Shown here one piece after another: positions 1 to 64,000 of a DNA stretch of 64,000 bases (position 1 is its first letter; each line of letters opens with the position of its first letter). The position numbers and the translations under genes were made by a program. The notes beneath the pieces are model-generated. The model worked only from the letters and a program-made list of their open reading frames with translations. It was not told the origin of the DNA and made no database searches. Source of the DNA: Promethearchaeota archaeon (GTDB taxonomy: Archaea; Asgardarchaeota; Lokiarchaeia; Sigyniarchaeales; SOKP01); the NCBI GenBank assembly GCA_011364925.1, contig RDOA01000012.1, positions 15,048-79,047 on the forward strand, given 5' to 3'.

Positions 1-915
1 GTCGTATAAATCAAAATCTATTTTAATTTTGGTTAAGTCTTTTAATTTAGTTAATACATATGGAAAGATGGCTTCATACATGTTTGGAGTACCTTGTGAA
101 AACCAAGTAACGCGCTCTTGCCCCAATCCCATATCAAGGACTTTAAGTTTTAACTCTTGAGGGCCTTCAGGTGTTTGCTCGAACATTGTGTAGACTTGAT
201 TAAAAAGTTCCACACCTCTACTAAAAAATTCGAGACTACAACCAAACGAGCCACCTCCTGCCCAACTATCTTCATGAATTGTAATTTCTTCTTTTGGTAA
301 CCCTATACCCTCATGAATAAAAGCATGGATATCTAAAAAAAGTTCACCTTGGTTCCATTCTTCTGGTTGTACAAAAACATGCTGACCAATCATTACAAAA
401 CCAGTATTGTGTGAGCCTGTTAAGCCTACATTCTCAATGTCATTAAATCTCAAACAAAATTGTGGTATGATAATTTTTTTTGCAGGTGGTTCGACTTCAC
501 CCGTAATAACATAAGGTTGAAAAGCTGATATCGATGCTATGGTGAATTCTGATGTGGGATTCCATCTCGCCACGCATGGATATCTTTTGATTGGTAAATA
601 TCCTCTAGGTTCTAATATTTCGACAAATTTTTGCCATACGCCTACAAAAGAAAGTTTCACTTTAGCAGGATTATTAGTAGTTACTTGAAATCCACCAGAA
701 CATACTGGTTCTCCGCACACAGTTCTTTCTTTTAGCATAGTCCAGAAGTAATTGCCGCAACAATCACAGTGCTTTCTCATGTATCCTAACTGTCTTAGTT
801 CTTGGGTTGGGAAATAATTATCTGGATTCTTAGATGCTATTATTTTAAATATTTTTTTTAGCTCCTTGTCGTTAGTAGCGTCTTTCAATTGTAATCTTTC
901 TTCATTGGATAACAT
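1..915 (-). CDS. alaS: Alanyl-tRNA synthetase, N-terminal catalytic part (gene runs off the window start)
   Basis: Not in the ORF track because it is truncated. My minus-strand translation from the ATG at 913-915 reads MLSNEERLQ...LGYMRKHCDCCGNYFWT...RYPCVARWNP..IASISAFQPYV..EDSWAGGGSFGCSLEFF..LDMGLGQERVTWF. These motifs are typical of the archaeal class II AlaRS N-terminus (CxxC..FW knuckle, WAGGG, GxGxER). The frame stays open to position 1. Confidence 0.85.
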   Translation of the reverse strand, partial: MLSNEERLQLKDATNDKELKKIFKIIASKNPDNYFPTQELRQLGYMRKHCDCCGNYFWTMLKERTVCGEPVCSGGFQVTTNNPAKVKLSFVGVWQKFVEILEPRGYLPIKRYPCVARWNPTSEFTIASISAFQPYVITGEVEPPAKKIIIPQFCLRFNDIENVGLTGSHNTGFVMIGQHVFVQPEEWNQGELFLDIHAFIHEGIGLPKEEITIHEDSWAGGGSFGCSLEFFSRGVELFNQVYTMFEQTPEGPQELKLKVLDMGLGQERVTWFSQGTPNMYEAIFPYVLTKLKDLTKIKIDFDLYD

Positions 916-1114
916 ATGAATCAAAAGCGAAGGTTTGATAATCGTCTAATATTTTTAATTAATACAATTAATGACATCCTAAAATCTTTTTCTCTTAATT
1001 ATGGATATTAAATCTGATGGAGATATTGTTTTTTACGAAATTGTAAAATCTTTTATATAGGAGTAAGATAATAAATCGTAACTTTATGAATACATGATAG
1101 AGAGGTGAAAATAT

Positions 1115-1423
1115 ATGGTAAAAATAATGATGGTCGCTAAATACCCTCCTCATAAATTAAACGAAATAATTAAAACTTATATGAGAACTGACAAACCAGC
1201 TTACCCAGATTTTTTGAAGAAGGTAGAACACTGGGCTGCACAAATTACTGACGACAAACAGAAAACATACGCAGTATATGAATGTCCAGACGATAAGATT
1301 ATTGAAAGTATGACTGCTCTAGCTAAAAGATTCAATTTCTATGCGACTGTAGAAGGATATACATTTAAAATGGAACTTCTTATGGAAGCCGAAGCTGCCA
1401 TTAAAGAGTTTTTAAAAAAGTAG
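1115..1423 (+). CDS. Small hypothetical protein (102 aa)
   Basis: Clean ORF in its own intergenic space, with a GAGGTG Shine-Dalgarno-like element a few nt upstream. No family recognised. Confidence 0.4.
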   Translation: MVKIMMVAKYPPHKLNEIIKTYMRTDKPAYPDFLKKVEHWAAQITDDKQKTYAVYECPDDKIIESMTALAKRFNFYATVEGYTFKMELLMEAEAAIKEFLKK

Positions 1424-1463
1424 GTCTTAATAAATAATATAAAATTTTTTTAATTTTTTGATT

Positions 1464-1904
1464 TTATTCTAACTTCAAAATTTGGAGTCGCGAATATCCT
1501 TCCTTTATGAAATCATAATCTAGGAGCTCTATCTTTTCTGGGATTATTTTCAAGAGGAGTTTTCGTTTTCCTCGGACAATTTTTTGAGCTTTATCAAACT
1601 CTTCGTCTCCTTCCCTCAAAAAAAGGAGGCGATCTTTCCCTGAGGCTGTAATCTGTATACCCTGTATTTTACCCGTATTCATCGGAGTATATATACCAAT
1701 ACTGATGTTTGGATTTTCTTCGATATTCTTTACTTTTTTCCCGGGAGCAGGACCTACATAGATATTAAAATCATTAGAATTCTTATCCATGTAAAAATCC
1801 ATGGGTGTTGCTCTCGGTATCTTATCCGAACAAGTACAAAGTACAAGCACCTTTCTCTCTTTTAAAAATTTTCTTATCTCTTTTTTTAAATCTTCCTCGG
1901 GCAT
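1464..1904 (-). CDS. Pyridoxamine 5'-phosphate oxidase-like FMN-binding split-barrel protein (tentative)
   Basis: 146 aa. The pattern KVLVLCTC..PRATPMDFY...IYVGPAPGKKVKNIEENPNISIG resembles the PNPOx-like family. Size and motifs only. Confidence 0.45.
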   Translation of the reverse strand: MPEEDLKKEIRKFLKERKVLVLCTCSDKIPRATPMDFYMDKNSNDFNIYVGPAPGKKVKNIEENPNISIGIYTPMNTGKIQGIQITASGKDRLLFLREGDEEFDKAQKIVRGKRKLLLKIIPEKIELLDYDFIKEGYSRLQILKLE

Positions 1905-2027
1905 TACATTTCCTATGATAAAATCACCTTATATCAGTTAATATTCGTATAAGATTTTCAAAAAGAAAAGCTTAATGATAACAAGGTCGATTTTACGAAA
2001 TACTACATACTTAATTCTATTTTAAAG

Positions 2028-3164
2028 CTATCTTAAGCTATATAATGGAAATTCAGTTCCATTTACTGCCGCTTGCACATATGGAGAGATTGGGCCTCGA
2101 CCTAAAGCCATTATTCTTATCTTAGATCCTAATGATGGATTTAGGGAAGTCCCGAATTTAAGTGAAGCTTCTTCAGGAATTTCACTTGATATTGTTGAGA
2201 TAATTCTATCAATTTTAGACAAAGATAATTGATGATCTCCCGAAACTGAAACAATGCATTTGTCAACTTTCTTAGTGTCGGGTTCTAAGAGAGGATTATG
2301 CAGTGCCAATTTTGACTTTTTTATAAGATCAGCTTCTTCCCCTAGAGATTCAGTTATACCGATTAATCCTGAAGGTAAATCCCCCTTTTTTTCAAGAACT
2401 TTTCTTACATCAGCGTAATCAATGTTTATCAGACCACAGTTATTAATTAAGCCAATTATTTCTTTTATAGACCTAATTAAAACTTCGTCCATTACCTTAA
2501 ACCCAGCTAAAATTGGCAATTTTTGGTTAAAACGAAGTAGATTATCGTTTGGAATAGGTATTAAGGTATCAGAATATTTAATTAGTTCTTTTAAACCTTT
2601 ACTTGCTCTTAATCTTCTTTCTGTTCCTTCGGATGTAAAGGGAACCGAACAGAAAGAAACAATGGTTGCCTTATTCTTTTTTGCTTCTCGGGCAATAACA
2701 GGTGCTGCCCCAGTACCAGTGCCTCCTCCCAAGCCAAATGTTAAAAACACAACATCAGCGTTTAACACTTGAGATAGGCGATCGACATCCTCCTCAGCTG
2801 CAGCATTACCAATACTAGGATCGTTTCCTGACCCTAAACCGTTACATGTTTCCTTTCCAATTAATAATTTTTGATTTGAGCTAGAATAATACAAATCATG
2901 TGCATCAGTATTGATATTTAGAGTTTCAACAAATTCTGAATCTATGTCCTGCATTCGAGAAACAGTATTATTACCGGCTCCACCCACCCCAATGACTAAC
3001 GATTTTATTTTTAAAACTTTCAATAAATCAGAAAGGTACGTATCATTATCTAAATTCGAAGAATTATTAGAATTCACATTATGATGGGCAATTTCGTTAA
3101 ATCTAGATCTTACCGATACTCGTGAGTTTACGATTTCGCTTATATCAAAGGTATCTTCATCCAT
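2028..3164 (-). CDS. ftsZ: Cell division GTPase FtsZ (tubulin/FtsZ family)
   Basis: GVGGAGNNTVSRM, NTDAHDL, the tubulin signature GLGGGTGTGAAPVIA, and PFTSEG. N-terminal N/S-rich extension. Confidence 0.9.
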   Translation of the reverse strand: MDEDTFDISEIVNSRVSVRSRFNEIAHHNVNSNNSSNLDNDTYLSDLLKVLKIKSLVIGVGGAGNNTVSRMQDIDSEFVETLNINTDAHDLYYSSSNQKLLIGKETCNGLGSGNDPSIGNAAAEEDVDRLSQVLNADVVFLTFGLGGGTGTGAAPVIAREAKKNKATIVSFCSVPFTSEGTERRLRASKGLKELIKYSDTLIPIPNDNLLRFNQKLPILAGFKVMDEVLIRSIKEIIGLINNCGLINIDYADVRKVLEKKGDLPSGLIGITESLGEEADLIKKSKLALHNPLLEPDTKKVDKCIVSVSGDHQLSLSKIDRIISTISSEIPEEASLKFGTSLNPSLGSKIRIMALGRGPISPYVQAAVNGTEFPLYSLR

Positions 3165-3501
3165 AAAAAGTTATCTCTAAGAGGAATAATTAGTTAATAA
3201 TATGTGTATTATATCCAAGTAATATAAGGAAGTAATATGCATGTAATATTAGGAAAACATGCGACAAACATCCTATTCAAATTTTCTTTGGTTTCATGAT
3301 AATTTTTAAAAAGAAAAAATTTCAACACCTTTATTGTTAAAATTTTTAAAACTAAATATTCTAAAAATTTAGAGAAATAAGGAACTAATTACTCTTTTTA
3401 TTCAACTTAGTTAAGTGTCCGTAAGTATAAAAATATAAAAAGCCGAGTGCAAAAATTTAAAAGACTGAAGACTATGTTATATATGCTCGGGGTTAACAAT
3501 T

Positions 3502-3741
3502 ATGGAAATTGAAATGAATAACAACGCAACTGAAACTTCTTTCAATGATTCAGAAAGGGAGGATTTAATCAAAGTCAGAGCTATAATTAGTTGCCCTTCT
3601 GGAGATTATAAGAAAAAGTTTAGAAATGAATTTCCTAGAAAAGATCTGGAGCTCATGGTCGTTGCTTTCAAAATCTTTGATTTTATGACTTGTTCTAAAT
3701 GTGGTGAACTCTTAAATCTTAACCTCGAATTTGAAATCTGA
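3502..3741 (+). CDS. Small hypothetical protein (79 aa)
   Basis: ORF only. Contains a single CSKCGE half-site. No family recognised. Confidence 0.3.
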   Translation: MEIEMNNNATETSFNDSEREDLIKVRAIISCPSGDYKKKFRNEFPRKDLELMVVAFKIFDFMTCSKCGELLNLNLEFEI

Positions 3742-3812
3742 TTTGTTTAATTAAGAGTTGGGTTAAATCTATATAAAAGTGAACATAACTCTTGTCCCAA
3801 TCCTTAGAATAA

Positions 3813-5123
3813 CTAAATACTAAGTTTAATCTGCCCATAGGTTCCACCTCCCCCGGGAGTGTATTCTATTTTATCTTGCCTTATTGCTTCTATAACAAAT
3901 CCAACTCTTTCGTCGTATTTTTTGATATCTTCAATTGGAACGTTTAATATAATATCAAATTCTGTTCCTAGTTTTTCAATTATATTATTATATGCGTTCA
4001 TCACGGTTGTACTTGAAGCACTTTTAATATTTTTAACAGAACGAATGATATCTATTAATGGTACAGCGTTTATATAAGACGGTCGATGTTCGGGGTGAAT
4101 AGGCACTCTTGATGTAGAAATCACTTCAATTCTCTCACTTACTCCTAATTTAATCTTAACATTTTTTGTAAATTTTTCCTTGCAAGCAGGACAGGTCATT
4201 CTTTCTTTAGCGACATTTTCGATATATTCTTGTTTAGATTTAATAGGATCGTTTGTAATGATTTTAATAAACTCGTCTGATATTGCGTATTGATTAAAAA
4301 GAGAATTGCCTTGTTTTGCAGTCTTTTTGAATAATATTCTTCTTCTACATTTATTGCAGAACATATTGTAATATTTTCCTAACTTAGGGTGAAGTCCTAC
4401 ATTTAAATTAACTTTACGTCTACTTTTTCCCTCAATCGCTAAAACTACCTCTTCAAAAGAGGGATTTTCCATAGTAAGTCTGTTAAATTCTCTACCTAAG
4501 GATCTAGGACTTTCAGAATGAGCATCACTATTACTTAAGAATGTGATATGTTTAAGACAATCTAACCTATCTGCTAAATCTGTATTAGCGGATAATCCTA
4601 ACTCTAAAAAGCTCACTTTTTTTGTAGCATCTTGATAACATTCTTCAAGTGTTTTGAATTTATTTTGACGAAATATAGCTTTAAATGGTGTAAAAGCGTG
4701 TGCGGGTCCAATAATCGCTCCATAATCGGTGATTATATCCACAAGCTCGGCCGGACTTAAGTTTACTCTTGGACGACCTCCCCATTCATCCAAGATATTT
4801 TTTGAATAAGAACTAATCTTTTTTTGAACATCTCTTACCGAAGAAAAATTGGGAAAGAAAACTACTTGATGAACGCTTTCTTGGTCTTCAATTTCAGTTT
4901 GTAAGATGAAATATACACCTTTATACGAAAGTGATCCGTCATTTTCCTTTATCAAGTTTTTTTCTAAATATTTTAACCAATTTGGTTGTAATACATCTCC
5001 GGTTCCAAGGATATCAAGTCCTTTTTTCTTACATGTTTCAACCATTGTATCTAAATTTAAATTTTTTGATACTGCTATTGAATGAGGAGAATGGATATGT
5101 AAATCAGAATTGAAAGACTCCAT
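3813..5123 (-). CDS. PHP-domain protein, endonuclease Q-like (TIGR00375-type)
   Basis: N-terminal DLHIHSPHS PHP metal site, later SNSDAHS, an internal CNKCRRR...CPACK zinc-finger pair, and a length of about 430 aa as in archaeal EndoQ. Confidence 0.6.
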   Translation of the reverse strand: MESFNSDLHIHSPHSIAVSKNLNLDTMVETCKKKGLDILGTGDVLQPNWLKYLEKNLIKENDGSLSYKGVYFILQTEIEDQESVHQVVFFPNFSSVRDVQKKISSYSKNILDEWGGRPRVNLSPAELVDIITDYGAIIGPAHAFTPFKAIFRQNKFKTLEECYQDATKKVSFLELGLSANTDLADRLDCLKHITFLSNSDAHSESPRSLGREFNRLTMENPSFEEVVLAIEGKSRRKVNLNVGLHPKLGKYYNMFCNKCRRRILFKKTAKQGNSLFNQYAISDEFIKIITNDPIKSKQEYIENVAKERMTCPACKEKFTKNVKIKLGVSERIEVISTSRVPIHPEHRPSYINAVPLIDIIRSVKNIKSASSTTVMNAYNNIIEKLGTEFDIILNVPIEDIKKYDERVGFVIEAIRQDKIEYTPGGGGTYGQIKLSI

Positions 5124-5147
5124 CAGTTCATCAAAAAATTCAATCCA

Positions 5148-6221
5148 TTAAATACCATTTGCTTTTAATTTAGACCCTAGCTCAATCCATTCTTTAGCTT
5201 TGTCAATATTTCCTAACTTCTCATGGCAACGCGCCGCTGATTCCCAAAAATCTACTTCTGAAGGGTCGAGAGAAACAACTTTATCGAAGTGAATCAATGC
5301 TTTTTTATAATTATTTTTTACATCGCAATATATCTTCCCTAATTTCTTAAGAGCATTTATATTATCTGGATCCATTTTCAGAGTATTTTGATAATAAAAA
5401 ATAGCCTTATCGTAATCATGTAACGCGTTATAACTGAATGCTAAATTTTCGTATAGCACCGGATCTTCCTCTTGGAGTTTTAAGGCTTCCTTATAACAGT
5501 TTATTGATTTTTCATAGTCTTCTTTAAAGGTATAAGAAAGACCAAGATTATTCCAAGCTTCAATGAAGGTAGGGTCGATTTCTGTCGCTTTTTTATACGA
5601 ATCAATAGCTAAATCGTAGTTGTTTGTCTCATACGCAACGTCTCCTAAATCAAACCACAATTCAGCATTATTAGGGTCAAGATCGATGGCTTTTTTATAA
5701 TACTTTATTGCTTCATCATAGTTCTGAGTATCGTAATATATTATGGCAAGATTGTTATGGAGAAGAAGCTCATCCGGATTAATCTTTAAAGCTTTTTTAT
5801 AGCAATTTATAGCTTCTTCATACTGTTCCTTGTCTCTGTAGATTAAAGCAATATTATTCCAAACATCTGTATAGCTTGGTTCGTATTCTAAGGCGATTTT
5901 GTAATATTTTAATGCATTATCATGATCTTCTAAATCTTCGTATGCAAATCCCATGTTATAGTAAGCAACTGCATCATCAGGGTCTATTTCAATTGCTTTT
6001 TGATAGCATTTTATTGCTTCTTCATATTGGCGTAGCATGCTAAATGAGAGTCCAAGATTATTCCACACTTCTGAAAAATAGGGGTTGATTTCTATAGCCC
6101 TTTCATAAGCTTCTATTGCTTCCTCAAATGCGTTTTCATCGTAATACGCATCTGCTAAATTGATCCACGCATCAACATCATTAGGATCTAATTCTGCTGA
6201 CTTTTTGTATCTCTCAATCAT
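5148..6221 (-). CDS. Tetratricopeptide (TPR) repeat protein
   Basis: About ten tandem 34-aa repeats of the form W.NLG..Y....YEEAI..Y.KAIEIDP. Confidence 0.9.
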   Translation of the reverse strand: MIERYKKSAELDPNDVDAWINLADAYYDENAFEEAIEAYERAIEINPYFSEVWNNLGLSFSMLRQYEEAIKCYQKAIEIDPDDAVAYYNMGFAYEDLEDHDNALKYYKIALEYEPSYTDVWNNIALIYRDKEQYEEAINCYKKALKINPDELLLHNNLAIIYYDTQNYDEAIKYYKKAIDLDPNNAELWFDLGDVAYETNNYDLAIDSYKKATEIDPTFIEAWNNLGLSYTFKEDYEKSINCYKEALKLQEEDPVLYENLAFSYNALHDYDKAIFYYQNTLKMDPDNINALKKLGKIYCDVKNNYKKALIHFDKVVSLDPSEVDFWESAARCHEKLGNIDKAKEWIELGSKLKANGI

Positions 6222-6292
6222 TTTAAAATCAGATAATCTATAGAAAAATAAAGTTTGATTACTATTATTTTTTTTGGATTTTTAAAATATTT

Positions 6293-7339
6293 TTAATTAC
6301 TAGCAATAACTATCATTTTATCATGAATTTGGTCTGTCAACAATATTCTCAGATGGGGTTCATCAGTTTTAAATCTTACTTCTTCTAACTTACCCTCAAC
6401 GAGTACAGACTCGCCTTCAATTGCCTGTTCACAAAACCTTCCTCGAAAAGAGCTAACTTCACTTATGTTATCTAATTTGATACTTTTTCCAATAATTTTG
6501 CTTTCTAGCACTTTTACACAGCTAATTTCATATGAACAGGGAGTAAAGATTGAATTGGTTGAATCTATTAGATTTGCTTTTACTTTAATCCTTCCTAGAT
6601 TTTTGAATTGATAATCGTAGTATGTTCCCTTCCAGTCATTAGGATCTTTTATATACCTGATAAAGAAATCGATTCCATGGTATTTTCCTTGATGTAACTT
6701 CCTTTTTTCACTCTTTAAAAAACTCTCGAAACTAATGTTAGAACCTCCTACCCTCCATTTATAGTGGTCTTTATATTCAGATAAGTTGTAGGATCTACAA
6801 TCGTTTGGAGTGAGAAGAATTTGTTTTAACTTATCTTGAAACTCTAAAATATTATGAGTTCCATATATCATTATATCTATATCAGAATCAGCCAAACCCA
6901 ATCCAATCATTGGTGATCCAGAAATTCCAATTGCATCTTCTGGTATTGATCCGTCTGTAATTAATAATTTACAAAGATTTCTGGAATGAAGCTCCAGTTT
7001 TGTTAATTCTTTTTTCAAATTAAGCAATTTATAATATTCTTTGGGAGTGTATATTTTCTCTATATCTCCATTTTTTACGCCCTGAACTCTTAAATCAAGT
7101 TCCTTTGAAAAAAAAATAAATTGAGGGTATTTTTCTTCGAGTTTCAAATATCTTTCGTCCAATGAATAGATTTTTCTATATTTTCTGCCTTCCTTTATTC
7201 GTTCACCATTCTGATCGGGAACAAACCTTAAAAAACAAATTTTGCGATCTCGAGGATGGTGATAACCTTTTATATCAAAAAACAAATGGTCATCTTTGGT
7301 TTCGAGGTAATCCCCTTCAATTCCTTTTGGAATGTTCAT
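6293..7339 (-). CDS. Pol-beta superfamily nucleotidyltransferase with C-terminal OB-like domain (COG1665-like, tentative)
   Basis: GISGSPMIGLGLADSDIDIMIYG gives the GS...DxD signature of minimal nucleotidyltransferases. The C-terminal third is beta-rich and OB-like. Confidence 0.55.
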   Translation of the reverse strand: MNIPKGIEGDYLETKDDHLFFDIKGYHHPRDRKICFLRFVPDQNGERIKEGRKYRKIYSLDERYLKLEEKYPQFIFFSKELDLRVQGVKNGDIEKIYTPKEYYKLLNLKKELTKLELHSRNLCKLLITDGSIPEDAIGISGSPMIGLGLADSDIDIMIYGTHNILEFQDKLKQILLTPNDCRSYNLSEYKDHYKWRVGGSNISFESFLKSEKRKLHQGKYHGIDFFIRYIKDPNDWKGTYYDYQFKNLGRIKVKANLIDSTNSIFTPCSYEISCVKVLESKIIGKSIKLDNISEVSSFRGRFCEQAIEGESVLVEGKLEEVRFKTDEPHLRILLTDQIHDKMIVIASN

Positions 7340-7359
7340 AAGTCTTTTAAATTTAGTAA

Positions 7360-8463
7360 TTAATATTTTGAAGGTGTCTTCGATTTTATTTGATACTTGG
7401 GAATTTCTTTTATTTTTTGTAATTCTCTTTCAAACTCTTTTTTCTCTTTAAGAAATCTCTCCTTATCACTATCTAACTTTTGCCTTTCTTTTCTTATTGA
7501 AATCTTCTCATCTTCTATTTTTGATTTTTCTTTTTCTATATTTTTTATGTCATCGTTTAATTTTTTCAATTTCTTTTCTGAATTCTGAATTTTATGTTCT
7601 AATGAATAATAAGCGTCTTCTGCTTGAGGCACCTTTCTGTCTAATTCTTTCAGTCGAGCTTCTTGCCCTTTTTTCTTACGTTCTAGTTCTCTAACATCAT
7701 TATCAACATTTTCTTTAAATTTTCCTAGTTTTTCTTTCTTTTTCTCAATATCGCGGGCTTTAAGGTTCAAATTTTGTTTCTTGTATCGAACTTTTTCTTT
7801 TTCATCTTTTAACCTTCTTTTTTCATCTTCAATTCGATTTTTTTCATCTGTGATTTCTCTTTTCAAATTATTAATTTCTTTGTTTAAATTATCCCGTTCT
7901 CTTGTTAAGTTTTTAACTTCGTTTCTTAAGTCCATTAAATTGTTTTCTAACTTTTCAATTGTTCTTTCTAATGCGTCTTCTCTCCGTTCCATTCCAGGTA
8001 ATTTCGTTTTTATTTCTTTAATTCTTTCTTTTGCTTTTGCTTTTTCTTTTTCTATATTTCTCTTTTCGTTCTCTAGTTCTTCCCTAATGCCATCTAACTT
8101 CTCTTGATATCGCTCTAAATCAGCAGTTTTCTGATCTAGCTCTCTCTCTTTCGCATGTAGTTCGTTTTTACTACTGTTTATTTCGTTTCTCATTCTATCT
8201 AATTCCAATTTTAAGTCCTCGTATTGCTTTTGAAGTTCTCTGACTTCAAGTTCTTTTTGTTTTCTTTTTTTTTCTAATTCTTCAATATTTTCGTTATATC
8301 CGTCAATTTTATTGATTACTCGCTCCCATTCATTCTTCTCCTTATTCAATTTAATTCTTTCTTCTTTAATTTTTTTAAGAAGCTTCCCATCAACGCTTTT
8401 ATCTAACTCTTCCTCAGGAGTTTTTTCTCGGATTTGATACTTTGGAATTGGTTTTTCCTTCAT
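7360..8463 (-). CDS. Long K/E-rich coiled-coil protein with IPKYQI(R/K)xKTP motifs at both termini
   Basis: 367 aa, almost entirely heptad-like charged sequence. The N-terminus reads PIPKYQIREKTPE and the C-terminus reads EIPKYQIKSKTPSKY. Confidence 0.7.
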   Translation of the reverse strand: MKEKPIPKYQIREKTPEEELDKSVDGKLLKKIKEERIKLNKEKNEWERVINKIDGYNENIEELEKKRKQKELEVRELQKQYEDLKLELDRMRNEINSSKNELHAKERELDQKTADLERYQEKLDGIREELENEKRNIEKEKAKAKERIKEIKTKLPGMERREDALERTIEKLENNLMDLRNEVKNLTRERDNLNKEINNLKREITDEKNRIEDEKRRLKDEKEKVRYKKQNLNLKARDIEKKKEKLGKFKENVDNDVRELERKKKGQEARLKELDRKVPQAEDAYYSLEHKIQNSEKKLKKLNDDIKNIEKEKSKIEDEKISIRKERQKLDSDKERFLKEKKEFERELQKIKEIPKYQIKSKTPSKY

Positions 8464-8643
8464 GCCATTTCTTTAACTCATATTACCTAATATTATTAAT
8501 ATATTGATTCGAATTCTAAAGTGTTTGTAATTTCTTTTAAAGAGGATTTTTGATTTAGTCAATTTTATTTAAATAGCTTAATTTCCATTATTTTCTTAAA
8601 TATAATTTAAATGTACTTAATCTAAATTCATGGTGTTAATCTA

Positions 8644-9045
8644 ATGGATTTTGACGAGGAATTTGATAAGGAGTTCGACGAAGAATTGGAGGAGGATTTT
8701 GACGAAAACTTAGATGAAGATTTTGACGAACCTACTTCAAAAACTCCTCCTGACGATGTTAAAGTTAAGACTCCAGAACCTCATCTCCCTCCTGAAGGAA
8801 AAAAGATATCTGTATTTTTTCTTTCTACTATTGGTCCGGGAGAAAAAAAACAAAAATTACTAGTATATACTGGTAATAAAGTTGGAGACATTAAAGATAC
8901 TGTGGCAAATTTGTTTGCGCTAGATCCATCCGATTTCCATTTGTCTTCAGGAGGAGTGACAATGGATGAGACATCTTACCTAAGCGATTATAATGTAGAT
9001 GAAGGAGATGACATATTATTAATTCCTGCTAGCGTAGCAGGTTGA
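8644..9045 (+). CDS. Ubiquitin-like beta-grasp protein A, acidic repeat N-terminal extension, C-terminus ...LLIPASVAG-stop
   Basis: The C-terminal 80 aa (KKISVFF...DIKDTV..LF..DP.DFHLSSGGVTMDE...DYNV..GDDILLIPASVAG) has ubiquitin-like spacing and ends in Gly. It is a close paralog of 10898-11230. GGTG RBS about 9 nt upstream. Confidence 0.75.
   Translation: MDFDEEFDKEFDEELEEDFDENLDEDFDEPTSKTPPDDVKVKTPEPHLPPEGKKISVFFLSTIGPGEKKQKLLVYTGNKVGDIKDTVANLFALDPSDFHLSSGGVTMDETSYLSDYNVDEGDDILLIPASVAG
8650..8733 (+). repeat. Seven tandem tetrapeptide-coding repeats (F/L)-(D/E)-x-(E/D/N/P) inside Ubl-A
   Basis: Read as FDEE FDKE FDEE LEED FDEN LDED FDEP. At DNA level gattttgacga-like units recur every 12 nt. 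Confidence 0.8.
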
Positions 9046-9086
9046 GAACTAAGAAAGATATAAAAATCTTAAATTATTTTTTCATT

Positions 9087-9875
9087 CTATTTTTTTCTCG
9101 ATGGTATTAACGCGATCTCGTCATCGTCGTCAATAGAATAATCCCTTATCTGCTTTGATTCGTCTAACAATATCCCACCGGTGGATAGGAGAAAATCTTC
9201 TAAAGCATAATCAAATAGAATTCCGACTTGTTCCTTGAGGATATTTACTAATTCTGAAGTTTCAATAACGATTATTTTGGTTTTCTCGCCAGGTTCGACT
9301 AATGATCTTACATAAACGCGAATCTTATCATCCATTCCAATAGTGGTCAGTGGTGGGTTGTACTGCACTTTTTCATTAGTTCTTTCCTTATATTGCAAGA
9401 TATCTTTAATTAACCGTTTTCTTTCGCTAGGTTCAAAATATAGCATTTCTCTGATAAAAAAGATTTTATCCATCTTTGATAACCCTAGCAAATCAATTTT
9501 GTCTAATTCTTCTCTATTGAACAATGTAAAAATGTAATCGTCGAAGGTCTCAATTTTTTCAAAAGTTTCATCGCTATCTGCATATTGATCTACTAATGGC
9601 ATAGCTTCGAAGTAATCTTCGATTAGTTCGCTTGTAGTTCTATGTATTGGATTTAACTTTTTAGCGTATTTATCTTTTTTTATCTTTTTAGCGGGACTAC
9701 CCGTAGAAGATACAACGGTATAGATCGTGCCCGTTGACAATACCGCAACGCTCCCAACAGTTAGAAAGAGGAATAGAGGTAAACTTTCTATCTGCATTAA
9801 GAAAAAAATCAAATAGAGTATTGCAAAAACAATGTAAAGAGTTAAAATACTTAGAATTCTAAATTTTTTTTTCAT
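9087..9875 (-). CDS. Membrane-anchored protein with C-terminal ubiquitin-like domain (no terminal Gly)
   Basis: Two N-terminal hydrophobic helices. The C-terminal 80 aa (KIRVYVRSLVEPGEK.K....V.ILKEQVGILF...EDFLLSTGGILLDES..IRDYSIDDDDEIALIPSRKK) aligns position by position with the two free Ubls. Confidence 0.65.
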   Translation of the reverse strand: MKKKFRILSILTLYIVFAILYLIFFLMQIESLPLFLFLTVGSVAVLSTGTIYTVVSSTGSPAKKIKKDKYAKKLNPIHRTTSELIEDYFEAMPLVDQYADSDETFEKIETFDDYIFTLFNREELDKIDLLGLSKMDKIFFIREMLYFEPSERKRLIKDILQYKERTNEKVQYNPPLTTIGMDDKIRVYVRSLVEPGEKTKIIVIETSELVNILKEQVGILFDYALEDFLLSTGGILLDESKQIRDYSIDDDDEIALIPSRKK

Positions 9876-9953
9876 GGTTTTTTGGCGAATCTATTCTCTA
9901 AATTTATGATTTAAATGGTATCTAATAAATCGCATTGGTATAACTTTGTAATT

Positions 9954-10628
9954 TTATATATCATAAGGAACTGATTTTCTAATATTCTCATATCTCTTGG
10001 AGTCTAATTTATATAAATCTCTTTTTTTATCTTTTTCAATTGATATTAATTTTAAATTCATTAAAATTTCAAGATATTTTTTAATTGTATTGTAATTACC
10101 TTTTAGGATAGAAGCTATTTCAGTAATTTTCAAAGAATTATCTTCACTCTTTAATAGATTTATAATCTCACGAACGATTTCTTGCTTTAAATAATAATAT
10201 ATCTCGTCTAAATCTGGATCTGAATCGTAATCAAAAATAATTCTTTGATTCTCTATTTTCTTCGACCGTGTAAATCTGAACTTTTCTAAACATGATAAAT
10301 GCCATAACGCTTGATTACTTCCAATATTTATTGCTTTCATTATTTCATTTACATTGGATGGAGTCTTTCGGATATAATTATAAATTTCATTTCGGATTGG
10401 ATGTTCAATAATGTTATTTTTCATTAATCTAGTTCCAGGGATTAGAATTCTTTTTTTAATAAGGTTTTTAATAAAGATTTCGATACTATTTCTGTTCAAT
10501 TCAGGATTAGCTCTTACCCTATTATTGATGAACACCACGATATCTTCGACAGAAAAGAACGGTTTCTTTTTTAAATATTCCTCTATTAGACCACAGACAA
10601 TAGATTGAAGGCTATCAGGCTTGCTCAT
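9954..10628 (-). CDS. Multi winged-helix (wHTH) protein, ArsR-like central module
   Basis: IRNEIYNYIRKTPSNVNEIMKAINIGSNQALWHLSCLEKFRF is an ArsR-type wHTH. A second wHTH follows (KITEIASILKGNYNTIKKYLEILMNLKLISIEKDKKRDLYKL), and there is a possible third at the N-terminus. Confidence 0.6.
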   Translation of the reverse strand: MSKPDSLQSIVCGLIEEYLKKKPFFSVEDIVVFINNRVRANPELNRNSIEIFIKNLIKKRILIPGTRLMKNNIIEHPIRNEIYNYIRKTPSNVNEIMKAINIGSNQALWHLSCLEKFRFTRSKKIENQRIIFDYDSDPDLDEIYYYLKQEIVREIINLLKSEDNSLKITEIASILKGNYNTIKKYLEILMNLKLISIEKDKKRDLYKLDSKRYENIRKSVPYDI

Positions 10629-10897
10629 AAGCTTATTGTTTTAATGTGTTGAATTATACGATTTTTATAATCAAATCTTCTCTCTAAAAGGATATTTTTC
10701 AATTTATATATATTGATAAACAATCATTTAATTTATAAGTATATTAAACTAGGCATTTTAATCTTAATGAATACATTTTTTACATATAACTTAAAAATCT
10801 TCAAAATCATTCCAATCGGTTTTTTAACTCAATATTTTCACCATTAATATAAGTCTAAAAAAAAACTTAAACTAAAAAAACCAAGGAAGCGATTTGA

Positions 10898-11230
10898 ATG
10901 AGTTTTGAAGAAGATTTTGATGAGGAATTAGAACCAGTTAAATCTAAAACCCCATCAAGTAAAACACCCTCAACAGGTAAGAAGTTGACTTTATATTTTA
11001 TGTCAACTATTGGTCCTGGTGAAAAGAAGGAGAAGTTAACTGTCAATGATGCAAATCGGGTAAGTGATATTAAACAGACATTAGGAAATCTATTCGGTCT
11101 TGATCCAGATGAATTTCACTTATCATCTGGAGGTGTTACAATGGATGAGAATAGTCAATTAAAAGATTATAATGTCAATGACGGCGACGACATTCTTTTG
11201 ATTCCAGCAAGTACTGCGGGATTAAATTAA
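10898..11230 (+). CDS. Ubiquitin-like beta-grasp protein B (first gene of the E1-E2-JAMM-RING operon), C-terminus ...LLIPASTAG-LN
   Basis: Same core as Ubl-A (KKLTLYFMSTIGPGEKKEK...DEFHLSSGGVTMDEN..DYNVNDGDDILLIPASTAGLN). Short acidic FEED FDEE LEPV N-terminus. AAGGAAG RBS-like element upstream. Confidence 0.8.
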   Translation: MSFEEDFDEELEPVKSKTPSSKTPSTGKKLTLYFMSTIGPGEKKEKLTVNDANRVSDIKQTLGNLFGLDPDEFHLSSGGVTMDENSQLKDYNVNDGDDILLIPASTAGLN

Positions 11231-11263
11231 ATTTATATATCATTCTTTTCATAAAATTAATAA

Positions 11264-11300
11264 AAGGGCTTTAAGCCCTTCAATTTTTTTATTTTTTTGA
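11264..11300 (+). terminator. Hairpin plus oligo-T tract between Ubl-B and E1
   Basis: AAGGGCT-tta-AGCCCTT forms a perfect 7-bp stem, followed by caatttttttattttttt. Oligo-T tracts act as archaeal termination signals. Confidence 0.4.
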
Positions 11301-11309
11301 ACAATATTA

Positions 11310-12545
11310 ATGGTGATAATATTGCATAAGGATTCAGATTTTTTTGCAAAGGGATTGTCAGAAGAAGAGAGAGACTTATACGATCGTCAATTTCGTTTAG
11401 AAGGATGGTCCCAAAAATTAGTAAAAAAATCGAGAGTTTTAATCGCGGGAGTAGGAGGGTTAGGATGTGAAATTGCTAAGAATTTAGCTATGTTAGGGGT
11501 AGGCCATATAGATCTCGTGGATCTAGATATCATCGAACACTCTAACTTAAACCGCCAAGTTCTGTTTGCAGGCGCAAAGCTGGGAGAACCGAAAGCAATT
11601 GCGGCTGCAAAAAAGTTAGCTGAAATTAATCCTAATATTATTGTTAATGGATACCATTCATCGTTAGAACGATTAGAGCCCTCTCTCTACTATAATGCTG
11701 ATGTTGTTATAGGGGGACTTGATTCAATGAATGCGAGATTAAATTTAAACGCTCAATGTATTAGATTTAGGAAACCATTAGTAGATGGAGGGGTTTCTGG
11801 CTATTATGGACATGTATATACAATATTCCCATATCGGAATGCATGTTATGAATGCAATCCGCTGCCAGATGTGGCAAGTGATGAAATGGCAGCTTGTACC
11901 GTAGTTGGTATCCCTCGAAAAAGAATTCATTGCGTTTTTAAAGGAGATATGGCCTTCAAAGAAAAATTTGATAGAGATCCGAATCCTAAAAATGTAGAAG
12001 AGATAAGGTTTATTCAAAAAGTTGCAAATGAACTTGTTACAAAACACAATTTCTTTCCTGAATATACAGAAGATGATATTGTAAAAATTATTGATCGCCA
12101 TGATCCAGGAATTATAACAATAAACGCAACAATATCAGCTTTACAATCTCACGAAGCGATTAAAATCCTTCATTGGAAAAACGGTCATAAAGGATTAGGT
12201 GAACCAATTATAAATTATATGATATTTAATGCTATGACAATGAAATTATACCACATTGAAAAGAAGAGAAATCCAGAATGTTCTCAATGTGGTAAAAATG
12301 TGAGACGCGTTGTAATTAAAATGAGAGAAAACTCTCCATGCATGAATATAATTAAAATATTACAAAAAAATGGATACAAATTAGAATCGGAATTTGAACC
12401 AGTATTAACTCTTTTGGATTTTAACGATATAATTGTTCTAGATTTAGAGCAAAATCCAATTCAAAATGGTTTGAGGATTTACGAATTTCTCACGGTTGCG
12501 GGGTTTGAAGGAGGAGAAATATACGTAACCTTAAAATTTAAATAA
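11310..12545 (+). CDS. Ubiquitin-activating E1-like enzyme (ThiF/MoeB/UBA family)
   Basis: YDRQ.RL..W, the Rossmann motif VLIAGVGGLGCEIAKNLAMLGVGHIDLVDLDIIEHSNLNRQ, the zinc pairs CYEC and CSQC, a candidate catalytic Cys in MAACTVVGIP, and an extra C-terminal domain of about 80 aa. Confidence 0.9.
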   Translation: MVIILHKDSDFFAKGLSEEERDLYDRQFRLEGWSQKLVKKSRVLIAGVGGLGCEIAKNLAMLGVGHIDLVDLDIIEHSNLNRQVLFAGAKLGEPKAIAAAKKLAEINPNIIVNGYHSSLERLEPSLYYNADVVIGGLDSMNARLNLNAQCIRFRKPLVDGGVSGYYGHVYTIFPYRNACYECNPLPDVASDEMAACTVVGIPRKRIHCVFKGDMAFKEKFDRDPNPKNVEEIRFIQKVANELVTKHNFFPEYTEDDIVKIIDRHDPGIITINATISALQSHEAIKILHWKNGHKGLGEPIINYMIFNAMTMKLYHIEKKRNPECSQCGKNVRRVVIKMRENSPCMNIIKILQKNGYKLESEFEPVLTLLDFNDIIVLDLEQNPIQNGLRIYEFLTVAGFEGGEIYVTLKFK

Positions 12546-12611
12546 ATAATTTATCCAAAATATAAATCTAATAAAAAATTATAAAAAAAAACAAAAAACG
12601 GGGTTAAAGAT

Positions 12612-13139
12612 ATGAGTATAAGAAGTAGTCGAGTCTCTCGAGATTTTGCGGGACTTAAAAGATTGCTAAAGGAAGGTACCATCATCCAATTAAAGCCATT
12701 TAATCCAAAAAAAAAGAGTATTGATCACTTAGCTTTAACGGTTAAAGGTCCTAAAGGAACAGCTTACGCAGGAGGATTGTTCAGATTGGAAATGAAGTTT
12801 CCTGTTCAGTACCCTAAACAACCTCCTTTTGTGAGATTGCACACTCCTATTTGGCATCCAAATTTTTGGCCAAAACCTAATGAATATAAAGGACAAAGAA
12901 ATATTTGCTTAGCGTTAGTAGATCCGTCTCTAGTGGGGACAAAAGGTGGATGGAGCCCTTCGAAAACAGCTGTTACAGTTGTTCAAGCAATCATTGCTAT
13001 GCTCAACACGCGAGGTAAGTATGTCAATCCAACTGATGTGTTTAATAAAAAAGCAGCGATAGAAATGATAAAGGATCCTAAAATGTTTGAAAAGAAAGTG
13101 AAAAGCTTAACTAAGAAATACGCTAAGGATAAATGGTGA
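12612..13139 (+). CDS. Ubiquitin-conjugating E2-like enzyme (UBC fold)
   Basis: GPKGTAYAGGLFRLEMKFPVQYPKQPPFVRLHTPIWHPNF....NICLALV carries the canonical UBC core. The HPN motif is at 12855-12863 and the catalytic Cys codon is at 12906-12908. Confidence 0.85.
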   Translation: MSIRSSRVSRDFAGLKRLLKEGTIIQLKPFNPKKKSIDHLALTVKGPKGTAYAGGLFRLEMKFPVQYPKQPPFVRLHTPIWHPNFWPKPNEYKGQRNICLALVDPSLVGTKGGWSPSKTAVTVVQAIIAMLNTRGKYVNPTDVFNKKAAIEMIKDPKMFEKKVKSLTKKYAKDKW

Positions 13140-13146
13140 TTATGGA

Positions 13147-13956
13147 ATGGGCATTGACGAAAATAATTCTAGTTCCATTAGAGATGCGATAAAACAGAGA
13201 ATTAAAGAGAAAATTAAAAAAGAACTCCTCGAAGAAGTGTACACTGAATTACAATTAGAAGAATTACAAGAAGAAATAACCGCTGAATTTATCGATGTAA
13301 AACCGATAAATCACTCTAAATATATCAAAGCTAACCTTGAACCAATTCCAATGGAACCCGTAGTAGAAACTGTGGCTAGAAGCGATAAAATTGAAGCGAC
13401 TATAACAATCACGATAAAAGCAGTTCTTAAAATCGCCAGTCATTCTCTCAAATATGCGCATTCAAAAATACCTAGAGAACAATGGGTAGAAGTAATTGGC
13501 TTACTCGCTGGAAAGTATAATGAGTCTAACGGAATATTACATATTGAAGATGCTTATCCAATGGGGCATGGTACAGCGGTGTATGCTGAAATAAAGGATT
13601 ATAAGAATTATGTTAGAGCTTTTAAAGATATCAAGAAAAAAAAGGGCTTATTCATAGCAGGATGGTATCATAGCCACCCAAGTTATAGTTGCTTTATGTC
13701 AAGGGAAGATTTAAGCACACAGGCTAGATATCAAAAGCTTTGGGACAAAGCCGTTGCACTCGTAATCGATCCATTTTTAATTAACGGAAGATCAGTTGGA
13801 TTTGAAATTTACCGCGCAAATTTTAAAACAAAGAAATGGTTTTCAGTGCCTTTTGAAATTAAAGGGCATTTAGATATTCGCATGTTACCGGAGATTATAG
13901 AATTCATGAATCCGATAATAGAAGGGAAACCAGCCTATTTAGAATATGATGAGTAA
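13147..13956 (+). CDS. JAMM/MPN+ metalloisopeptidase (Rpn11/CSN5-like)
   Basis: The upstream Glu is in EVIGLLAG. The JAMM motif HSHPSYSCFMSREDL (H-x-H-x7-S-xx-D) lies at 13669-13710. Charged N-terminal extension of about 80 aa. Confidence 0.9.
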   Translation: MGIDENNSSSIRDAIKQRIKEKIKKELLEEVYTELQLEELQEEITAEFIDVKPINHSKYIKANLEPIPMEPVVETVARSDKIEATITITIKAVLKIASHSLKYAHSKIPREQWVEVIGLLAGKYNESNGILHIEDAYPMGHGTAVYAEIKDYKNYVRAFKDIKKKKGLFIAGWYHSHPSYSCFMSREDLSTQARYQKLWDKAVALVIDPFLINGRSVGFEIYRANFKTKKWFSVPFEIKGHLDIRMLPEIIEFMNPIIEGKPAYLEYDE

Positions 13957-13988
13957 AGAAAATAAGTTAATATTGTGATGTTTAAACC

Positions 13989-15110
13989 ATGGTTAAAAAT
14001 AAAACCTTAACAATCATTTTTGCTATTTTTTTAGTTATTGGGGTAATTCATGGTTTAATCTCTCTTTCTTTTTTAAATTTTGCAACCTGGGTTTTAATAG
14101 GATTATGGGTAATATTTACAATAAAATTATATGTAAACATAAAACGGCACCGTGAGTTTAATTCGCCACATAATACTGCATTTTTTGTCATTATTCCGTT
14201 AACTATTGGAATATTTTACTCAATTTGGGGCTATTATACAGGAATTCTAGGAGAAAATTTACTCGGTGGAGTATATTTTAGTCTATGGAGCTTAATTTTT
14301 GCTTTTCCTTTTGTGATCTATGGATCCTACTCATTATATCGATGTTTCAAGAAATACAATGTAATATATTTTGGGACCAAAGCTGTGAAAGCCCGAAAAT
14401 TGGGATACATTCTTTCTTTTTCAGTTCTTATTTTTATTTTGATTTATTGGATAAGTTTTTATAGCGCAATTGAGAGTTTTCCGTTGGATTTGAATCTCTT
14501 AATACTATTTATAGCTACAATTTTAGTCGTAATAATATTTGGTTTTACTAATTCTCGTCCATCATTACCTACTTTAACACGCGATTATATTGCAAATCGT
14601 ACTAGAACAATAAACAATTTAACTACGCCTACAACACAACGACAGCGTTTACGGACTACAAGAGTAACCGCTCCTACTCCATCTACTAGAGCAACAACAC
14701 AAACTTCAAGATCGAGAACTCATTCGTCAAGAATAACCCCTACATCACATAGACAAACTACAAGAACTAAAACAACAAAAGTTACACACACAACTACTGT
14801 TAAACCTACTTCCAAAATTCGGAATATTAATAATTATAAACCCAGAGCATCGTATTTGTCATTAGAAGATTTTAAGTGTATCTTTTGTTTTAAGCTACCA
14901 AAACTTCCTGATGACAAGGGTCGAGGAGTGGTTATATGTCCAAATTGCAGATATCCCTCCCATGCGGATGAATTCAAAGATTGGATGCGCACTTCAAATC
15001 TTTGTTCGCGTTGTAGTGCTCCTATTCCTACCAGCTTTAGGCGTAATCCCAGTATAGTAAGTGTAAAGAACTACATTATTGCTTATAAACAATTGTTAAA
15101 ACGCAAATAA
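13989..15110 (+). CDS. Polytopic membrane protein with T/R/S-rich linker and C-terminal RING-like zinc finger (putative membrane E3)
   Basis: About six hydrophobic helices (13989-14570). Low-complexity linker TTPTTQRQRLRTTRVTAPTPSTRATTQTSRSRTHSS... (about 14598-14820). The finger is CIFC-x17-CPNC-x4-H-x3-F-x2-W-x7-CSRC (14877-15014). Confidence 0.6.
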   Translation: MVKNKTLTIIFAIFLVIGVIHGLISLSFLNFATWVLIGLWVIFTIKLYVNIKRHREFNSPHNTAFFVIIPLTIGIFYSIWGYYTGILGENLLGGVYFSLWSLIFAFPFVIYGSYSLYRCFKKYNVIYFGTKAVKARKLGYILSFSVLIFILIYWISFYSAIESFPLDLNLLILFIATILVVIIFGFTNSRPSLPTLTRDYIANRTRTINNLTTPTTQRQRLRTTRVTAPTPSTRATTQTSRSRTHSSRITPTSHRQTTRTKTTKVTHTTTVKPTSKIRNINNYKPRASYLSLEDFKCIFCFKLPKLPDDKGRGVVICPNCRYPSHADEFKDWMRTSNLCSRCSAPIPTSFRRNPSIVSVKNYIIAYKQLLKRK

Positions 15111-15218
15111 AGAGGAACGATTTTTAATTCTATTAAGTGAGTTTTTCTATTTCTAATATTTATTATATTTTCGTAAATTCTAATATATATATATTAAAAA
15201 AGTGTTAACGAAAGAAAA

Positions 15219-15779
15219 ATGAATAAAGAAAGCGTACAAGAACTAATCACACAACTTATTAAGGAGATTGAAGGGAATGAGGGAGAATTACGCCCTGCCA
15301 CGAAAGAAACTCCAAGACGAGTAGCCAATGCGTATAGCGAAATATTTGATGGCTATCGAACAGACATAGACAAGGAAGTGAAAGTCTTTAAAGCAAACTA
15401 TAGCGAGATTATTGTATCTAAAGATATTAAGTTTTATAGCATGTGCGAGCACCATATTCTCCCTTTCTACGGTACTGTTGACATTATATATATGCCAGGC
15501 GAGTATCTTTTAGGAATTTCAAAATTCGCACGAGTAGTTAATTATTTTTCTCATAGATTAAATGTTCAAGAAAAGATGACAGATGACATTGCAAATTATT
15601 TAATGACCTGTTCGTTAAAACCAAGAGGAGTGATGGTTATAGTCAAAGGTACTCATTTATGCGAGATAATGAGGGGTGTAAAGCAGTCTAATCCTTTAAT
15701 AATAACATCTGCTATAAAGGGAATATTTAAAACTAACCTTGCTACGAGATCAGAAGCGTTGGAACTATTAAATTTATAA
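15219..15779 (+). CDS. folE: GTP cyclohydrolase I (FolE type IA)
   Basis: TP.RVA.AY.E.F.GY, the hallmark SMCEHHILPFYG, and QERLT-like VQEKMT. 186 aa. Confidence 0.9.
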   Translation: MNKESVQELITQLIKEIEGNEGELRPATKETPRRVANAYSEIFDGYRTDIDKEVKVFKANYSEIIVSKDIKFYSMCEHHILPFYGTVDIIYMPGEYLLGISKFARVVNYFSHRLNVQEKMTDDIANYLMTCSLKPRGVMVIVKGTHLCEIMRGVKQSNPLIITSAIKGIFKTNLATRSEALELLNL

Positions 15780-15837
15780 CCCTAAACATATTATTACTGA
15801 CAATAGTTATTTTTTTATCAAAATCATAAAAATTTTT

Positions 15838-17019
15838 GTGTGGGTTATGTCCAAAACCTTCATACATAGTAATTACGGTTTGATTGGAGTCGGCTTAGAA
15901 TTTAAAAAGAACATCACAGTCGAAGTTAATGAAGATGGAATAATTAATAATCTTTCTTATGATGATGTAAGAGAAGATATCAATATTTCGTCGAAACATC
16001 CTACTTTTTTATTAATACCTGGTTTGATTAATTCTCATATTCATATTTGTGACAGTTTTGCTAAAGAACAAGGTTTTAATAAAAATTTAATAGAAGTTGT
16101 CGCCCCTCCTAATGGGATTAAACATAAATTGCTAGAAAATACTTCAGAAGCGATCAAAGTACAAGGAATAAAAGAAGCAGTTAAGGATATGTTAGCTAAT
16201 GGCATAACTCTGTTCGTAGATTTTAGAGAAAATGGAATAATTGGCGTTAACATATTAAAAGATGCTTTAGAAAATTCACCAATTAATTGCATTATTTTAG
16301 GAAGATTCAAAAATCTTGAAGAAGCAGAGGTTATTATAAAAAAAGCTAATGGAATTGGATTTGCAAGTTATGATCAGCTTTCTCAAGATCATAAAAATAT
16401 AATAATTGGATTAAAAAATAAATATAGAAGCAAGATTATTGCTTGTCACGATGCAGAGTTATCACGGAACGAGTTACTATTGAAGGATATAATAAGAGAT
16501 GGAATAATTGATGTTGTTATTCACGGGACGCACTATACGATGGAAGATTTAAAAAAGATTAAGGAAAACCATATAATGTTAGTTTTATGCCCAAGATGTA
16601 ATGGTTATTTTGGGTGTGGTTTTCCACCTATTAAGGAATTATGCTATCTAGAAATCCCTGTTAGTCTTGGAACAGATAATGTAATGGCAAATAACATTGA
16701 TTTATTTGAAGAGATGCGTTATTTATATAGGATTTTCCGTGTATTGGCTGCTAATAAAAGTAAGAATATTTTAACATCAAAAGAGCTGTTAAAAATGGTA
16801 ACTATTAATGCTGCAAAAAACTTTGGTCTGTTAGAGAAATTTGGTTCTATTTCAGTGGGAAAATATGCGGATTTTTCTCTATTAAGCCTTTCTGATTCAA
16901 ATTATTATTCACATGAGTTTGATAGTGAAAATATTTATAACATAATTGTTCAAAGAACAAGGGCAGAGAATATAAAAAGGACTTATATTAAAGGTGAGGT
17001 AGTATCTGAAAGAAAGTGA
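15838..17019 (+). CDS. Amidohydrolase-superfamily deaminase-type enzyme (cytosine/guanine/MTA deaminase-like)
   Basis: PGLINSHIHI (HxH metal site), ACHDAE (HxxE motif of the deaminase subgroup), VIHGTH, and LGTDNV (terminal Asp). Confidence 0.75.
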   Translation: MWVMSKTFIHSNYGLIGVGLEFKKNITVEVNEDGIINNLSYDDVREDINISSKHPTFLLIPGLINSHIHICDSFAKEQGFNKNLIEVVAPPNGIKHKLLENTSEAIKVQGIKEAVKDMLANGITLFVDFRENGIIGVNILKDALENSPINCIILGRFKNLEEAEVIIKKANGIGFASYDQLSQDHKNIIIGLKNKYRSKIIACHDAELSRNELLLKDIIRDGIIDVVIHGTHYTMEDLKKIKENHIMLVLCPRCNGYFGCGFPPIKELCYLEIPVSLGTDNVMANNIDLFEEMRYLYRIFRVLAANKSKNILTSKELLKMVTINAAKNFGLLEKFGSISVGKYADFSLLSLSDSNYYSHEFDSENIYNIIVQRTRAENIKRTYIKGEVVSERK

Positions 17020-17029
17020 ACATCCTTAT

Positions 17030-17677
17030 GTGATTTTAAGTGCTGCTATGACAATTGATGGAAAAATTGCATCAAAAAATGGAGATCCAGAAATTTCTGA
17101 TGAAGAGGATTGGAAATCTGTTCATAAACTTCGAACAGAGGTGGATGCGATTATGGTTGGTAAAGGATCCATACTGAAAGATAATCCCAAATTACATATA
17201 AAATATTACGATCATAACGGGTACTATCGTATTGTATTGGATAGCAATCTTTCCATTCCAATTGATTCGAATATTATTACCTATGAACCCGATACTTATC
17301 CAACTATTATAGTAACAACCGAAAACGCTCCTGTTGATCGAATTAGGGAATTTGAAGCAAAAAATGTAATTATTATTAAGTCTGGAAGTGGGAATGAAGT
17401 TGATATTGTTAAATTGATGCCCATTTTATACGGAAAAGGCATAAAGAGGATCCTTTTAGAAGGTGGGGCCAGATTAAATTGGAGTTTTATCAAAAATCAT
17501 TTAGTAGACGAAATTAGAATCACAATAGGACCCTGGATGGTAGGGGGTAAGGATGCCTTGAGTTTAGTGGAAGGAGAGGGTTTCGCAAAAATGTGTGAAA
17601 GCCCAAGATATTGCTTATCAAATGTGAAGAAGAACAATAACTATATAACTCTTTATTATAAGAAAGAAAAACCATGA
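17030..17677 (+). CDS. RibD C-terminal-type reductase (2,5-diamino-6-ribosylamino-4(3H)-pyrimidinone 5'-phosphate reductase, ArfC/Rib7-like)
   Basis: ILSAAMTIDGKIASKNG....S.E.DW..VH.LR..VDAIMVGKG.I..DNP.L and ILLEGGARLNWSF. Apparent GTG start; the in-frame HPYV upstream suggests the start is uncertain. Confidence 0.75.
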   Translation: MILSAAMTIDGKIASKNGDPEISDEEDWKSVHKLRTEVDAIMVGKGSILKDNPKLHIKYYDHNGYYRIVLDSNLSIPIDSNIITYEPDTYPTIIVTTENAPVDRIREFEAKNVIIIKSGSGNEVDIVKLMPILYGKGIKRILLEGGARLNWSFIKNHLVDEIRITIGPWMVGGKDALSLVEGEGFAKMCESPRYCLSNVKKNNNYITLYYKKEKP

Positions 17678-18801
17678 AAACCACTAAAGAAATAGAACAA
17701 TTGGAAAAGATACCAATAAAAGCGCTGAAAGAAAAAATTAAAAGTATAAGAGAAGAACTTCCTAAAGAAGAACAGAATATTGTTACTTTTTCTAAGAACT
17801 TTACACTTTCTCTTTCAAACTATTGTCAAAATCAATGTGGATACTGTTTCTATAACCAGCATGTATCTAAAGAGATTCTAGAACAGTATATTGCACTAAT
17901 TGAAGAAAATAAAATTAATGATTTAATCCAAGCAGCAATAAAATTTGGATGCACAGAAGCTTTACTAATGTCTGGTGAATCTCCTGATAAGTTCGAAGTA
18001 GTTCAAAAAGAATTGGAAAAAAGAAACTATAGCAATTTCAACCAATTTGTGAAAAGATTAAGCGAAAAGTTGTTAGAATTCAATCTTTTACCCCATACAA
18101 ATATAGGTGCGCTCTCATTCGATGAATTAAAATATTTAAAGGATACAAATGCTAGTATGGGTTTAATGATTGAGAGTACCTGTGAAACTCTTTCCAAACC
18201 TGGTGGTGTTCATGAAAATTCACCAAATAAAACGCCAGAAACTAGAATTAAACACATTATAGACGCGGGAAAGTTAAAGATTCCCTTTACTACAGGCTTA
18301 TTATTAGGAATTGGTGAGAGATTTCAAGATCGCATAAAGGATTTGTACTTAATCAAAGAACTTCATCAAAAATATGGTCACATCCAAGAAGTAATAATAC
18401 AAAATTTTACAGAAAAATCGAGGATTCCCTATCATCCGAAAAAACCAATAAATATAGAAGAAACTCTCAAAACTGCGGGTGTTGCAAAATTAATATTTGA
18501 AAACGATATAGCGATTCAAGTTCCTCCTAATTTAATTCAAAATTACGAAAAGGAAGCTTTAGAAATGGGAATTGATGATTTTGGAGGCATATCTCCATTT
18601 ACTATAGATTATATTAACCCCCACCACGCTTGGCCAAAAATACCACTCTTAGAAAAGTTATGCATGAGTTTTGGATATGAACTTAAGGAAAGGCTTCCTA
18701 TATATAAGAAATTTATAGATAAAAACGGATTTTGTTCTGAAATTATTAAAAAAACGATAAAAAGGATTGATCTGAATGTTAGAAGCGAAAAAGATTCTTA
18801 G
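17674..18801 (+). CDS. cofG: FO synthase subunit 1 (CofG, radical SAM)
   Basis: VTFSKNFTLSLSNYCQNQCGYCFY matches the CofG-type CxxxCxxC context rather than the NRNINxTN context of MqnC/MqnE. ATGA overlap with the upstream gene. Confidence 0.75.
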   Translation: MKTTKEIEQLEKIPIKALKEKIKSIREELPKEEQNIVTFSKNFTLSLSNYCQNQCGYCFYNQHVSKEILEQYIALIEENKINDLIQAAIKFGCTEALLMSGESPDKFEVVQKELEKRNYSNFNQFVKRLSEKLLEFNLLPHTNIGALSFDELKYLKDTNASMGLMIESTCETLSKPGGVHENSPNKTPETRIKHIIDAGKLKIPFTTGLLLGIGERFQDRIKDLYLIKELHQKYGHIQEVIIQNFTEKSRIPYHPKKPINIEETLKTAGVAKLIFENDIAIQVPPNLIQNYEKEALEMGIDDFGGISPFTIDYINPHHAWPKIPLLEKLCMSFGYELKERLPIYKKFIDKNGFCSEIIKKTIKRIDLNVRSEKDS

Positions 18802-19876
18802 AAAAGCTGAAGATTCAGTTGAGATTAGCCCGGATGAAGCTTTAATCCTATTAAAAATCACGGGTAAAGATTTCACAGCTTTACAACAGACTGCTGATCA
18901 GATTTGTTTTGAGAAGAAGAATAATCTCGTAAGTTTTATCATAAATCGAAATATAAATTTTACAAATGTCTGTTATCAAGGATGTAAATTCTGCTCGTTT
19001 TCTGTTTCAAATAAAAATAAAGACAGTTTTTTAAAAACTATTGAAGAAATAAGAGAGGATGTTACTGAAGCTAAGAACGCAGAATGCACTGAAGTATGCA
19101 TCCAAGGAGGGATTAATCCAGAATTAGATTTCGACTATTATTTAGAGATTTTGAAAATAGTAAAGGAGATTGATTCAAATATCCATACTCACGCTTTTTC
19201 TCCTCAAGAAGTGTTCTATATGTCAAAATTATACGGCTCATCGATTTATGATGTGTTAAAGGAGTTAAAAAAAGCAGGTTTAGATTCTATGCCAGGAACA
19301 GCAGCAGAAATTTTAGTAGATGATATCAGAAAAGTTATTTGTCCAAATAAAATTACCACTTCTCAATGGATTGATGTGATAAAATCAGCACATGAATTAG
19401 GAATCCCCACTACTTCGACTATGATGTATGGTCACATTGAAGATTTAAAGGACAGAATAGAACACCTCGAGATTTTAAGGAATATACAGAAAGAAACTTC
19501 CGGGTTCACCGAATTTGTCCCTCTACCCTTTGTTAAAGAAAATCCTCTTTTATCTAAATTGACAGATTTCCCTCTAAAACCTAGCTATGGAATGGCAGAT
19601 TTAAAATTGTTTGCGGTAGCAAGAATTTTCCTCAACAATTACATTGATAATATTCAATGTTCTTGGGTAAAGTTGGGCCCAAAATTCGCTCAAGTTTCTC
19701 TATATTACGGAGTAAACGACTTTTCTGGTACGTTAATGGAAGAGAACATTTCAAAAAGCGCAGGAGCCGAATTTGGAGAATATTTAGCTCCGGAAGAGAT
19801 GATCTCTATCATTAAAGCTGCCGGCAAGAAACCTGTGCAGAGGGATACGCTCTATAAATTATTAAAATTCTACTGA
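18776..19876 (+). CDS. cofH: FO synthase subunit 2 (CofH, radical SAM)
   Basis: VSFIINRNINFTNVCYQGCKFCSF. Overlaps cofG by 26 nt. Pairing with a CofG-type gene favours CofH over MqnE. Confidence 0.7.
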   Translation: MLEAKKILRKAEDSVEISPDEALILLKITGKDFTALQQTADQICFEKKNNLVSFIINRNINFTNVCYQGCKFCSFSVSNKNKDSFLKTIEEIREDVTEAKNAECTEVCIQGGINPELDFDYYLEILKIVKEIDSNIHTHAFSPQEVFYMSKLYGSSIYDVLKELKKAGLDSMPGTAAEILVDDIRKVICPNKITTSQWIDVIKSAHELGIPTTSTMMYGHIEDLKDRIEHLEILRNIQKETSGFTEFVPLPFVKENPLLSKLTDFPLKPSYGMADLKLFAVARIFLNNYIDNIQCSWVKLGPKFAQVSLYYGVNDFSGTLMEENISKSAGAEFGEYLAPEEMISIIKAAGKKPVQRDTLYKLLKFY

Positions 19877-19887
19877 TTATTAAAACT

Positions 19888-21765
19888 CTAACGATTCCTT
19901 GTATCTTGAAGAAAATTTAAAATGTAGCGCTGAGCTATCAAATCTGAACTAATCTTGCCCAAAACCTTACCCTCTTGAACAACGGGCATAGCTGAGATCT
20001 GATATTGTTCGAATTCCCTTACGATATCTAAAATATTGAAATCTGGAGCGGCGGTGACTACTTTTTTTGTCATAATTTTAGTGACAATTCCATCACAAAA
20101 TCCTTCCGCGGAAGCCTTTGTTATATCCCAATCTGTAACCACACCAACTAATTTATCATCTGAGATGACAGCAATTATCCCACTATTATTATCTATCATG
20201 GATTTAGCTGCATCTTGAATTGTACTACTTGAATCTATCATTGGTATGGTAACCATTATATCCTTAACTGTAAGTTCACTTTCTTTAGCGTTAAGTCGTT
20301 GAAGACTTATTCGCTCAGCAGCTTGAGACGGTAAAATGTCTTGGTGTGTAGTTAAAATATCAATTAATTCAATCATATTATTACGAATTACATTTTCGCG
20401 ATACTCTACACCGGCTTCTAGGCGGTTTTTCGAGAGTTTTCTGAATTTGGCAGAATTATTTTGTAGCCATCTTTCCACAGCTTCCTTATTTCCAAGAATC
20501 TCTGGCGGAAATTGAACTTCCTCTGGCGATTTAACAATGTGTTCTTGAGCAGCAAAAATTACTCCTCCAGAATTAACCAAATAATCGTTGGCTATCATTA
20601 CTCCCTTTTCACGATAGACTATCTGTTCCATTCGTGTTCTAGCAGCTTTTCTGTTTGGATCTGGAGAATAAGTATTTGCTCCTTCTATGATAACCTTCCA
20701 ATTGCCCATATGCTCAACTAGCATGGATGCATTATCTGAGGGCCTTACTCCTAAATAATTAAATATCGGGGCTGCAGGTACAAAACAAAAAGCATTTTCA
20801 CGTAGTAGATCATTTGCATTTGTAGAGAACTTTGTTGGATGTTTATATCCTTCAGCGATTATGTTATTTTCAAAGTAGGTTTGCGTTGCCATTTTTTTAT
20901 TCTCCCAAAACTCAAATAATTCTTCAGTTGGAAGACCTGCAAAATTATAAAGATACCCTTCTAGGTCGCTTATACCTATTACTCTGGCGTTAGGAATTCG
21001 CTCTTTAAGTATTCGTGTAGCGTGAGCACCAACCGCACCAAATCCTTGTATCAAAATAGTTAATTCTTGATTAGCTGGAATTTCTAAATTTTCGAATTGT
21101 GGAAGTACTCTCATTCGGGGAAGTATTTCCAGTAGAGTTTGTAATGCTATGATAACCCCTCCAGCAGCAGCTCCGAGTTCATCGATTCTATTTCCACCCA
21201 TATCTGCGGGTTTAGAAACAGCGCTATCAAGACCGTTTTCCATCGCTATTAATTTCATATCGGCATCATTGGTACCAACATCAGGTCCAGGTACGTAAAT
21301 TTCTTTATATCTGCGAATTAATCGCGCAAATCCTCTTACTATCTCTTCATGAATATCATCAGGTAAATTTCTTTCTGCCACTATCCCCGATTTTCCACCC
21401 CCATAAGGAAGATTCGCAGCCGCATTCTTTAATGTCATTCCCCTTGCTAGATTTTGGATATCTGAAGGTTTAATATCGGGGAGCATTCTTATACCCCCCA
21501 TTGACGGAGAACCCATACTTAGGTTATCTACCACAAGGTATCCTCCAATTTCTAATTCGGAATTCTCGTCCCAAACGCAAGCTACAATTTGCGGTCCCAA
21601 TTCATCCCTTACGATCCCTAATCGAGATAATAAATGTTCGTCAAGGTTGCTGAACTCTAAATAACATTTTCCATCTTCTTTTTTAAGACGTGTTAACAAC
21701 ATCGCTTCAGGAAGGTGAGATTTAAGAAAAATTTCCATTTCTTTAGGTATCATGATTGATCTCAC
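19888..21765 (-). CDS. Glu/Leu/Phe/Val-family amino-acid dehydrogenase fused to a C-terminal CBS-domain pair
   Basis: MGGIRM, the catalytic-lysine loop PYGGGKSGI, the NAD fold IQGFGAVGAH, then two CBS modules (VKDIMVT...GIIAVISDDKLVGVVTDWDI and IMTKKVVTAAP...ISAMPVVQEGKVLGKIS). Confidence 0.8.
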   Translation of the reverse strand: MRSIMIPKEMEIFLKSHLPEAMLLTRLKKEDGKCYLEFSNLDEHLLSRLGIVRDELGPQIVACVWDENSELEIGGYLVVDNLSMGSPSMGGIRMLPDIKPSDIQNLARGMTLKNAAANLPYGGGKSGIVAERNLPDDIHEEIVRGFARLIRRYKEIYVPGPDVGTNDADMKLIAMENGLDSAVSKPADMGGNRIDELGAAAGGVIIALQTLLEILPRMRVLPQFENLEIPANQELTILIQGFGAVGAHATRILKERIPNARVIGISDLEGYLYNFAGLPTEELFEFWENKKMATQTYFENNIIAEGYKHPTKFSTNANDLLRENAFCFVPAAPIFNYLGVRPSDNASMLVEHMGNWKVIIEGANTYSPDPNRKAARTRMEQIVYREKGVMIANDYLVNSGGVIFAAQEHIVKSPEEVQFPPEILGNKEAVERWLQNNSAKFRKLSKNRLEAGVEYRENVIRNNMIELIDILTTHQDILPSQAAERISLQRLNAKESELTVKDIMVTIPMIDSSSTIQDAAKSMIDNNSGIIAVISDDKLVGVVTDWDITKASAEGFCDGIVTKIMTKKVVTAAPDFNILDIVREFEQYQISAMPVVQEGKVLGKISSDLIAQRYILNFLQDTRNR

Positions 21766-21860
21766 AAAATGCTTATTACATCTTCATATATGATTTATTA
21801 TAATTTAAAATTGTTTTAACATTTTTAATTAATTAAAATTACTATTAATAAATCCTTATT

Positions 21861-23714
21861 ATGACTCAGAAAGACAAAAAACTTCTACTTATAGGTATCG
21901 ATCAGGCAATTCCTTATCTAATTAATAAGTTCATCAAGGAGAACGCAATTCCAAACATAGCTAGATTATGTGAGAATGGTGTATTAGCAGAGGCATATTC
22001 TTGTGCCCCTTGTGATACTCCTACTAACTGGACTACAATTGCTACTGGAGCCAAAACAGCGACTCATGGTGTCACGAGTTTTTATTTGCACTTACAAGGT
22101 GAACCTTTAGATTTAGGCGCAAAGTTAAGGTCGCGAACTCAATTATCTCGATACTGCCAAGCAGAATTTATATGGGATGTTGCTGAAAAAAGAGGTCTAG
22201 TCCCGTTTATAATCAATTATCCCTCTGGATGGCCTGGTAATTTTAAAAAAGGGGCTATGAGTCTATACACTTGGAGAACACCCGAATCGTATCAGAGGAT
22301 GGTAAGTCCCTCGAAATCGTATAAATTCACTATGAAAGCTACAAAGAATACACTCAGTGGAAGTGGGGATGAAGATTTAATAAAACTAGTTTTGATAATT
22401 AAAGGGAAAAGTATCGTTAGTCCACACACTGAGAAAATTATACTTTCGATTAACAGCGCAGGTGATATATCATTGATCATAAATGGAGTGCAAGAATTTA
22501 TAAAAGAAATGGAATGGAGTAGCTGGATGAAAATAAGGATAAATACCACTAATGGGATTTTACCATGTTTTTATAGGATAATGATCGTTGGCTTTAATGA
22601 TGAAATTGTTACAATTAAACGCTCGACAGTGTATAATGCAAAAGGATGGACAAATCCTGAGTCTTTCGGAGAAGAATTAATTAAAAATGTATTTGAGTAC
22701 GATTTTCCTCACGAGCACGAAGTCGAATTTATGACTAAGGAAAAGATAAGTTCTTATTTGGTATCGGCGCGAAATGAGGCCTTAATGCTTGCTGAAGCGA
22801 TTAAATACGCCAAACGATCGTTAAATTGGGATGTGTGTTATTTTCATTATCATCCTTTAGATACTATAAATCACGAATCCCTTGCTTATATGCATAAAGA
22901 ATCCCCTTTTTATACCGAAGTAAAAGCTAAAAAAACTTTCAATACTGTAGAAACAGCTTATAAAATAGTGGACGAGTTAGTCGGAAACCTGATCAATCAT
23001 TGCATAGAAAAAGATACGACTGTTGTATTTATTTCGGATCATGGTGCTATTCCAACTTGGAAAACAATAAACATTCCTTCATTTTTTATGAAATCAGGTT
23101 TAACTAAATACAACTGGAATGAATCTGAGAAAAAGTACGTAATAGATTGGAAAGAATCAATTGCATTTCCCTATATGGAACCTCCATTTGTTTGGGTTAA
23201 CCTTAAGGGTAGAGATCCACATGGAGTTGTAAAAAGCTCAGAATATGAAGATGTAAGAGATTCAATTATTGAAACACTTTATAGCTTAAAGGATCCTAAC
23301 ACTAATGAAGGAGTTATCGAGCAAGCTTTAAGAAAAGAAGAAGCGAGTAATCTTGGATTGAACGGAGAGAGGATTGGAGATGTGGTGTATTTTCTCAAAC
23401 CTCCATATGGAATTTTCGATGGAAATTTAGGAACGCTCGATGCAAGTAGTATGACAAAAAGTGAGTATAATAAATCAGACATAGATATGTCTCGCTCTTT
23501 TTTTGGAGCTCATGCGTATTATCTCCCCACTACCCGATTTGGCAATTATTCGATTTCTGTACCGTTTATAATAAGTGGTCCAGGAATTAAAAAAGGTATT
23601 AAACTAGATAATATCGTAAATCTGGTTGATGTTGTTCCTACCCTCTCCCATTTGCTAAATATCCCCGAGCCTAAAAATTCAGAAGGTTGCATTTTATATG
23701 AAATAATGGAGTAG
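21861..23714 (+). CDS. Alkaline-phosphatase superfamily enzyme (type I phosphodiesterase/nucleotide pyrophosphatase-like)
   Basis: LLLIGIDQA, the nucleophile context CDTPTNWTTIATG, FISDHG, and GAHA. Confidence 0.65.
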   Translation: MTQKDKKLLLIGIDQAIPYLINKFIKENAIPNIARLCENGVLAEAYSCAPCDTPTNWTTIATGAKTATHGVTSFYLHLQGEPLDLGAKLRSRTQLSRYCQAEFIWDVAEKRGLVPFIINYPSGWPGNFKKGAMSLYTWRTPESYQRMVSPSKSYKFTMKATKNTLSGSGDEDLIKLVLIIKGKSIVSPHTEKIILSINSAGDISLIINGVQEFIKEMEWSSWMKIRINTTNGILPCFYRIMIVGFNDEIVTIKRSTVYNAKGWTNPESFGEELIKNVFEYDFPHEHEVEFMTKEKISSYLVSARNEALMLAEAIKYAKRSLNWDVCYFHYHPLDTINHESLAYMHKESPFYTEVKAKKTFNTVETAYKIVDELVGNLINHCIEKDTTVVFISDHGAIPTWKTINIPSFFMKSGLTKYNWNESEKKYVIDWKESIAFPYMEPPFVWVNLKGRDPHGVVKSSEYEDVRDSIIETLYSLKDPNTNEGVIEQALRKEEASNLGLNGERIGDVVYFLKPPYGIFDGNLGTLDASSMTKSEYNKSDIDMSRSFFGAHAYYLPTTRFGNYSISVPFIISGPGIKKGIKLDNIVNLVDVVPTLSHLLNIPEPKNSEGCILYEIME

Positions 23715-23779
23715 GTAAATAATTTTCTTTAAATTTTAATCATGATTTTACTATTAAACCAATTCAAAGTGGGTTAAGA

Positions 23780-24070
23780 ATGATAACGATAATTGCTACA
23801 CTTCAAGTTAAACCAGGAAAAATGGTTGAAGCCATTGAAGTTCTAAAAGAAATGGCTGCAAACATTAAATCTTCAGAACCAGGAACGTTGCAATACATCC
23901 CCCATACTGTAAAGGGAGAAGGACTCGAGAACACTATAATTTTCTACGAGAAATATGAAAATGAAGAAGCTTTTCAAGTTCATAGTAAAAATCTAAGAAT
24001 AACGGCAGCTAACTTGGCTCCTTTGTTAGCTCCTGGAAGAGATATTAAATCATGTTTTGAAATTAAATAA
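23780..24070 (+). CDS. ABM-domain (antibiotic biosynthesis monooxygenase-like) protein
   Basis: 96 aa. ITIIATLQVKPGK......L.E......SEPG.L.Y......FYEKYENEEAFQVH is typical of the ferredoxin-like ABM fold. Confidence 0.7.
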   Translation: MITIIATLQVKPGKMVEAIEVLKEMAANIKSSEPGTLQYIPHTVKGEGLENTIIFYEKYENEEAFQVHSKNLRITAANLAPLLAPGRDIKSCFEIK

Positions 24071-24078
24071 CTTTTTTT

Positions 24079-25521
24079 TTATTTATCCTGGATATATGGT
24101 TTTCCAGAAAACAAACAGAATTCTGCTTTCTTTAATTCACGTCCTAAATAATTTATATGTTGTAAGTTTGTAGTCAATTTTAGTTCGAGAACTTTTTTGC
24201 TAAGTGCTTCAGCGTTGCTCCCTATTAGAGTTTTGAGAAGTATATCGTTATTAGAAAAAAATAAAATGTAAATCTCTTTAGAGTAGTGGTTCACATAAAG
24301 TTTAAAATAACCATTTTTATCGGGTGAATATTCTGGATCGTAATCCTTTACGGTAATTGCTTCAGATGTATCAAGAATGGGAATAATTTGACTAGTTTTG
24401 CCTTTTGCTTTGAAAACACTAATTCCATGATTTATTGGAGGAGATTTTTTATGTTTTGAAATGTAATTAAGCTTTACACTCTCTTTGAGCTCTCTTACTC
24501 CTCCTATTAATTTAGTACTGTGTTCAACTGTAAATAAAATCCCCATATCTAATTCAATAGCTATGCTTGCTAATAATCCGTTGATCCCAACCGAATCAAT
24601 ATCCATAAGTTCTACTACATTAGATATCCCAAAAAAAAGTGGTGATTTTAAATTCATATTCATTTCTTTTGAAACTTGTTTTTTATAGAGAAAATATGCT
24701 TCTAGAGAGTTACAAATTCCAGGAGTAATAGGCGTTTCTAATAGAGGATCAGCAATTAATTTTTTAAAACCTTGTCGTCGTAATTCTTGAGTTAATTTAA
24801 ACAGATTTTTAACTCTTATCTCAGGTTCTTTAGGAAAGTAAGCTGCTTTAATGTTCGTAGGTAATATAACAATAGGGATATCTTTAGGGAGACTCAGAAA
24901 GTTTTTATAGTTTCCAATGTCTAAACTTAAGATTAAATCTATTCCTTCGTCTGCAGCAGCAAGAATTTCGTCTTTATCCATTGAATCAATACTAATTAGA
25001 ACATTAAAATTATCTCGAATGAGTCGAACTATTTCCTTTACTCTATCTGGATAAGACTTGTTTGCAACGCATCCAATATCAACAATATCCGCACCTGATT
25101 TAATATAATGGTCTACTTTTCTAAGGATTGCGTCGTTGCTTTTTTCTGGACAATTGACAATTTCAGCAATAATTGGGGGTGGAAGATCGTTTCCAATCAT
25201 TATTTTAGAGGTTTTTTCGTTTATAAAAAAAGTATGGTAACCAATATTTTCTTTCGCGGTTTTAATTTTCTTTTTAACGATTTCTTCATAATCTCGCTCA
25301 CCAGAACTCTCAAATACTTTATTTGCGGGAGTTTTATTTGATAATTTAACACTATCAATATTGTTTAAAATCCAAGGGAGATCAGATGCAAATTCAGGAC
25401 CTTTTTTTATTTCAACTGAGTTTTCTTCTTCTAATTTGGTAGTGTCCCATTGTATGAAACCGGGAAGTAATACTAAATCAAATCTGGTGGGATCTGTACT
25501 TTTAAGTAAGTCACTAACCAT
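24079..25521 (-). CDS. Dihydropteroate synthase-like pterin-binding protein (archaeal long form)
   Basis: The central HYIKSGADIVDIGC resembles the DHPS GADIIDIGG motif. The 480-aa length with an extra C-terminal domain matches archaeal DHPS-related proteins. Pterin-gene neighbourhood. Confidence 0.6.
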   Translation of the reverse strand: MVSDLLKSTDPTRFDLVLLPGFIQWDTTKLEEENSVEIKKGPEFASDLPWILNNIDSVKLSNKTPANKVFESSGERDYEEIVKKKIKTAKENIGYHTFFINEKTSKIMIGNDLPPPIIAEIVNCPEKSNDAILRKVDHYIKSGADIVDIGCVANKSYPDRVKEIVRLIRDNFNVLISIDSMDKDEILAAADEGIDLILSLDIGNYKNFLSLPKDIPIVILPTNIKAAYFPKEPEIRVKNLFKLTQELRRQGFKKLIADPLLETPITPGICNSLEAYFLYKKQVSKEMNMNLKSPLFFGISNVVELMDIDSVGINGLLASIAIELDMGILFTVEHSTKLIGGVRELKESVKLNYISKHKKSPPINHGISVFKAKGKTSQIIPILDTSEAITVKDYDPEYSPDKNGYFKLYVNHYSKEIYILFFSNNDILLKTLIGSNAEALSKKVLELKLTTNLQHINYLGRELKKAEFCLFSGKPYIQDK

Positions 25522-25653
25522 ACTTTCAGTTAAAAAAGCAGATATAGTTATGGGAGCTTTAAGAATTTCAATCTTATGTTGTGTAATCGGTGTTGTGATT
25601 CCTATAATGATAGGATAGCTACTTTTGCCTGTAATTATTAAAATTCTCTTAAT

Positions 25654-26742
25654 TTAAATCACTCCATAATCATTTTTATCAAACGGAATATATATATCGT
25701 CAAGAATTGTACCTTTAGCCTCCTTAATTTTTAAATTATTAATTATAGGTTCAAATTCGCCCCCCAATAAACCATTTGCTATGAAAGCAGCGCCTTGAGC
25801 AGCATGTTTCGAAGTTTTACCGAAAGATCTCATAAGTCTAACAGGGTATAAATCTTCTAACCTATCATGAATAATTTCTTTAAGATACTGTAATTCTGAC
25901 GATCTTCCAGCTAACATTATTTCCATTATTTTATTTTTATTGGAATACGATGAACTAATTGATAAAATTGCTTTAATCAATTCTGATAAGTAAGCATTAA
26001 GAGCCAAGTTAGTTTGTGAATCTCTTTTAGCACGGGATATGATTTCATTTAGCGATAAATTTAATTGACCTGCAATGAAAGATAATCCACCACTATAAAT
26101 GACCTTTTTGTTAATCTTTTTGAGTAAATACGCAAGTTCTCCATCAAGACTTCCACAAGCTCGTAATCCCATAATGTTAGAGCCTCCAATTCCATCAATC
26201 ACTTGTCCGTTTTCAATAGCTAAGATCGATGTAAAACCGTATCCAATTTCAATCATGATAAAATTAGAATTGTTAGGACTAATATCTAACCTTTCTACTT
26301 GATCTCTTATTCCTGTAACAGCTGTGCATAGCTTATCTGCCGTTCCCATATCAATCTTATTTATTTTACGATACCTAGGAATGGTAGGTAAATGCTTAAT
26401 ACCGGGAATGACAACACTAGGAATTTTTTCCGCTCTAATTAATCGAAGAATTTCACCTAACCCAATTAATTTATTCTTCTCCCTACCACCGAATTTTAAA
26501 AGGATTAGAAATACATCTTCTTCCGTTATCTCGGAAACTTTTTTTAAGGGTAATCCAAATCCGCTTGGAGCTACAAGTAAATCAATATTATCCACTGATT
26601 TTATTATTTTTAAAGCTTTACTCGGGTCTTCTATTAATTCTTTTGAAGGAATAGAGGTATCTAAGATAATTTCTTTGTTTGCTATTCCAAAAAAATCCCA
26701 CGATTTAGATCCTGGATCTACTCCAATTACCCGAAACAACAA
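25654..26742 (-). CDS. ASKHA-fold (acetate/sugar kinase-like) protein, DUF1464/COG2441-like (tentative)
   Basis: The N-terminal phosphate-1-like VIGVDPGSKSWDFFG and later IGGSNIMG..ACGSLDGE fit the ASKHA fold. This family is often linked to methanopterin genes. Confidence 0.45.
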   Translation of the reverse strand: MLFRVIGVDPGSKSWDFFGIANKEIILDTSIPSKELIEDPSKALKIIKSVDNIDLLVAPSGFGLPLKKVSEITEEDVFLILLKFGGREKNKLIGLGEILRLIRAEKIPSVVIPGIKHLPTIPRYRKINKIDMGTADKLCTAVTGIRDQVERLDISPNNSNFIMIEIGYGFTSILAIENGQVIDGIGGSNIMGLRACGSLDGELAYLLKKINKKVIYSGGLSFIAGQLNLSLNEIISRAKRDSQTNLALNAYLSELIKAILSISSSYSNKNKIMEIMLAGRSSELQYLKEIIHDRLEDLYPVRLMRSFGKTSKHAAQGAAFIANGLLGGEFEPIINNLKIKEAKGTILDDIYIPFDKNDYGVI

Positions 26743-26876
26743 AAATCAAGTTCTATTTAATTTACTAATATTCAAAGTTCAATATTTCTTTTTATTTTTG
26801 GTATTTATTCTAAAGTATTAAAAGAATTTGGATATATTCTTACCTATACCACAGTAAAATATAATAATCGTGTTTA

Positions 26877-27626
26877 ATGTCCTCTAACTTTCAAATAGAT
26901 ATCACATCTATAGGTTTAAAAGCGAATTACTTATACGAAATCTTAGCCACTACATTTTCGATAGAAAATAACCAAATAATTCCTAATACTGCAAGTATGG
27001 GTATTAGGTTGGTAGATAAGCAAACTATAACTATTTGGCCTTATCAAAATACAACTACTTATAAGAATATAGAAAACAACAAACTTCTCGTAATAAACCT
27101 TGTTGATGATGTGTATCTATATGCAATTGCGTCTTTAAAAAATTATTTCGTCCCTAAAGTTAATAGAGGTTTGACAGAAGATTATTATAATTATTCTACT
27201 ATTATTGTTGAAGATAAGGATAAGGACATAGTTAAGAAAGTTATGTCGATAGATTCTATTCACATTCCTTATTTAAAACAAGCGTGGGCTATTATTGCTT
27301 GTGTAACAACCAACAAGGTTAAAATCCAAAAATTCGATGATTTAGGCAAATCAGAGGTAATTGAAATTAGTTTAAAGGTAATTCATTACGAACAATTCCG
27401 AGAATCTTATAAATTATATAACAGAGCCGAGAATTTGGCTTTGGAAACTATAATTTTAGCTACTAAATTAAATGTTGCCATAGAAAAAAAAGACGAGGTC
27501 TTAATTGGAACTATTAAAACCAAAATAGAAGAGAATACCAGTAATATAAACAGATTTGGAAAAAATTTGAGTGCCTTGAAGGCGATTGAGCTTGTTCACA
27601 ATTACATAAAAGGATTCGGAGTCTAG
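26877..27626 (+). CDS. DUF447-like split-barrel protein (tentative)
   Basis: YEILATT......IPNTASMGIRL......I.PY.NT.TY.NI......VINLVDDV resembles the DUF447 N-terminus. Neighbourhood of H4MPT genes. Confidence 0.45.
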   Translation: MSSNFQIDITSIGLKANYLYEILATTFSIENNQIIPNTASMGIRLVDKQTITIWPYQNTTTYKNIENNKLLVINLVDDVYLYAIASLKNYFVPKVNRGLTEDYYNYSTIIVEDKDKDIVKKVMSIDSIHIPYLKQAWAIIACVTTNKVKIQKFDDLGKSEVIEISLKVIHYEQFRESYKLYNRAENLALETIILATKLNVAIEKKDEVLIGTIKTKIEENTSNINRFGKNLSALKAIELVHNYIKGFGV

Positions 27627-28018
27627 CTTATATTGCTTATTTTTTCAATGAACATCAAGGGATAGTTAAGTTCTTCGACCCACTCTACTTTTGCGGTTAT
27701 TTGAACATTTTTAAACTCAAGAACGACTATCGCGGATATTAAATTTCCAGAGATTTCGTCATAATCAAATTCACTCTCTTTTTTACCCTTAATTCTGTCC
27801 CAATCGAGATTGATTTTAACCGATTTCACGTAAGGTTGACATGAGATTGACGCTTCGATACCTTTTTCTATTGATTCAACAATTTCTCTATTCGATGAGA
27901 TTGGTAGCCCACTTAAAATGTGATAAAGAGCTCCTAATTTTATACCAACTTCAAAACAGGCTCGTTCTCTATCGGATATATCAGAAGAAAAATAAGAGTT
28001 TTCATTTCCTTTCGACAT
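27623..28018 (-). CDS. Archaeal-type dihydroneopterin aldolase (MptD/COG2098-like, tentative)
   Basis: 131 aa. ERACFEVGIKLGALYHILSGLPIS matches my recollection of the MptD family core. Abuts the beta-RFAP synthase gene. Confidence 0.5.
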   Translation of the reverse strand: MSKGNENSYFSSDISDRERACFEVGIKLGALYHILSGLPISSNREIVESIEKGIEASISCQPYVKSVKINLDWDRIKGKKESEFDYDEISGNLISAIVVLEFKNVQITAKVEWVEELNYPLMFIEKISNIS

Positions 28019-29085
28019 TAATTCTCATCTACAAATTCAATTTTTGCTCCATCATTATTTGGCTTGCATAAGTAGATATGTCCACTTCTACCGTTAAAGT
28101 GCATCTGAACATCTCTTAGAAGTTTATTTGCCTCCTCTTCAGATTCGACAATCCCAACTACACTTGGACCAAAAGAAGACATACCATACGCTTTTACTCC
28201 ATATTCTTTAAAGAAAGCGAGAGCGTTTTTTACGATTTCATGCTGTAAAGAAATCTCAATTTTTTTGAATCCTATGTTCTGTATTCTATTTAAACCTTCA
28301 CCAAAGCATTTTAAATCCTTTTTAATGATTCCTGGTACAATTTTCATTAGAATTTGGTGCGAAACTTCATTAACTTCTTCTTTTGGGATGGGAGCATGAC
28401 TTTGAAATATACTAATTTCTTCGTCACCATACGCTCCCTTCTTAACATTAGGTATTACTAGTACGAATCTCCAATGCTCTGGAATAGGATATCTTAAGAT
28501 TGTAAGGGCAGGATTAGCTTCTTTTGACGCTGAGGAAGGTAAAAATGTTTCCTTTTCTTTTCCAAACCCGAATTCATGACCCGCATCGACTATAAAACCA
28601 CCTCTTTCGAATCCCCTCCAACCAATGCCTGAAGTTCCACCTCGATTAACAAGTTTGGTTAAATCTATAATTGAGACATCATCAATCTTTTTCAATTTAG
28701 TAATCGCTACAGCAATAGCCAAGGATAGTTGAGTTTTTGATCCTAATCCTACATGGCTTGGAAAATATCTTTTAAGGTTAAAGTGAAAGTTTTTATTATT
28801 TACATTGAATGCTTTAAATATTTTCGACGCTTGTTCATTAATTACTTCGATTGATTCGCGGTAATACTTATGAGCTTCAATCTTAAATTCTTCTGCATGG
28901 TTTGTTGCTTCAAAGATGACATTTGGTCGATCTAGCATTAGACCAATTCCACCATCGACTCTACCGGTGTATCCGTTTTCATCTATTAATGATAAATGGA
29001 TTCTACATGGTGTTGTAATTCTAATTTTTACCATTTCAAACGAAGAATTATATAAATTCAGAACTATGAATAGGAATTCTTTCAA
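28018..29085 (-). CDS. mptG: Beta-ribofuranosylaminobenzene 5'-phosphate synthase (MptG, GHMP-kinase fold)
   Basis: VKIRITTPCRIHLSLIDENGYTGRVDGGIGLMLD and the GHMP motif PSHVGLGSKTQLSLA. The true start is probably the internal Met at about 29034 (MVKIRIT). Confidence 0.75.
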   Translation of the reverse strand: MKEFLFIVLNLYNSSFEMVKIRITTPCRIHLSLIDENGYTGRVDGGIGLMLDRPNVIFEATNHAEEFKIEAHKYYRESIEVINEQASKIFKAFNVNNKNFHFNLKRYFPSHVGLGSKTQLSLAIAVAITKLKKIDDVSIIDLTKLVNRGGTSGIGWRGFERGGFIVDAGHEFGFGKEKETFLPSSASKEANPALTILRYPIPEHWRFVLVIPNVKKGAYGDEEISIFQSHAPIPKEEVNEVSHQILMKIVPGIIKKDLKCFGEGLNRIQNIGFKKIEISLQHEIVKNALAFFKEYGVKAYGMSSFGPSVVGIVESEEEANKLLRDVQMHFNGRSGHIYLCKPNNDGAKIEFVDEN

Positions 29086-29127
29086 TAATTTAAATGTGTT
29101 ATAATTATCAATTCCGAATTTATAGCT

Positions 29128-31278
29128 TCAAAAGCCGGAAAATATTAAAAATCCAAAACGTATAATCCCTCCAATCAAAATAGCCAACCCTACTTCTAAA
29201 ATTGCGATTTGGGCAGCATATTTCCAGTTTGTTTGCTTTGCGATTAAAATTATTGTAGCAAAGCAAGGTATGTATAACATCGTAACAAGGCTAAACACAA
29301 TCATCTGGACGGGAGATAATAATACTATAAGGCTACTGTTTAAAGAATTAGCTAAAACTGATAATAAAACTAATGTTAACTCCTTCCTCAAAATTCCGTA
29401 TATTAAAAACACCCCAGTTATAGAGGGTAAACCCAACCATAAAAACGTAACAGGATATAAAATGGTATTTATCGGCTCTAAAGCGTTAAATATCAAAAGA
29501 ATTTCTAACACTATTCCAAGAATTATTATTATAGGTAAAGCTTTAAATATGAATTCTTTAGAGCGAACCCATGTTTGCTTAATGATAACTTTAAAGTTAG
29601 GTACTCGATACTCGTGCATTTCCATTATTAATTCTGTACATTGTCCTGGTAGTGTTTTATTCAACAATTTTCCGACTATAAAAATAACAGTGAAATTAAT
29701 GATAAACAAAATAAGAATCCAATAAAAACCTAAATATCGTCCCACTAAACCTAACACAACAGTCATTGTTGCAGCGCAGGGTATAAGAGAAGTAAGAGCG
29801 ACAGAAATTTTTTTTTCACGTTCAGTCTCCATTATTCTACATCCGGCACATGCAGGAACATTACACCCAAATCCTAAGATCATCGGAATTATCGTTTTAC
29901 CATGAACTCCAAGGGAATGCATTACTCTATCCATAAGAAATGCAGCTCTCGGTAAATATCCCGAATCTTGGAGAATTTCTATTACTAAAAAGAATGGAAT
30001 CACATAAACTAAAACACCTCCTATAGCTCCAAATAAACCTCCTAAGCCACCATCCCATATAATTTTAACCCAGATATTATTTTCACCAAAATTAGCATGT
30101 ATAAAATTACTCCATATTGTAAATCTATCATCAAGTAAGCCACCGAGGAAATCTCCAATAGAAAAAGTAAAAAAATATATCCCAAATATAACCAAGAGCA
30201 ATATTATATATCCAAAAATTGAATGCGTAGTTAGATGATCAATAAAATCTGAAACTGTTGTTCTTTTAACATTTTTCTTAGCTTTCGTTATTAGCACGAA
30301 ATCTACGACTTTCTTTATTTTATTATAGATTTCCGATGAAATTATAGTATTGATATCTTCACCATGTAGTTCTTCAAGTTGCTCTCTATAACCCTTAGAT
30401 AACTCTATAATCCTACTCCCTTCTTGATTTTCGGTAAATATTTTAAGAACCTCACTATCATTTTCAAGTAATTTTATCGCTAAAAACCTTGAGGGATAGT
30501 TACAAGATGAAAACTTCTGGGTGTATCTATCAATATTTTCAATTAATACTGATATCTTGAGCTCAACTTCTTTTCCAAAATTAGTAATTTCAAATAAATT
30601 TGGGAATTCAAAAGTTTTTTGGATATTTACTTTAGGATCACTTCTCTCGTGGATATGTTCGACTCGATAATAATGGTGGCCGTGATGACTTGAAGCTTTT
30701 GACCTTCTTCTCATATAATGGCTGTGAGGATGGCGATAAACTACAAGTTCAATTGCTTCTTCTAACAATTGATGAACTCCTGTTCCATGAACTGCAACCA
30801 ATGGAAGGACAGGAAGTTTAAATATTTTTTCTAATTCTTTAAAATCTAAATCAAGATTCCTCTTTCTTAGCAAATCCATTTGATTTATAGCTAAGATCAT
30901 TGGTATTTTTAGTTCTAGTAATTGAAAAGTGAAAAATAAATTCCTTTCCAGATTTGTAGCATCAATAACATTTATGATGAGGTCAACATCATCAGATACC
31001 ACATATTCTCTACTTACAATTTCTTCTAATGAATAAGTTGAAAGAGAATAAATACCAGGCAGATCAACAATATTAAAATGGTAGCCTAAAAAATCTAAAT
31101 AGCCTTCCATTTTTTCAACAGTTTTTCCAGGCCAATTTCCAATTGTTTGACTAAGTCCTGTAAGTTGATTGAATATAACTGATTTCCCAACATTTGGATT
31201 ACCTGCTAATGCGATGTTTATAGTGTTTTTGTTACTCTTTCCGTTCTTTGATTTATTGCTGGGCAAATGGCAACTCAT
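29128..31278 (-). CDS. feoB: Ferrous iron transporter FeoB
   Basis: G-domain motifs IALAGNPNVGKSVIFNQLTG, DLPG and NQMD, followed by a polytopic gate domain. His-rich insert after the G-domain. Confidence 0.9.
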   Translation of the reverse strand: MSCHLPSNKSKNGKSNKNTINIALAGNPNVGKSVIFNQLTGLSQTIGNWPGKTVEKMEGYLDFLGYHFNIVDLPGIYSLSTYSLEEIVSREYVVSDDVDLIINVIDATNLERNLFFTFQLLELKIPMILAINQMDLLRKRNLDLDFKELEKIFKLPVLPLVAVHGTGVHQLLEEAIELVVYRHPHSHYMRRRSKASSHHGHHYYRVEHIHERSDPKVNIQKTFEFPNLFEITNFGKEVELKISVLIENIDRYTQKFSSCNYPSRFLAIKLLENDSEVLKIFTENQEGSRIIELSKGYREQLEELHGEDINTIISSEIYNKIKKVVDFVLITKAKKNVKRTTVSDFIDHLTTHSIFGYIILLLVIFGIYFFTFSIGDFLGGLLDDRFTIWSNFIHANFGENNIWVKIIWDGGLGGLFGAIGGVLVYVIPFFLVIEILQDSGYLPRAAFLMDRVMHSLGVHGKTIIPMILGFGCNVPACAGCRIMETEREKKISVALTSLIPCAATMTVVLGLVGRYLGFYWILILFIINFTVIFIVGKLLNKTLPGQCTELIMEMHEYRVPNFKVIIKQTWVRSKEFIFKALPIIIILGIVLEILLIFNALEPINTILYPVTFLWLGLPSITGVFLIYGILRKELTLVLLSVLANSLNSSLIVLLSPVQMIVFSLVTMLYIPCFATIILIAKQTNWKYAAQIAILEVGLAILIGGIIRFGFLIFSGF

Positions 31279-31349
31279 TCTTAACTAACCTTTTAGAATG
31301 TTCTAAAATTTAGATAGATTTCACATAAATTTACATTTTATAGCAAGAA

Positions 31350-31688
31350 TCAGTTTTTACAAGCTCTGTTGCATTCTACTATAATTTTTGAAGCTAGTCC
31401 CCTGCCTATGACTAAAGCCGAACCTTTTACGATTATTTCTAAGGGTCCTTTAAACGGAGCATTTTTAGTTTTAGTAATTTTTACTCCTGGTACAACCCCA
31501 AGATTTGCAAGTCGAGTTTTTGCATTACGACCTGCGTTAACGCGTAATACAACGACTTCCTCACCTTTTTCACATTCTGTTAAACATTTAACTAGAGGGG
31601 TTCCATTAGCTTGGTTTTCTTTGTTTTGAATTGATTTCTGTAACATTTTCATATTCAAACCTTTATATAATATATCAATTGAAACCAT
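31350..31688 (-). CDS. feoA: FeoA-domain protein
   Basis: GEEVVVLRV......RLANLGVVPGVKI......GPLEIIVKGSALVIGRGLASKIIV is a FeoA SH3-like domain. Lies immediately upstream of feoB. The start is probably an internal Met. Confidence 0.7.
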   Translation of the reverse strand: MVSIDILYKGLNMKMLQKSIQNKENQANGTPLVKCLTECEKGEEVVVLRVNAGRNAKTRLANLGVVPGVKITKTKNAPFKGPLEIIVKGSALVIGRGLASKIIVECNRACKN

Positions 31689-31981
31689 TTAAATTTTTTA
31701 GTTATATTTAATTATGTTTGAAATTTCTCTTAAAAATGAAAAGTAAACCTTAATTACATCTCAACTAGTCGCGATAATTGAATAAATTAAATATTTAATC
31801 AGAGATTTATTAGAAAATATTCTAACTCTTTTTCGTTATTACCTTCACACTTTATTAAGAAGCAACATTATTTGCTTTTTTTCATCATATTTCGATTCCA
31901 GATCAATTAAGTTGCTAATTTCAATCCCATTTTTAGGTTCTCCTAATTATTTACTTTTTGAATGCTAAGATGGTTCATTAT

Positions 31982-33094
31982 TTATTTCAAAAAGTAGTCA
32001 AATAAAAGGAGTATAAATTCCATTATAAAAATAAAACTGAGCAAAATTTCAAGGTATAATAGGAATTTTTCATTGATATTAGTTTGAGTAACACTATATA
32101 TATTTTCAAGCGTTTCCAAACTAAATCGTATACTTTTACTCCACTGTTCTAATTGAAATAAGTCAGATAAATGTCTATATATTTCAGCTAAATAATAATC
32201 TCCAATTAATTTTGAGACGTTTTCAATATTTTGTAGTAAAAATAATAAATCATATCTTAATCTAATTAAACGTCCTAATTTCTTTTTTAATCTTCTAAAT
32301 AAACTTCGACTTCTAAAATAAATTTTACGGATATCTTCTTCTGCTATTGCTAACCTTCTATCTAAAAGCTTGTGTATTGCTCGTAATTCAAGTAATTGAT
32401 AGTTTGCAATCTCAACAACAAGCAATATATCGTCATAATCTAAACTTGGATCAATAATTAGACATCTATCAAAATCAAAGACTAGATAATCTTTTTTCAA
32501 AAATGAAAAAGTCTTTTTAAATGTATTATCAATTTGTTCTTTACTGAGATTTAATTCAGGGTTTTCTCCCATAAGTAAAGCAGAAATATAATTCTTATTT
32601 TTCTCGACAAATTCTTTAGGGTTTCCAAGATCATCAGTTAAGCAATATAATGTGTATTTTTCATGTTCAGATTCACCAAATAGATAACCCTCTTCACCAA
32701 TGCAATCTCTTATTTGCTTATACACTTTATTATGATGATATTTTAAAAAATTGTTTATTTGAAATTTACCATCATCAGTATTAAATGCGATTTTTTTCAA
32801 TTTATGTAGCTCATTTAGAGGTAAATTGTGAAAATCAATCCTTGCAATCAAAGAAATTACGCCTTCTGCATAGATCTTAACATTTAATGATATTTTTTCA
32901 ATATTTTTTAGTTCAGAAGTTATCTTCTGAGTAACTTCTAAATTTAATGGATCAGGAAAATCAACGTACGCAGGTGTGTCTTTAGTTTTGATAATCTTTT
33001 TATCTTGGATAGCAGGAATCAGAGTAGTAGCTTTTTTCAAGTCTATATTACGACCAACATCAGTTAAACGTAAAAAAATTAGTTCTCCGTTCAA
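31982..33094 (-). CDS. Hypothetical protein with C-terminal membrane helix
   Basis: 370-aa ORF with a hydrophobic tail (LLYLEILLSFIFIMEFILLLF). Family not recognised. Confidence 0.4.
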   Translation of the reverse strand: MNGELIFLRLTDVGRNIDLKKATTLIPAIQDKKIIKTKDTPAYVDFPDPLNLEVTQKITSELKNIEKISLNVKIYAEGVISLIARIDFHNLPLNELHKLKKIAFNTDDGKFQINNFLKYHHNKVYKQIRDCIGEEGYLFGESEHEKYTLYCLTDDLGNPKEFVEKNKNYISALLMGENPELNLSKEQIDNTFKKTFSFLKKDYLVFDFDRCLIIDPSLDYDDILLVVEIANYQLLELRAIHKLLDRRLAIAEEDIRKIYFRSRSLFRRLKKKLGRLIRLRYDLLFLLQNIENVSKLIGDYYLAEIYRHLSDLFQLEQWSKSIRFSLETLENIYSVTQTNINEKFLLYLEILLSFIFIMEFILLLFDYFLK

Positions 33095-33212
33095 AACAAA
33101 ATTTACCTTGATTAAATAAAAATTTTGTATCTAGTTGAATATACAGATTTTTTACTTTTTAAAAAATTTTTTTACTTTAGAAATCTCATTATTTAATATA
33201 AATTAATGTAGT

Positions 33213-34625
33213 TTGATTTATGCACTGAAGGTTTTATTTTTGAGTGATTTAGAAGGTTTGACAAGAAGATTGTTAATACAAAATAAATCTGAAGAAGAAA
33301 TTCTTAAAAGATTAGTTCAAGAATACATCGATTTTAAGGATATTAGTGAGGAGCTAGCATATAGGTTTGCAGAAGCAATCTTAGCAGAGTGCAAGGAAAG
33401 CGATATATCTCATGTTACAGAACCTTTTATTAGAGATCTTCTAGGAATAAATAAGGCTAACGTGACGGTAGGGAAACAAGGTGTTGGATGTCGAGGTGTA
33501 GGAGATTTTTTTGTTCATAAATTAATAGCAAATTTATCAGAGACTAAAAAACAACCTTTTTTATCTCCAACTTCTTTGGATGACGCTGGAGCAGTTAAAT
33601 TGGGGGATTTAGAAAGAAAGGATGAAATTATAATCGTTTCTAAAATGGAGGGTATTCACAGTCGATTGAGTGATTTTCCTTTTATCTGTGGATTTCACGT
33701 TACTCGAGCGTGTCTACGAGATTTGTATGTAAAAGGAGCAGAACCTTTTTCGATTATGGTTGATGTACATTTAGCTGATGATGCTGATGTGGGAAAATTA
33801 TTTGACTTTATAGCAGGAGTTTCCACGGTTGCTGAATTATCAGGTGTACCTATAACTGCCGGTTCTACACTTAGAATCGGGGGAGATATGGTTATTGGAA
33901 ATAGGTTAGTAGGAGGGATTAGCGCAGTAGGAATCGCTCGAAATCAATTATTGGCAAGACGCAATATTCAAGTTGGAGATAAAATATTGATGACTGAAGG
34001 GGCGGGAGGTGGAACAATAACCACTACAGCAATATATTCGGGAAACCATAATGTTGTAACCGAGACAATGAATATAAAGTTCCTTGAAGCTTGTAAGACA
34101 ATTTTAAATTCGAATTACATCAATGAAATTCATGCTATGTGTGACGTGACGAACGGAGGTCTTAGAGGTGATCTCTATGAAATAAACTATGAAGCTAAAG
34201 CGGGTGTAACAATCTACGAGAAAAATGTCCGAAATCTTGTTAATCCTAAGGTTCTGGAACTATTAGAAAAACAGGGAGTTGATTATTTGGGTGTGTCTCT
34301 TGATGCTCTTTTGATTTATTGTCCAGAAAGCGTTTCAGAACAAATAATTAATGATTTAACAGCCCAGAATATTAGTTGCTCTGAAATCGGGTATGTTGAT
34401 GATTCTAACCAAGTAAACATGGTTTTTGAAGGGGAAGAAAAAAAATTAATACTCCCCCAATTCCGAGAATCTGCCTATACCAGAATTAAACAAGAAATAG
34501 GAAATGGAACTCCTGAAATGATTCAAGAAATGGAAATGAAGATTGAAAAAGCTGCTTCCGAAGCTTTGAAAAAGAAGGAAAGAATTACCGAATATATTAA
34601 AAATAAAAGTTTAAAAATAGAGTAG
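33213..34625 (+). CDS. AIR synthase-related (PurM/ThiL/HypE/SelD superfamily) protein
   Basis: DDAGAV, DVHLADDAD, GDMVIGNRLVGGISAVG, and MCDVTNGGLRGD. No ATG occurs before the conserved DDAGAV, so a TTG or GTG start is implied and the start coordinate is uncertain. Confidence 0.7.
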   Translation: MIYALKVLFLSDLEGLTRRLLIQNKSEEEILKRLVQEYIDFKDISEELAYRFAEAILAECKESDISHVTEPFIRDLLGINKANVTVGKQGVGCRGVGDFFVHKLIANLSETKKQPFLSPTSLDDAGAVKLGDLERKDEIIIVSKMEGIHSRLSDFPFICGFHVTRACLRDLYVKGAEPFSIMVDVHLADDADVGKLFDFIAGVSTVAELSGVPITAGSTLRIGGDMVIGNRLVGGISAVGIARNQLLARRNIQVGDKILMTEGAGGGTITTTAIYSGNHNVVTETMNIKFLEACKTILNSNYINEIHAMCDVTNGGLRGDLYEINYEAKAGVTIYEKNVRNLVNPKVLELLEKQGVDYLGVSLDALLIYCPESVSEQIINDLTAQNISCSEIGYVDDSNQVNMVFEGEEKKLILPQFRESAYTRIKQEIGNGTPEMIQEMEMKIEKAASEALKKKERITEYIKNKSLKIE

Positions 34626-34628
34626 TGT

Positions 34629-35375
34629 TTGATTTTGTTAGTCAAATTTTTAGGTACAAATGGTTGGTATTCCACATTCAGTAATACTACTTGTACTTTA
34701 ATCGATTCGGATAATTATTACATTGTCTTCGATGCTGGAGATGGAATATATAAATTAGATAATTATATTCAAGAAATTAAACCTATAATTATATTTCTTA
34801 GTCATACGCATCTTGATCACATTATTGGATTACATATTTTAAGTAAATTTAGATTCAAACAAGAAGTTAAAATTTATGGGTATAAAGGAACTAGAAATGC
34901 TTTAAACACTCTTTTAAACCATCCATTCACCACAGCTTTATCCGATTTACCCAGTAAGATTGAAATCTGTGATTTCAAGGAAGGTATACATAATAATCCA
35001 TTAAATTTTACAAGTAAAAAGCTTATTCATTCAGATGTTTGTGTTGGTTTTAAAATTAATATAGAAAATAGAATAATTTCATATTGTACCGATACAGGTG
35101 TGTGTGATAACTTGTATTCATTGTCAGAAAATGCTGATTTATTAATTAGCGAATGTTCATATAAACCTGGACAGGAGAAATGGGGTTGGCCTCATCTTAA
35201 ACCCGAGGAGATTGCTCTTGTAGCAAAAAACTCTAATGTTCAGCAGCTAATTCTTACTCATTTTGACGCTAGTATTTTTCTATCTATGGAAGAACGAAAA
35301 AGAACCGTTAAAAAGGCAAAAAAGATTTTTCCACAAACAATTGCCGCTTATGATGGATTAGAATTGACATTATAA
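34629..35375 (+). CDS. Metallo-beta-lactamase-fold hydrolase (RNase Z/BN-like)
   Basis: FDAGDG, LSHTHLDHIIGL (HxHxDH), and LTHF. Confidence 0.8.
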   Translation: MILLVKFLGTNGWYSTFSNTTCTLIDSDNYYIVFDAGDGIYKLDNYIQEIKPIIIFLSHTHLDHIIGLHILSKFRFKQEVKIYGYKGTRNALNTLLNHPFTTALSDLPSKIEICDFKEGIHNNPLNFTSKKLIHSDVCVGFKINIENRIISYCTDTGVCDNLYSLSENADLLISECSYKPGQEKWGWPHLKPEEIALVAKNSNVQQLILTHFDASIFLSMEERKRTVKKAKKIFPQTIAAYDGLELTL

Positions 35376-35423
35376 CATGATCTAGATATTAGAAAGAATT
35401 TTATTTGTAATCAATTAATAATT

Positions 35424-35634
35424 TATCGGGAAATTTATTCAAAAAATAATGAAACAAGAAATTGGAGAAGGTACACCTCACCAAAAAGATGATATGGAAA
35501 AAGTGATTGGTATAGTTGCTAAAAAATCGTCAGAAAAACGAAATAGCATGATAAATTATATTAAAAACATTCAATTTAAAAAAATAAAAAAAAGAATAGA
35601 AGTTTTAATAATTCTTGACTTTATATTTCTGTAA
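35424..35634 (+). pseudogene. Degenerate duplicate of the 3' end of the AIR synthase-related gene
   Basis: YREIYSK in one frame, then KQEIGEGTP..M.......K.S.EKR....YIKN, parallels FRESAYTRIKQEIGNGTPEM....A.KKKERITEYIKN at 34461-34610. A frame change and missing N-terminal domains point to a relic. Confidence 0.4.
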
Positions 35635-36642
35635 TTTGAAGATTTTATAGAAATCTTCTATGGTTGTTAGACATACTATCACTATTAAAGCAACGAAACC
35701 TAGCCTATATATATTATAGAATTCTACTGGAATTCCCACTTGAATCCATGGTTCTGAGAAGTAAGGAAATATCTCAGGTCGGTTCATTAAATATAAAAGC
35801 AGTGGAATCCATAAGAATTTAACAGCTATTATGAAGCCATGAAGTATTTGATGAGTTTCTGGTTTTCTATTACCAATAATTCCACGAGCAATATCCAAAA
35901 TACATTCGAAAATCAAAAGTAAACCAGCAAATCTGAGAGCTACTAAGAAGTCAGAGATAAACATAAATGTTGGGAACGGCTGAAAAAGCAATAAAACCCC
36001 GAATATTAAGCCAATGCTAGCAGCAATGACTTCACCAATAGGCTTAATAAATGGTTTTAAAGGTTTAGCTGTTATTTCTGATACAGTCAAACCTGCTTCC
36101 TCAGATTTTTCTTGTTCTGACTTAAGTAATCTTTGCTTTTTCTTAGATTTAAAATCTTCTGGGAAATACCCCTCCATGGATAAAACTACAAATATAATTG
36201 ATATTATAACAAATGATGCCAGTAAACCCATTTGGATCCCTGTGACAAATCCATCAATTAACAGTTCCCATGAGATAACCTCGGTTAAGATGCTAGCAAT
36301 CATTCCCACTAAATTAAGAGTAATTATTACTGCAAATACAATTCCTAACACTCGAGTATATACAGGCCACATTTGTTTAGTAATATATACCTTTGGATCT
36401 CCACGTCGCTTGTACTTTTTTGCAATACTCTGAGGAGTGCCCATCTGAGCGATGGCTTTTCTTACTGATTGTTCGGTAGTTTGCTCTGTCTCCGATATTT
36501 CTGCAGCTTTTTGCCATATATGCTTTTCTAGTTCGGCTAATATTTCTTTATGTTCACTTTTATCTTTTAACCAATCAGGAAAAGATTTCTTCACTTTCTT
36601 CATAAATTCTTTAACTAATTCTTCTTGATTTTGTTGATTCAT
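35605..36642 (-). CDS. Membrane protein with N-terminal HAAS/DUF1700-like domain (paralog 1)
   Basis: The N-terminus (F..V...LPDWLK.....IL.ELE.HI.........QSV..AI.QMGTPQSIAKKY) is typical of PadR-associated HAAS sensors. It is followed by about six TM helices. Confidence 0.55.
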   Translation of the reverse strand: MNQQNQEELVKEFMKKVKKSFPDWLKDKSEHKEILAELEKHIWQKAAEISETEQTTEQSVRKAIAQMGTPQSIAKKYKRRGDPKVYITKQMWPVYTRVLGIVFAVIITLNLVGMIASILTEVISWELLIDGFVTGIQMGLLASFVIISIIFVVLSMEGYFPEDFKSKKKQRLLKSEQEKSEEAGLTVSEITAKPLKPFIKPIGEVIAASIGLIFGVLLLFQPFPTFMFISDFLVALRFAGLLLIFECILDIARGIIGNRKPETHQILHGFIIAVKFLWIPLLLYLMNRPEIFPYFSEPWIQVGIPVEFYNIYRLGFVALIVIVCLTTIEDFYKIFKLQKYKVKNY

Positions 36643-36846
36643 ATTTATTACCTCGTGATTTTAATTAGCGTTCAATATTATGCCTATAAACATCGCAAAA
36701 TAGAAGTTCGTTATTAGAGAGATTTGATTAATAAGTTCAATTAAGATAGAAGATATAGCGATCTAGTTTTAGATTTACATTTACATTAAATAGGGGAGCT
36801 AAAGCTTCTATTAATTTAGAAAAAATCCCTCTAAATAGTTGAATAC

Positions 36847-37137
36847 TTATATACCATAATTTTTCATAATATAAAACTTTTTTCTTCTTCCGAGTTTATC
36901 TGGTTTATATTTTATAATTCTTTCCCCTTCAGTCTTTATTAATGTGTGGTATAACGTACCATCGTTAATTAATTGAATTTTGGTTATAACTTAGAATAAA
37001 TCTTCTGAAATTTGAAAGCCATGCACAAATTCATCACTATTGCTCATGATATTCATTAAAGTACCCAAAATAGGTATTGATCTTTTGAATATTGATTTTA
37101 ATTTAGTGGTACATCCTAAAAATTTAGAATCTAATAC
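36847..37137 (-). pseudogene. PadR-like winged-helix regulator interrupted by an in-frame TAA
   Basis: My translation reads ..KRSIPILGTLMNIMSNSDEFVHGFQISEDLF*VITKIQLINDGTLYHTLIKTEGERIIKYKPDKLGRRKKFYIMKNYGI*. The HG(F/Y)(E/Q)I, GTLY.TL and GRRKK.Y motifs match PadR. The stop is at 36991-36993, and there is no canonical start before the Met at 37054-37056. Confidence 0.55.
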
Positions 37138-37178
37138 TTAAGGACTTTAGAAGGAAAATAATATTACACTTATTATTA

Positions 37179-38015
37179 TTATCTATTCTCTTCATTAAGA
37201 ATTAAGATTTCATTCAGTGAACCTGATCTAAATCCTTCTAAATCGATTGTAACATAACAAAAACCTAATTCTTTTAATTTAGTCTTAATATCTTCAATGT
37301 TTTCATCCGTCATAACCTTCGAAATATCTTTTGGTAATAGTTCGATTCGCGCTAGTTTACCATCGTGAAGCCTGACTCGTAACTGATTTAAATCGTAAGA
37401 ATTTTTCAAGAATTTTTCAGCTTCTCTTATCATATTTAATTTTTCCTCGTTAATCTCCTGATTATAGGGGATTCGGGACGAAAAACACGCCATGGAAGGC
37501 TTTGATTGCACATCTAAATTAAAGTACTTACAGATTTCTCTAATTTCTTGCTTATTGATCTTGTAATCTATATAAGGAGTAACAATATTTAGTTCCTTTA
37601 AGGCTTGCATACCTGGTCTATAATCAGATAAATCATCGAGATTTGACCCATCTAAGATTATATCAAAGTTCCTTTCTGCTTTAATTTTAATTATGTCTTC
37701 GTACAAACCTGTTTTGCAGATATAGCACCTATTTTTAGGATTGATGCGAAAATTTTCGTCCTCTAAGGGATTACGCTCTATTATTAAATGATTTATATTA
37801 TGATTTTGTGCAAATTCACTAGTTAATCGAATCTCATCGTCAGGATAGAGGATTGATTTTTCAGTTACTAGCAAAGTTTCTTTAGCATATTTATTAGACA
37901 GGTATGCTAATAAACTGCTATCAACACCTCCAGAAAATGCAACTATCGCTTTTTTACTTTTTAAGAAGGTTACTAGACTTTCCAACTTATTTTTCAGATT
38001 TTTAGGCAAATCCAT
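37179..38015 (-). CDS. PP-loop ATP pyrophosphatase, LarE-like sulfur transferase family (TIGR00268-type)
   Basis: PP-loop VAFSGGVDSSLLAYL and the LarE-type PSMACFSSRIPY motif. Confidence 0.75.
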   Translation of the reverse strand: MDLPKNLKNKLESLVTFLKSKKAIVAFSGGVDSSLLAYLSNKYAKETLLVTEKSILYPDDEIRLTSEFAQNHNINHLIIERNPLEDENFRINPKNRCYICKTGLYEDIIKIKAERNFDIILDGSNLDDLSDYRPGMQALKELNIVTPYIDYKINKQEIREICKYFNLDVQSKPSMACFSSRIPYNQEINEEKLNMIREAEKFLKNSYDLNQLRVRLHDGKLARIELLPKDISKVMTDENIEDIKTKLKELGFCYVTIDLEGFRSGSLNEILILNEENR

Positions 38016-38091
38016 CGTTAACCTAATTCCTTAGAACACATGAAGAAAAATAAATTTTTATTTTAAAAAATATAAATACATTTCTTTTTGT

Positions 38092-38844
38092 TTAGGTTTT
38101 ATTAATTTCATCTGATTTAAAGCTCCTTAATATGAGAAACGCTATAGGTATTAACCAAATAAACGCAGAAAAAAGCATCATCCATTCAAGAAAAGATCTC
38201 GTTGTTGTAATCGGTGGAAAAATAAACAATATAGTTGCAATAAATGGTCCTACCATCATGTAGAGCCCTAACAATCTCGGAAAGAGTGTCTTTTTTAAGT
38301 AAAAAAGGATGGCTATTCCATTAAGAAACGCTCCAATAGCTAGTCCTGCGAATACAATAACTGAAAATGTAAAATGTAATCCCAATTTGGTGGTTCTATC
38401 CTCACTAAATAATCCCACTCCAAACAATCCAACTGCGCCTGCAAGGAGAGAAAGCAATCCAAAAAAAGCAATTACATCAAGATGGATATAATAAATTCTT
38501 TTAAATAGTGAATTATTTGAATCAAGAATAATACTTTCAGTTCCTGACATTAATATTTTTGTCATGTAGAAGAAAACAGGTACGAGAAAACAAGCGGTTA
38601 TCATCGCAATAGTATCTAAAATTAGAGGAGCAGGAGTAAACCGAATAGATCCTAAATCACTAATGTAGTTGTCAATTATATTATAACTTTCTGGACCAAA
38701 AAAATATGCGATTATCACCCCAATAAGGAGTCCAGGCAAGAAAGTTACTAAACTTACATAAACACATATTTTAATTAAGTTTTGATTTAAAAATTGGTTA
38801 AAAAAACGATTAATTGGCAATACTATTGAATTAAGCAGGCTCAT
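38092..38844 (-). CDS. Polytopic membrane protein, unknown family
   Basis: 250 aa with about seven hydrophobic helices. Confidence 0.5.
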   Translation of the reverse strand: MSLLNSIVLPINRFFNQFLNQNLIKICVYVSLVTFLPGLLIGVIIAYFFGPESYNIIDNYISDLGSIRFTPAPLILDTIAMITACFLVPVFFYMTKILMSGTESIILDSNNSLFKRIYYIHLDVIAFFGLLSLLAGAVGLFGVGLFSEDRTTKLGLHFTFSVIVFAGLAIGAFLNGIAILFYLKKTLFPRLLGLYMMVGPFIATILFIFPPITTTRSFLEWMMLFSAFIWLIPIAFLILRSFKSDEINKT

Positions 38845-39035
38845 GCATGGTAAAATTTATACTTGCGTTTAAAATTATGGTAAAATAAAAAATTGAAACA
38901 AAATAAGAATTGAATAAAGGAACAAGATAACTTTAATAAAGGTTGTATAGTAACATAGAATATTGAGAATCTTTCTTAATACTAATGCTTTAAAGTATCA
39001 GAATTTAGGAAATTAAACAAATCTAATATCTATAG

Positions 39036-39611
39036 GTGGATATAATGACATTTCTAAATAATTTGTGGCTTTTTTATGGTATTGATTATATTATTGCTTA
39101 TTCTACTCAAATATGGGCAAATCGTAAAAGAGGAGAGCCTTTTGATGATCCTGAATTTTTATTTTCTGATAAAAAGATTGTAGTTATTGCATTATTGTGG
39201 CTTTTTGGAGGATTAATAATTAGTCTATTTGTTCCTGTAAATCTTGGGTTGTTATTTTATATTGGCTTTCCACTCAATATATTGGGCTTAGTTATTGGAG
39301 AACTTTCTCTGTATTCTTTTGCTCACAATAAGGGGCTTACTACGTCTAGAATTCATCGCTACTCGAGAAATCCCATATATGTTGGAACGACAATCATGTA
39401 TTTGGGCTTAACATTGATGGGTTTGTCGGAATCAATCTGGAGCATCGTCTTCTTTATTTATTTTATTGTTACTATACCATATTTCCACTGGACTGTTCTC
39501 CTTGAGGAAGCTTTTTTAATCAAGAAATATGGTGATCGGTACCAACAATATTTAAAAATTACTCCAAGATATCTTGGAATACCAAAAAAAAGAACTGAAA
39601 TTTCTTCATAA
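39036..39611 (+). CDS. Isoprenylcysteine carboxyl methyltransferase / phospholipid methyltransferase-family membrane protein
   Basis: The C-terminal core is IHRYSRNPIYVGTTIMYLGLTL........EE..L...YGD.Y..Y. Multiple TM helices. Confidence 0.7.
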   Translation: MDIMTFLNNLWLFYGIDYIIAYSTQIWANRKRGEPFDDPEFLFSDKKIVVIALLWLFGGLIISLFVPVNLGLLFYIGFPLNILGLVIGELSLYSFAHNKGLTTSRIHRYSRNPIYVGTTIMYLGLTLMGLSESIWSIVFFIYFIVTIPYFHWTVLLEEAFLIKKYGDRYQQYLKITPRYLGIPKKRTEISS

Positions 39612-39692
39612 GATAATAGTTAATTCAAATTCATTTCTATTTAAGTTAGTTAATCAGAACTTATTATTAATTAAAAAAAAAAGGAAAAATAA

Positions 39693-40928
39693 TTAGTAAA
39701 TTTTCTTTAATTTAGCATATTTCCCAACCTTAACGAAGTGTTCGATTATCCCGATAATAATTCCGATGATAATTATTATAATGACCCAGAAATAAACAAT
39801 ATACTCAGGATTTGCAGGGTTTATCGATGGGATGGTACCGCCTGATAACAACGAAATTGGGAATATTTCTGGTTGGTTAAGGAGTAATAAGAACACAGGA
39901 ATGTAGGCTAGGTTGTATATTGCTCCTATGACTAAAAATACTTGTTGTCCTGTGTAATTACTTACTCCAATGACGAGTCGAATTAGATCAATTAATCCAC
40001 TGACAAAAACTAAGAATCCAAAAAGTTTAAGCCAATTAAGGAAAGCTGCGTCAATCCCCGTGACTGGAAAAGGTTGGATTATTAAAATTAAGCCAAAAAT
40101 AATTCCCGCAGACATACCAAAGATTAGTTCACCCACAGTAACAGGTTGAGTCTTTTTAACTAACTTTTTCTGTTTTGCTTCTTCTATTTTTTGCTTTCTT
40201 AACGCTTTTGCTTCCTCTAATTTTTGTTTTCGAAGAATTTCAGCTTCTGCTCGTTTTTCTTCCCTTAAGGCTTTAGTCTCTGCGATTCTTTCTTCTATTC
40301 TGACTTTAGCTGCAGCTAGTTTTTCTCTTGCAAGCATTCTAGCCTCTTCTATACGTTGTTGGGTGTAAGCTCTTGCTTCAGCCATATCTTCTTCAGTAAA
40401 AGTAAATGGGAAAATAAGAGCTAGGCGTTTGGGGATGACCCCAAAATCTTCGGGTAAAAAGCCCTCCATCGAAAAATAAACAAACGCTATTGTTATAACA
40501 ATAGCAGCAATTAAACACCCTATCCAGATTCCAGAGAACATTCCTCCTAATACTTCCCACCAAAGTCTAAAGAAGAATTGAAACACTGCGACTATGATAT
40601 TGATGAAAATGACAACCCCAAAAAAGAAGAATAAGGTTCTTAAGTAAAAATCAAAAAGCTCTTTAGTTATATAGAATTTGGGTGTTCCTCGGTTTTTATA
40701 TAGCTTCGCTATGCTTTGAGGAGTTCCCAGTCGCCTTATAGCTTCTTCGATATCAGCGTCAGTTATTTCTTCTCCTCGGGCAATTGCTCTTGCTTCACCG
40801 TATAGCTGAGCTTCTAAATCTTCTAAAACATTCTTCAATTCTTCTTCTTTCCATTTTAACCATTCAGGAAGTTTTTGTTTCACTTGGTTAATATAATTTT
40901 TAACAATCTGATTTTCAGATTCACTCAT
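39693..40928 (-). CDS. Membrane protein with N-terminal HAAS/DUF1700-like domain (paralog 2, with coiled-coil insert)
   Basis: The N-terminus LPEWLK...LGTPQSIAKLYKNRGTPKFYITK parallels 35605-36642. It carries a K/E/A-rich helical insert (REKLAAAKVRIEERIAETKALREEKRAEAEILRKQKLEEAKALRKQKIEEAKQKK). Confidence 0.55.
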   Translation of the reverse strand: MSESENQIVKNYINQVKQKLPEWLKWKEEELKNVLEDLEAQLYGEARAIARGEEITDADIEEAIRRLGTPQSIAKLYKNRGTPKFYITKELFDFYLRTLFFFFGVVIFINIIVAVFQFFFRLWWEVLGGMFSGIWIGCLIAAIVITIAFVYFSMEGFLPEDFGVIPKRLALIFPFTFTEEDMAEARAYTQQRIEEARMLAREKLAAAKVRIEERIAETKALREEKRAEAEILRKQKLEEAKALRKQKIEEAKQKKLVKKTQPVTVGELIFGMSAGIIFGLILIIQPFPVTGIDAAFLNWLKLFGFLVFVSGLIDLIRLVIGVSNYTGQQVFLVIGAIYNLAYIPVFLLLLNQPEIFPISLLSGGTIPSINPANPEYIVYFWVIIIIIIGIIIGIIEHFVKVGKYAKLKKIY

Positions 40929-41055
40929 GATAATTCATTAGTTTGTTTTATATCTTTGATTAGAAAATAATCCAATATTTTTATAATTTGTAATACCTAA
41001 ATTCTATTAAATAAAATGGAGACCGATTTTCGATAAGAGTTAGGTAAAGATACAT

Positions 41056-42483
41056 ATGAAAGAAATTCCATTGAAGACTAAAGAAAAAGCAAAGAGAAGA
41101 CAGTTTGGTCTGCATTTAACCTCCGTAGACATATTTTATAAATATATCTTTCCTGAAATTAAAGATCGCCTTGAAGATTATTTATGGGTCGATCTCTACG
41201 CAGGTGAAGGTAATCTAATCCTACCGATACTAGAAGAAATCCCCGTAGATCAGCGAATAACTTTCTTTCAAAATCATATTTATTTATATGATATTCAAAA
41301 AGACATGGTTCAGAAGTGCATTAAAAATGCAGAATGTTATGGGATTCCAAAAGAAATAGCGGAAAACAAGATAAAAATACGGGATAATCTTGGAGATTTC
41401 CCCCAAATCTTAAAAAAACAAAATTGTTCTATATTTCACGTAACAAATCCACCATATCTATACTTGGGCTATATTCGAAAGCATAATGAAACTAAAAAGT
41501 ATCTAGAATATTTTGAAGGATTAAACAAGGGATACCAAGATTTATATCAAATTGCAATGATGAATGATTTGCGAAACGAAATAGGAGATTTAATATATGT
41601 CATTCCAACTAATTTCTTATTTGGAGCTTCTGTTTCAAATAAGTTTCGAGCAGATTTTTTGAAATTTTACACAATTACAAAAATGATTATATTTGAAACA
41701 TCAATGTTTGATTATACAGGTACAAATATATGTATCTGTTTTCTTAAAAGAAAAGAATTTCCTAGAGACAATCCTCAATTATTCGAAGGTTTAAAGTTTA
41801 AAGATAAAAAAATTTCGCTGAAGAGATATTACAATTTAAAGCCGAAATACAAGTACCGTGCTGGTTCAGAGTTTGACACATTTTTAGAAGAAAGCCGTGC
41901 TCAAAATACACTTAAGATAAGTTATTACTTTAAAAAGGAGGAAGTGGTTAATAATCCAGGATCCTTAGAAATCAAAGTTATTGATGCTAATAAATATGAG
42001 AACAATCAATATAAGAATTTGATTCTTAAGGTGAATAACAAGTTGAGTGAAAAGTTAAGGAACAACATTCTTTATGCTCAAACTGTTGATACTGGTTCCA
42101 TTGATGGAAGAGTAGGATTAGGAATTATTAAGGAACATTTCGGAGTCGACGGGATATTTGTTTCGGGAAATACTTATCGAACTCATCCCATTCAGATTTT
42201 TCTCGAACCTGTACTTGCTTATAACGACCAAATTTTATTAAGAAATTATTTTAATATAATCCTAGAATATTTTAGGAGGGAACTCGATAGTGAATTTTTA
42301 ACTACATATAAATATTCTAACGCAGATTATACGAGAAAATATTTAGGGCTTACTCAAGTTAGGGGTTTGATCGAAACATTTCCGTACGACTTTAAAGAGA
42401 GTGATAAGAATTCTTTAAAATCATATATAAAGAAGAATGAGATTAAAAACATTTTTAAGCTAATTCGTGAAGCTAGCAATTAA
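41056..42483 (+). CDS. N6-adenine (NPPY-type) DNA methyltransferase-like protein
   Basis: SAM motif-I-like VDLYAGEGNL and the catalytic VTNPPYLYLGY. The C-terminal half is unassigned. Confidence 0.6.
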   Translation: MKEIPLKTKEKAKRRQFGLHLTSVDIFYKYIFPEIKDRLEDYLWVDLYAGEGNLILPILEEIPVDQRITFFQNHIYLYDIQKDMVQKCIKNAECYGIPKEIAENKIKIRDNLGDFPQILKKQNCSIFHVTNPPYLYLGYIRKHNETKKYLEYFEGLNKGYQDLYQIAMMNDLRNEIGDLIYVIPTNFLFGASVSNKFRADFLKFYTITKMIIFETSMFDYTGTNICICFLKRKEFPRDNPQLFEGLKFKDKKISLKRYYNLKPKYKYRAGSEFDTFLEESRAQNTLKISYYFKKEEVVNNPGSLEIKVIDANKYENNQYKNLILKVNNKLSEKLRNNILYAQTVDTGSIDGRVGLGIIKEHFGVDGIFVSGNTYRTHPIQIFLEPVLAYNDQILLRNYFNIILEYFRRELDSEFLTTYKYSNADYTRKYLGLTQVRGLIETFPYDFKESDKNSLKSYIKKNEIKNIFKLIREASN

Positions 42484-43352
42484 ATACTAGCAAACAAGAA
42501 CGCAATTAAGCCAATAAACATTCCTATCTTCAAGGATAAACTAATTTTCTTCAAATCTCTTACCTCTAATTTCGAAGTTAGCATTAAAAAGAAAGTATAA
42601 GCTACCTCAATTAACCCGACAATCATTAAAACAATAAAAAGAGGAAGATTTAGAATATTGGTTGATATAGGCAATATAAAGAATATTATTGCGATTACTG
42701 CAAAAATTAAAGCAATGTTCCGTGAGTTTTTGACTCCAAATTTTATAGCTAATGTTTTAACCCCTTGTTTTTTATCTCCTTCAATATCTTCGCACCCTTT
42801 AATAATTTCCCTGGATACTAAAAGAGAGAATGCAGTAATAAAGAAATAGAAGATGTAAAGAGGAATAAATATACTATTTAGTAAAGCTCCATATACTAAA
42901 CCAATCGAAAAAGATATACCTACAACAAGATTTCCAAAAAATCCGCTTTTTTTTCCCCATTTAGCATAAACCCATCCAATAAACCCGAAAAACGAAGCTA
43001 ATATAAAATTCAGTAAGCTAAGATTAAATAAGATGGTGTTAACAATACATAATATTATCCCAAAACTAAGATAAATAATGAAAAGTAATTTTGCCTGCTT
43101 TAGGGTTATTGAACCTCTTGGAATAGGCCGATCTGGTCTATTAATTTTATCTATTTCTACATCGTAGATATCATTAATAACCATACCGGAAGCTGCAATA
43201 AAAATATAAGTAAATACGCCTAAAATAATATTTATAACAAGTATTTCTACCGGAATATCTATACGAGTATTTAATAAGCCTATAATGACTGAAAGGGCTC
43301 CCATTACGCAATTAATAGGGCGTGCTATTTCAAGTGTATCTTTTAATTTCAT
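42480..43352 (-). CDS. UbiA-family prenyltransferase, digeranylgeranylglyceryl phosphate synthase-like
   Basis: NDIYDVEIDKINRPDRPIPRG (first Asp-rich motif) and about eight TM helices. Adjacent to GGGP synthase. Confidence 0.8.
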   Translation of the reverse strand: MKLKDTLEIARPINCVMGALSVIIGLLNTRIDIPVEILVINIILGVFTYIFIAASGMVINDIYDVEIDKINRPDRPIPRGSITLKQAKLLFIIYLSFGIILCIVNTILFNLSLLNFILASFFGFIGWVYAKWGKKSGFFGNLVVGISFSIGLVYGALLNSIFIPLYIFYFFITAFSLLVSREIIKGCEDIEGDKKQGVKTLAIKFGVKNSRNIALIFAVIAIIFFILPISTNILNLPLFIVLMIVGLIEVAYTFFLMLTSKLEVRDLKKISLSLKIGMFIGLIAFLFASI

Positions 43353-43373
43353 AATTAAGCAAAAATAGGTGTT

Positions 43374-44201
43374 TTATTTCAAACAATAATTTTTCTTAGT
43401 ATTTTTTCCCGCGTCCTTGATTTCATCAATAATTGTTTTTAACGAATTTCCATTATCTTTTAATACTTTACTTTCTAAATATGTTCCCATTACTATAATA
43501 TCCGCCCCTGCTTCAACGAAATTTCTAGCATCTTCTTTAGATCTAACACCTCCCCCTACAATTATAGGTATATTCAAGAGATTTGAACTGAGTCGAATAA
43601 TTTCAGCGGGTATTTTTTTGCTGCCTGAACCAGCTTCTAAATATATTAACTTAAAACCGAAATATTCTGCTGCTAGGCAATAAGCTGCTGTCAATTTGGG
43701 TTTTTCTCTTGGTAGCAGTTTAGCCTTACTAATCCATCCAGCAGTACCCCCAGGTTCTATTATTAAATATCCCGTTGAGATGATTTCTAGCTTCGACAAT
43801 TTCACTGTGTACGATGCTATAGCTTGTTGCCCTATGATAAAATATGGATCTTCCGAGTTTAAAATTGACATAAATAAAATAGCATCAGCATGCTTTGACA
43901 CATTTGCTACACTTCCGGGAAATATTATGATTGGCAAATCAACATTCTCTTTGATTGCGAGGACTGTCTCGTCAACAAAATTTTGGTCAAAAACAGTGCT
44001 CCCACCAATTAAAATAGCGTCAGTTCCTGCTTGTTCTGCATAAAGAGCAATTTTTCCCGCTTTAGAGGGATTTTGTTTAATGGGATCCGGATCAATAAGA
44101 GAAAAATGGAGGGTTCCATCACAATTTATTTTGTTTACTAAATACTCGTAGGTACCTGTTTTAACTGCGTTATTTGTTAATGTGCCAACCATAAAACTCA
44201 C
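43374..44201 (-). CDS. Geranylgeranylglyceryl phosphate synthase (PcrB/GGGPS family)
   Basis: LIDPDP, AGTDAILIGGST, YLEAGSG, and VGGGVRS.EDA......GADIIVMGT. Confidence 0.8.
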   Translation of the reverse strand: MSFMVGTLTNNAVKTGTYEYLVNKINCDGTLHFSLIDPDPIKQNPSKAGKIALYAEQAGTDAILIGGSTVFDQNFVDETVLAIKENVDLPIIIFPGSVANVSKHADAILFMSILNSEDPYFIIGQQAIASYTVKLSKLEIISTGYLIIEPGGTAGWISKAKLLPREKPKLTAAYCLAAEYFGFKLIYLEAGSGSKKIPAEIIRLSSNLLNIPIIVGGGVRSKEDARNFVEAGADIIVMGTYLESKVLKDNGNSLKTIIDEIKDAGKNTKKNYCLK

Positions 44202-44210
44202 ATAATATAA

Positions 44211-45614
44211 TTATTTTACTTTTTTAGCATTTATTAACATTCTTAAAATTTTATCATATACTTGAATAGCACGCGATTTCCATTCTTCAAATTTTTCAAT
44301 AGTAAGTGGAAAATTCTTATAATGCCTTGAAATTTCATTCATCCGAATTCGTAAATAATTCAAGTCTAACAGCAGGTTTGGTTTGGAGATTCCTTTTATC
44401 GCCTTACTTACTAAACTAATTAAAGGTAATTCAAATTCTCCAGTTGAAGAGATTTCTAGTATTTCTTCACCACTCAATAAATCTTGTTGTAAAGCAAAGT
44501 TTAAATCTTCGTTAGAAAGTATTTGGAGAGTCATTCTTAGCAAGTCTAGTGAAGCAAATTCAGCTCCAAAACTGGTCATAACTTCGTAGTTGTAATTCCA
44601 TAATGTGTCAACAGAATAATCTCCTTTTTCAATTGCGTTAAGTGCTGTATTGGCAGCAAAGAAACCTCCCCTCATTGAAGGATCAATACCTCCTCCATGA
44701 AGGGGGTTTACTTGACAAGCAGCATCTCCAACAAACATAATTCCATTGTCAGTACATGACCAAAGGGGTCGTCTTATAGACACTACACCTCCACCAGAAG
44801 AAAGAATCTTGTATTTTGAGGTTTTTATGAATTCTTTAAAGACATTTTGCTGATATAATTCTTTTACCTTACCTTTAAGGTCCATAAACGCTCCAAGACC
44901 AATATTGAGGGAAGATTCATTTTTAGGAAAATACCATATATAACCTCCTGGTGCTTTTTCTTGATTTAAAATAATGGAAATATAATCGGGGTCATTAATT
45001 TTTATGTCCTGAGGAGAAAATTTCACAATCTCCCTATAGCAAAGAATACTATCTTCTTTTAGTACCTCTTTCTCAACTAGTGTGCTTTTTAATTTCTTCC
45101 GAAGGGGAGAATAATACCCGGAAGCATCAATTAAAAGTTTAGAGTGAAGCTCCGCTTTTTCGCCATTACTGAGTTTTACTTTTACTCCAGAAACCGTATT
45201 TTGGTCATATATTAAATCAAGGGCCATTGTTTTATCATAAAAATGTTCAATACCGGCGTCTAGAGCTTCGTTCAATAATCTTTGACCAAATTCAACCCTA
45301 TTAACGATATAGCCAGCTTGTCTTGGATCAGTTAAATCAATGCATTTCTTTAGGTTCGGGGTGTATAATTTAGCACCTTTGATTTTGCATGAAAGTTCAT
45401 CATCTCTTGGATGTTTAATGTTAAGAAAATCAAATATATCGGTACCAACCGCATCTCCACAAATTTTATTCCCGATTTCTTTTTTTTCTTTACTATCGAT
45501 TAGACAGACACTCAAACCTTTTTCAGTGGTAAAACGGGCAGCAATACTACCTCCTGTTCCCGCACCAACAACAATAACATCAAAAGTTTTATTTAAATTT
45601 TCCATAGAAACCAA
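44211..45614 (-). CDS. FAD-dependent geranylgeranyl reductase (digeranylgeranylglycerophospholipid reductase-like)
   Basis: DVIVVGAGTGGSIAARF, CGDAV, and FVGDAACQVNPLHGGGI. Confidence 0.8.
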   Translation of the reverse strand: MVSMENLNKTFDVIVVGAGTGGSIAARFTTEKGLSVCLIDSKEKKEIGNKICGDAVGTDIFDFLNIKHPRDDELSCKIKGAKLYTPNLKKCIDLTDPRQAGYIVNRVEFGQRLLNEALDAGIEHFYDKTMALDLIYDQNTVSGVKVKLSNGEKAELHSKLLIDASGYYSPLRKKLKSTLVEKEVLKEDSILCYREIVKFSPQDIKINDPDYISIILNQEKAPGGYIWYFPKNESSLNIGLGAFMDLKGKVKELYQQNVFKEFIKTSKYKILSSGGGVVSIRRPLWSCTDNGIMFVGDAACQVNPLHGGGIDPSMRGGFFAANTALNAIEKGDYSVDTLWNYNYEVMTSFGAEFASLDLLRMTLQILSNEDLNFALQQDLLSGEEILEISSTGEFELPLISLVSKAIKGISKPNLLLDLNYLRIRMNEISRHYKNFPLTIEKFEEWKSRAIQVYDKILRMLINAKKVK

Positions 45615-45639
45615 GATTACAAAAAGATTTAAGTTATTT

Positions 45640-46374
45640 TTATATTAAAGTCAGCAAGAATACTATGGCCACCGTAGCTATAGGGACGGTTAAATCGTCC
45701 CAAGTTGATGGAGATATTAACTCAACGATCGTTGCTAAAGCACTCATTATTAGAGAATAAATAAGAGCAATTTCAAGTGTAAGATGGTTTTGTGTAATTG
45801 AATTTGTGAAAATAGTAAAAGCAAAGAAACAAAGTAAAAATCCACTTATGAAGAAAGTTAATGATCCTTCTATTGTTCGCGTACTCTTTAACCAGGGTAG
45901 CTTAATATTCATTTTCCCATATTTCTTACCAATTATCGAGGCGAGAGTATCTGAAACAATCATTAATAATATCCCCGCTATAGGGAAATACATTTTTCCT
46001 GGAGCTACTATAACAAAAAATGTTATCAATATCGTAATTGATAAACAATAATGAAACGGTCCTTCTAAGTATCCCACTTTTTCTTCTGCTTCTTCTCCAA
46101 TTGAATCATATAGCTCCTTTAATTGTTTCACGCTGCTTTTTTTCGAACTTAGAAGAGTTAAAAGAGTCATCGAACCAGCTAATATTACGGCAAACCATGG
46201 CCAGGTATAAAAAGGTGTTGTTAAGACCGCTAATCCAGCAAGAAGATGTACGGCTTTACGAGCTTGGAATTTAGTGATTTTATCCCTTTTTTTCAACTGA
46301 ACAGGTATTAGAATAGTAGCAAGCACATATATAAATGTTAATAGAAGAATCAATAAATCCAGTAAGATGTTCAT
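45640..46374 (-). CDS. CTP-dependent cytidylyltransferase / polyprenol (dolichol/phytol) kinase-family membrane protein
   Basis: RKAVHLLAG and SDTLASIIGKKYGK are motifs of the CdsA/dolichol kinase superfamily. Polytopic. Confidence 0.55.
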   Translation of the reverse strand: MNILLDLLILLLTFIYVLATILIPVQLKKRDKITKFQARKAVHLLAGLAVLTTPFYTWPWFAVILAGSMTLLTLLSSKKSSVKQLKELYDSIGEEAEEKVGYLEGPFHYCLSITILITFFVIVAPGKMYFPIAGILLMIVSDTLASIIGKKYGKMNIKLPWLKSTRTIEGSLTFFISGFLLCFFAFTIFTNSITQNHLTLEIALIYSLIMSALATIVELISPSTWDDLTVPIATVAIVFLLTLI

Positions 46375-46560
46375 GGTGTTCAGTTCTTTTTTTGTAGTTT
46401 TGTTATTAACACTGATAAATTTTTATTGTATTTAAAATAAAATCAGATTAATTCTAATATTAAGTGTGATAAAGGATGAAAACATAAATTATTGCATTCA
46501 GATAAAGTTAATTCTTATTTTGCATTTTCATAGATACTTTAGTTAAAAGAGAAATGAATT

Positions 46561-48600
46561 ATGAACGAAATATATTCTGAAGAAGAACTCAAAAACTTAC
46601 CCTTCATGAATGAATCTTTAGAGTTGGAAAAAAGAGTAGAAGACTTACTAAGCAGATTAACTCTTGCTGAGAAATTTAAACTATGTGCGGGTAGAATGAT
46701 GTGGCACACGAAACCAATTAAAAGATTAGGGATTAAATCTTTCACTATGTACGATGGACCTCACGGTGTTAGACCCGACACTATGGGAGAGAAAAGAAGC
46801 ACTTATTTTCCGGTTGCTATTTGTAGAGCAGCCACGTGGGATTTGATGCTTTCATACGAATTTGGAAAAGCAATCGCAGAGGAAACTCGTGAACTCGGTG
46901 CACATATGTTGCTCGCGCCTGGAATAAATATTCAAAGAACTCCTATGAACGGAAGAACATTTGAATATCAGACTGAAGACCCGTACCTAAACAAACATTT
47001 AGCTATTGCTACTGTGAAAGGAGTTCAAAGTCAAAGAATAGCGGCGTGTGTGAAACATTTCGCATGTAATAACCAAGAGACGAACAGATTTACCGAAAGC
47101 TCTGAAGTAGACGAACGCACTTTACAAGAAATATACTTACCTGCTTTTAAAGCTACAGTACAAAAAGCCGATGCTTGGTCGTTCATGACATGCTATAATA
47201 AAGTAAACGGAATCTACGGTTCAGAAAATTATAACTTGTTAAGAAAGAGATTAATGGATGAGTGGGGGTTTAGAGGATTTGCTGTTTCAGATTGGAATGC
47301 AACAGCCTATACTAACACAGGAGGATGTGTTAGAGCCGGACTATCTTTAGAAATGCCTACAGCTAAAAAATACAGTAAAAGTGAACTAACTAAAGCATTC
47401 GAGAATGGTGAATTCACCTTAGAAGATCTTGATGAAAACATAAGAAGATTGCTAAGAGTGATGTTTTTGGTTGGACTATTCGATGATCAGAGTAAATTAC
47501 CTAAGGGTTGCAGAAATACTCCAGAACACCAACAGTTAGCTCGAAAAATTGCTGAGGACGGGATTGTTCTTCTAAAAAATGAAGGAGATTTACTGCCATT
47601 AGATATTAATAAAGTAAATAAATTAGCTGTTATTGGACCAAACGCTAACTTTCGGTTAGGAGAAGCTGACATATGGTCTGGAGGAGGAAGTTCGCAAAAT
47701 TTTCCTCCTTATGAAATAAGTCCCCTTGATGGTCTAAAGCACAAATGCAAAAATAAGGTAGAAATAATAGAGGATCCCTCATTAGCAGATATTACTATTA
47801 TATTTGCTGGGCTAAACCACAATAATGGAATGGATGCTGAAGGGGAAGATAAAAAAGAACTTGGATTACCTTCAGAACAAGTTAATTTAATTAAGAATGC
47901 GATTCAAAAGAATGCTAATACAATTGTCGTGCTAATTAGTGGTAGTCCTGTAGCTATGGATGATTGGATCGAACAAGTACCTTCTGTTGTCGAAGCTTGG
48001 TACGGTGGGATGGAAGCAGGAACAGCTTTAGCAAACGTTTTATTTGGAGATGTAAACCCTTCTGGAAAACTTACGATGACATTTCCAAAGAAGTTGTCAG
48101 ATTCACCAGCTCATAATTCCGAGAGAAGTTATCCCGGAGGTGATAAGGTTTTTTACGATGAGGGCATTTTCGTCGGATATCGTCATTTTGACACAAATGG
48201 CATTGACCCACTCTTCCCTTTTGGTTATGGATTATCGTATACGACTTTTGCTTATAATAATTTAACGATAAATAAAAAAAAGATAAACGCAGACGACACG
48301 ATTAAAGTATCCGTTGACATCACTAACACAGGGGATAGAGTAGGAAAAGAAATCGTACAATTATATGTTAATGATATTGAATCTAGTGTTGAAAGACCAC
48401 AAAAAGAATTAAAGGGATTCAAGAAAGTCGAGCTTAAGCCTGATCAAACGGAAACCATTGTGTTTGAATTGAATAAGGATGATTTCTCTTATTATAATCC
48501 AGTTGAAAACTCTTGGGTTGTAGAAAAAGGATGGTTTAAAATATTAGTGGGGAGTTCTTCTAGGACCATTCACCTTGAAGGAGAAATAGAATTTTCATAA
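46561..48600 (+). CDS. Glycoside hydrolase family 3 beta-glucosidase/beta-xylosidase
   Basis: KHFACNNQE, the nucleophile motif GFRGFAVSDW, and a C-terminal FnIII-like domain (VQLYV...ERP.KELKGF.KV.L). Confidence 0.9.
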   Translation: MNEIYSEEELKNLPFMNESLELEKRVEDLLSRLTLAEKFKLCAGRMMWHTKPIKRLGIKSFTMYDGPHGVRPDTMGEKRSTYFPVAICRAATWDLMLSYEFGKAIAEETRELGAHMLLAPGINIQRTPMNGRTFEYQTEDPYLNKHLAIATVKGVQSQRIAACVKHFACNNQETNRFTESSEVDERTLQEIYLPAFKATVQKADAWSFMTCYNKVNGIYGSENYNLLRKRLMDEWGFRGFAVSDWNATAYTNTGGCVRAGLSLEMPTAKKYSKSELTKAFENGEFTLEDLDENIRRLLRVMFLVGLFDDQSKLPKGCRNTPEHQQLARKIAEDGIVLLKNEGDLLPLDINKVNKLAVIGPNANFRLGEADIWSGGGSSQNFPPYEISPLDGLKHKCKNKVEIIEDPSLADITIIFAGLNHNNGMDAEGEDKKELGLPSEQVNLIKNAIQKNANTIVVLISGSPVAMDDWIEQVPSVVEAWYGGMEAGTALANVLFGDVNPSGKLTMTFPKKLSDSPAHNSERSYPGGDKVFYDEGIFVGYRHFDTNGIDPLFPFGYGLSYTTFAYNNLTINKKKINADDTIKVSVDITNTGDRVGKEIVQLYVNDIESSVERPQKELKGFKKVELKPDQTETIVFELNKDDFSYYNPVENSWVVEKGWFKILVGSSSRTIHLEGEIEFS

Positions 48601-48667
48601 TAAAAGAAAATAAAATTTCAATAAAAAAAAGATTAAGTATTGTTAACTTACAATATAAAGATTGGAT

Positions 48668-49093
48668 CTATTCGAAATAATGCGCGCCTTCTTCCATCGC
48701 GATGCTTTGTATCTCACCAAAAGCGATTGCGTCCTGAAGGTTACCATCAATAACTAAATCTCCGGCCATATACGCGCTTGTAGAGTCTATCTCACCAGAG
48801 GACAAACCTGCCCAAATTGCTCCAGTAGCAGACAATGTGACGCTTGGATCTTCTCCCTCTCCTTCTCCATATTCCACTGTTCCATCACCCATTTTAACCC
48901 AATACTTATAATCAACGTCAGTCATTACAAGTTGGACAACAGTGGTATCAATGTCTTCCAATTCTTCTTTTACATCTTCATTTTCCTCAGCTAATTGCTT
49001 AACGAACTCAAAGACTTTAAGAGCATCTGAAGGTTGGCTTGCACCCTTTTCTCTTATTTCTTTTAATTCATTTACTAAATTCTGGTCGACCAT
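48668..49093 (-). CDS. SCP2 (sterol carrier protein 2-like) domain protein
   Basis: The C-terminal GEIDSTSAYMAGDLVIDGNLQDAIAFGE resembles the SCP2 G.L...AFM.GKLKI.GN...A motif. Confidence 0.6.
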   Translation of the reverse strand: MVDQNLVNELKEIREKGASQPSDALKVFEFVKQLAEENEDVKEELEDIDTTVVQLVMTDVDYKYWVKMGDGTVEYGEGEGEDPSVTLSATGAIWAGLSSGEIDSTSAYMAGDLVIDGNLQDAIAFGEIQSIAMEEGAHYFE

Positions 49094-49305
49094 TTTATAT
49101 CTCTACCTTTTATTTGTTTAAAATTGAAGTTATAGTTTAGATTATAATGATAATTTATTTAAAGATTTATTTTTTGTCGTTTCGTGATTTTTTAGAATCG
49201 ATGATTAATTTAGAATTATATATTTTCTTTTAAACTGGCATCTAAAACTTTTTAATTCTAAGCATACTTAATAAGATAACATTATAATACGATTTCTGTA
49301 ATATC

Positions 49306-50562
49306 ATGTTGAGAGTGGGCATAATTGGTTGTGGCGATATCGCAAATTTTAATATCTTAGGATATCTTCGTTCCCAAGAAACTGAACTCGTTGCAGTTTG
49401 TGATACCGATTTAATTAAGGCTGGTAAAAAGTTAGAACGATGGGGATTACGAACAGTTCCTATATACGAGGAATTTAAAAAGATGATTGACCGTGAAGAT
49501 CTTGACATCGTAGAAATTTTAACTCCCCATCACCTTCACGCTCCAATGACAGAGTATTGTGCGAAAGCAGGAGTTCCAGGGATTTCAGTACAAAAACCTA
49601 TGGCTCATACTATAACAGATTGTGATTACATGATACGAGTTTGTGCCGAAGAAAAAGTAAAACTTAAACTGTTTGAAAATTTTAGGTTTTATCCAGTGTA
49701 TTTAAGAGCAAAGGAACTACTAGAGCAAGGTGTAATAGGTGAGCCTTTAAATTTTCGAATAAATACCATTGGAATGGGAGGACCTGGCATGCCTGTAGAA
49801 ATGAATGCTCTTTTATGGAGAGGTGATTACGATAAATGTGGAGGGGGTAGATGGATATACGATGACGGAATTCACAAATTTTCTATGGCGCTATGGTTAA
49901 TGGATCAAGAAAGAGTTGATGAATTGTATGGTTGGATCGATTATTTTTCTACTGTGATGGACGCCCCAAGTTTTATGTATTGGAAATATCCTAGCAAAAA
50001 AGAAAACGATCCTCCTAAATTCGGCTCAATGCAGTTTACACTTGCTCCCAATGTTTATTATCCGAGCAACTACTACGATTGTGACGAATTCATTGAAATT
50101 TCTGGAACTAAAGGTATGATGTGGTTAAATCAATGTACCTCAGGTGGAAATATCATCGCAAAAGCGCCTCAGTATCCTCCAATCGTTGTGTATAGTGACG
50201 GTGAGGTGAAAGTTTATGGAGAGGATTTACCAAGAGATTGGAGATATTCATTTATCAATTCAACTGAACACTTTATAAATGCCATGCTAAAAGGAAACGA
50301 TCCAATCTATACAGGTGAACAAGGAAAGAATTTGAGCATCTTTGCAAAAATGCCATTTATTTCAACTCAACAGAATAGAATTGTAGGGTGGGATGAAATT
50401 ACTCCAGAAACTGAACAAAATGGTTCTTGTAACGTAATAGAGCCCGTAAAAATCGATGGAGGGATATTCAGAAAGTACCTTAAAAGTATTAGAATGGATT
50501 TGAAAAAAGGAATTCAGGAAGGATTAACGCACAAAGAATTCAAATATCAATACGAACTATAA
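49306..50562 (+). CDS. Gfo/Idh/MocA-family NAD(P)-dependent oxidoreductase
   Basis: LRVGIIGCGDIA, EILTPHHLHA, and VQKPMA (EKP-like motif). Confidence 0.8.
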   Translation: MLRVGIIGCGDIANFNILGYLRSQETELVAVCDTDLIKAGKKLERWGLRTVPIYEEFKKMIDREDLDIVEILTPHHLHAPMTEYCAKAGVPGISVQKPMAHTITDCDYMIRVCAEEKVKLKLFENFRFYPVYLRAKELLEQGVIGEPLNFRINTIGMGGPGMPVEMNALLWRGDYDKCGGGRWIYDDGIHKFSMALWLMDQERVDELYGWIDYFSTVMDAPSFMYWKYPSKKENDPPKFGSMQFTLAPNVYYPSNYYDCDEFIEISGTKGMMWLNQCTSGGNIIAKAPQYPPIVVYSDGEVKVYGEDLPRDWRYSFINSTEHFINAMLKGNDPIYTGEQGKNLSIFAKMPFISTQQNRIVGWDEITPETEQNGSCNVIEPVKIDGGIFRKYLKSIRMDLKKGIQEGLTHKEFKYQYEL

Positions 50563-51675
50563 TTTATTTGAGGAAAAGCCATTTAATACTATTTCCTTAC
50601 CCATCTCAGAAGATTTTATTGCTGCTAAATTGAATTTTAAAATCTTTTTAGCTTGTTCACCAGATAATATTGGAACTTTGTTTCCTTTGGCAACTTCAAT
50701 CAGATGTTTCGTTGCATCAATAAAACTTTGTTTCCAGTCTTTCTCAAATTCATCATAAGTTTCAACTTTACCATCACGAATTAGAACGATAGGAGGAAAA
50801 ACACTCGATTCCGACATAGTATTTCCCATAGAGGTTCCTTGATTGATCTTTAATATACCTCTACTTGCTATTATCTCTATAAATTCATCAGTGGGATAAT
50901 AATTTGAAGGAATTTCCATTTCTGGCATTAATGAGAATTCCATGTGCCCATATTGAGGAATAAGATGATCCCTACTTTGCTTGTATTTAAACATTACATA
51001 TGCCGGTGCATCCAAGCCTTTAAAATTACCTGTTTTAGCAAACACTTTTTCAATCTCTTCTCCAAAGAACCACGATGCTAATGTAAAAGCATGCCAGCCG
51101 TTGTCAAGGAGCACCGGTGACCCTGTTTTAGCACCTCCCACCATTTTAGGGTCTTCTCTCCATTTATTAGCACCACTTGGTACTTTCCAACCTCCTTTAC
51201 CTCCCATTGCGATTTTTATTCTTATAGAGGAAGGATTACCAATATAATCTGAATCAATTAATTCTTTTGCTTTTAATATGTGAGATGCAAATAAGAAATT
51301 CTCGTATATTGAAAGTATTGCTCCTGATTTGGTGCATTCCTCAATCATGGTGTCAGCTTCCTCGAGGGATAAAGCCATTGGTTTTTGCACTGAAATTGTT
51401 TTTACTCCCATCTTAGCAGAATAGATTGTTGCATCGGCGTGAAGATGATGGGGAAGCAGAATCTCAACAATATCTAATTCCTCTTTTTCTAACATCTCTT
51501 TATAATCAGAATATATTCGGGTATCGTTTGGTAAACTAAATTTTTTAATCTTTTCTCTAGCTTTTTCTTTAGTTCTATTACACAAGCATGAAATTTCGAC
51601 CTCTTTGTTATTCAGATATCCAAGAATGTTTAAATCAAAGATAACCCCAGTTCCAATAATTCCAACCTTTAGCAT
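50557..51675 (-). CDS. Gfo/Idh/MocA-family NAD(P)-dependent oxidoreductase
   Basis: LKVGIIGTGVI, EILLPHHLHA, and VQKPMALS. Confidence 0.85.
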   Translation of the reverse strand: MLKVGIIGTGVIFDLNILGYLNNKEVEISCLCNRTKEKAREKIKKFSLPNDTRIYSDYKEMLEKEELDIVEILLPHHLHADATIYSAKMGVKTISVQKPMALSLEEADTMIEECTKSGAILSIYENFLFASHILKAKELIDSDYIGNPSSIRIKIAMGGKGGWKVPSGANKWREDPKMVGGAKTGSPVLLDNGWHAFTLASWFFGEEIEKVFAKTGNFKGLDAPAYVMFKYKQSRDHLIPQYGHMEFSLMPEMEIPSNYYPTDEFIEIIASRGILKINQGTSMGNTMSESSVFPPIVLIRDGKVETYDEFEKDWKQSFIDATKHLIEVAKGNKVPILSGEQAKKILKFNLAAIKSSEMGKEIVLNGFSSNKL

Positions 51676-51748
51676 AACATTAAATAAAATTATTAATGTA
51701 ATTTTAAATTTAATATATCTATACTTTTAGCGGATTTGGTAAGATAAA

Positions 51749-53413
51749 GTGTCGGAAAATAAAGGTTTAGATGCTGTTTTAACATATAAAAGAGCTTTAC
51801 TTCGCGGATGTGGATACTCTTATCAAGATATTGAAAGACCTTTAATTGCAATCGTAAACTCGTGGAATGAAATAAATCCAGGACACATTCACTTAAATAA
51901 GTTAAGCAATTTAGTAAAATCTGGTGTAAGAGAAGCAGGAGGTACTCCTATGGAATTCAATACAATTGCAGTGTGTGATGGAATAGCTAATTCAGGAAAG
52001 TATTCAAACATGGTTTTACCTACTCGAGAAATAATTGCTGCTTCAATAGAGACTACAGTAAAATCTTATAACTTTGATGGAATGGTAATGATATGTTCAT
52101 GCGATAAAATAATCCCAGGTATGCTTTTGGCTAGTGTTAGATGCGATATTCCCACTATTTTTCTTACTGGAGGTATTATGAAGCCTAAAACATTCGGAGT
52201 TGGATCTTTAAAGGGAAAAACTTACGTAACATCCGACATTAAAGAAGCGATTGGGCAATTTAAAGCTGGTAAAATAACTAAAGAAGAACTACATCTTATT
52301 GAATCTGAAACATGTTGTTCTCCTGGAGCGTGCAATATGATGGGAACCGCGAATACAATGGCTTGTATAGTTGAAGCTATGGGACTTTCCTTACCAAATT
52401 GTGCAACTACAAGTGCGTTAAGTAAAGAACAAGAAGATTTGAGTAAAGAAACAGGAAAAATAATTATCAATTTAGTAGAGAAGAATATTACTGTTTTAAA
52501 ATTGATAACTCATAAATCCATCTATAACGCGTGTAAAGTAGCTTTATCTTTTGGTGGATCAACAAATATGATACTCCACATGTGCGCTCTTTCTCATGAA
52601 ATTGGTGGGAACTTAAACCATTTTGATTTTGGTGAGTTGAGTAAATCGGTACCCTTATTGGCTAAATTTAAACCATCATCCGAATATAATCTCTCAGAAT
52701 TTCACGAAGCGGGAGGGGTAAAGGTCTTAATGAAGAAACTTTCAAGTCTTTTAGATTTAACAACATTAAATGTGTTCGGAGAGACTCTAGAACAATATTT
52801 AGATAAGATACAACCAACAGAATATCACATTATTCGAGATATAAGCGATCCTATTTCACAAGAGGGTGGGATTGCTATATTGAATGGAAATTTGGCACCA
52901 GAAGGTGCTGTTGTAAAACAGAGCGCGGTTCACATCGATATGAGATATCATAAAGGATTTGCAAAGGTATTTGAATCCGAAGAAGCTTTGAAAAAAGCAT
53001 TAATGAATAATGCTATAAATAAAGGGGATGTGTTAGTTATTAGATACGAGGGTCCTAAGGGAGGGCCTGGAATGAGGGAATTATCAATACCTGCTGCAAT
53101 TTTAGTTGGAATGGGATTAGGAGATTCTGTTGCAATGATAACTGATGGAAGGTATTCTGGTGCCACAAGAGGTCCATGTATAGGACATGTTTGTCCCGAA
53201 GCATATGAAGGAGGACCTATTTCAGTTGTCAAAGACGGAGACGAAATCGAGATTGATTTGGAGAATCGTCAGCTTAATATTCTTATATCGGAAGAGGAAC
53301 TTAGAGAACGGTTAAAAATATGGAGAAGACCTGAAATGAGGGCTGAGAGGGGATATTTAGGTGTTTATCGCAAAATAGTGAGTTCTGCTAAATATGGAGC
53401 TTATTTAAATTAA
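51749..53413 (+). CDS. ilvD: IlvD/Edd-family dehydratase (dihydroxy-acid or sugar-acid dehydratase)
   Basis: [16 protein letters not shown], the Fe-S ligand context [18 protein letters not shown], and GHV.PEA..GGPI. Confidence 0.85.
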
Positions 53414-53433
53414 AATTACCTACTGGGATTAAA

Positions 53434-54606
53434 ATGGCGGATGAAAATCGTATAAAAGAAACGATTGAAACATTTTCCTTTCCTAGATTATCGGGCACTG
53501 AAGGAGAAAAAAAGGCACTACAATTAGCAATTCAAAAAGTGAAAGAATTAAATCTTACTCTATTTACTCAAGATTTTGTGTTTAGCACTTTTTTTGGGAG
53601 AATGTATCCAAAATTAGCGTTTTTCTTTGGATCTATGACATTTTTTTTGCTATATCTTAATTTTGTCACATTAATAATTCCAGTTCTTTTGATAGTTTTT
53701 GGTGTATTTCTTTGCGTTTTATTTATACTTACGATGCATCCAGAGGCGATAAGATTACCCAATAAATTAAATTCCAGCAATCTATATGTCAAAGTTGGGA
53801 ATAAACCAAATAATACTAAATCAAATAAAATCCCAGAGAAAAATATTTTGTTTATGTGTCATTTAGATTCAAAAGGACAACGATTTTCAATATTATATCG
53901 TATAAGAATCATACGAACATGGGTATTTTCAGGCATGATTGTCGCAATGATTCTTGTTTTGAAAAATCTAGTTTTTTTTCTATTTCCAGTATTATTTTAC
54001 ATCATTGGAATAATCCCTATAGGACTTAACTTAGGGTCTATGATACTTTTTTTATTGAATTCAACAAACAATAACTCTATTGGAGCAATTGATAATGCTT
54101 CAGGAATTGCGTGCGTATTCGAGATACTCTCGCATTTTTCAAATCCAGAATTTAGATTAAAGCATTATAACATATTCTTTGTTTTCACAGGAGCGGAAGA
54201 GTGCGGTACAATGGGAATTAGAAATTTCTATCAATTAGTGAAAGACTTCGATAAAGAAGAAACCATAATTTTTAATTTTGATTCGATCGCTAAAAATACA
54301 TACTTGTTTCCAGATAAGAATTCATCGGATCAGGTAAAAACTGTTTTTAGAATGTTAACTAATAAAAAGAATGATTTAATAATTAAAAGGAATCCTAAGA
54401 AATTACCCTTTGGTTCCCACTCTGACGGTTATTATTTGAAAAAGAAAGGTTTTCATGGGATTGGATTTGGTGATTTGGAATGTGAAGAGTACATTCATTC
54501 AGTTAATGATACGGTGGATAAAGTAGATATATCTTTACTAAAAAGATTATGTGAAACCATCATCGATAACTTAATAGCATTTGATGACCAAATAAAAAAT
54601 AATTAA
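53434..54606 (+). CDS. M28-family metallopeptidase with inserted membrane segments
   Basis: GAIDNASGIACVFE and FVFTGAEECGTMG (Zn ligand and catalytic EE context). Several hydrophobic helices lie between the N-terminal and catalytic parts. Confidence 0.65.
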   Translation: MADENRIKETIETFSFPRLSGTEGEKKALQLAIQKVKELNLTLFTQDFVFSTFFGRMYPKLAFFFGSMTFFLLYLNFVTLIIPVLLIVFGVFLCVLFILTMHPEAIRLPNKLNSSNLYVKVGNKPNNTKSNKIPEKNILFMCHLDSKGQRFSILYRIRIIRTWVFSGMIVAMILVLKNLVFFLFPVLFYIIGIIPIGLNLGSMILFLLNSTNNNSIGAIDNASGIACVFEILSHFSNPEFRLKHYNIFFVFTGAEECGTMGIRNFYQLVKDFDKEETIIFNFDSIAKNTYLFPDKNSSDQVKTVFRMLTNKKNDLIIKRNPKKLPFGSHSDGYYLKKKGFHGIGFGDLECEEYIHSVNDTVDKVDISLLKRLCETIIDNLIAFDDQIKNN

Positions 54607-54634
54607 TCGAAAAAAAAAATAAAAAATTACCACT

Positions 54635-56152
54635 TTGAACAAAAAAGAACTAGGAGTTGTCTTGACTCCCCCTAAAACCGCAGAATACATCGTATCCAGA
54701 TTAGGTAATGTTTCCGGTAATCAGAAAGTATTAGATCCCTGCGTAGGACCTGGAATTTTTATCAAGGCACTACTAAAGTCCGGAGTTGATAAAGCCCAGA
54801 TATTTTGTCACGACATAAACTCGGATTATAAAGCCACTATTGAAGATTTAGGAGTAAGATTTAGAGCTATAGATAACCTACTCTCATTAAATTCGGAGAG
54901 TTATAACGAATATGACTTTATCGTTGGAAATCCCCCTTATTTGAATAAAGCAAGTAATTATGTGAGGTCTAATCGCGTTGAATTGAAGAAACTTTACGGA
55001 AATATCAATGCTCACGAAACATATTCTATGTTTATTGTTAATAGCATATGGAGGCTAAAGGAAGGAGGAAAATTGGGATTCATTACAAGTGACTCTTTCT
55101 TATCGCTTAGCACACATACAAAACTAAGAAACTTCATCTTAAAGAATTGCTTAATTAATGAAATACTCTTAGCTCCTAAAGATTTATTCTCTAATCAAAA
55201 TGTAAGTACTAGCCCTGCGATCCTAATTTTAACCAAATGCTCAAACGAGCAACTGAGAAATCAGAATAATATATATGTAGTTCCCAGAATCAAAAGTGAA
55301 GAGGATTATAAGAACCCTAAAAAAGTACTAAATATTCAACAAAAAAATTACCACAAACTACCCTTTAATATCTTTTTTATCGATGTTGAAAACGAAGTTA
55401 TAGACTTTTTTGATAGTGCTCCCAGATTGGAAGATTTTATGAAGGGGTATATAGGTATGCATACTCACGATAACAGAAAATATGTCGCAGCAATTGAAGG
55501 CACTCGTTTAGCGAGCATTTTTAGAAGAAGAAACGAAAAAATCAAGGATTATAATCTTAAATACAAAATTATCGAGAGTGAACATTTAGATTCGGGCAAT
55601 TGGAAACCCTACTTGAAAAGAGGGGGATCAGAACAGTATTACAGACCAATATCAGAAGCGTTAGACTGGAGTGAAGCGGCAACAAAGGTTTACGATATTC
55701 CAAATAACGTACCATTTGAAAAAGAGGGAATTGTGATAAGTGGAGTAAGTACTCGGTTAGCTGCACGATACATGCCAGAAGGATGCTACTGGGATTCAAA
55801 CAAGGCTATGGGTTTTATTACTAGGAACTCTTCTGCATCAGTCGAATTTTTGTTAGGACTGCTCAATAGCTCGCTTTATAATTATTTTGCAAAAGGAATA
55901 ATTAACAATACAAATAGTATTCAATTAACTGGGGTTCACGCATTACCTTTTATCGAACCAGATCCTAGTTTTATGGCTGAAATTGAAGCTCAAGTTCATA
56001 ATATAATTAAAAATAAAATGTTAAATCCAGATTATAATTATGTTAAAGAACAAAAATTGATTGATAATTTAGTCTTCAATTATTTCGTTAAATATCATAA
56101 TTTCCCTTTATCACTTAAGAAAAAATTAGATAAACAATATTCAGTTTATTAG
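54635..56152 (+). CDS. Eco57I/TaqI-like gamma-class N6-adenine DNA methyltransferase
   Basis: Motif I VLDPCVGPGIF, motif IV IVGNPPYLNKAS, and a C-terminal specificity-domain motif LLGLLNSSLYNYF. TTG start per the ORF track. Confidence 0.75.
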   Translation: MNKKELGVVLTPPKTAEYIVSRLGNVSGNQKVLDPCVGPGIFIKALLKSGVDKAQIFCHDINSDYKATIEDLGVRFRAIDNLLSLNSESYNEYDFIVGNPPYLNKASNYVRSNRVELKKLYGNINAHETYSMFIVNSIWRLKEGGKLGFITSDSFLSLSTHTKLRNFILKNCLINEILLAPKDLFSNQNVSTSPAILILTKCSNEQLRNQNNIYVVPRIKSEEDYKNPKKVLNIQQKNYHKLPFNIFFIDVENEVIDFFDSAPRLEDFMKGYIGMHTHDNRKYVAAIEGTRLASIFRRRNEKIKDYNLKYKIIESEHLDSGNWKPYLKRGGSEQYYRPISEALDWSEAATKVYDIPNNVPFEKEGIVISGVSTRLAARYMPEGCYWDSNKAMGFITRNSSASVEFLLGLLNSSLYNYFAKGIINNTNSIQLTGVHALPFIEPDPSFMAEIEAQVHNIIKNKMLNPDYNYVKEQKLIDNLVFNYFVKYHNFPLSLKKKLDKQYSVY

Positions 56153-56159
56153 TTAAGAC

Positions 56160-56840
56160 TTATTTGATACCAAAAGCATTTGGGCATACTTTTCTACAGG
56201 TATTACATTTCTTCAAGACATACCCTTTTTCATGAGTGTAAATTGAGTGGGGCCTACAAAGCCGTTGCATCACTGTTTTTCCATCTAAAGCTTCTGTTGG
56301 ACAAGATTTTAAGCATATTTCACAACCATCTGGACAACTCTCGTAGGTGGCAATCGGATCACCAGCTAAATCAATGTTTACCAAAATTGCTCCTAGTTGG
56401 ATCATATTTCCTACATGGTCATTAAATAACAGAGTGTTTTTTCCTAAAACTCCAAGTCCAGCTAATTTTCCTGCATGTCTTAATGATATGATTGCTCTTC
56501 CATATAAATTATCAGATTCCCAATATTCGTATGGATCATCAGAAGGAATTGGAACCGCCCTTACCCCCAAATCTTCTAATTTCCTTGTAAATTTAAGTGT
56601 CAGATTATCCACCTCTTGGATAATAATATTTCCAAGATGAGAATACGGAACAAAACTTGATGCGTATAGAGGTCCATGGGGTACCTTTTTTGCAAATACA
56701 ATAACAGATTTACAATCTTTATAGACATCAGTGGGACGAAAACCATCTGGTGCGTCATTAAATCGAGCAATTGGAGCTATTCCACATAAATCAAAACTCA
56801 ATTCAGATGCAATTTCCTTTACTATTTTTGAATTGAGCAT
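56160..56840 (-). CDS. 4Fe-4S protein, epoxyqueuosine reductase (QueG)/reductive-dehalogenase-like (tentative)
   Basis: FDLCGIAP...F N-terminal module and the cluster motifs CPDGCEICLKSCP and CNTCRKVCP. Confidence 0.5.
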   Translation of the reverse strand: MLNSKIVKEIASELSFDLCGIAPIARFNDAPDGFRPTDVYKDCKSVIVFAKKVPHGPLYASSFVPYSHLGNIIIQEVDNLTLKFTRKLEDLGVRAVPIPSDDPYEYWESDNLYGRAIISLRHAGKLAGLGVLGKNTLLFNDHVGNMIQLGAILVNIDLAGDPIATYESCPDGCEICLKSCPTEALDGKTVMQRLCRPHSIYTHEKGYVLKKCNTCRKVCPNAFGIK

Positions 56841-58657
56841 TATAATTTTTCCCCTTTTATTTCCTCTTCATACTCTCTTCTTCTTTCCTTTAAATACGCG
56901 GGTCTTGGAACATCCCACCATCCGACGGCTGGCGAGCCAGTAAAAGGAAAATTCTGTTGTACTTCAATTTCAACTACTACGGGCTTTCCAGAGTAACTTG
57001 CTCTTCTTAAAGCAGGAATAATCTCTTCTTTTGCACTAATTTTTTCAGAGTAGCAGCCAAATGCTTCGCCGATTTTTGCAAAATCTGGAGAATAACTATT
57101 TCCCTCAGAATCTTCAAATGCAGTCCCATATCCTCGATCTTCCCCAAAAGCTGCTTGTTGGAGGTCCTTTATCGCAATCCAACCGTGATTGTTGAGGACA
57201 ATAAAGAATATATCTTTTAATCCTAATTGTACAGCCATAGATATATCTGAAATTGTCATCATAAAATCACCGTCTCCAACCAATGCAGCAACTTTTCGAT
57301 CAGATTTTCCAATATCTATAGAACCCAGCTTCGCTCCTATTGCAGCAGGTACACTATATCCCATCGTTGAGAAACCTCCCGCAGTAAGACACGTTTTAGA
57401 TTCGTAGAATTCTAATTCTTGTAGCATTTGAGCTTGTACATTCCCAGAACTAGTCACTATAACAGAATCTCTGTCAAAAAACTTTCTAATTTCTCTTAAA
57501 ACTGTCGAGATCATTACTGGTACCATTGTATCATCTCTATTTTCATCGAGGAATTTGAACCATTTTTTTTTCTCTGATTCTATTTCTTTAAAATAATCAG
57601 TACTTTTATAATCTACAGAATGATCTCCCAGTTCAGTAATAATTTCTTGTAAACAAGCCTTTACATCTCCTACAAGACCAACCGTAACGGGATAATTTTT
57701 GCCGATTTCATGAGGATCGATATCTATATGAATCAATTTTGTGGGAGGGATTGAAAAACTTACACCTTCCTTATACGAACTGCTTGTTTCGTCAGCAAAT
57801 CTACATCCTAAGGCTAAAATCACATCCGCACTTGATGTCATCTTCATTCCAACTGTAGTTCCTTTTGAACCGGCTGACCAGCAATATAATGGATGGGAAT
57901 TATCAATAATGTCTTTTCCCATCATAGTTACAACCACGCCAGCTCCAATTTTTTCAGCTAATGTTAATACTTCGAAATTTGCATTGGAACTCACTGCGCC
58001 TCCTCCAATAAATATAACAGGTCGTTTTGCATTTTGCAGTAAATCCGTCGCTTTCTTTATCATCTCAGGATCACCCCTAATTCGACCCTGAGATCTTCTT
58101 TCGGAAGGATCTGGAATTTCGATTTCTATAGCATTTGCTTGCACATCCATAGGAAGATCGATATGTACGGGACCTTTTCTTCCTGTTAACATGATATTAA
58201 AAGCTCTTTGCATTACTGTAGGTAACTGTCCTACACTATCAACTTCAAAACTGCGTTTAACGATTGGTTCGAGGATTTTTGGCATGTTCGAATCTTTTTG
58301 TCTTTCTATTTCTTGAAGGACTCCTTTTCCTCTCATATGTACGTGAGTGTCTCCAGTAATTACTAGACAGGGAAAAGAATCTACATAAGCGTCAGCGATC
58401 CCTATAGCAGTATTGATTGCTCCGGGTCCTATCGATGTGAAAACACATAGTGGATTACCAGTTATTCTGTAATAGCCTACTGCAAGGTGAACTCCTGACA
58501 TTTCCTGTTTAGGTTGAATTAGTTGCAGTTTATCCCTATCTTTAAAAAAAGCGTCAACTAACGGTAAATTCCCATGACCAGGTATGCCTATTACGTATTT
58601 CACACCTTCTTTTATGAGATATTTAGTTACAATTTCTCCTCCAGTTAATTTTACCAT
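56840..58657 (-). CDS. Thiamine-diphosphate-dependent enzyme, acetolactate synthase large-subunit-like
   Basis: GGEIVTKYLIKEGVKYVIGIPG, the catalytic Glu context KQEMSG, and the ThDP motif GDGDFMM...NN. Confidence 0.85.
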   Translation of the reverse strand: MVKLTGGEIVTKYLIKEGVKYVIGIPGHGNLPLVDAFFKDRDKLQLIQPKQEMSGVHLAVGYYRITGNPLCVFTSIGPGAINTAIGIADAYVDSFPCLVITGDTHVHMRGKGVLQEIERQKDSNMPKILEPIVKRSFEVDSVGQLPTVMQRAFNIMLTGRKGPVHIDLPMDVQANAIEIEIPDPSERRSQGRIRGDPEMIKKATDLLQNAKRPVIFIGGGAVSSNANFEVLTLAEKIGAGVVVTMMGKDIIDNSHPLYCWSAGSKGTTVGMKMTSSADVILALGCRFADETSSSYKEGVSFSIPPTKLIHIDIDPHEIGKNYPVTVGLVGDVKACLQEIITELGDHSVDYKSTDYFKEIESEKKKWFKFLDENRDDTMVPVMISTVLREIRKFFDRDSVIVTSSGNVQAQMLQELEFYESKTCLTAGGFSTMGYSVPAAIGAKLGSIDIGKSDRKVAALVGDGDFMMTISDISMAVQLGLKDIFFIVLNNHGWIAIKDLQQAAFGEDRGYGTAFEDSEGNSYSPDFAKIGEAFGCYSEKISAKEEIIPALRRASYSGKPVVVEIEVQQNFPFTGSPAVGWWDVPRPAYLKERRREYEEEIKGEKL

Positions 58658-59023
58658 AAAATCCCACTTCTTTATTACTTTCAGAAATCTAATATGAGGG
58701 AGAATATAGATTATGCTTTAATCTTTATTATATTTCATGAAGAATCCCCTAAGTTTTATTTGAGATAGGCATTAAATTGGAAGTTTAAATAACTACTCTA
58801 TAATCATTCTGTTGTAATATCAATCCTATTTTAGATAACTTGAGGTTAGATAAAAATGGAAAAAAAAGAGAAATAAATTATAAAAATGTTAAAATAATGA
58901 AATATATTGAAACTCAGATTTTAATATAATTATTAAACGATTTTATGATTTATTATTAAATTGTATATAAATTGTGATATTTTATATAAAATGAATATTA
59001 ATTCTTAAAATACATCATTAAAT

Positions 59024-59473
59024 ATGATTCTTATGAGCAATAGAATTAACAGTAAGGAACAGTTTGTCAAACTGTGGACAGAAATTTACAATACAGAAGG
59101 TAAGCCGGATTGGTCGCATATCCTCCCATATTATGACGATAATATCTATTTTCGTGATTCAATCCAAGAAATTCGAGGTATGAAAGAATTTAAACCTATG
59201 ACTGAACGATTAACTGAGCGATCTAAAGATTTACAGATGAAAATTATCAACATTCTTTTTGAAGGGAACATTATTTTTTTTGAATGGGAGATGACATTAA
59301 GCTTTAAAAAATATCCTAATTCGACCTTATTTGGAGCGAGTAGGATAATTTTGAATGAAGAGGGTAAAATTATTGAACAGAGGGATTACTACGATCTCTG
59401 GGGTGATATTTTTGATAATATTCCCGGGCTCGGAAAAGGGTATCGGAAGTTTATGAAGAGTAGATTCGGGTGA
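59024..59473 (+). CDS. SnoaL/NTF2-like fold protein
   Basis: 149 aa. Y.DNIYFRD....I.G...........DL....I......G....FEW resembles SnoaL-like cyclase/NTF2 domains. Overlaps the next gene by 4 nt. Confidence 0.55.
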   Translation: MILMSNRINSKEQFVKLWTEIYNTEGKPDWSHILPYYDDNIYFRDSIQEIRGMKEFKPMTERLTERSKDLQMKIINILFEGNIIFFEWEMTLSFKKYPNSTLFGASRIILNEEGKIIEQRDYYDLWGDIFDNIPGLGKGYRKFMKSRFG

Positions 59474-60420
59474 TTCGTATAAATAAATACCTAAGACAGT
59501 ATAGATTGATCGCACAAACGCGTGCCATGCGTAGGAATAAGAAAGCTAAGATTAAAGAATGTGACGAGGACTTTAAAGGACGACTAGTGGCTATCACTGG
59601 AGCAACCTCTGGAATCGGTTATGCTACTGCAAGAAAATATGCGTCCCATGGAGCTAATCTTTTATTGATCAATCGAAATGAAGAAAAATCGATAAATGTT
59701 TGCGAAGAAGTTCGTCAGGATTTTGGAGTAGAATGTGAATATAAGATTGCGGATTTTTCTCGTATTTCCGATGTACGAAATCTTGCTTACGAACTTTTAA
59801 ATTTAAATCTAAATATTGATGTTTTTATTCATAACGCAGGTGTCTTTTCAACAAAGAAGGTAATTACGGAAGACAGTTTAGAACTTGTTTTCCAAGTAAT
59901 TTATCTTGGGTCTTTTATTCTAAACTATGTACTAAAGGATAAATTCAAAGCTCAGGAATCGACAAGGATCATATTTGTAAATTCCGAAGGTCACCGATTT
60001 GCTTTTTTTGGATTAAGATTAGATGATTTTGAATGGGAGGATCATCATTATTCGGGTTTGCGTAGTTATGGGCAAGCCAAGTTGGCTCAGCTTCTTTCAA
60101 TGATTAGATTTGACGAATATTTTAAAGATAGTGGAGTCTCGATAAATGCTATGCATCCTGGCAGCGTGAAGTCCAGCATGGGTCAAAATAATGGAAGATC
60201 TTATCGATTTTTTAAACGTGTTTTAATCGATCGTGCTGCAAAGTCACCAGAAATATCTGCTCAAGCACTCTATTATCTCGGTGTGTCAAAGGAGATGGAA
60301 GGAGTGAGCGGGAAGTTTTTCCGTCTTACAACAGAAGAAGTACCTTCACCTCCGGCGTTAGATAGAGAGGTCGCAGAAGAGCTGTGGGATGTAAGTATAA
60401 AATTAGGTGGCCTTGAATGA
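59470..60420 (+). CDS. Short-chain dehydrogenase/reductase (classical SDR, retinol-dehydrogenase-like)
   Basis: ITGATSGIGYATA (TGxxxGxG), NNAG-like HNAGV, and the catalytic YGQAKLA (YxxxK). Confidence 0.85.
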   Translation: MIRINKYLRQYRLIAQTRAMRRNKKAKIKECDEDFKGRLVAITGATSGIGYATARKYASHGANLLLINRNEEKSINVCEEVRQDFGVECEYKIADFSRISDVRNLAYELLNLNLNIDVFIHNAGVFSTKKVITEDSLELVFQVIYLGSFILNYVLKDKFKAQESTRIIFVNSEGHRFAFFGLRLDDFEWEDHHYSGLRSYGQAKLAQLLSMIRFDEYFKDSGVSINAMHPGSVKSSMGQNNGRSYRFFKRVLIDRAAKSPEISAQALYYLGVSKEMEGVSGKFFRLTTEEVPSPPALDREVAEELWDVSIKLGGLE

Positions 60421-62018
60421 ATGAACCAGATAAAAAAATTATTATAGTTGGGGCAGGTATAGCAGGTTTAACCGCTGCTGCGTATTTGTCTAGGGCAAAG
60501 TATGATGTCCTTTTAACTGAAAAAAATAAGGAAATTGGAGGCTTAGTTAATACAATTGAACGAGATGGATTTTTCTTCGATACAGCGGCAAGATCGATTG
60601 AAAATTCTGGTATTGTAAAACCTTTTTTATATGATCTAGGAATTAACCTAGAGATTATGAACAGTCCTATCTCTGTTGGAATTGAAAGCGATGTTATTAA
60701 TATCCATTCGGAAGAAAGTTTGGGTGACTATAAGAATTTACTAGAAAAATTGTATCCTGAAAAGATAGAAGATATTCAAAGAATTGTCTCATTTATGGAA
60801 AAAATGATGAAAGATACAGCCACTTTATATGGGATCGACAACCCTCTTCTTAAAGATCTCAAGAAAGATAAAAAATTTCTCTTTAAAGAATTACTTCCAT
60901 ACTTAGGAAAATTCTTGTTAACTGTCCGGCGTATGAATCGCCTAAATGAACCCGTTGAAGAGTTTTTGGAAAAAATGTCGTCATACAGACCTCTTACGGA
61001 TATAATTGACCAACATTTCTTTAAAAATACTCCAACATCTTTTGCTATGGGCTATTTTTACGTTTATCTTGACTATATTTACCCAATGGGTGGTACAGGT
61101 CAAATACCTAAAGCTATTGGACAAAAAATTATCGAATGGGGAGGGAAAATCCAAACTGAAACAGAAATCTCCAAAATTATACCTTCAAAGAATCAAGTAA
61201 TCGATATCAATGGTAATTTATATCCGTATGATTATCTCATTTGGTGCGCAGATCTAAAAACATTATACAAGAGACTTAATACACACAATTTGGATGATAA
61301 AATTTCTCGTAAAATTAAAGAACAAAAAGAAAAATTTGTTTCCCATCGTGGTGCAGATTCGGTATTTAGTTTGTTCCTCGGAGTTGATGAACCATTAGAA
61401 AAATATGAATCTATTTCACACGGACATTTCTTTTACACTCCATCGAAAAAAGGTCTGGGAGAACTTAATCGTTCGATATTAAAATCGTTGATCGATAATT
61501 TTGAAAATACGCCAAAAGAAGAAATTCTACAGTGGTTAGATAAGTTTTGCAAATTGAATACTTACGAAATTTCAATTCCTGCTCTACGAGACTCCTCACT
61601 AGCTCCAAAAGGAAAAACTGGTCTGGAAATTAGCGTACTTTTCGATTTTGATTTATTTAAAAAGGTTCAGGAAGCTTCTTGGTACGAGGAATTTAAAACA
61701 GAGGTTGAAAACCGTATTTTAAAGACTCTATCGAACTCCATCTACCCGGACATCGAGGAAAAAATTCTCTTCCGATTTTCTTTTACTCCTTTATCTATTT
61801 TAAATAGGGTAGGTAGCTCTGAAGGAGCAATTGTGGGGTGGTCATATGAAAAAACTCCTCCTGTAGCGAATAGCCTTCTTAAGATATATAGTTCCGTTAA
61901 AACACCAATTCCTAAAGTATTGCAAGCAGGTCAATGGACTTACAGCCCCGCTGGAATTCCCATCGCAATTCTTACTGGCTTGCTTGCCGCTCAAAAAATT
62001 ATAAAAAATAAAATTTAA
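60417..62018 (+). CDS. FAD-dependent oxidoreductase of the phytoene desaturase/CrtI-RetSat type
   Basis: The N-terminal dinucleotide fold IIIVGAGIAGLTAAAYL...V.L.EKN...GG. 533 aa. 4-nt overlap with the SDR gene. Confidence 0.7.
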   Translation: MNEPDKKIIIVGAGIAGLTAAAYLSRAKYDVLLTEKNKEIGGLVNTIERDGFFFDTAARSIENSGIVKPFLYDLGINLEIMNSPISVGIESDVINIHSEESLGDYKNLLEKLYPEKIEDIQRIVSFMEKMMKDTATLYGIDNPLLKDLKKDKKFLFKELLPYLGKFLLTVRRMNRLNEPVEEFLEKMSSYRPLTDIIDQHFFKNTPTSFAMGYFYVYLDYIYPMGGTGQIPKAIGQKIIEWGGKIQTETEISKIIPSKNQVIDINGNLYPYDYLIWCADLKTLYKRLNTHNLDDKISRKIKEQKEKFVSHRGADSVFSLFLGVDEPLEKYESISHGHFFYTPSKKGLGELNRSILKSLIDNFENTPKEEILQWLDKFCKLNTYEISIPALRDSSLAPKGKTGLEISVLFDFDLFKKVQEASWYEEFKTEVENRILKTLSNSIYPDIEEKILFRFSFTPLSILNRVGSSEGAIVGWSYEKTPPVANSLLKIYSSVKTPIPKVLQAGQWTYSPAGIPIAILTGLLAAQKIIKNKI

Positions 62019-62061
62019 ACTTTAATATAGGGAATTATTTCTATGTTCGAAGGTTTTAGAC

Positions 62062-63069
62062 ATGATGAAAATATTAGATGACGAAAAATTTATCAGACAT
62101 GTGGAAAGCTTAATTGATCCAAAGGAAGTCAGCTATTTATATTTCTACCAAAATTTCAAACGGCTTTTACCTCGCTCCCTTTTTAAGAAGTTATTAAATA
62201 AGACTTCAAAAAAGACTCCCTACATGGGTTTTGTAATTGAACCTTATTGTCTGTTTTTATTCTTTAAGCTTAAAAATATCGAAAAAGCAAAATCATTATT
62301 GCCGGAACGCTATGAGTTGAAAAAGTCTAGAATTTTTGCTGATGAACAACCAGAATACTATTTGGGAATGGGAGTTTTCAATACCCGGGCAAGTACTTTT
62401 TTGGGTTCTAGGCTAGAATCATATCTCATTGCTGAAGATAAAGAAACTGGTCATCCATCCTGGATTTTTCTCGATATTCTGAGCAATACAATAATTTATA
62501 TCCCTGCAATAGGAGTTGCAGATAGAAACAGTAAGAATGCCATATATACGACTAGCTCAAAGGGAGATATACTACTGGATTTTAAGGAAGACATAACTGA
62601 CCGACAGTTAATCTTAACGGGTAATATTACCAATGGAAAAATGCGCAGCCTTGATCAACCCCTTTGGGTAATAGGAAATACATCTATCGGCCATATTAAA
62701 AAATATTCAGAGAAGAACGATGATCCATTTGCCGTAATATTTGATCCTGCTGAAGTTGAAAAAGCTTTAGACATTCCTATTGAGGATATTCACTTAAAAT
62801 TTAATACCCTTTTCCCAGATTTAGCAGAGCCGGAACTATGCAAGGCTATATGTTTCCCCTTCGCTCAGCACTATATTGCCGACAGTCCAGGCCGTCGCAC
62901 CTATGTTAAAGATATCAATGACATGGTCGAGAATTACAACAAAATTGCAAATATGAAAGAAATAAAAACTTTTTCAACAAGAAATATAAAGATAATGTTA
63001 TTAATCGGAATATCGTTATTTATGGTAATCTTTATTTCCATATTCATTTTATTGATAATTAATCTATGA
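62062..63069 (+). CDS. Hypothetical protein, tandem paralog 1 (C-terminal TM helix)
   Basis: Shares PYMGFVIEPY.LFL.FK, FY(L)IA..KETG..SWI and F(P)(F/Y)(A/S)QH(Y/F)I with the next ORF. The tail IMLLIGISLFMVIFISIFILLII is hydrophobic. Confidence 0.5.
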   Translation: MMKILDDEKFIRHVESLIDPKEVSYLYFYQNFKRLLPRSLFKKLLNKTSKKTPYMGFVIEPYCLFLFFKLKNIEKAKSLLPERYELKKSRIFADEQPEYYLGMGVFNTRASTFLGSRLESYLIAEDKETGHPSWIFLDILSNTIIYIPAIGVADRNSKNAIYTTSSKGDILLDFKEDITDRQLILTGNITNGKMRSLDQPLWVIGNTSIGHIKKYSEKNDDPFAVIFDPAEVEKALDIPIEDIHLKFNTLFPDLAEPELCKAICFPFAQHYIADSPGRRTYVKDINDMVENYNKIANMKEIKTFSTRNIKIMLLIGISLFMVIFISIFILLIINL

Positions 63070-63105
63070 AGATAGATTTAAAAACTAAAATCAAGGTTTA
63101 CATAA

Positions 63106-64000
63106 ATGGACCAAGAAGAATATAGGAATTTCGCAAAAAAGACAGAAGCTCTTGTAAAGCCTAAAGATGTGACTGCCATTAGTTTTTTGAGCAGTTTCAG
63201 TAAATCTCTTCCTAAAAAAACGCAACATAAGTTCACAAAGAGCGGTCAGAAAAAAATTCCTTACATGGGGTTCATAGTAGATCCCTATAGTTTATTTCTA
63301 TGTTTTAAGATAACAAATACTTCAGCAGCGCAAGAGATGCTCCCCGATGGATACGAACTAGCAGAAGCCTCTTTCTTTAAGAACGATGCAAAGTTTCCCA
63401 TGGCAATTGTTAGCGTATTTACCGCTCGAACGTCAGGATTTATAGGCATGCGAGTCGAATTTTATATTATTGCTCGCAACAAAGAAACCGGGATGTTATC
63501 TTGGATCATTTGTGATTATGAAACGAATACGAACAGCTATGACCCAAAGAATGGATTTTCTGGGTACACTTGTGATCCAGCCGTGTATACAACCACATAC
63601 TTTGGGGAGTTACTGGTTGATATGAAGGATCTCACCAAAAGTAAAGAATTCATTGCATCGGTTGACTTAGAAAAAGGTGATTCAAGGGAACTGGACGAAT
63701 CTCTCTGGATTGAAGGAAATCTTATTGTCGATTATGGTGGCGAGCTAAAAAGTGAATTTTCAGAGCCTTTCAGCCTGCTTTTTGACCCAAATATGATAAA
63801 AGAAGCCGTAAGCATACCTTTAGAACATGTTTCAATTAAGGCAAACTCCTATCTGGGTAATATTATTGATCCTATTAAGCCAGTATACGCAGCTATCTTT
63901 CCTTACAGTCAGCATTTCATTATTAAGCAAGACCTGCAAAAGTATGCGGTTAAAAATCAAAAGGACTTAGATCTTCAAACAAAGGCCTTTCTTAGTGGAA
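63106..64000 (+). CDS. Hypothetical protein, tandem paralog 2 (runs off the window end)
   Basis: My translation from the ATG at 63106 reads MDQEEYRNFAKK...IPYMGFIVDPYSLFLCFKITN...VEFYIIARNKETGMLSWII...FPYSQHFIIKQ. The frame is open to the window end. Confidence 0.5.
   Translation, partial: MDQEEYRNFAKKTEALVKPKDVTAISFLSSFSKSLPKKTQHKFTKSGQKKIPYMGFIVDPYSLFLCFKITNTSAAQEMLPDGYELAEASFFKNDAKFPMAIVSVFTARTSGFIGMRVEFYIIARNKETGMLSWIICDYETNTNSYDPKNGFSGYTCDPAVYTTTYFGELLVDMKDLTKSKEFIASVDLEKGDSRELDESLWIEGNLIVDYGGELKSEFSEPFSLLFDPNMIKEAVSIPLEHVSIKANSYLGNIIDPIKPVYAAIFPYSQHFIIKQDLQKYAVKNQKDLDLQTKAFLSG

Follow-up and report, generated by a model that had tools for sequence, protein, structure and literature searches.

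Organization of the locus

The window analysed here is a stretch of 64,000 nucleotides from contig RDOA01000012.1 of a Promethearchaeota archaeon, and five genes on its forward strand, spanning 15219-19876, were all present at the coordinates given in the initial annotation. Profile matches bear out the order proposed there, namely FolE, a deaminase-type amidohydrolase (Amh), an ArfC of the RibD C-terminal type, CofG and CofH, and the features are as follows.

15219..15779, + strand: folE, GTP cyclohydrolase I type IA by profile match (PF01227, 200 bits; NF006826, 197 bits, cut-off 162)
15780..15846, + strand: spacer between folE and Amh, 67 nt, AT-rich, with a run of seven T at about 15811-15817 (direct sequence reading)
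15847..17019, + strand: Amh, amidohydrolase of 390 aa, candidate pyrimidine deaminase (PF01979; NF005552; synteny and fusions)
17030..17677, + strand: arfC, 2,5-diamino-6-ribosylamino-4(3H)-pyrimidinone 5'-phosphate reductase (TIGR01508, 198 bits, cut-off 186; PF01872)
17674..18801, + strand: cofG, FO synthase subunit, radical SAM (NF004884, 388 bits, cut-off 209)
18776..19876, + strand: cofH, FO synthase subunit, 5-amino-6-ribitylaminouracil--tyrosine 4-hydroxyphenyl transferase (NF005609, 469 bits, cut-off 426; PF19288)

ArfC, CofG and CofH each exceed the curated cut-off of their own equivalog model (TIGR01508, NF004884 and NF005609, respectively). The GTG start of arfC at 17030 lies 10 nt beyond the Amh stop codon (TGA, 17017-17019), arfC and cofG share an ATGA overlap at 17674-17677, and the ATG of cofH at 18776 precedes the cofG stop (TAG, 18799-18801), which yields a 26-nt overlap. 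The tight spacing described for the whole gene set holds at the last three junctions but not at the first, where folE is set 67 nt apart from Amh; tight coupling is limited to Amh, arfC, cofG and cofH, with folE outside. Sister species have mptA, transcribed divergently, in the folE slot, and the conserved operon core is therefore Amh-arfC-cofG-cofH. With mptA divergent in such relatives, Amh there must have its own promoter within the spacer, and the 67-nt spacer of the window is possibly an internal terminator/promoter region. The Amh reading frame ends at 17019 as annotated, while its start is most likely the ATG at 15847 rather than the GTG at 15838 chosen initially, which we retain as an alternative, because homologues of 389-390 aa align from that methionine.

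Fold and active site of Amh

The AlphaFold model of Amh (pLDDT 93, pTM 0.93) places it in the deaminase subgroup (COG0402) of the amidohydrolase superfamily, as a predicted TIM-barrel with HxH on strand 1, HxxE on strand 5, the histidine on strand 6 and the aspartate on strand 8. The HxH, HxxE and terminal Asp motifs on which the initial annotation relied are confirmed, being invariant in 33 diverse family members as H64-x-H66, H201-x-x-E204, H226 and D277 (numbering from the ATG at 15847). A Foldseek search with the model returned COG0402 deaminases as top matches (E 1e-25 to 1e-19), and guanine and isocytosine deaminases are among the nearest folds; these enzymes act on a 2-amino-4-oxopyrimidine group, as the predicted Amh reaction would. 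The same fold is found in 6ohb, 2uz9 (guanine deaminase), 7ww2 (the isocytosine deaminase Vcz), the MTA/SAH/adenosine deaminases 4dyk, 4f0r and TM0936 (1p1m), and AtzA (4v1x), with query-normalised TM-scores of 0.77-0.87 and a common HxH / HxxE / H / D active-site pattern. Amh nevertheless shares just 13-21% identity with these structures, is shorter (390 aa versus about 430-470), occurs in another gene context and, unlike them, has the family-specific invariant residues K92, D125-F-R-E128, C248-P249 and R370.

Bacterial RibD, through its N-terminal domain, and fungal Rib2 catalyse the reaction predicted for Amh, in which the diaminopyrimidinone intermediate is attacked at its 2-amino group; like Amh, they are partnered by a RibD_C-type reductase, including a fused deaminase-reductase form (P0179 on the Amh side). 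RibD and Rib2 are, in contrast, zinc deaminases of the CDA fold, which is unrelated to the TIM-barrel of Amh, so that Amh would be a non-orthologous replacement of the RibD/Rib2 deaminase and not a member of that family. Assignment of Amh to the RibD/Rib2 CDA-fold deaminases was considered and rejected, the PF00383 domain being absent from it.

Amh and the archaeal 'PyrD' candidates

The best NCBIfam model for Amh is NF005552 (PRK07213), which scores 262.5 bits over model positions 10-378 of 382 with a cut-off of 294, and the next-best models reach no more than 101 bits, with the C-terminal half alone matched. NF005552 scores 289 bits on the Haloferax member and 323 bits on a member within a complete Asgard rib operon of the order ribB-ribC-ribH-arfA-Amh-arfC-creatininase; at E<=1e-30 it also finds proteins in the control genomes of M. 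jannaschii, H. volcanii, S. acidocaldarius and M. acetivorans. A maximum-likelihood tree places Amh inside an archaeal clade of 45 rows (support 96/95) together with Haloferax, Nitrososphaerota, Bathyarchaeia and Methanosarcinales sequences and two fusion proteins (P0179 and P0205), with bacterial COG0402 homologues outside.

Judging from the control-genome matches and the Haloferax orthologues, which tie it to MJ0699 and HVO_2483, Amh appears to belong with the published 'PyrD' candidate family (the 'chlorohydrolase' of NF005552), whose SEED role is 'Pyrimidine deaminase archaeal predicted'. The likeness extends to family model, phylogeny, gene neighbourhood and the proposed step, an EC 3.5.4.26-like reaction on the ribityl form that is a prediction in both cases. 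Amh differs in that it represents a diverged Asgard lineage, sharing about 30-35% identity with the members from Thaumarchaeota and haloarchaea and scoring under the NF005552 cut-off, and it is joined to cofG and cofH in a genome without riboflavin synthesis, hence dedicated to FO/F420 supply only. As cited in PMC5397151, Osterman, Overbeek and Rodionov put the archaeal deaminase candidate forward in 2010, based on the co-occurrence and clustering of genes, and HVO_2483 and MJ0699 are the named candidates, both of which "require experimental confirmation" (PMC8305020). We found no enzyme assay of any Amh-family member in the searchable literature. The deaminase role was thus already predicted in 2010 and the present idea is a rediscovery of that prediction; what is new is the FO/F420-only operon, the missing first-step enzyme and the variable slot upstream of Amh.

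Gene order, fusions and proposed pathway

The association of Amh with arfC is widespread. Among 63 archaeal loci, one per species, arfC lies immediately 3' of the Amh homologue and on the same strand in 30 (including L017, where adjacency was read from the locus) and within 3 kb in six more, in lineages that include Asgard archaea, Bathyarchaeia, Nitrososphaerota, Aenigmatarchaeota and Methanosarcinales; it was not found nearby in 26 of the 63 (haloarchaea, Thermoplasmata and some Methanosarcinales). Lack of such synteny elsewhere had been named as grounds for abandoning the deaminase idea, and arfC is directly downstream in nearly half of the loci. Most Nitrososphaerota loci have the order ribH-arfA-Amh-arfC, arfA and/or ribH occur within 4 kb of the Amh gene at the majority of loci from Nitrososphaerota and Bathyarchaeia, and two genomes (G050 and G018) have a full rib operon with Amh. 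Both fusion proteins fall inside the archaeal clade: P0179 joins Amh to RibD_C, the bacterial RibD architecture with a different deaminase fold, and P0205 joins a creatininase, the family of ArfB, to Amh.

To our knowledge, deamination and dephosphorylation are among the steps of archaeal riboflavin and F420 precursor synthesis that have no proven enzyme. Amh very probably encodes the predicted archaeal pyrimidine deaminase, and we put at roughly 0.7 the probability that Amh-arfC-cofG-cofH turns the ring-opened GTP product into FO with Amh as deaminase. The candidacy advanced in the initial annotation is well supported by synteny with arfC, the ArfC and creatininase fusions, the predicted fold and the residues for metal binding and catalysis; a genome without a RibD/Rib2-type deaminase and poor scores against the DadD and MtaD models speak for it as well. 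In the proposed pathway, ArfC would reduce the ribosyl side chain of 2,5-diamino-6-ribosylamino-4(3H)-pyrimidinone 5'-phosphate to ribityl, and Amh, as a mononuclear-metal enzyme of the guanine/adenosine-deaminase subgroup, would then hydrolyse the 2-amino group to give 5-amino-6-ribitylaminouracil 5'-phosphate. A phosphatase would take off the phosphate, and CofH and CofG would condense the dephosphorylated product with tyrosine to yield FO, the output of the unit, which forms the deazaflavin chromophore in coenzyme F420. We infer both the substrate and the order, reduction then deamination, the latter by analogy with the Methanocaldococcus pathway (PMC5397151). The true substrate of Amh could differ, for instance a triphosphate, because the upstream step lacks GCH II and GCH III in the window genome.

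Other activities would also fit parts of the evidence. The operon contains two radical-SAM enzymes, CofG and CofH, and the top Foldseek matches of Amh include the MTA/adenosine deaminases 4dyk, 4gbd, 4f0r and TM0936, as would be expected of a DadD/MtaD-type deaminase of 5'-deoxyadenosine, MTA or SAH that clears inhibitory 5'-deoxyadenosine from CofG/CofH. We regard such a function as highly improbable, given that Amh scores 95.6 bits against the DadD model NF005557 (cut-off 522) and 43 bits against the MtaD model NF012037 (cut-off 779), in its C-terminal half only in both cases, and is 18-21% identical to the MTA/adenosine deaminase structures. Clustering with DadD/MTA deaminases, the other outcome that was to count against the candidate, was not observed, Amh falling outside them. 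Its constant partner across phyla is arfC, often in ribH-arfA-Amh-arfC operons without a radical-SAM gene, and its fusions involve ArfC and creatininase, not radical-SAM proteins.

It is very unlikely, though somewhat less so, that Amh is a formamide hydrolase which, alone or besides deamination, deformylates 2-amino-5-formylamino-6-ribosylamino-pyrimidinone phosphate in place of ArfB. The HxxE motif and overall pattern are of the deaminase type, and Amh is retained in RibA-using lineages, where the RibA product is already deformylated. The position of Amh directly after arfA in many operons would agree with deformylation, as would the fact that ArfB-type genes are missing from some relatives, with the creatininase family in 8 of 13 genomes; yet a creatininase-family gene lies beside Amh in the G050 operon and is fused to it in P0205, and two separate steps are therefore favoured. 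Least probable of all, and only barely conceivable, is a pterin-branch role (pterin, dihydroneopterin or guanine deaminase) together with the neighbouring FolE or MptA. A GCH I-type gene does always adjoin Amh in the archaeal family of the window genome, but this MptA/FolE adjacency is gone outside that one Asgard family, where arfC, arfA and ribH remain linked to Amh; the fused proteins suggest the pyrimidine branch of riboflavin/FO synthesis, and guanine deaminase models score at most 77 bits against cut-offs of 351-375.

An FO operon with neither riboflavin synthesis nor a known GTP-opening enzyme

Lumazine synthase (PF00885) was absent by profile search from 13 of 13 close genomes and present in 14 of 14 controls, and tblastn gave no match for RibB, RibH, RibC, RibA or ArfA in the window genome, which is 100% complete. 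This genome also has no RibD/Rib2-type deaminase, its sole CDA-fold (PF00383) protein being 164 aa long and dCMP-deaminase/ComEB-like. Its relatives likewise have no lumazine synthase, RibB, RibA, ArfA or RibD-type deaminase; the creatininase family is represented in 8 of the 13 close genomes. To judge from gene content, riboflavin synthesis is impossible in the window genome and its relatives, and with no lumazine synthase, riboflavin synthase or RibB present the operon serves FO/F420 only. The operon offers independent support for a long-standing deaminase candidate. It is also an unusually clean test bed for it, because in an organism that has dropped riboflavin synthesis Amh and ArfC are kept solely for FO synthase supply.

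The product of 15219..15779 is, by its sequence, a GTP cyclohydrolase I of type IA; it matches GCH I from Thermus (structure 1wm9) at 146 bits, retains the CEHH, QE and H-x-C motifs and scores 176 bits against TIGR00063, just below the cut-off of 182. The established role of this FolE would be pterin supply. It is the only PF01227 match in the window genome, where PF02649, PF00925 and PF05165 gave no match, and hence the sole GTP cyclohydrolase of known type; no GCH II or GCH III, and thus no known GTP-opening enzyme for the FO operon, was found in this genome. Inclusion of folE in the operon as a member of the pathway, as originally suggested, is not supported in that form, the slot upstream of Amh varying among Asgard lineages, with ArfA, RibA, MptA or FolE in it. 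Where the slot holds MptA or FolE, that enzyme is the only GTP cyclohydrolase of the genome.

The four genera of this Asgard family that keep the FO operon without a known GTP cyclohydrolase II or III represent a second, previously unreported gap. A tentative and rather doubtful explanation is that, in Lokiarchaeia-type genera without a ribC-ribH-arfA cluster, FO synthesis starts from the single GCH I-type enzyme (FolE here, MptA in sisters), with ArfC and Amh taking a ring-opened intermediate (2,5-diamino-6-ribosylamino-pyrimidinone triphosphate or its formylated precursor). A single GCH I-type enzyme would in that case supply the methanopterin as well as the deazaflavin branch, and GCH II and GCH III would be dispensable. 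On an equal footing, these genomes may encode an undiscovered non-homologous GTP cyclohydrolase elsewhere. The GCH I intermediate differs from the GCH II product in phosphates only, and no case in which a GCH I-type enzyme supplies the flavin/deazaflavin branch is known to us. Should the FolE or MptA next to Amh prove to close the gap, flavin and deazaflavin chemistry would have a new point of entry, and if not, another enzyme awaits discovery; either outcome bears on the genome-based inference of F420 capacity and vitamin B2 dependence in Asgard archaea. The riboflavin and pterin branches do exchange a ring-opened diaminopyrimidine intermediate in Chlamydia, where RibA and TrpF bypass FolE and FolQ (PMC4161248), although pterins are there supplied from GCH II, opposite to the direction proposed here.

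The five-gene locus

Profile searches agree with the initial annotation that five plus-strand ORFs of the named families occupy 15219-19876.

15219-15779, plus strand: FolE, a GTP cyclohydrolase (GCH) I type enzyme; PF01227, 200 bits; NF006826, 197 bits (cut-off 162)
15847-17019, plus strand: Amh, the amidohydrolase; Amidohydro_1; NF005552 (PRK07213 'chlorohydrolase'), 262 bits (cut-off 294)
17030-17677, plus strand: ArfC; TIGR01508, 198 bits (cut-off 186)
17674-18801, plus strand: CofG; NF004884, 388 bits
18776-19876, plus strand: CofH; NF005609, 469 bits

Each of the five proteins is encoded by a single copy in this genome (tblastn), whose assembly is rated 100% complete, and the closest protein matches of the window are labelled Hermodarchaeota, Lokiarchaeota and Promethearchaeota. 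The 26-nt overlap of cofG and cofH and the ATGA at 17674 are both as first described, and 10 nt separate the Amh stop from the GTG start of arfC. Amh had been started at GTG 15838; judging from homologues of 389-390 aa, the start is most likely ATG 15847, giving a protein of 390 aa. The short gaps or overlaps attributed to all five genes hold for Amh, arfC, cofG and cofH but not for folE, which is joined less tightly than the other four because a 67-nt, AT-rich spacer containing a T7 run separates it from Amh. A scan for promoters and terminators with bacterial consensus patterns gave no signal above chance.

Amh and the archaeal pyrimidine deaminase candidate

Orthologues of the RibD-type deaminase are apparently absent from Archaea, and a candidate replacement, 'PyrD', was proposed because its gene is often clustered with riboflavin genes on the chromosome and co-occurs with them, a proposal described as yet to be tested (PMC5397151, citing Osterman, Overbeek and Rodionov 2010). 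HVO_2483 and MJ0699 were later named as candidates that 'require experimental confirmation' (PMC8305020), and our literature search found no enzyme assay of the candidate subsequent to these two papers.

NF005552 is the sole full-length NCBIfam match of Amh. The same model finds matches at E<=1e-30 in the control genomes of M. jannaschii, H. volcanii, S. acidocaldarius and M. acetivorans; it scores 289 bits against a Haloferax member and 323 bits against an Asgard member that lies in a complete riboflavin operon, ribB-ribC-ribH-arfA-Amh-arfC-creatininase (genome G050). In a maximum-likelihood tree, the window Amh falls within an archaeal clade (support 96/95) together with Haloferax, Methanosarcinales, Nitrososphaerota, Bathyarchaeia and every Asgard copy, and the bacterial COG0402 homologues lie outside it. 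The control-genome matches and the Haloferax orthologues make a strong but indirect case that Amh belongs to the same family as the MJ0699/HVO_2483 candidates.

The deaminase subgroup of the amidohydrolase superfamily is recognized by an HxH, HxxE, H, D pattern. Residues H64, H66, H201, E204, H226 and D277 of Amh are invariant across 33 aligned sequences of diverse relatives, as are the family-specific K92, C248 and R370, while the D125-F-R-E128 motif is invariant in a 15-sequence alignment and at least 90% conserved among the 33. An AlphaFold model built on the larger alignment (pLDDT 93.2, pTM 0.93) has as its top Foldseek matches in the PDB the COG0402 deaminases, namely MTA/adenosine deaminases, TM0936, AtzA, guanine deaminases and isocytosine deaminase, with query-normalised TM-scores of 0.77-0.87 and identities of just 13-21%; no solved structure of a close relative was found. 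Matches of Amh to the DadD (96 bits, cut-off 522), MtaD (43 bits) and guanine deaminase (77 bits) models cover the C-terminal half only.

The gene neighbourhood points in the same direction. Using the 15-sequence alignment as query and one genome per species, we recovered 63 archaeal loci, in 30 of which arfC lies directly downstream of Amh on the same strand (29 by script, plus locus L017, adjacent on inspection), so that the synteny with arfC does extend beyond this organism; six further loci have arfC at a distance of no more than 3 kb. Nitrososphaerota loci mostly show the order ribH-arfA-Amh-arfC, and in haloarchaea and Thermoplasmata Amh and the riboflavin genes are unclustered. Two members of the archaeal clade are fusions: P0205 (542 aa) joins a creatininase to Amh, and P0179 (636 aa) joins Amh to RibD_C, an architecture like that of bacterial RibD but with a different deaminase fold.

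Some loci showed peculiarities of their own. Between Amh and arfC, one Loki-type locus carries a gene whose 504-aa product faintly matches DUF4379 (L090:7333-8847), and another a gene for a 160-aa Arf/Ras-type small GTPase (L094:7324-7806). L013, on a contig labelled 'uncultured Nitrososphaerota archaeon', and L139, from Asgard genome G068 (family f13), have identical Amh proteins, which suggests a single MAG with two taxonomic labels.

These linkages also bear on other functions that could be proposed for Amh. A 5'-deoxyadenosine deaminase serving CofG and CofH would suit the present operon, but most of the linked operons have no radical-SAM gene, which weakens this reading. Amh might likewise stand in for ArfB, but a creatininase-family gene both accompanies Amh and is found fused to it, which argues against such a replacement. 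The adjacent folE might recall a pterin deaminase; MptA or FolE next to Amh is, however, confined to one Asgard family, and this explanation is weakened accordingly. An archaeal pyrimidine deaminase is the best current reading of Amh, with a probability of about 0.7, and is supported by family, arfC synteny, fusions and fold. The idea itself is not new: the role assigned to Amh rediscovers the 2010/2017 prediction and is a candidate function. Beyond that prediction, the analysis adds the FO-only context (FO being the F420 chromophore), the fusions, four alternative GTP cyclohydrolases upstream of Amh, and a first step that is missing in four genera.

A predicted FO-only pathway

Profile searches of the genome found no RibA (GCH II), ArfA (GCH III) or MptA, and neither lumazine nor riboflavin synthase, for which all 14 control genomes were positive; tblastn likewise returned no RibB, RibH, RibC, RibA or ArfA. 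Of CDA-fold deaminases the genome has just one, a dCMP-deaminase/ComEB-like protein of 164 aa. Since the riboflavin genes are absent while Amh, ArfC, CofG and CofH are kept, the organism is predicted to be a riboflavin auxotroph that retains the pyrimidine branch for FO only. Genes for F420 biosynthesis and for F420-dependent methanopterin enzymes have been reported from Asgard archaea (PMC8498797).

The only creatininase of this genome (contig C70:97053-97802; L110:1480-2232, minus strand; PF02633, 217 bits) scores 30 bits against the ArfB model and is 32% identical to the creatininase that ends the G050 riboflavin operon, which itself reaches 40 bits. Although ArfA is absent here, the protein may have been kept as an ArfB-like formamidase, but some nearly complete sister genomes lack it. 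In sister genome G008, a PF00383 ORF of 397 aa (385-aa protein at L142:3950-5107, contig C32) was considered as a RibD and rejected as AID/APOBEC-like. It carries an EAD7 effector-associated domain and adjoins a PRTase-CE-type protein, and because of this domain it looks like part of a conflict or defence system rather than a riboflavin deaminase.

Among 161 Asgard genomes of at least 80% completeness, Amh is present in 80, RibA in 62 and ArfA in 20. Lumazine synthase (PF00885) occurs in just 32, so that the majority of Asgard lineages, judged by gene content, appear to be auxotrophic for riboflavin. Within the family of our organism, genera g6, g9 and g10 carry ribC-ribH-arfA as a cluster at a separate genomic site. 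ArfA, RibA and lumazine synthase were all not found in the sampled genomes of its own genus (g1) and of g5, g7 and g8, where Amh-arfC-cofG-cofH is intact in nearly all sampled genomes and in every fetched locus. Family f7 is without lumazine synthase, yet keeps RibA and the same four-gene operon; an FO-only pathway with a normal GCH II therefore exists, and against this background the missing GTP-opening enzyme of the four genera stands out. Family f9 shows another combination, with RibA present and both Amh and lumazine synthase absent.

The GTP cyclohydrolase upstream of Amh

Which gene adjoins Amh on the upstream side varies. Families f6, f10, f17 and f20 have arfA there, and genomes G011 and G158 a divergent ribA. 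All genera of our organism's family have mptA in this position, again divergent, and part of g1 and one g6 genome (G031) have folE in the same orientation as Amh. In g1, the flanks of this slot are identical whichever gene fills it: JAB and RING-membrane genes border it on one side, and the Amh-arfC-cofG-cofH operon borders it on the other (mptA loci L118, L092 and L126-L129; folE loci L010, L105, L106, L108 and L123). Genomes of g1 have mptA or folE, never both, except that G007 of this genus, like G012 of the same order, matches both, the MptA matches being partial fragments. In this swap one non-orthologous enzyme displaces the other in situ as the only GCH I-type enzyme of the genome. FolE looks canonical: it retains the CEHH, QE and H-x-C motifs and matches the Thermus GCH I structure at 146 bits. 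The sister MptA proteins reach the MptA equivalog cut-off, apart from one just under it (214 vs 220).

The GCH I intermediate differs from the GCH II product solely in its phosphates. FolE or MptA could in principle supply the intermediate for ArfC in g1, g5, g7 and g8, but we consider this unlikely, and that some other, undescribed enzyme opens GTP there is at least as likely. Adjacency does not track the loss of ArfA: g6 and g9 keep arfA elsewhere and yet have mptA or folE beside the operon, so adjacency alone is weak evidence that these enzymes feed it. A crossing of the riboflavin and pterin branches is known from Chlamydia, where the flow runs the other way, from GCH II to pterins (PMC4161248). 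The BrbF paper described a creatininase-type formamidase and left the GTP-opening enzyme unidentified; FolE was not implicated there (PMC9478397).

Neighbouring genes

Convergent to cofH, 19888-21765 (minus strand) encodes a Glu/Leu/Phe/Val-type dehydrogenase fused to two CBS domains, and 23780-24070 (plus strand) a 96-aa ABM-domain protein; both genes are kept beside the operon in g1 and g5. Between them, 21861-23714 (plus strand) encodes a 617-aa nucleotide pyrophosphatase/phosphodiesterase-type protein (PF01663, with PF00884 and PF01676 sub-threshold), which is absent from this position in L010, L118 and L092 and could be a candidate for dephosphorylation steps or unrelated. In L090, two sulfatase/phosphodiesterase-type genes lie upstream of mptA.
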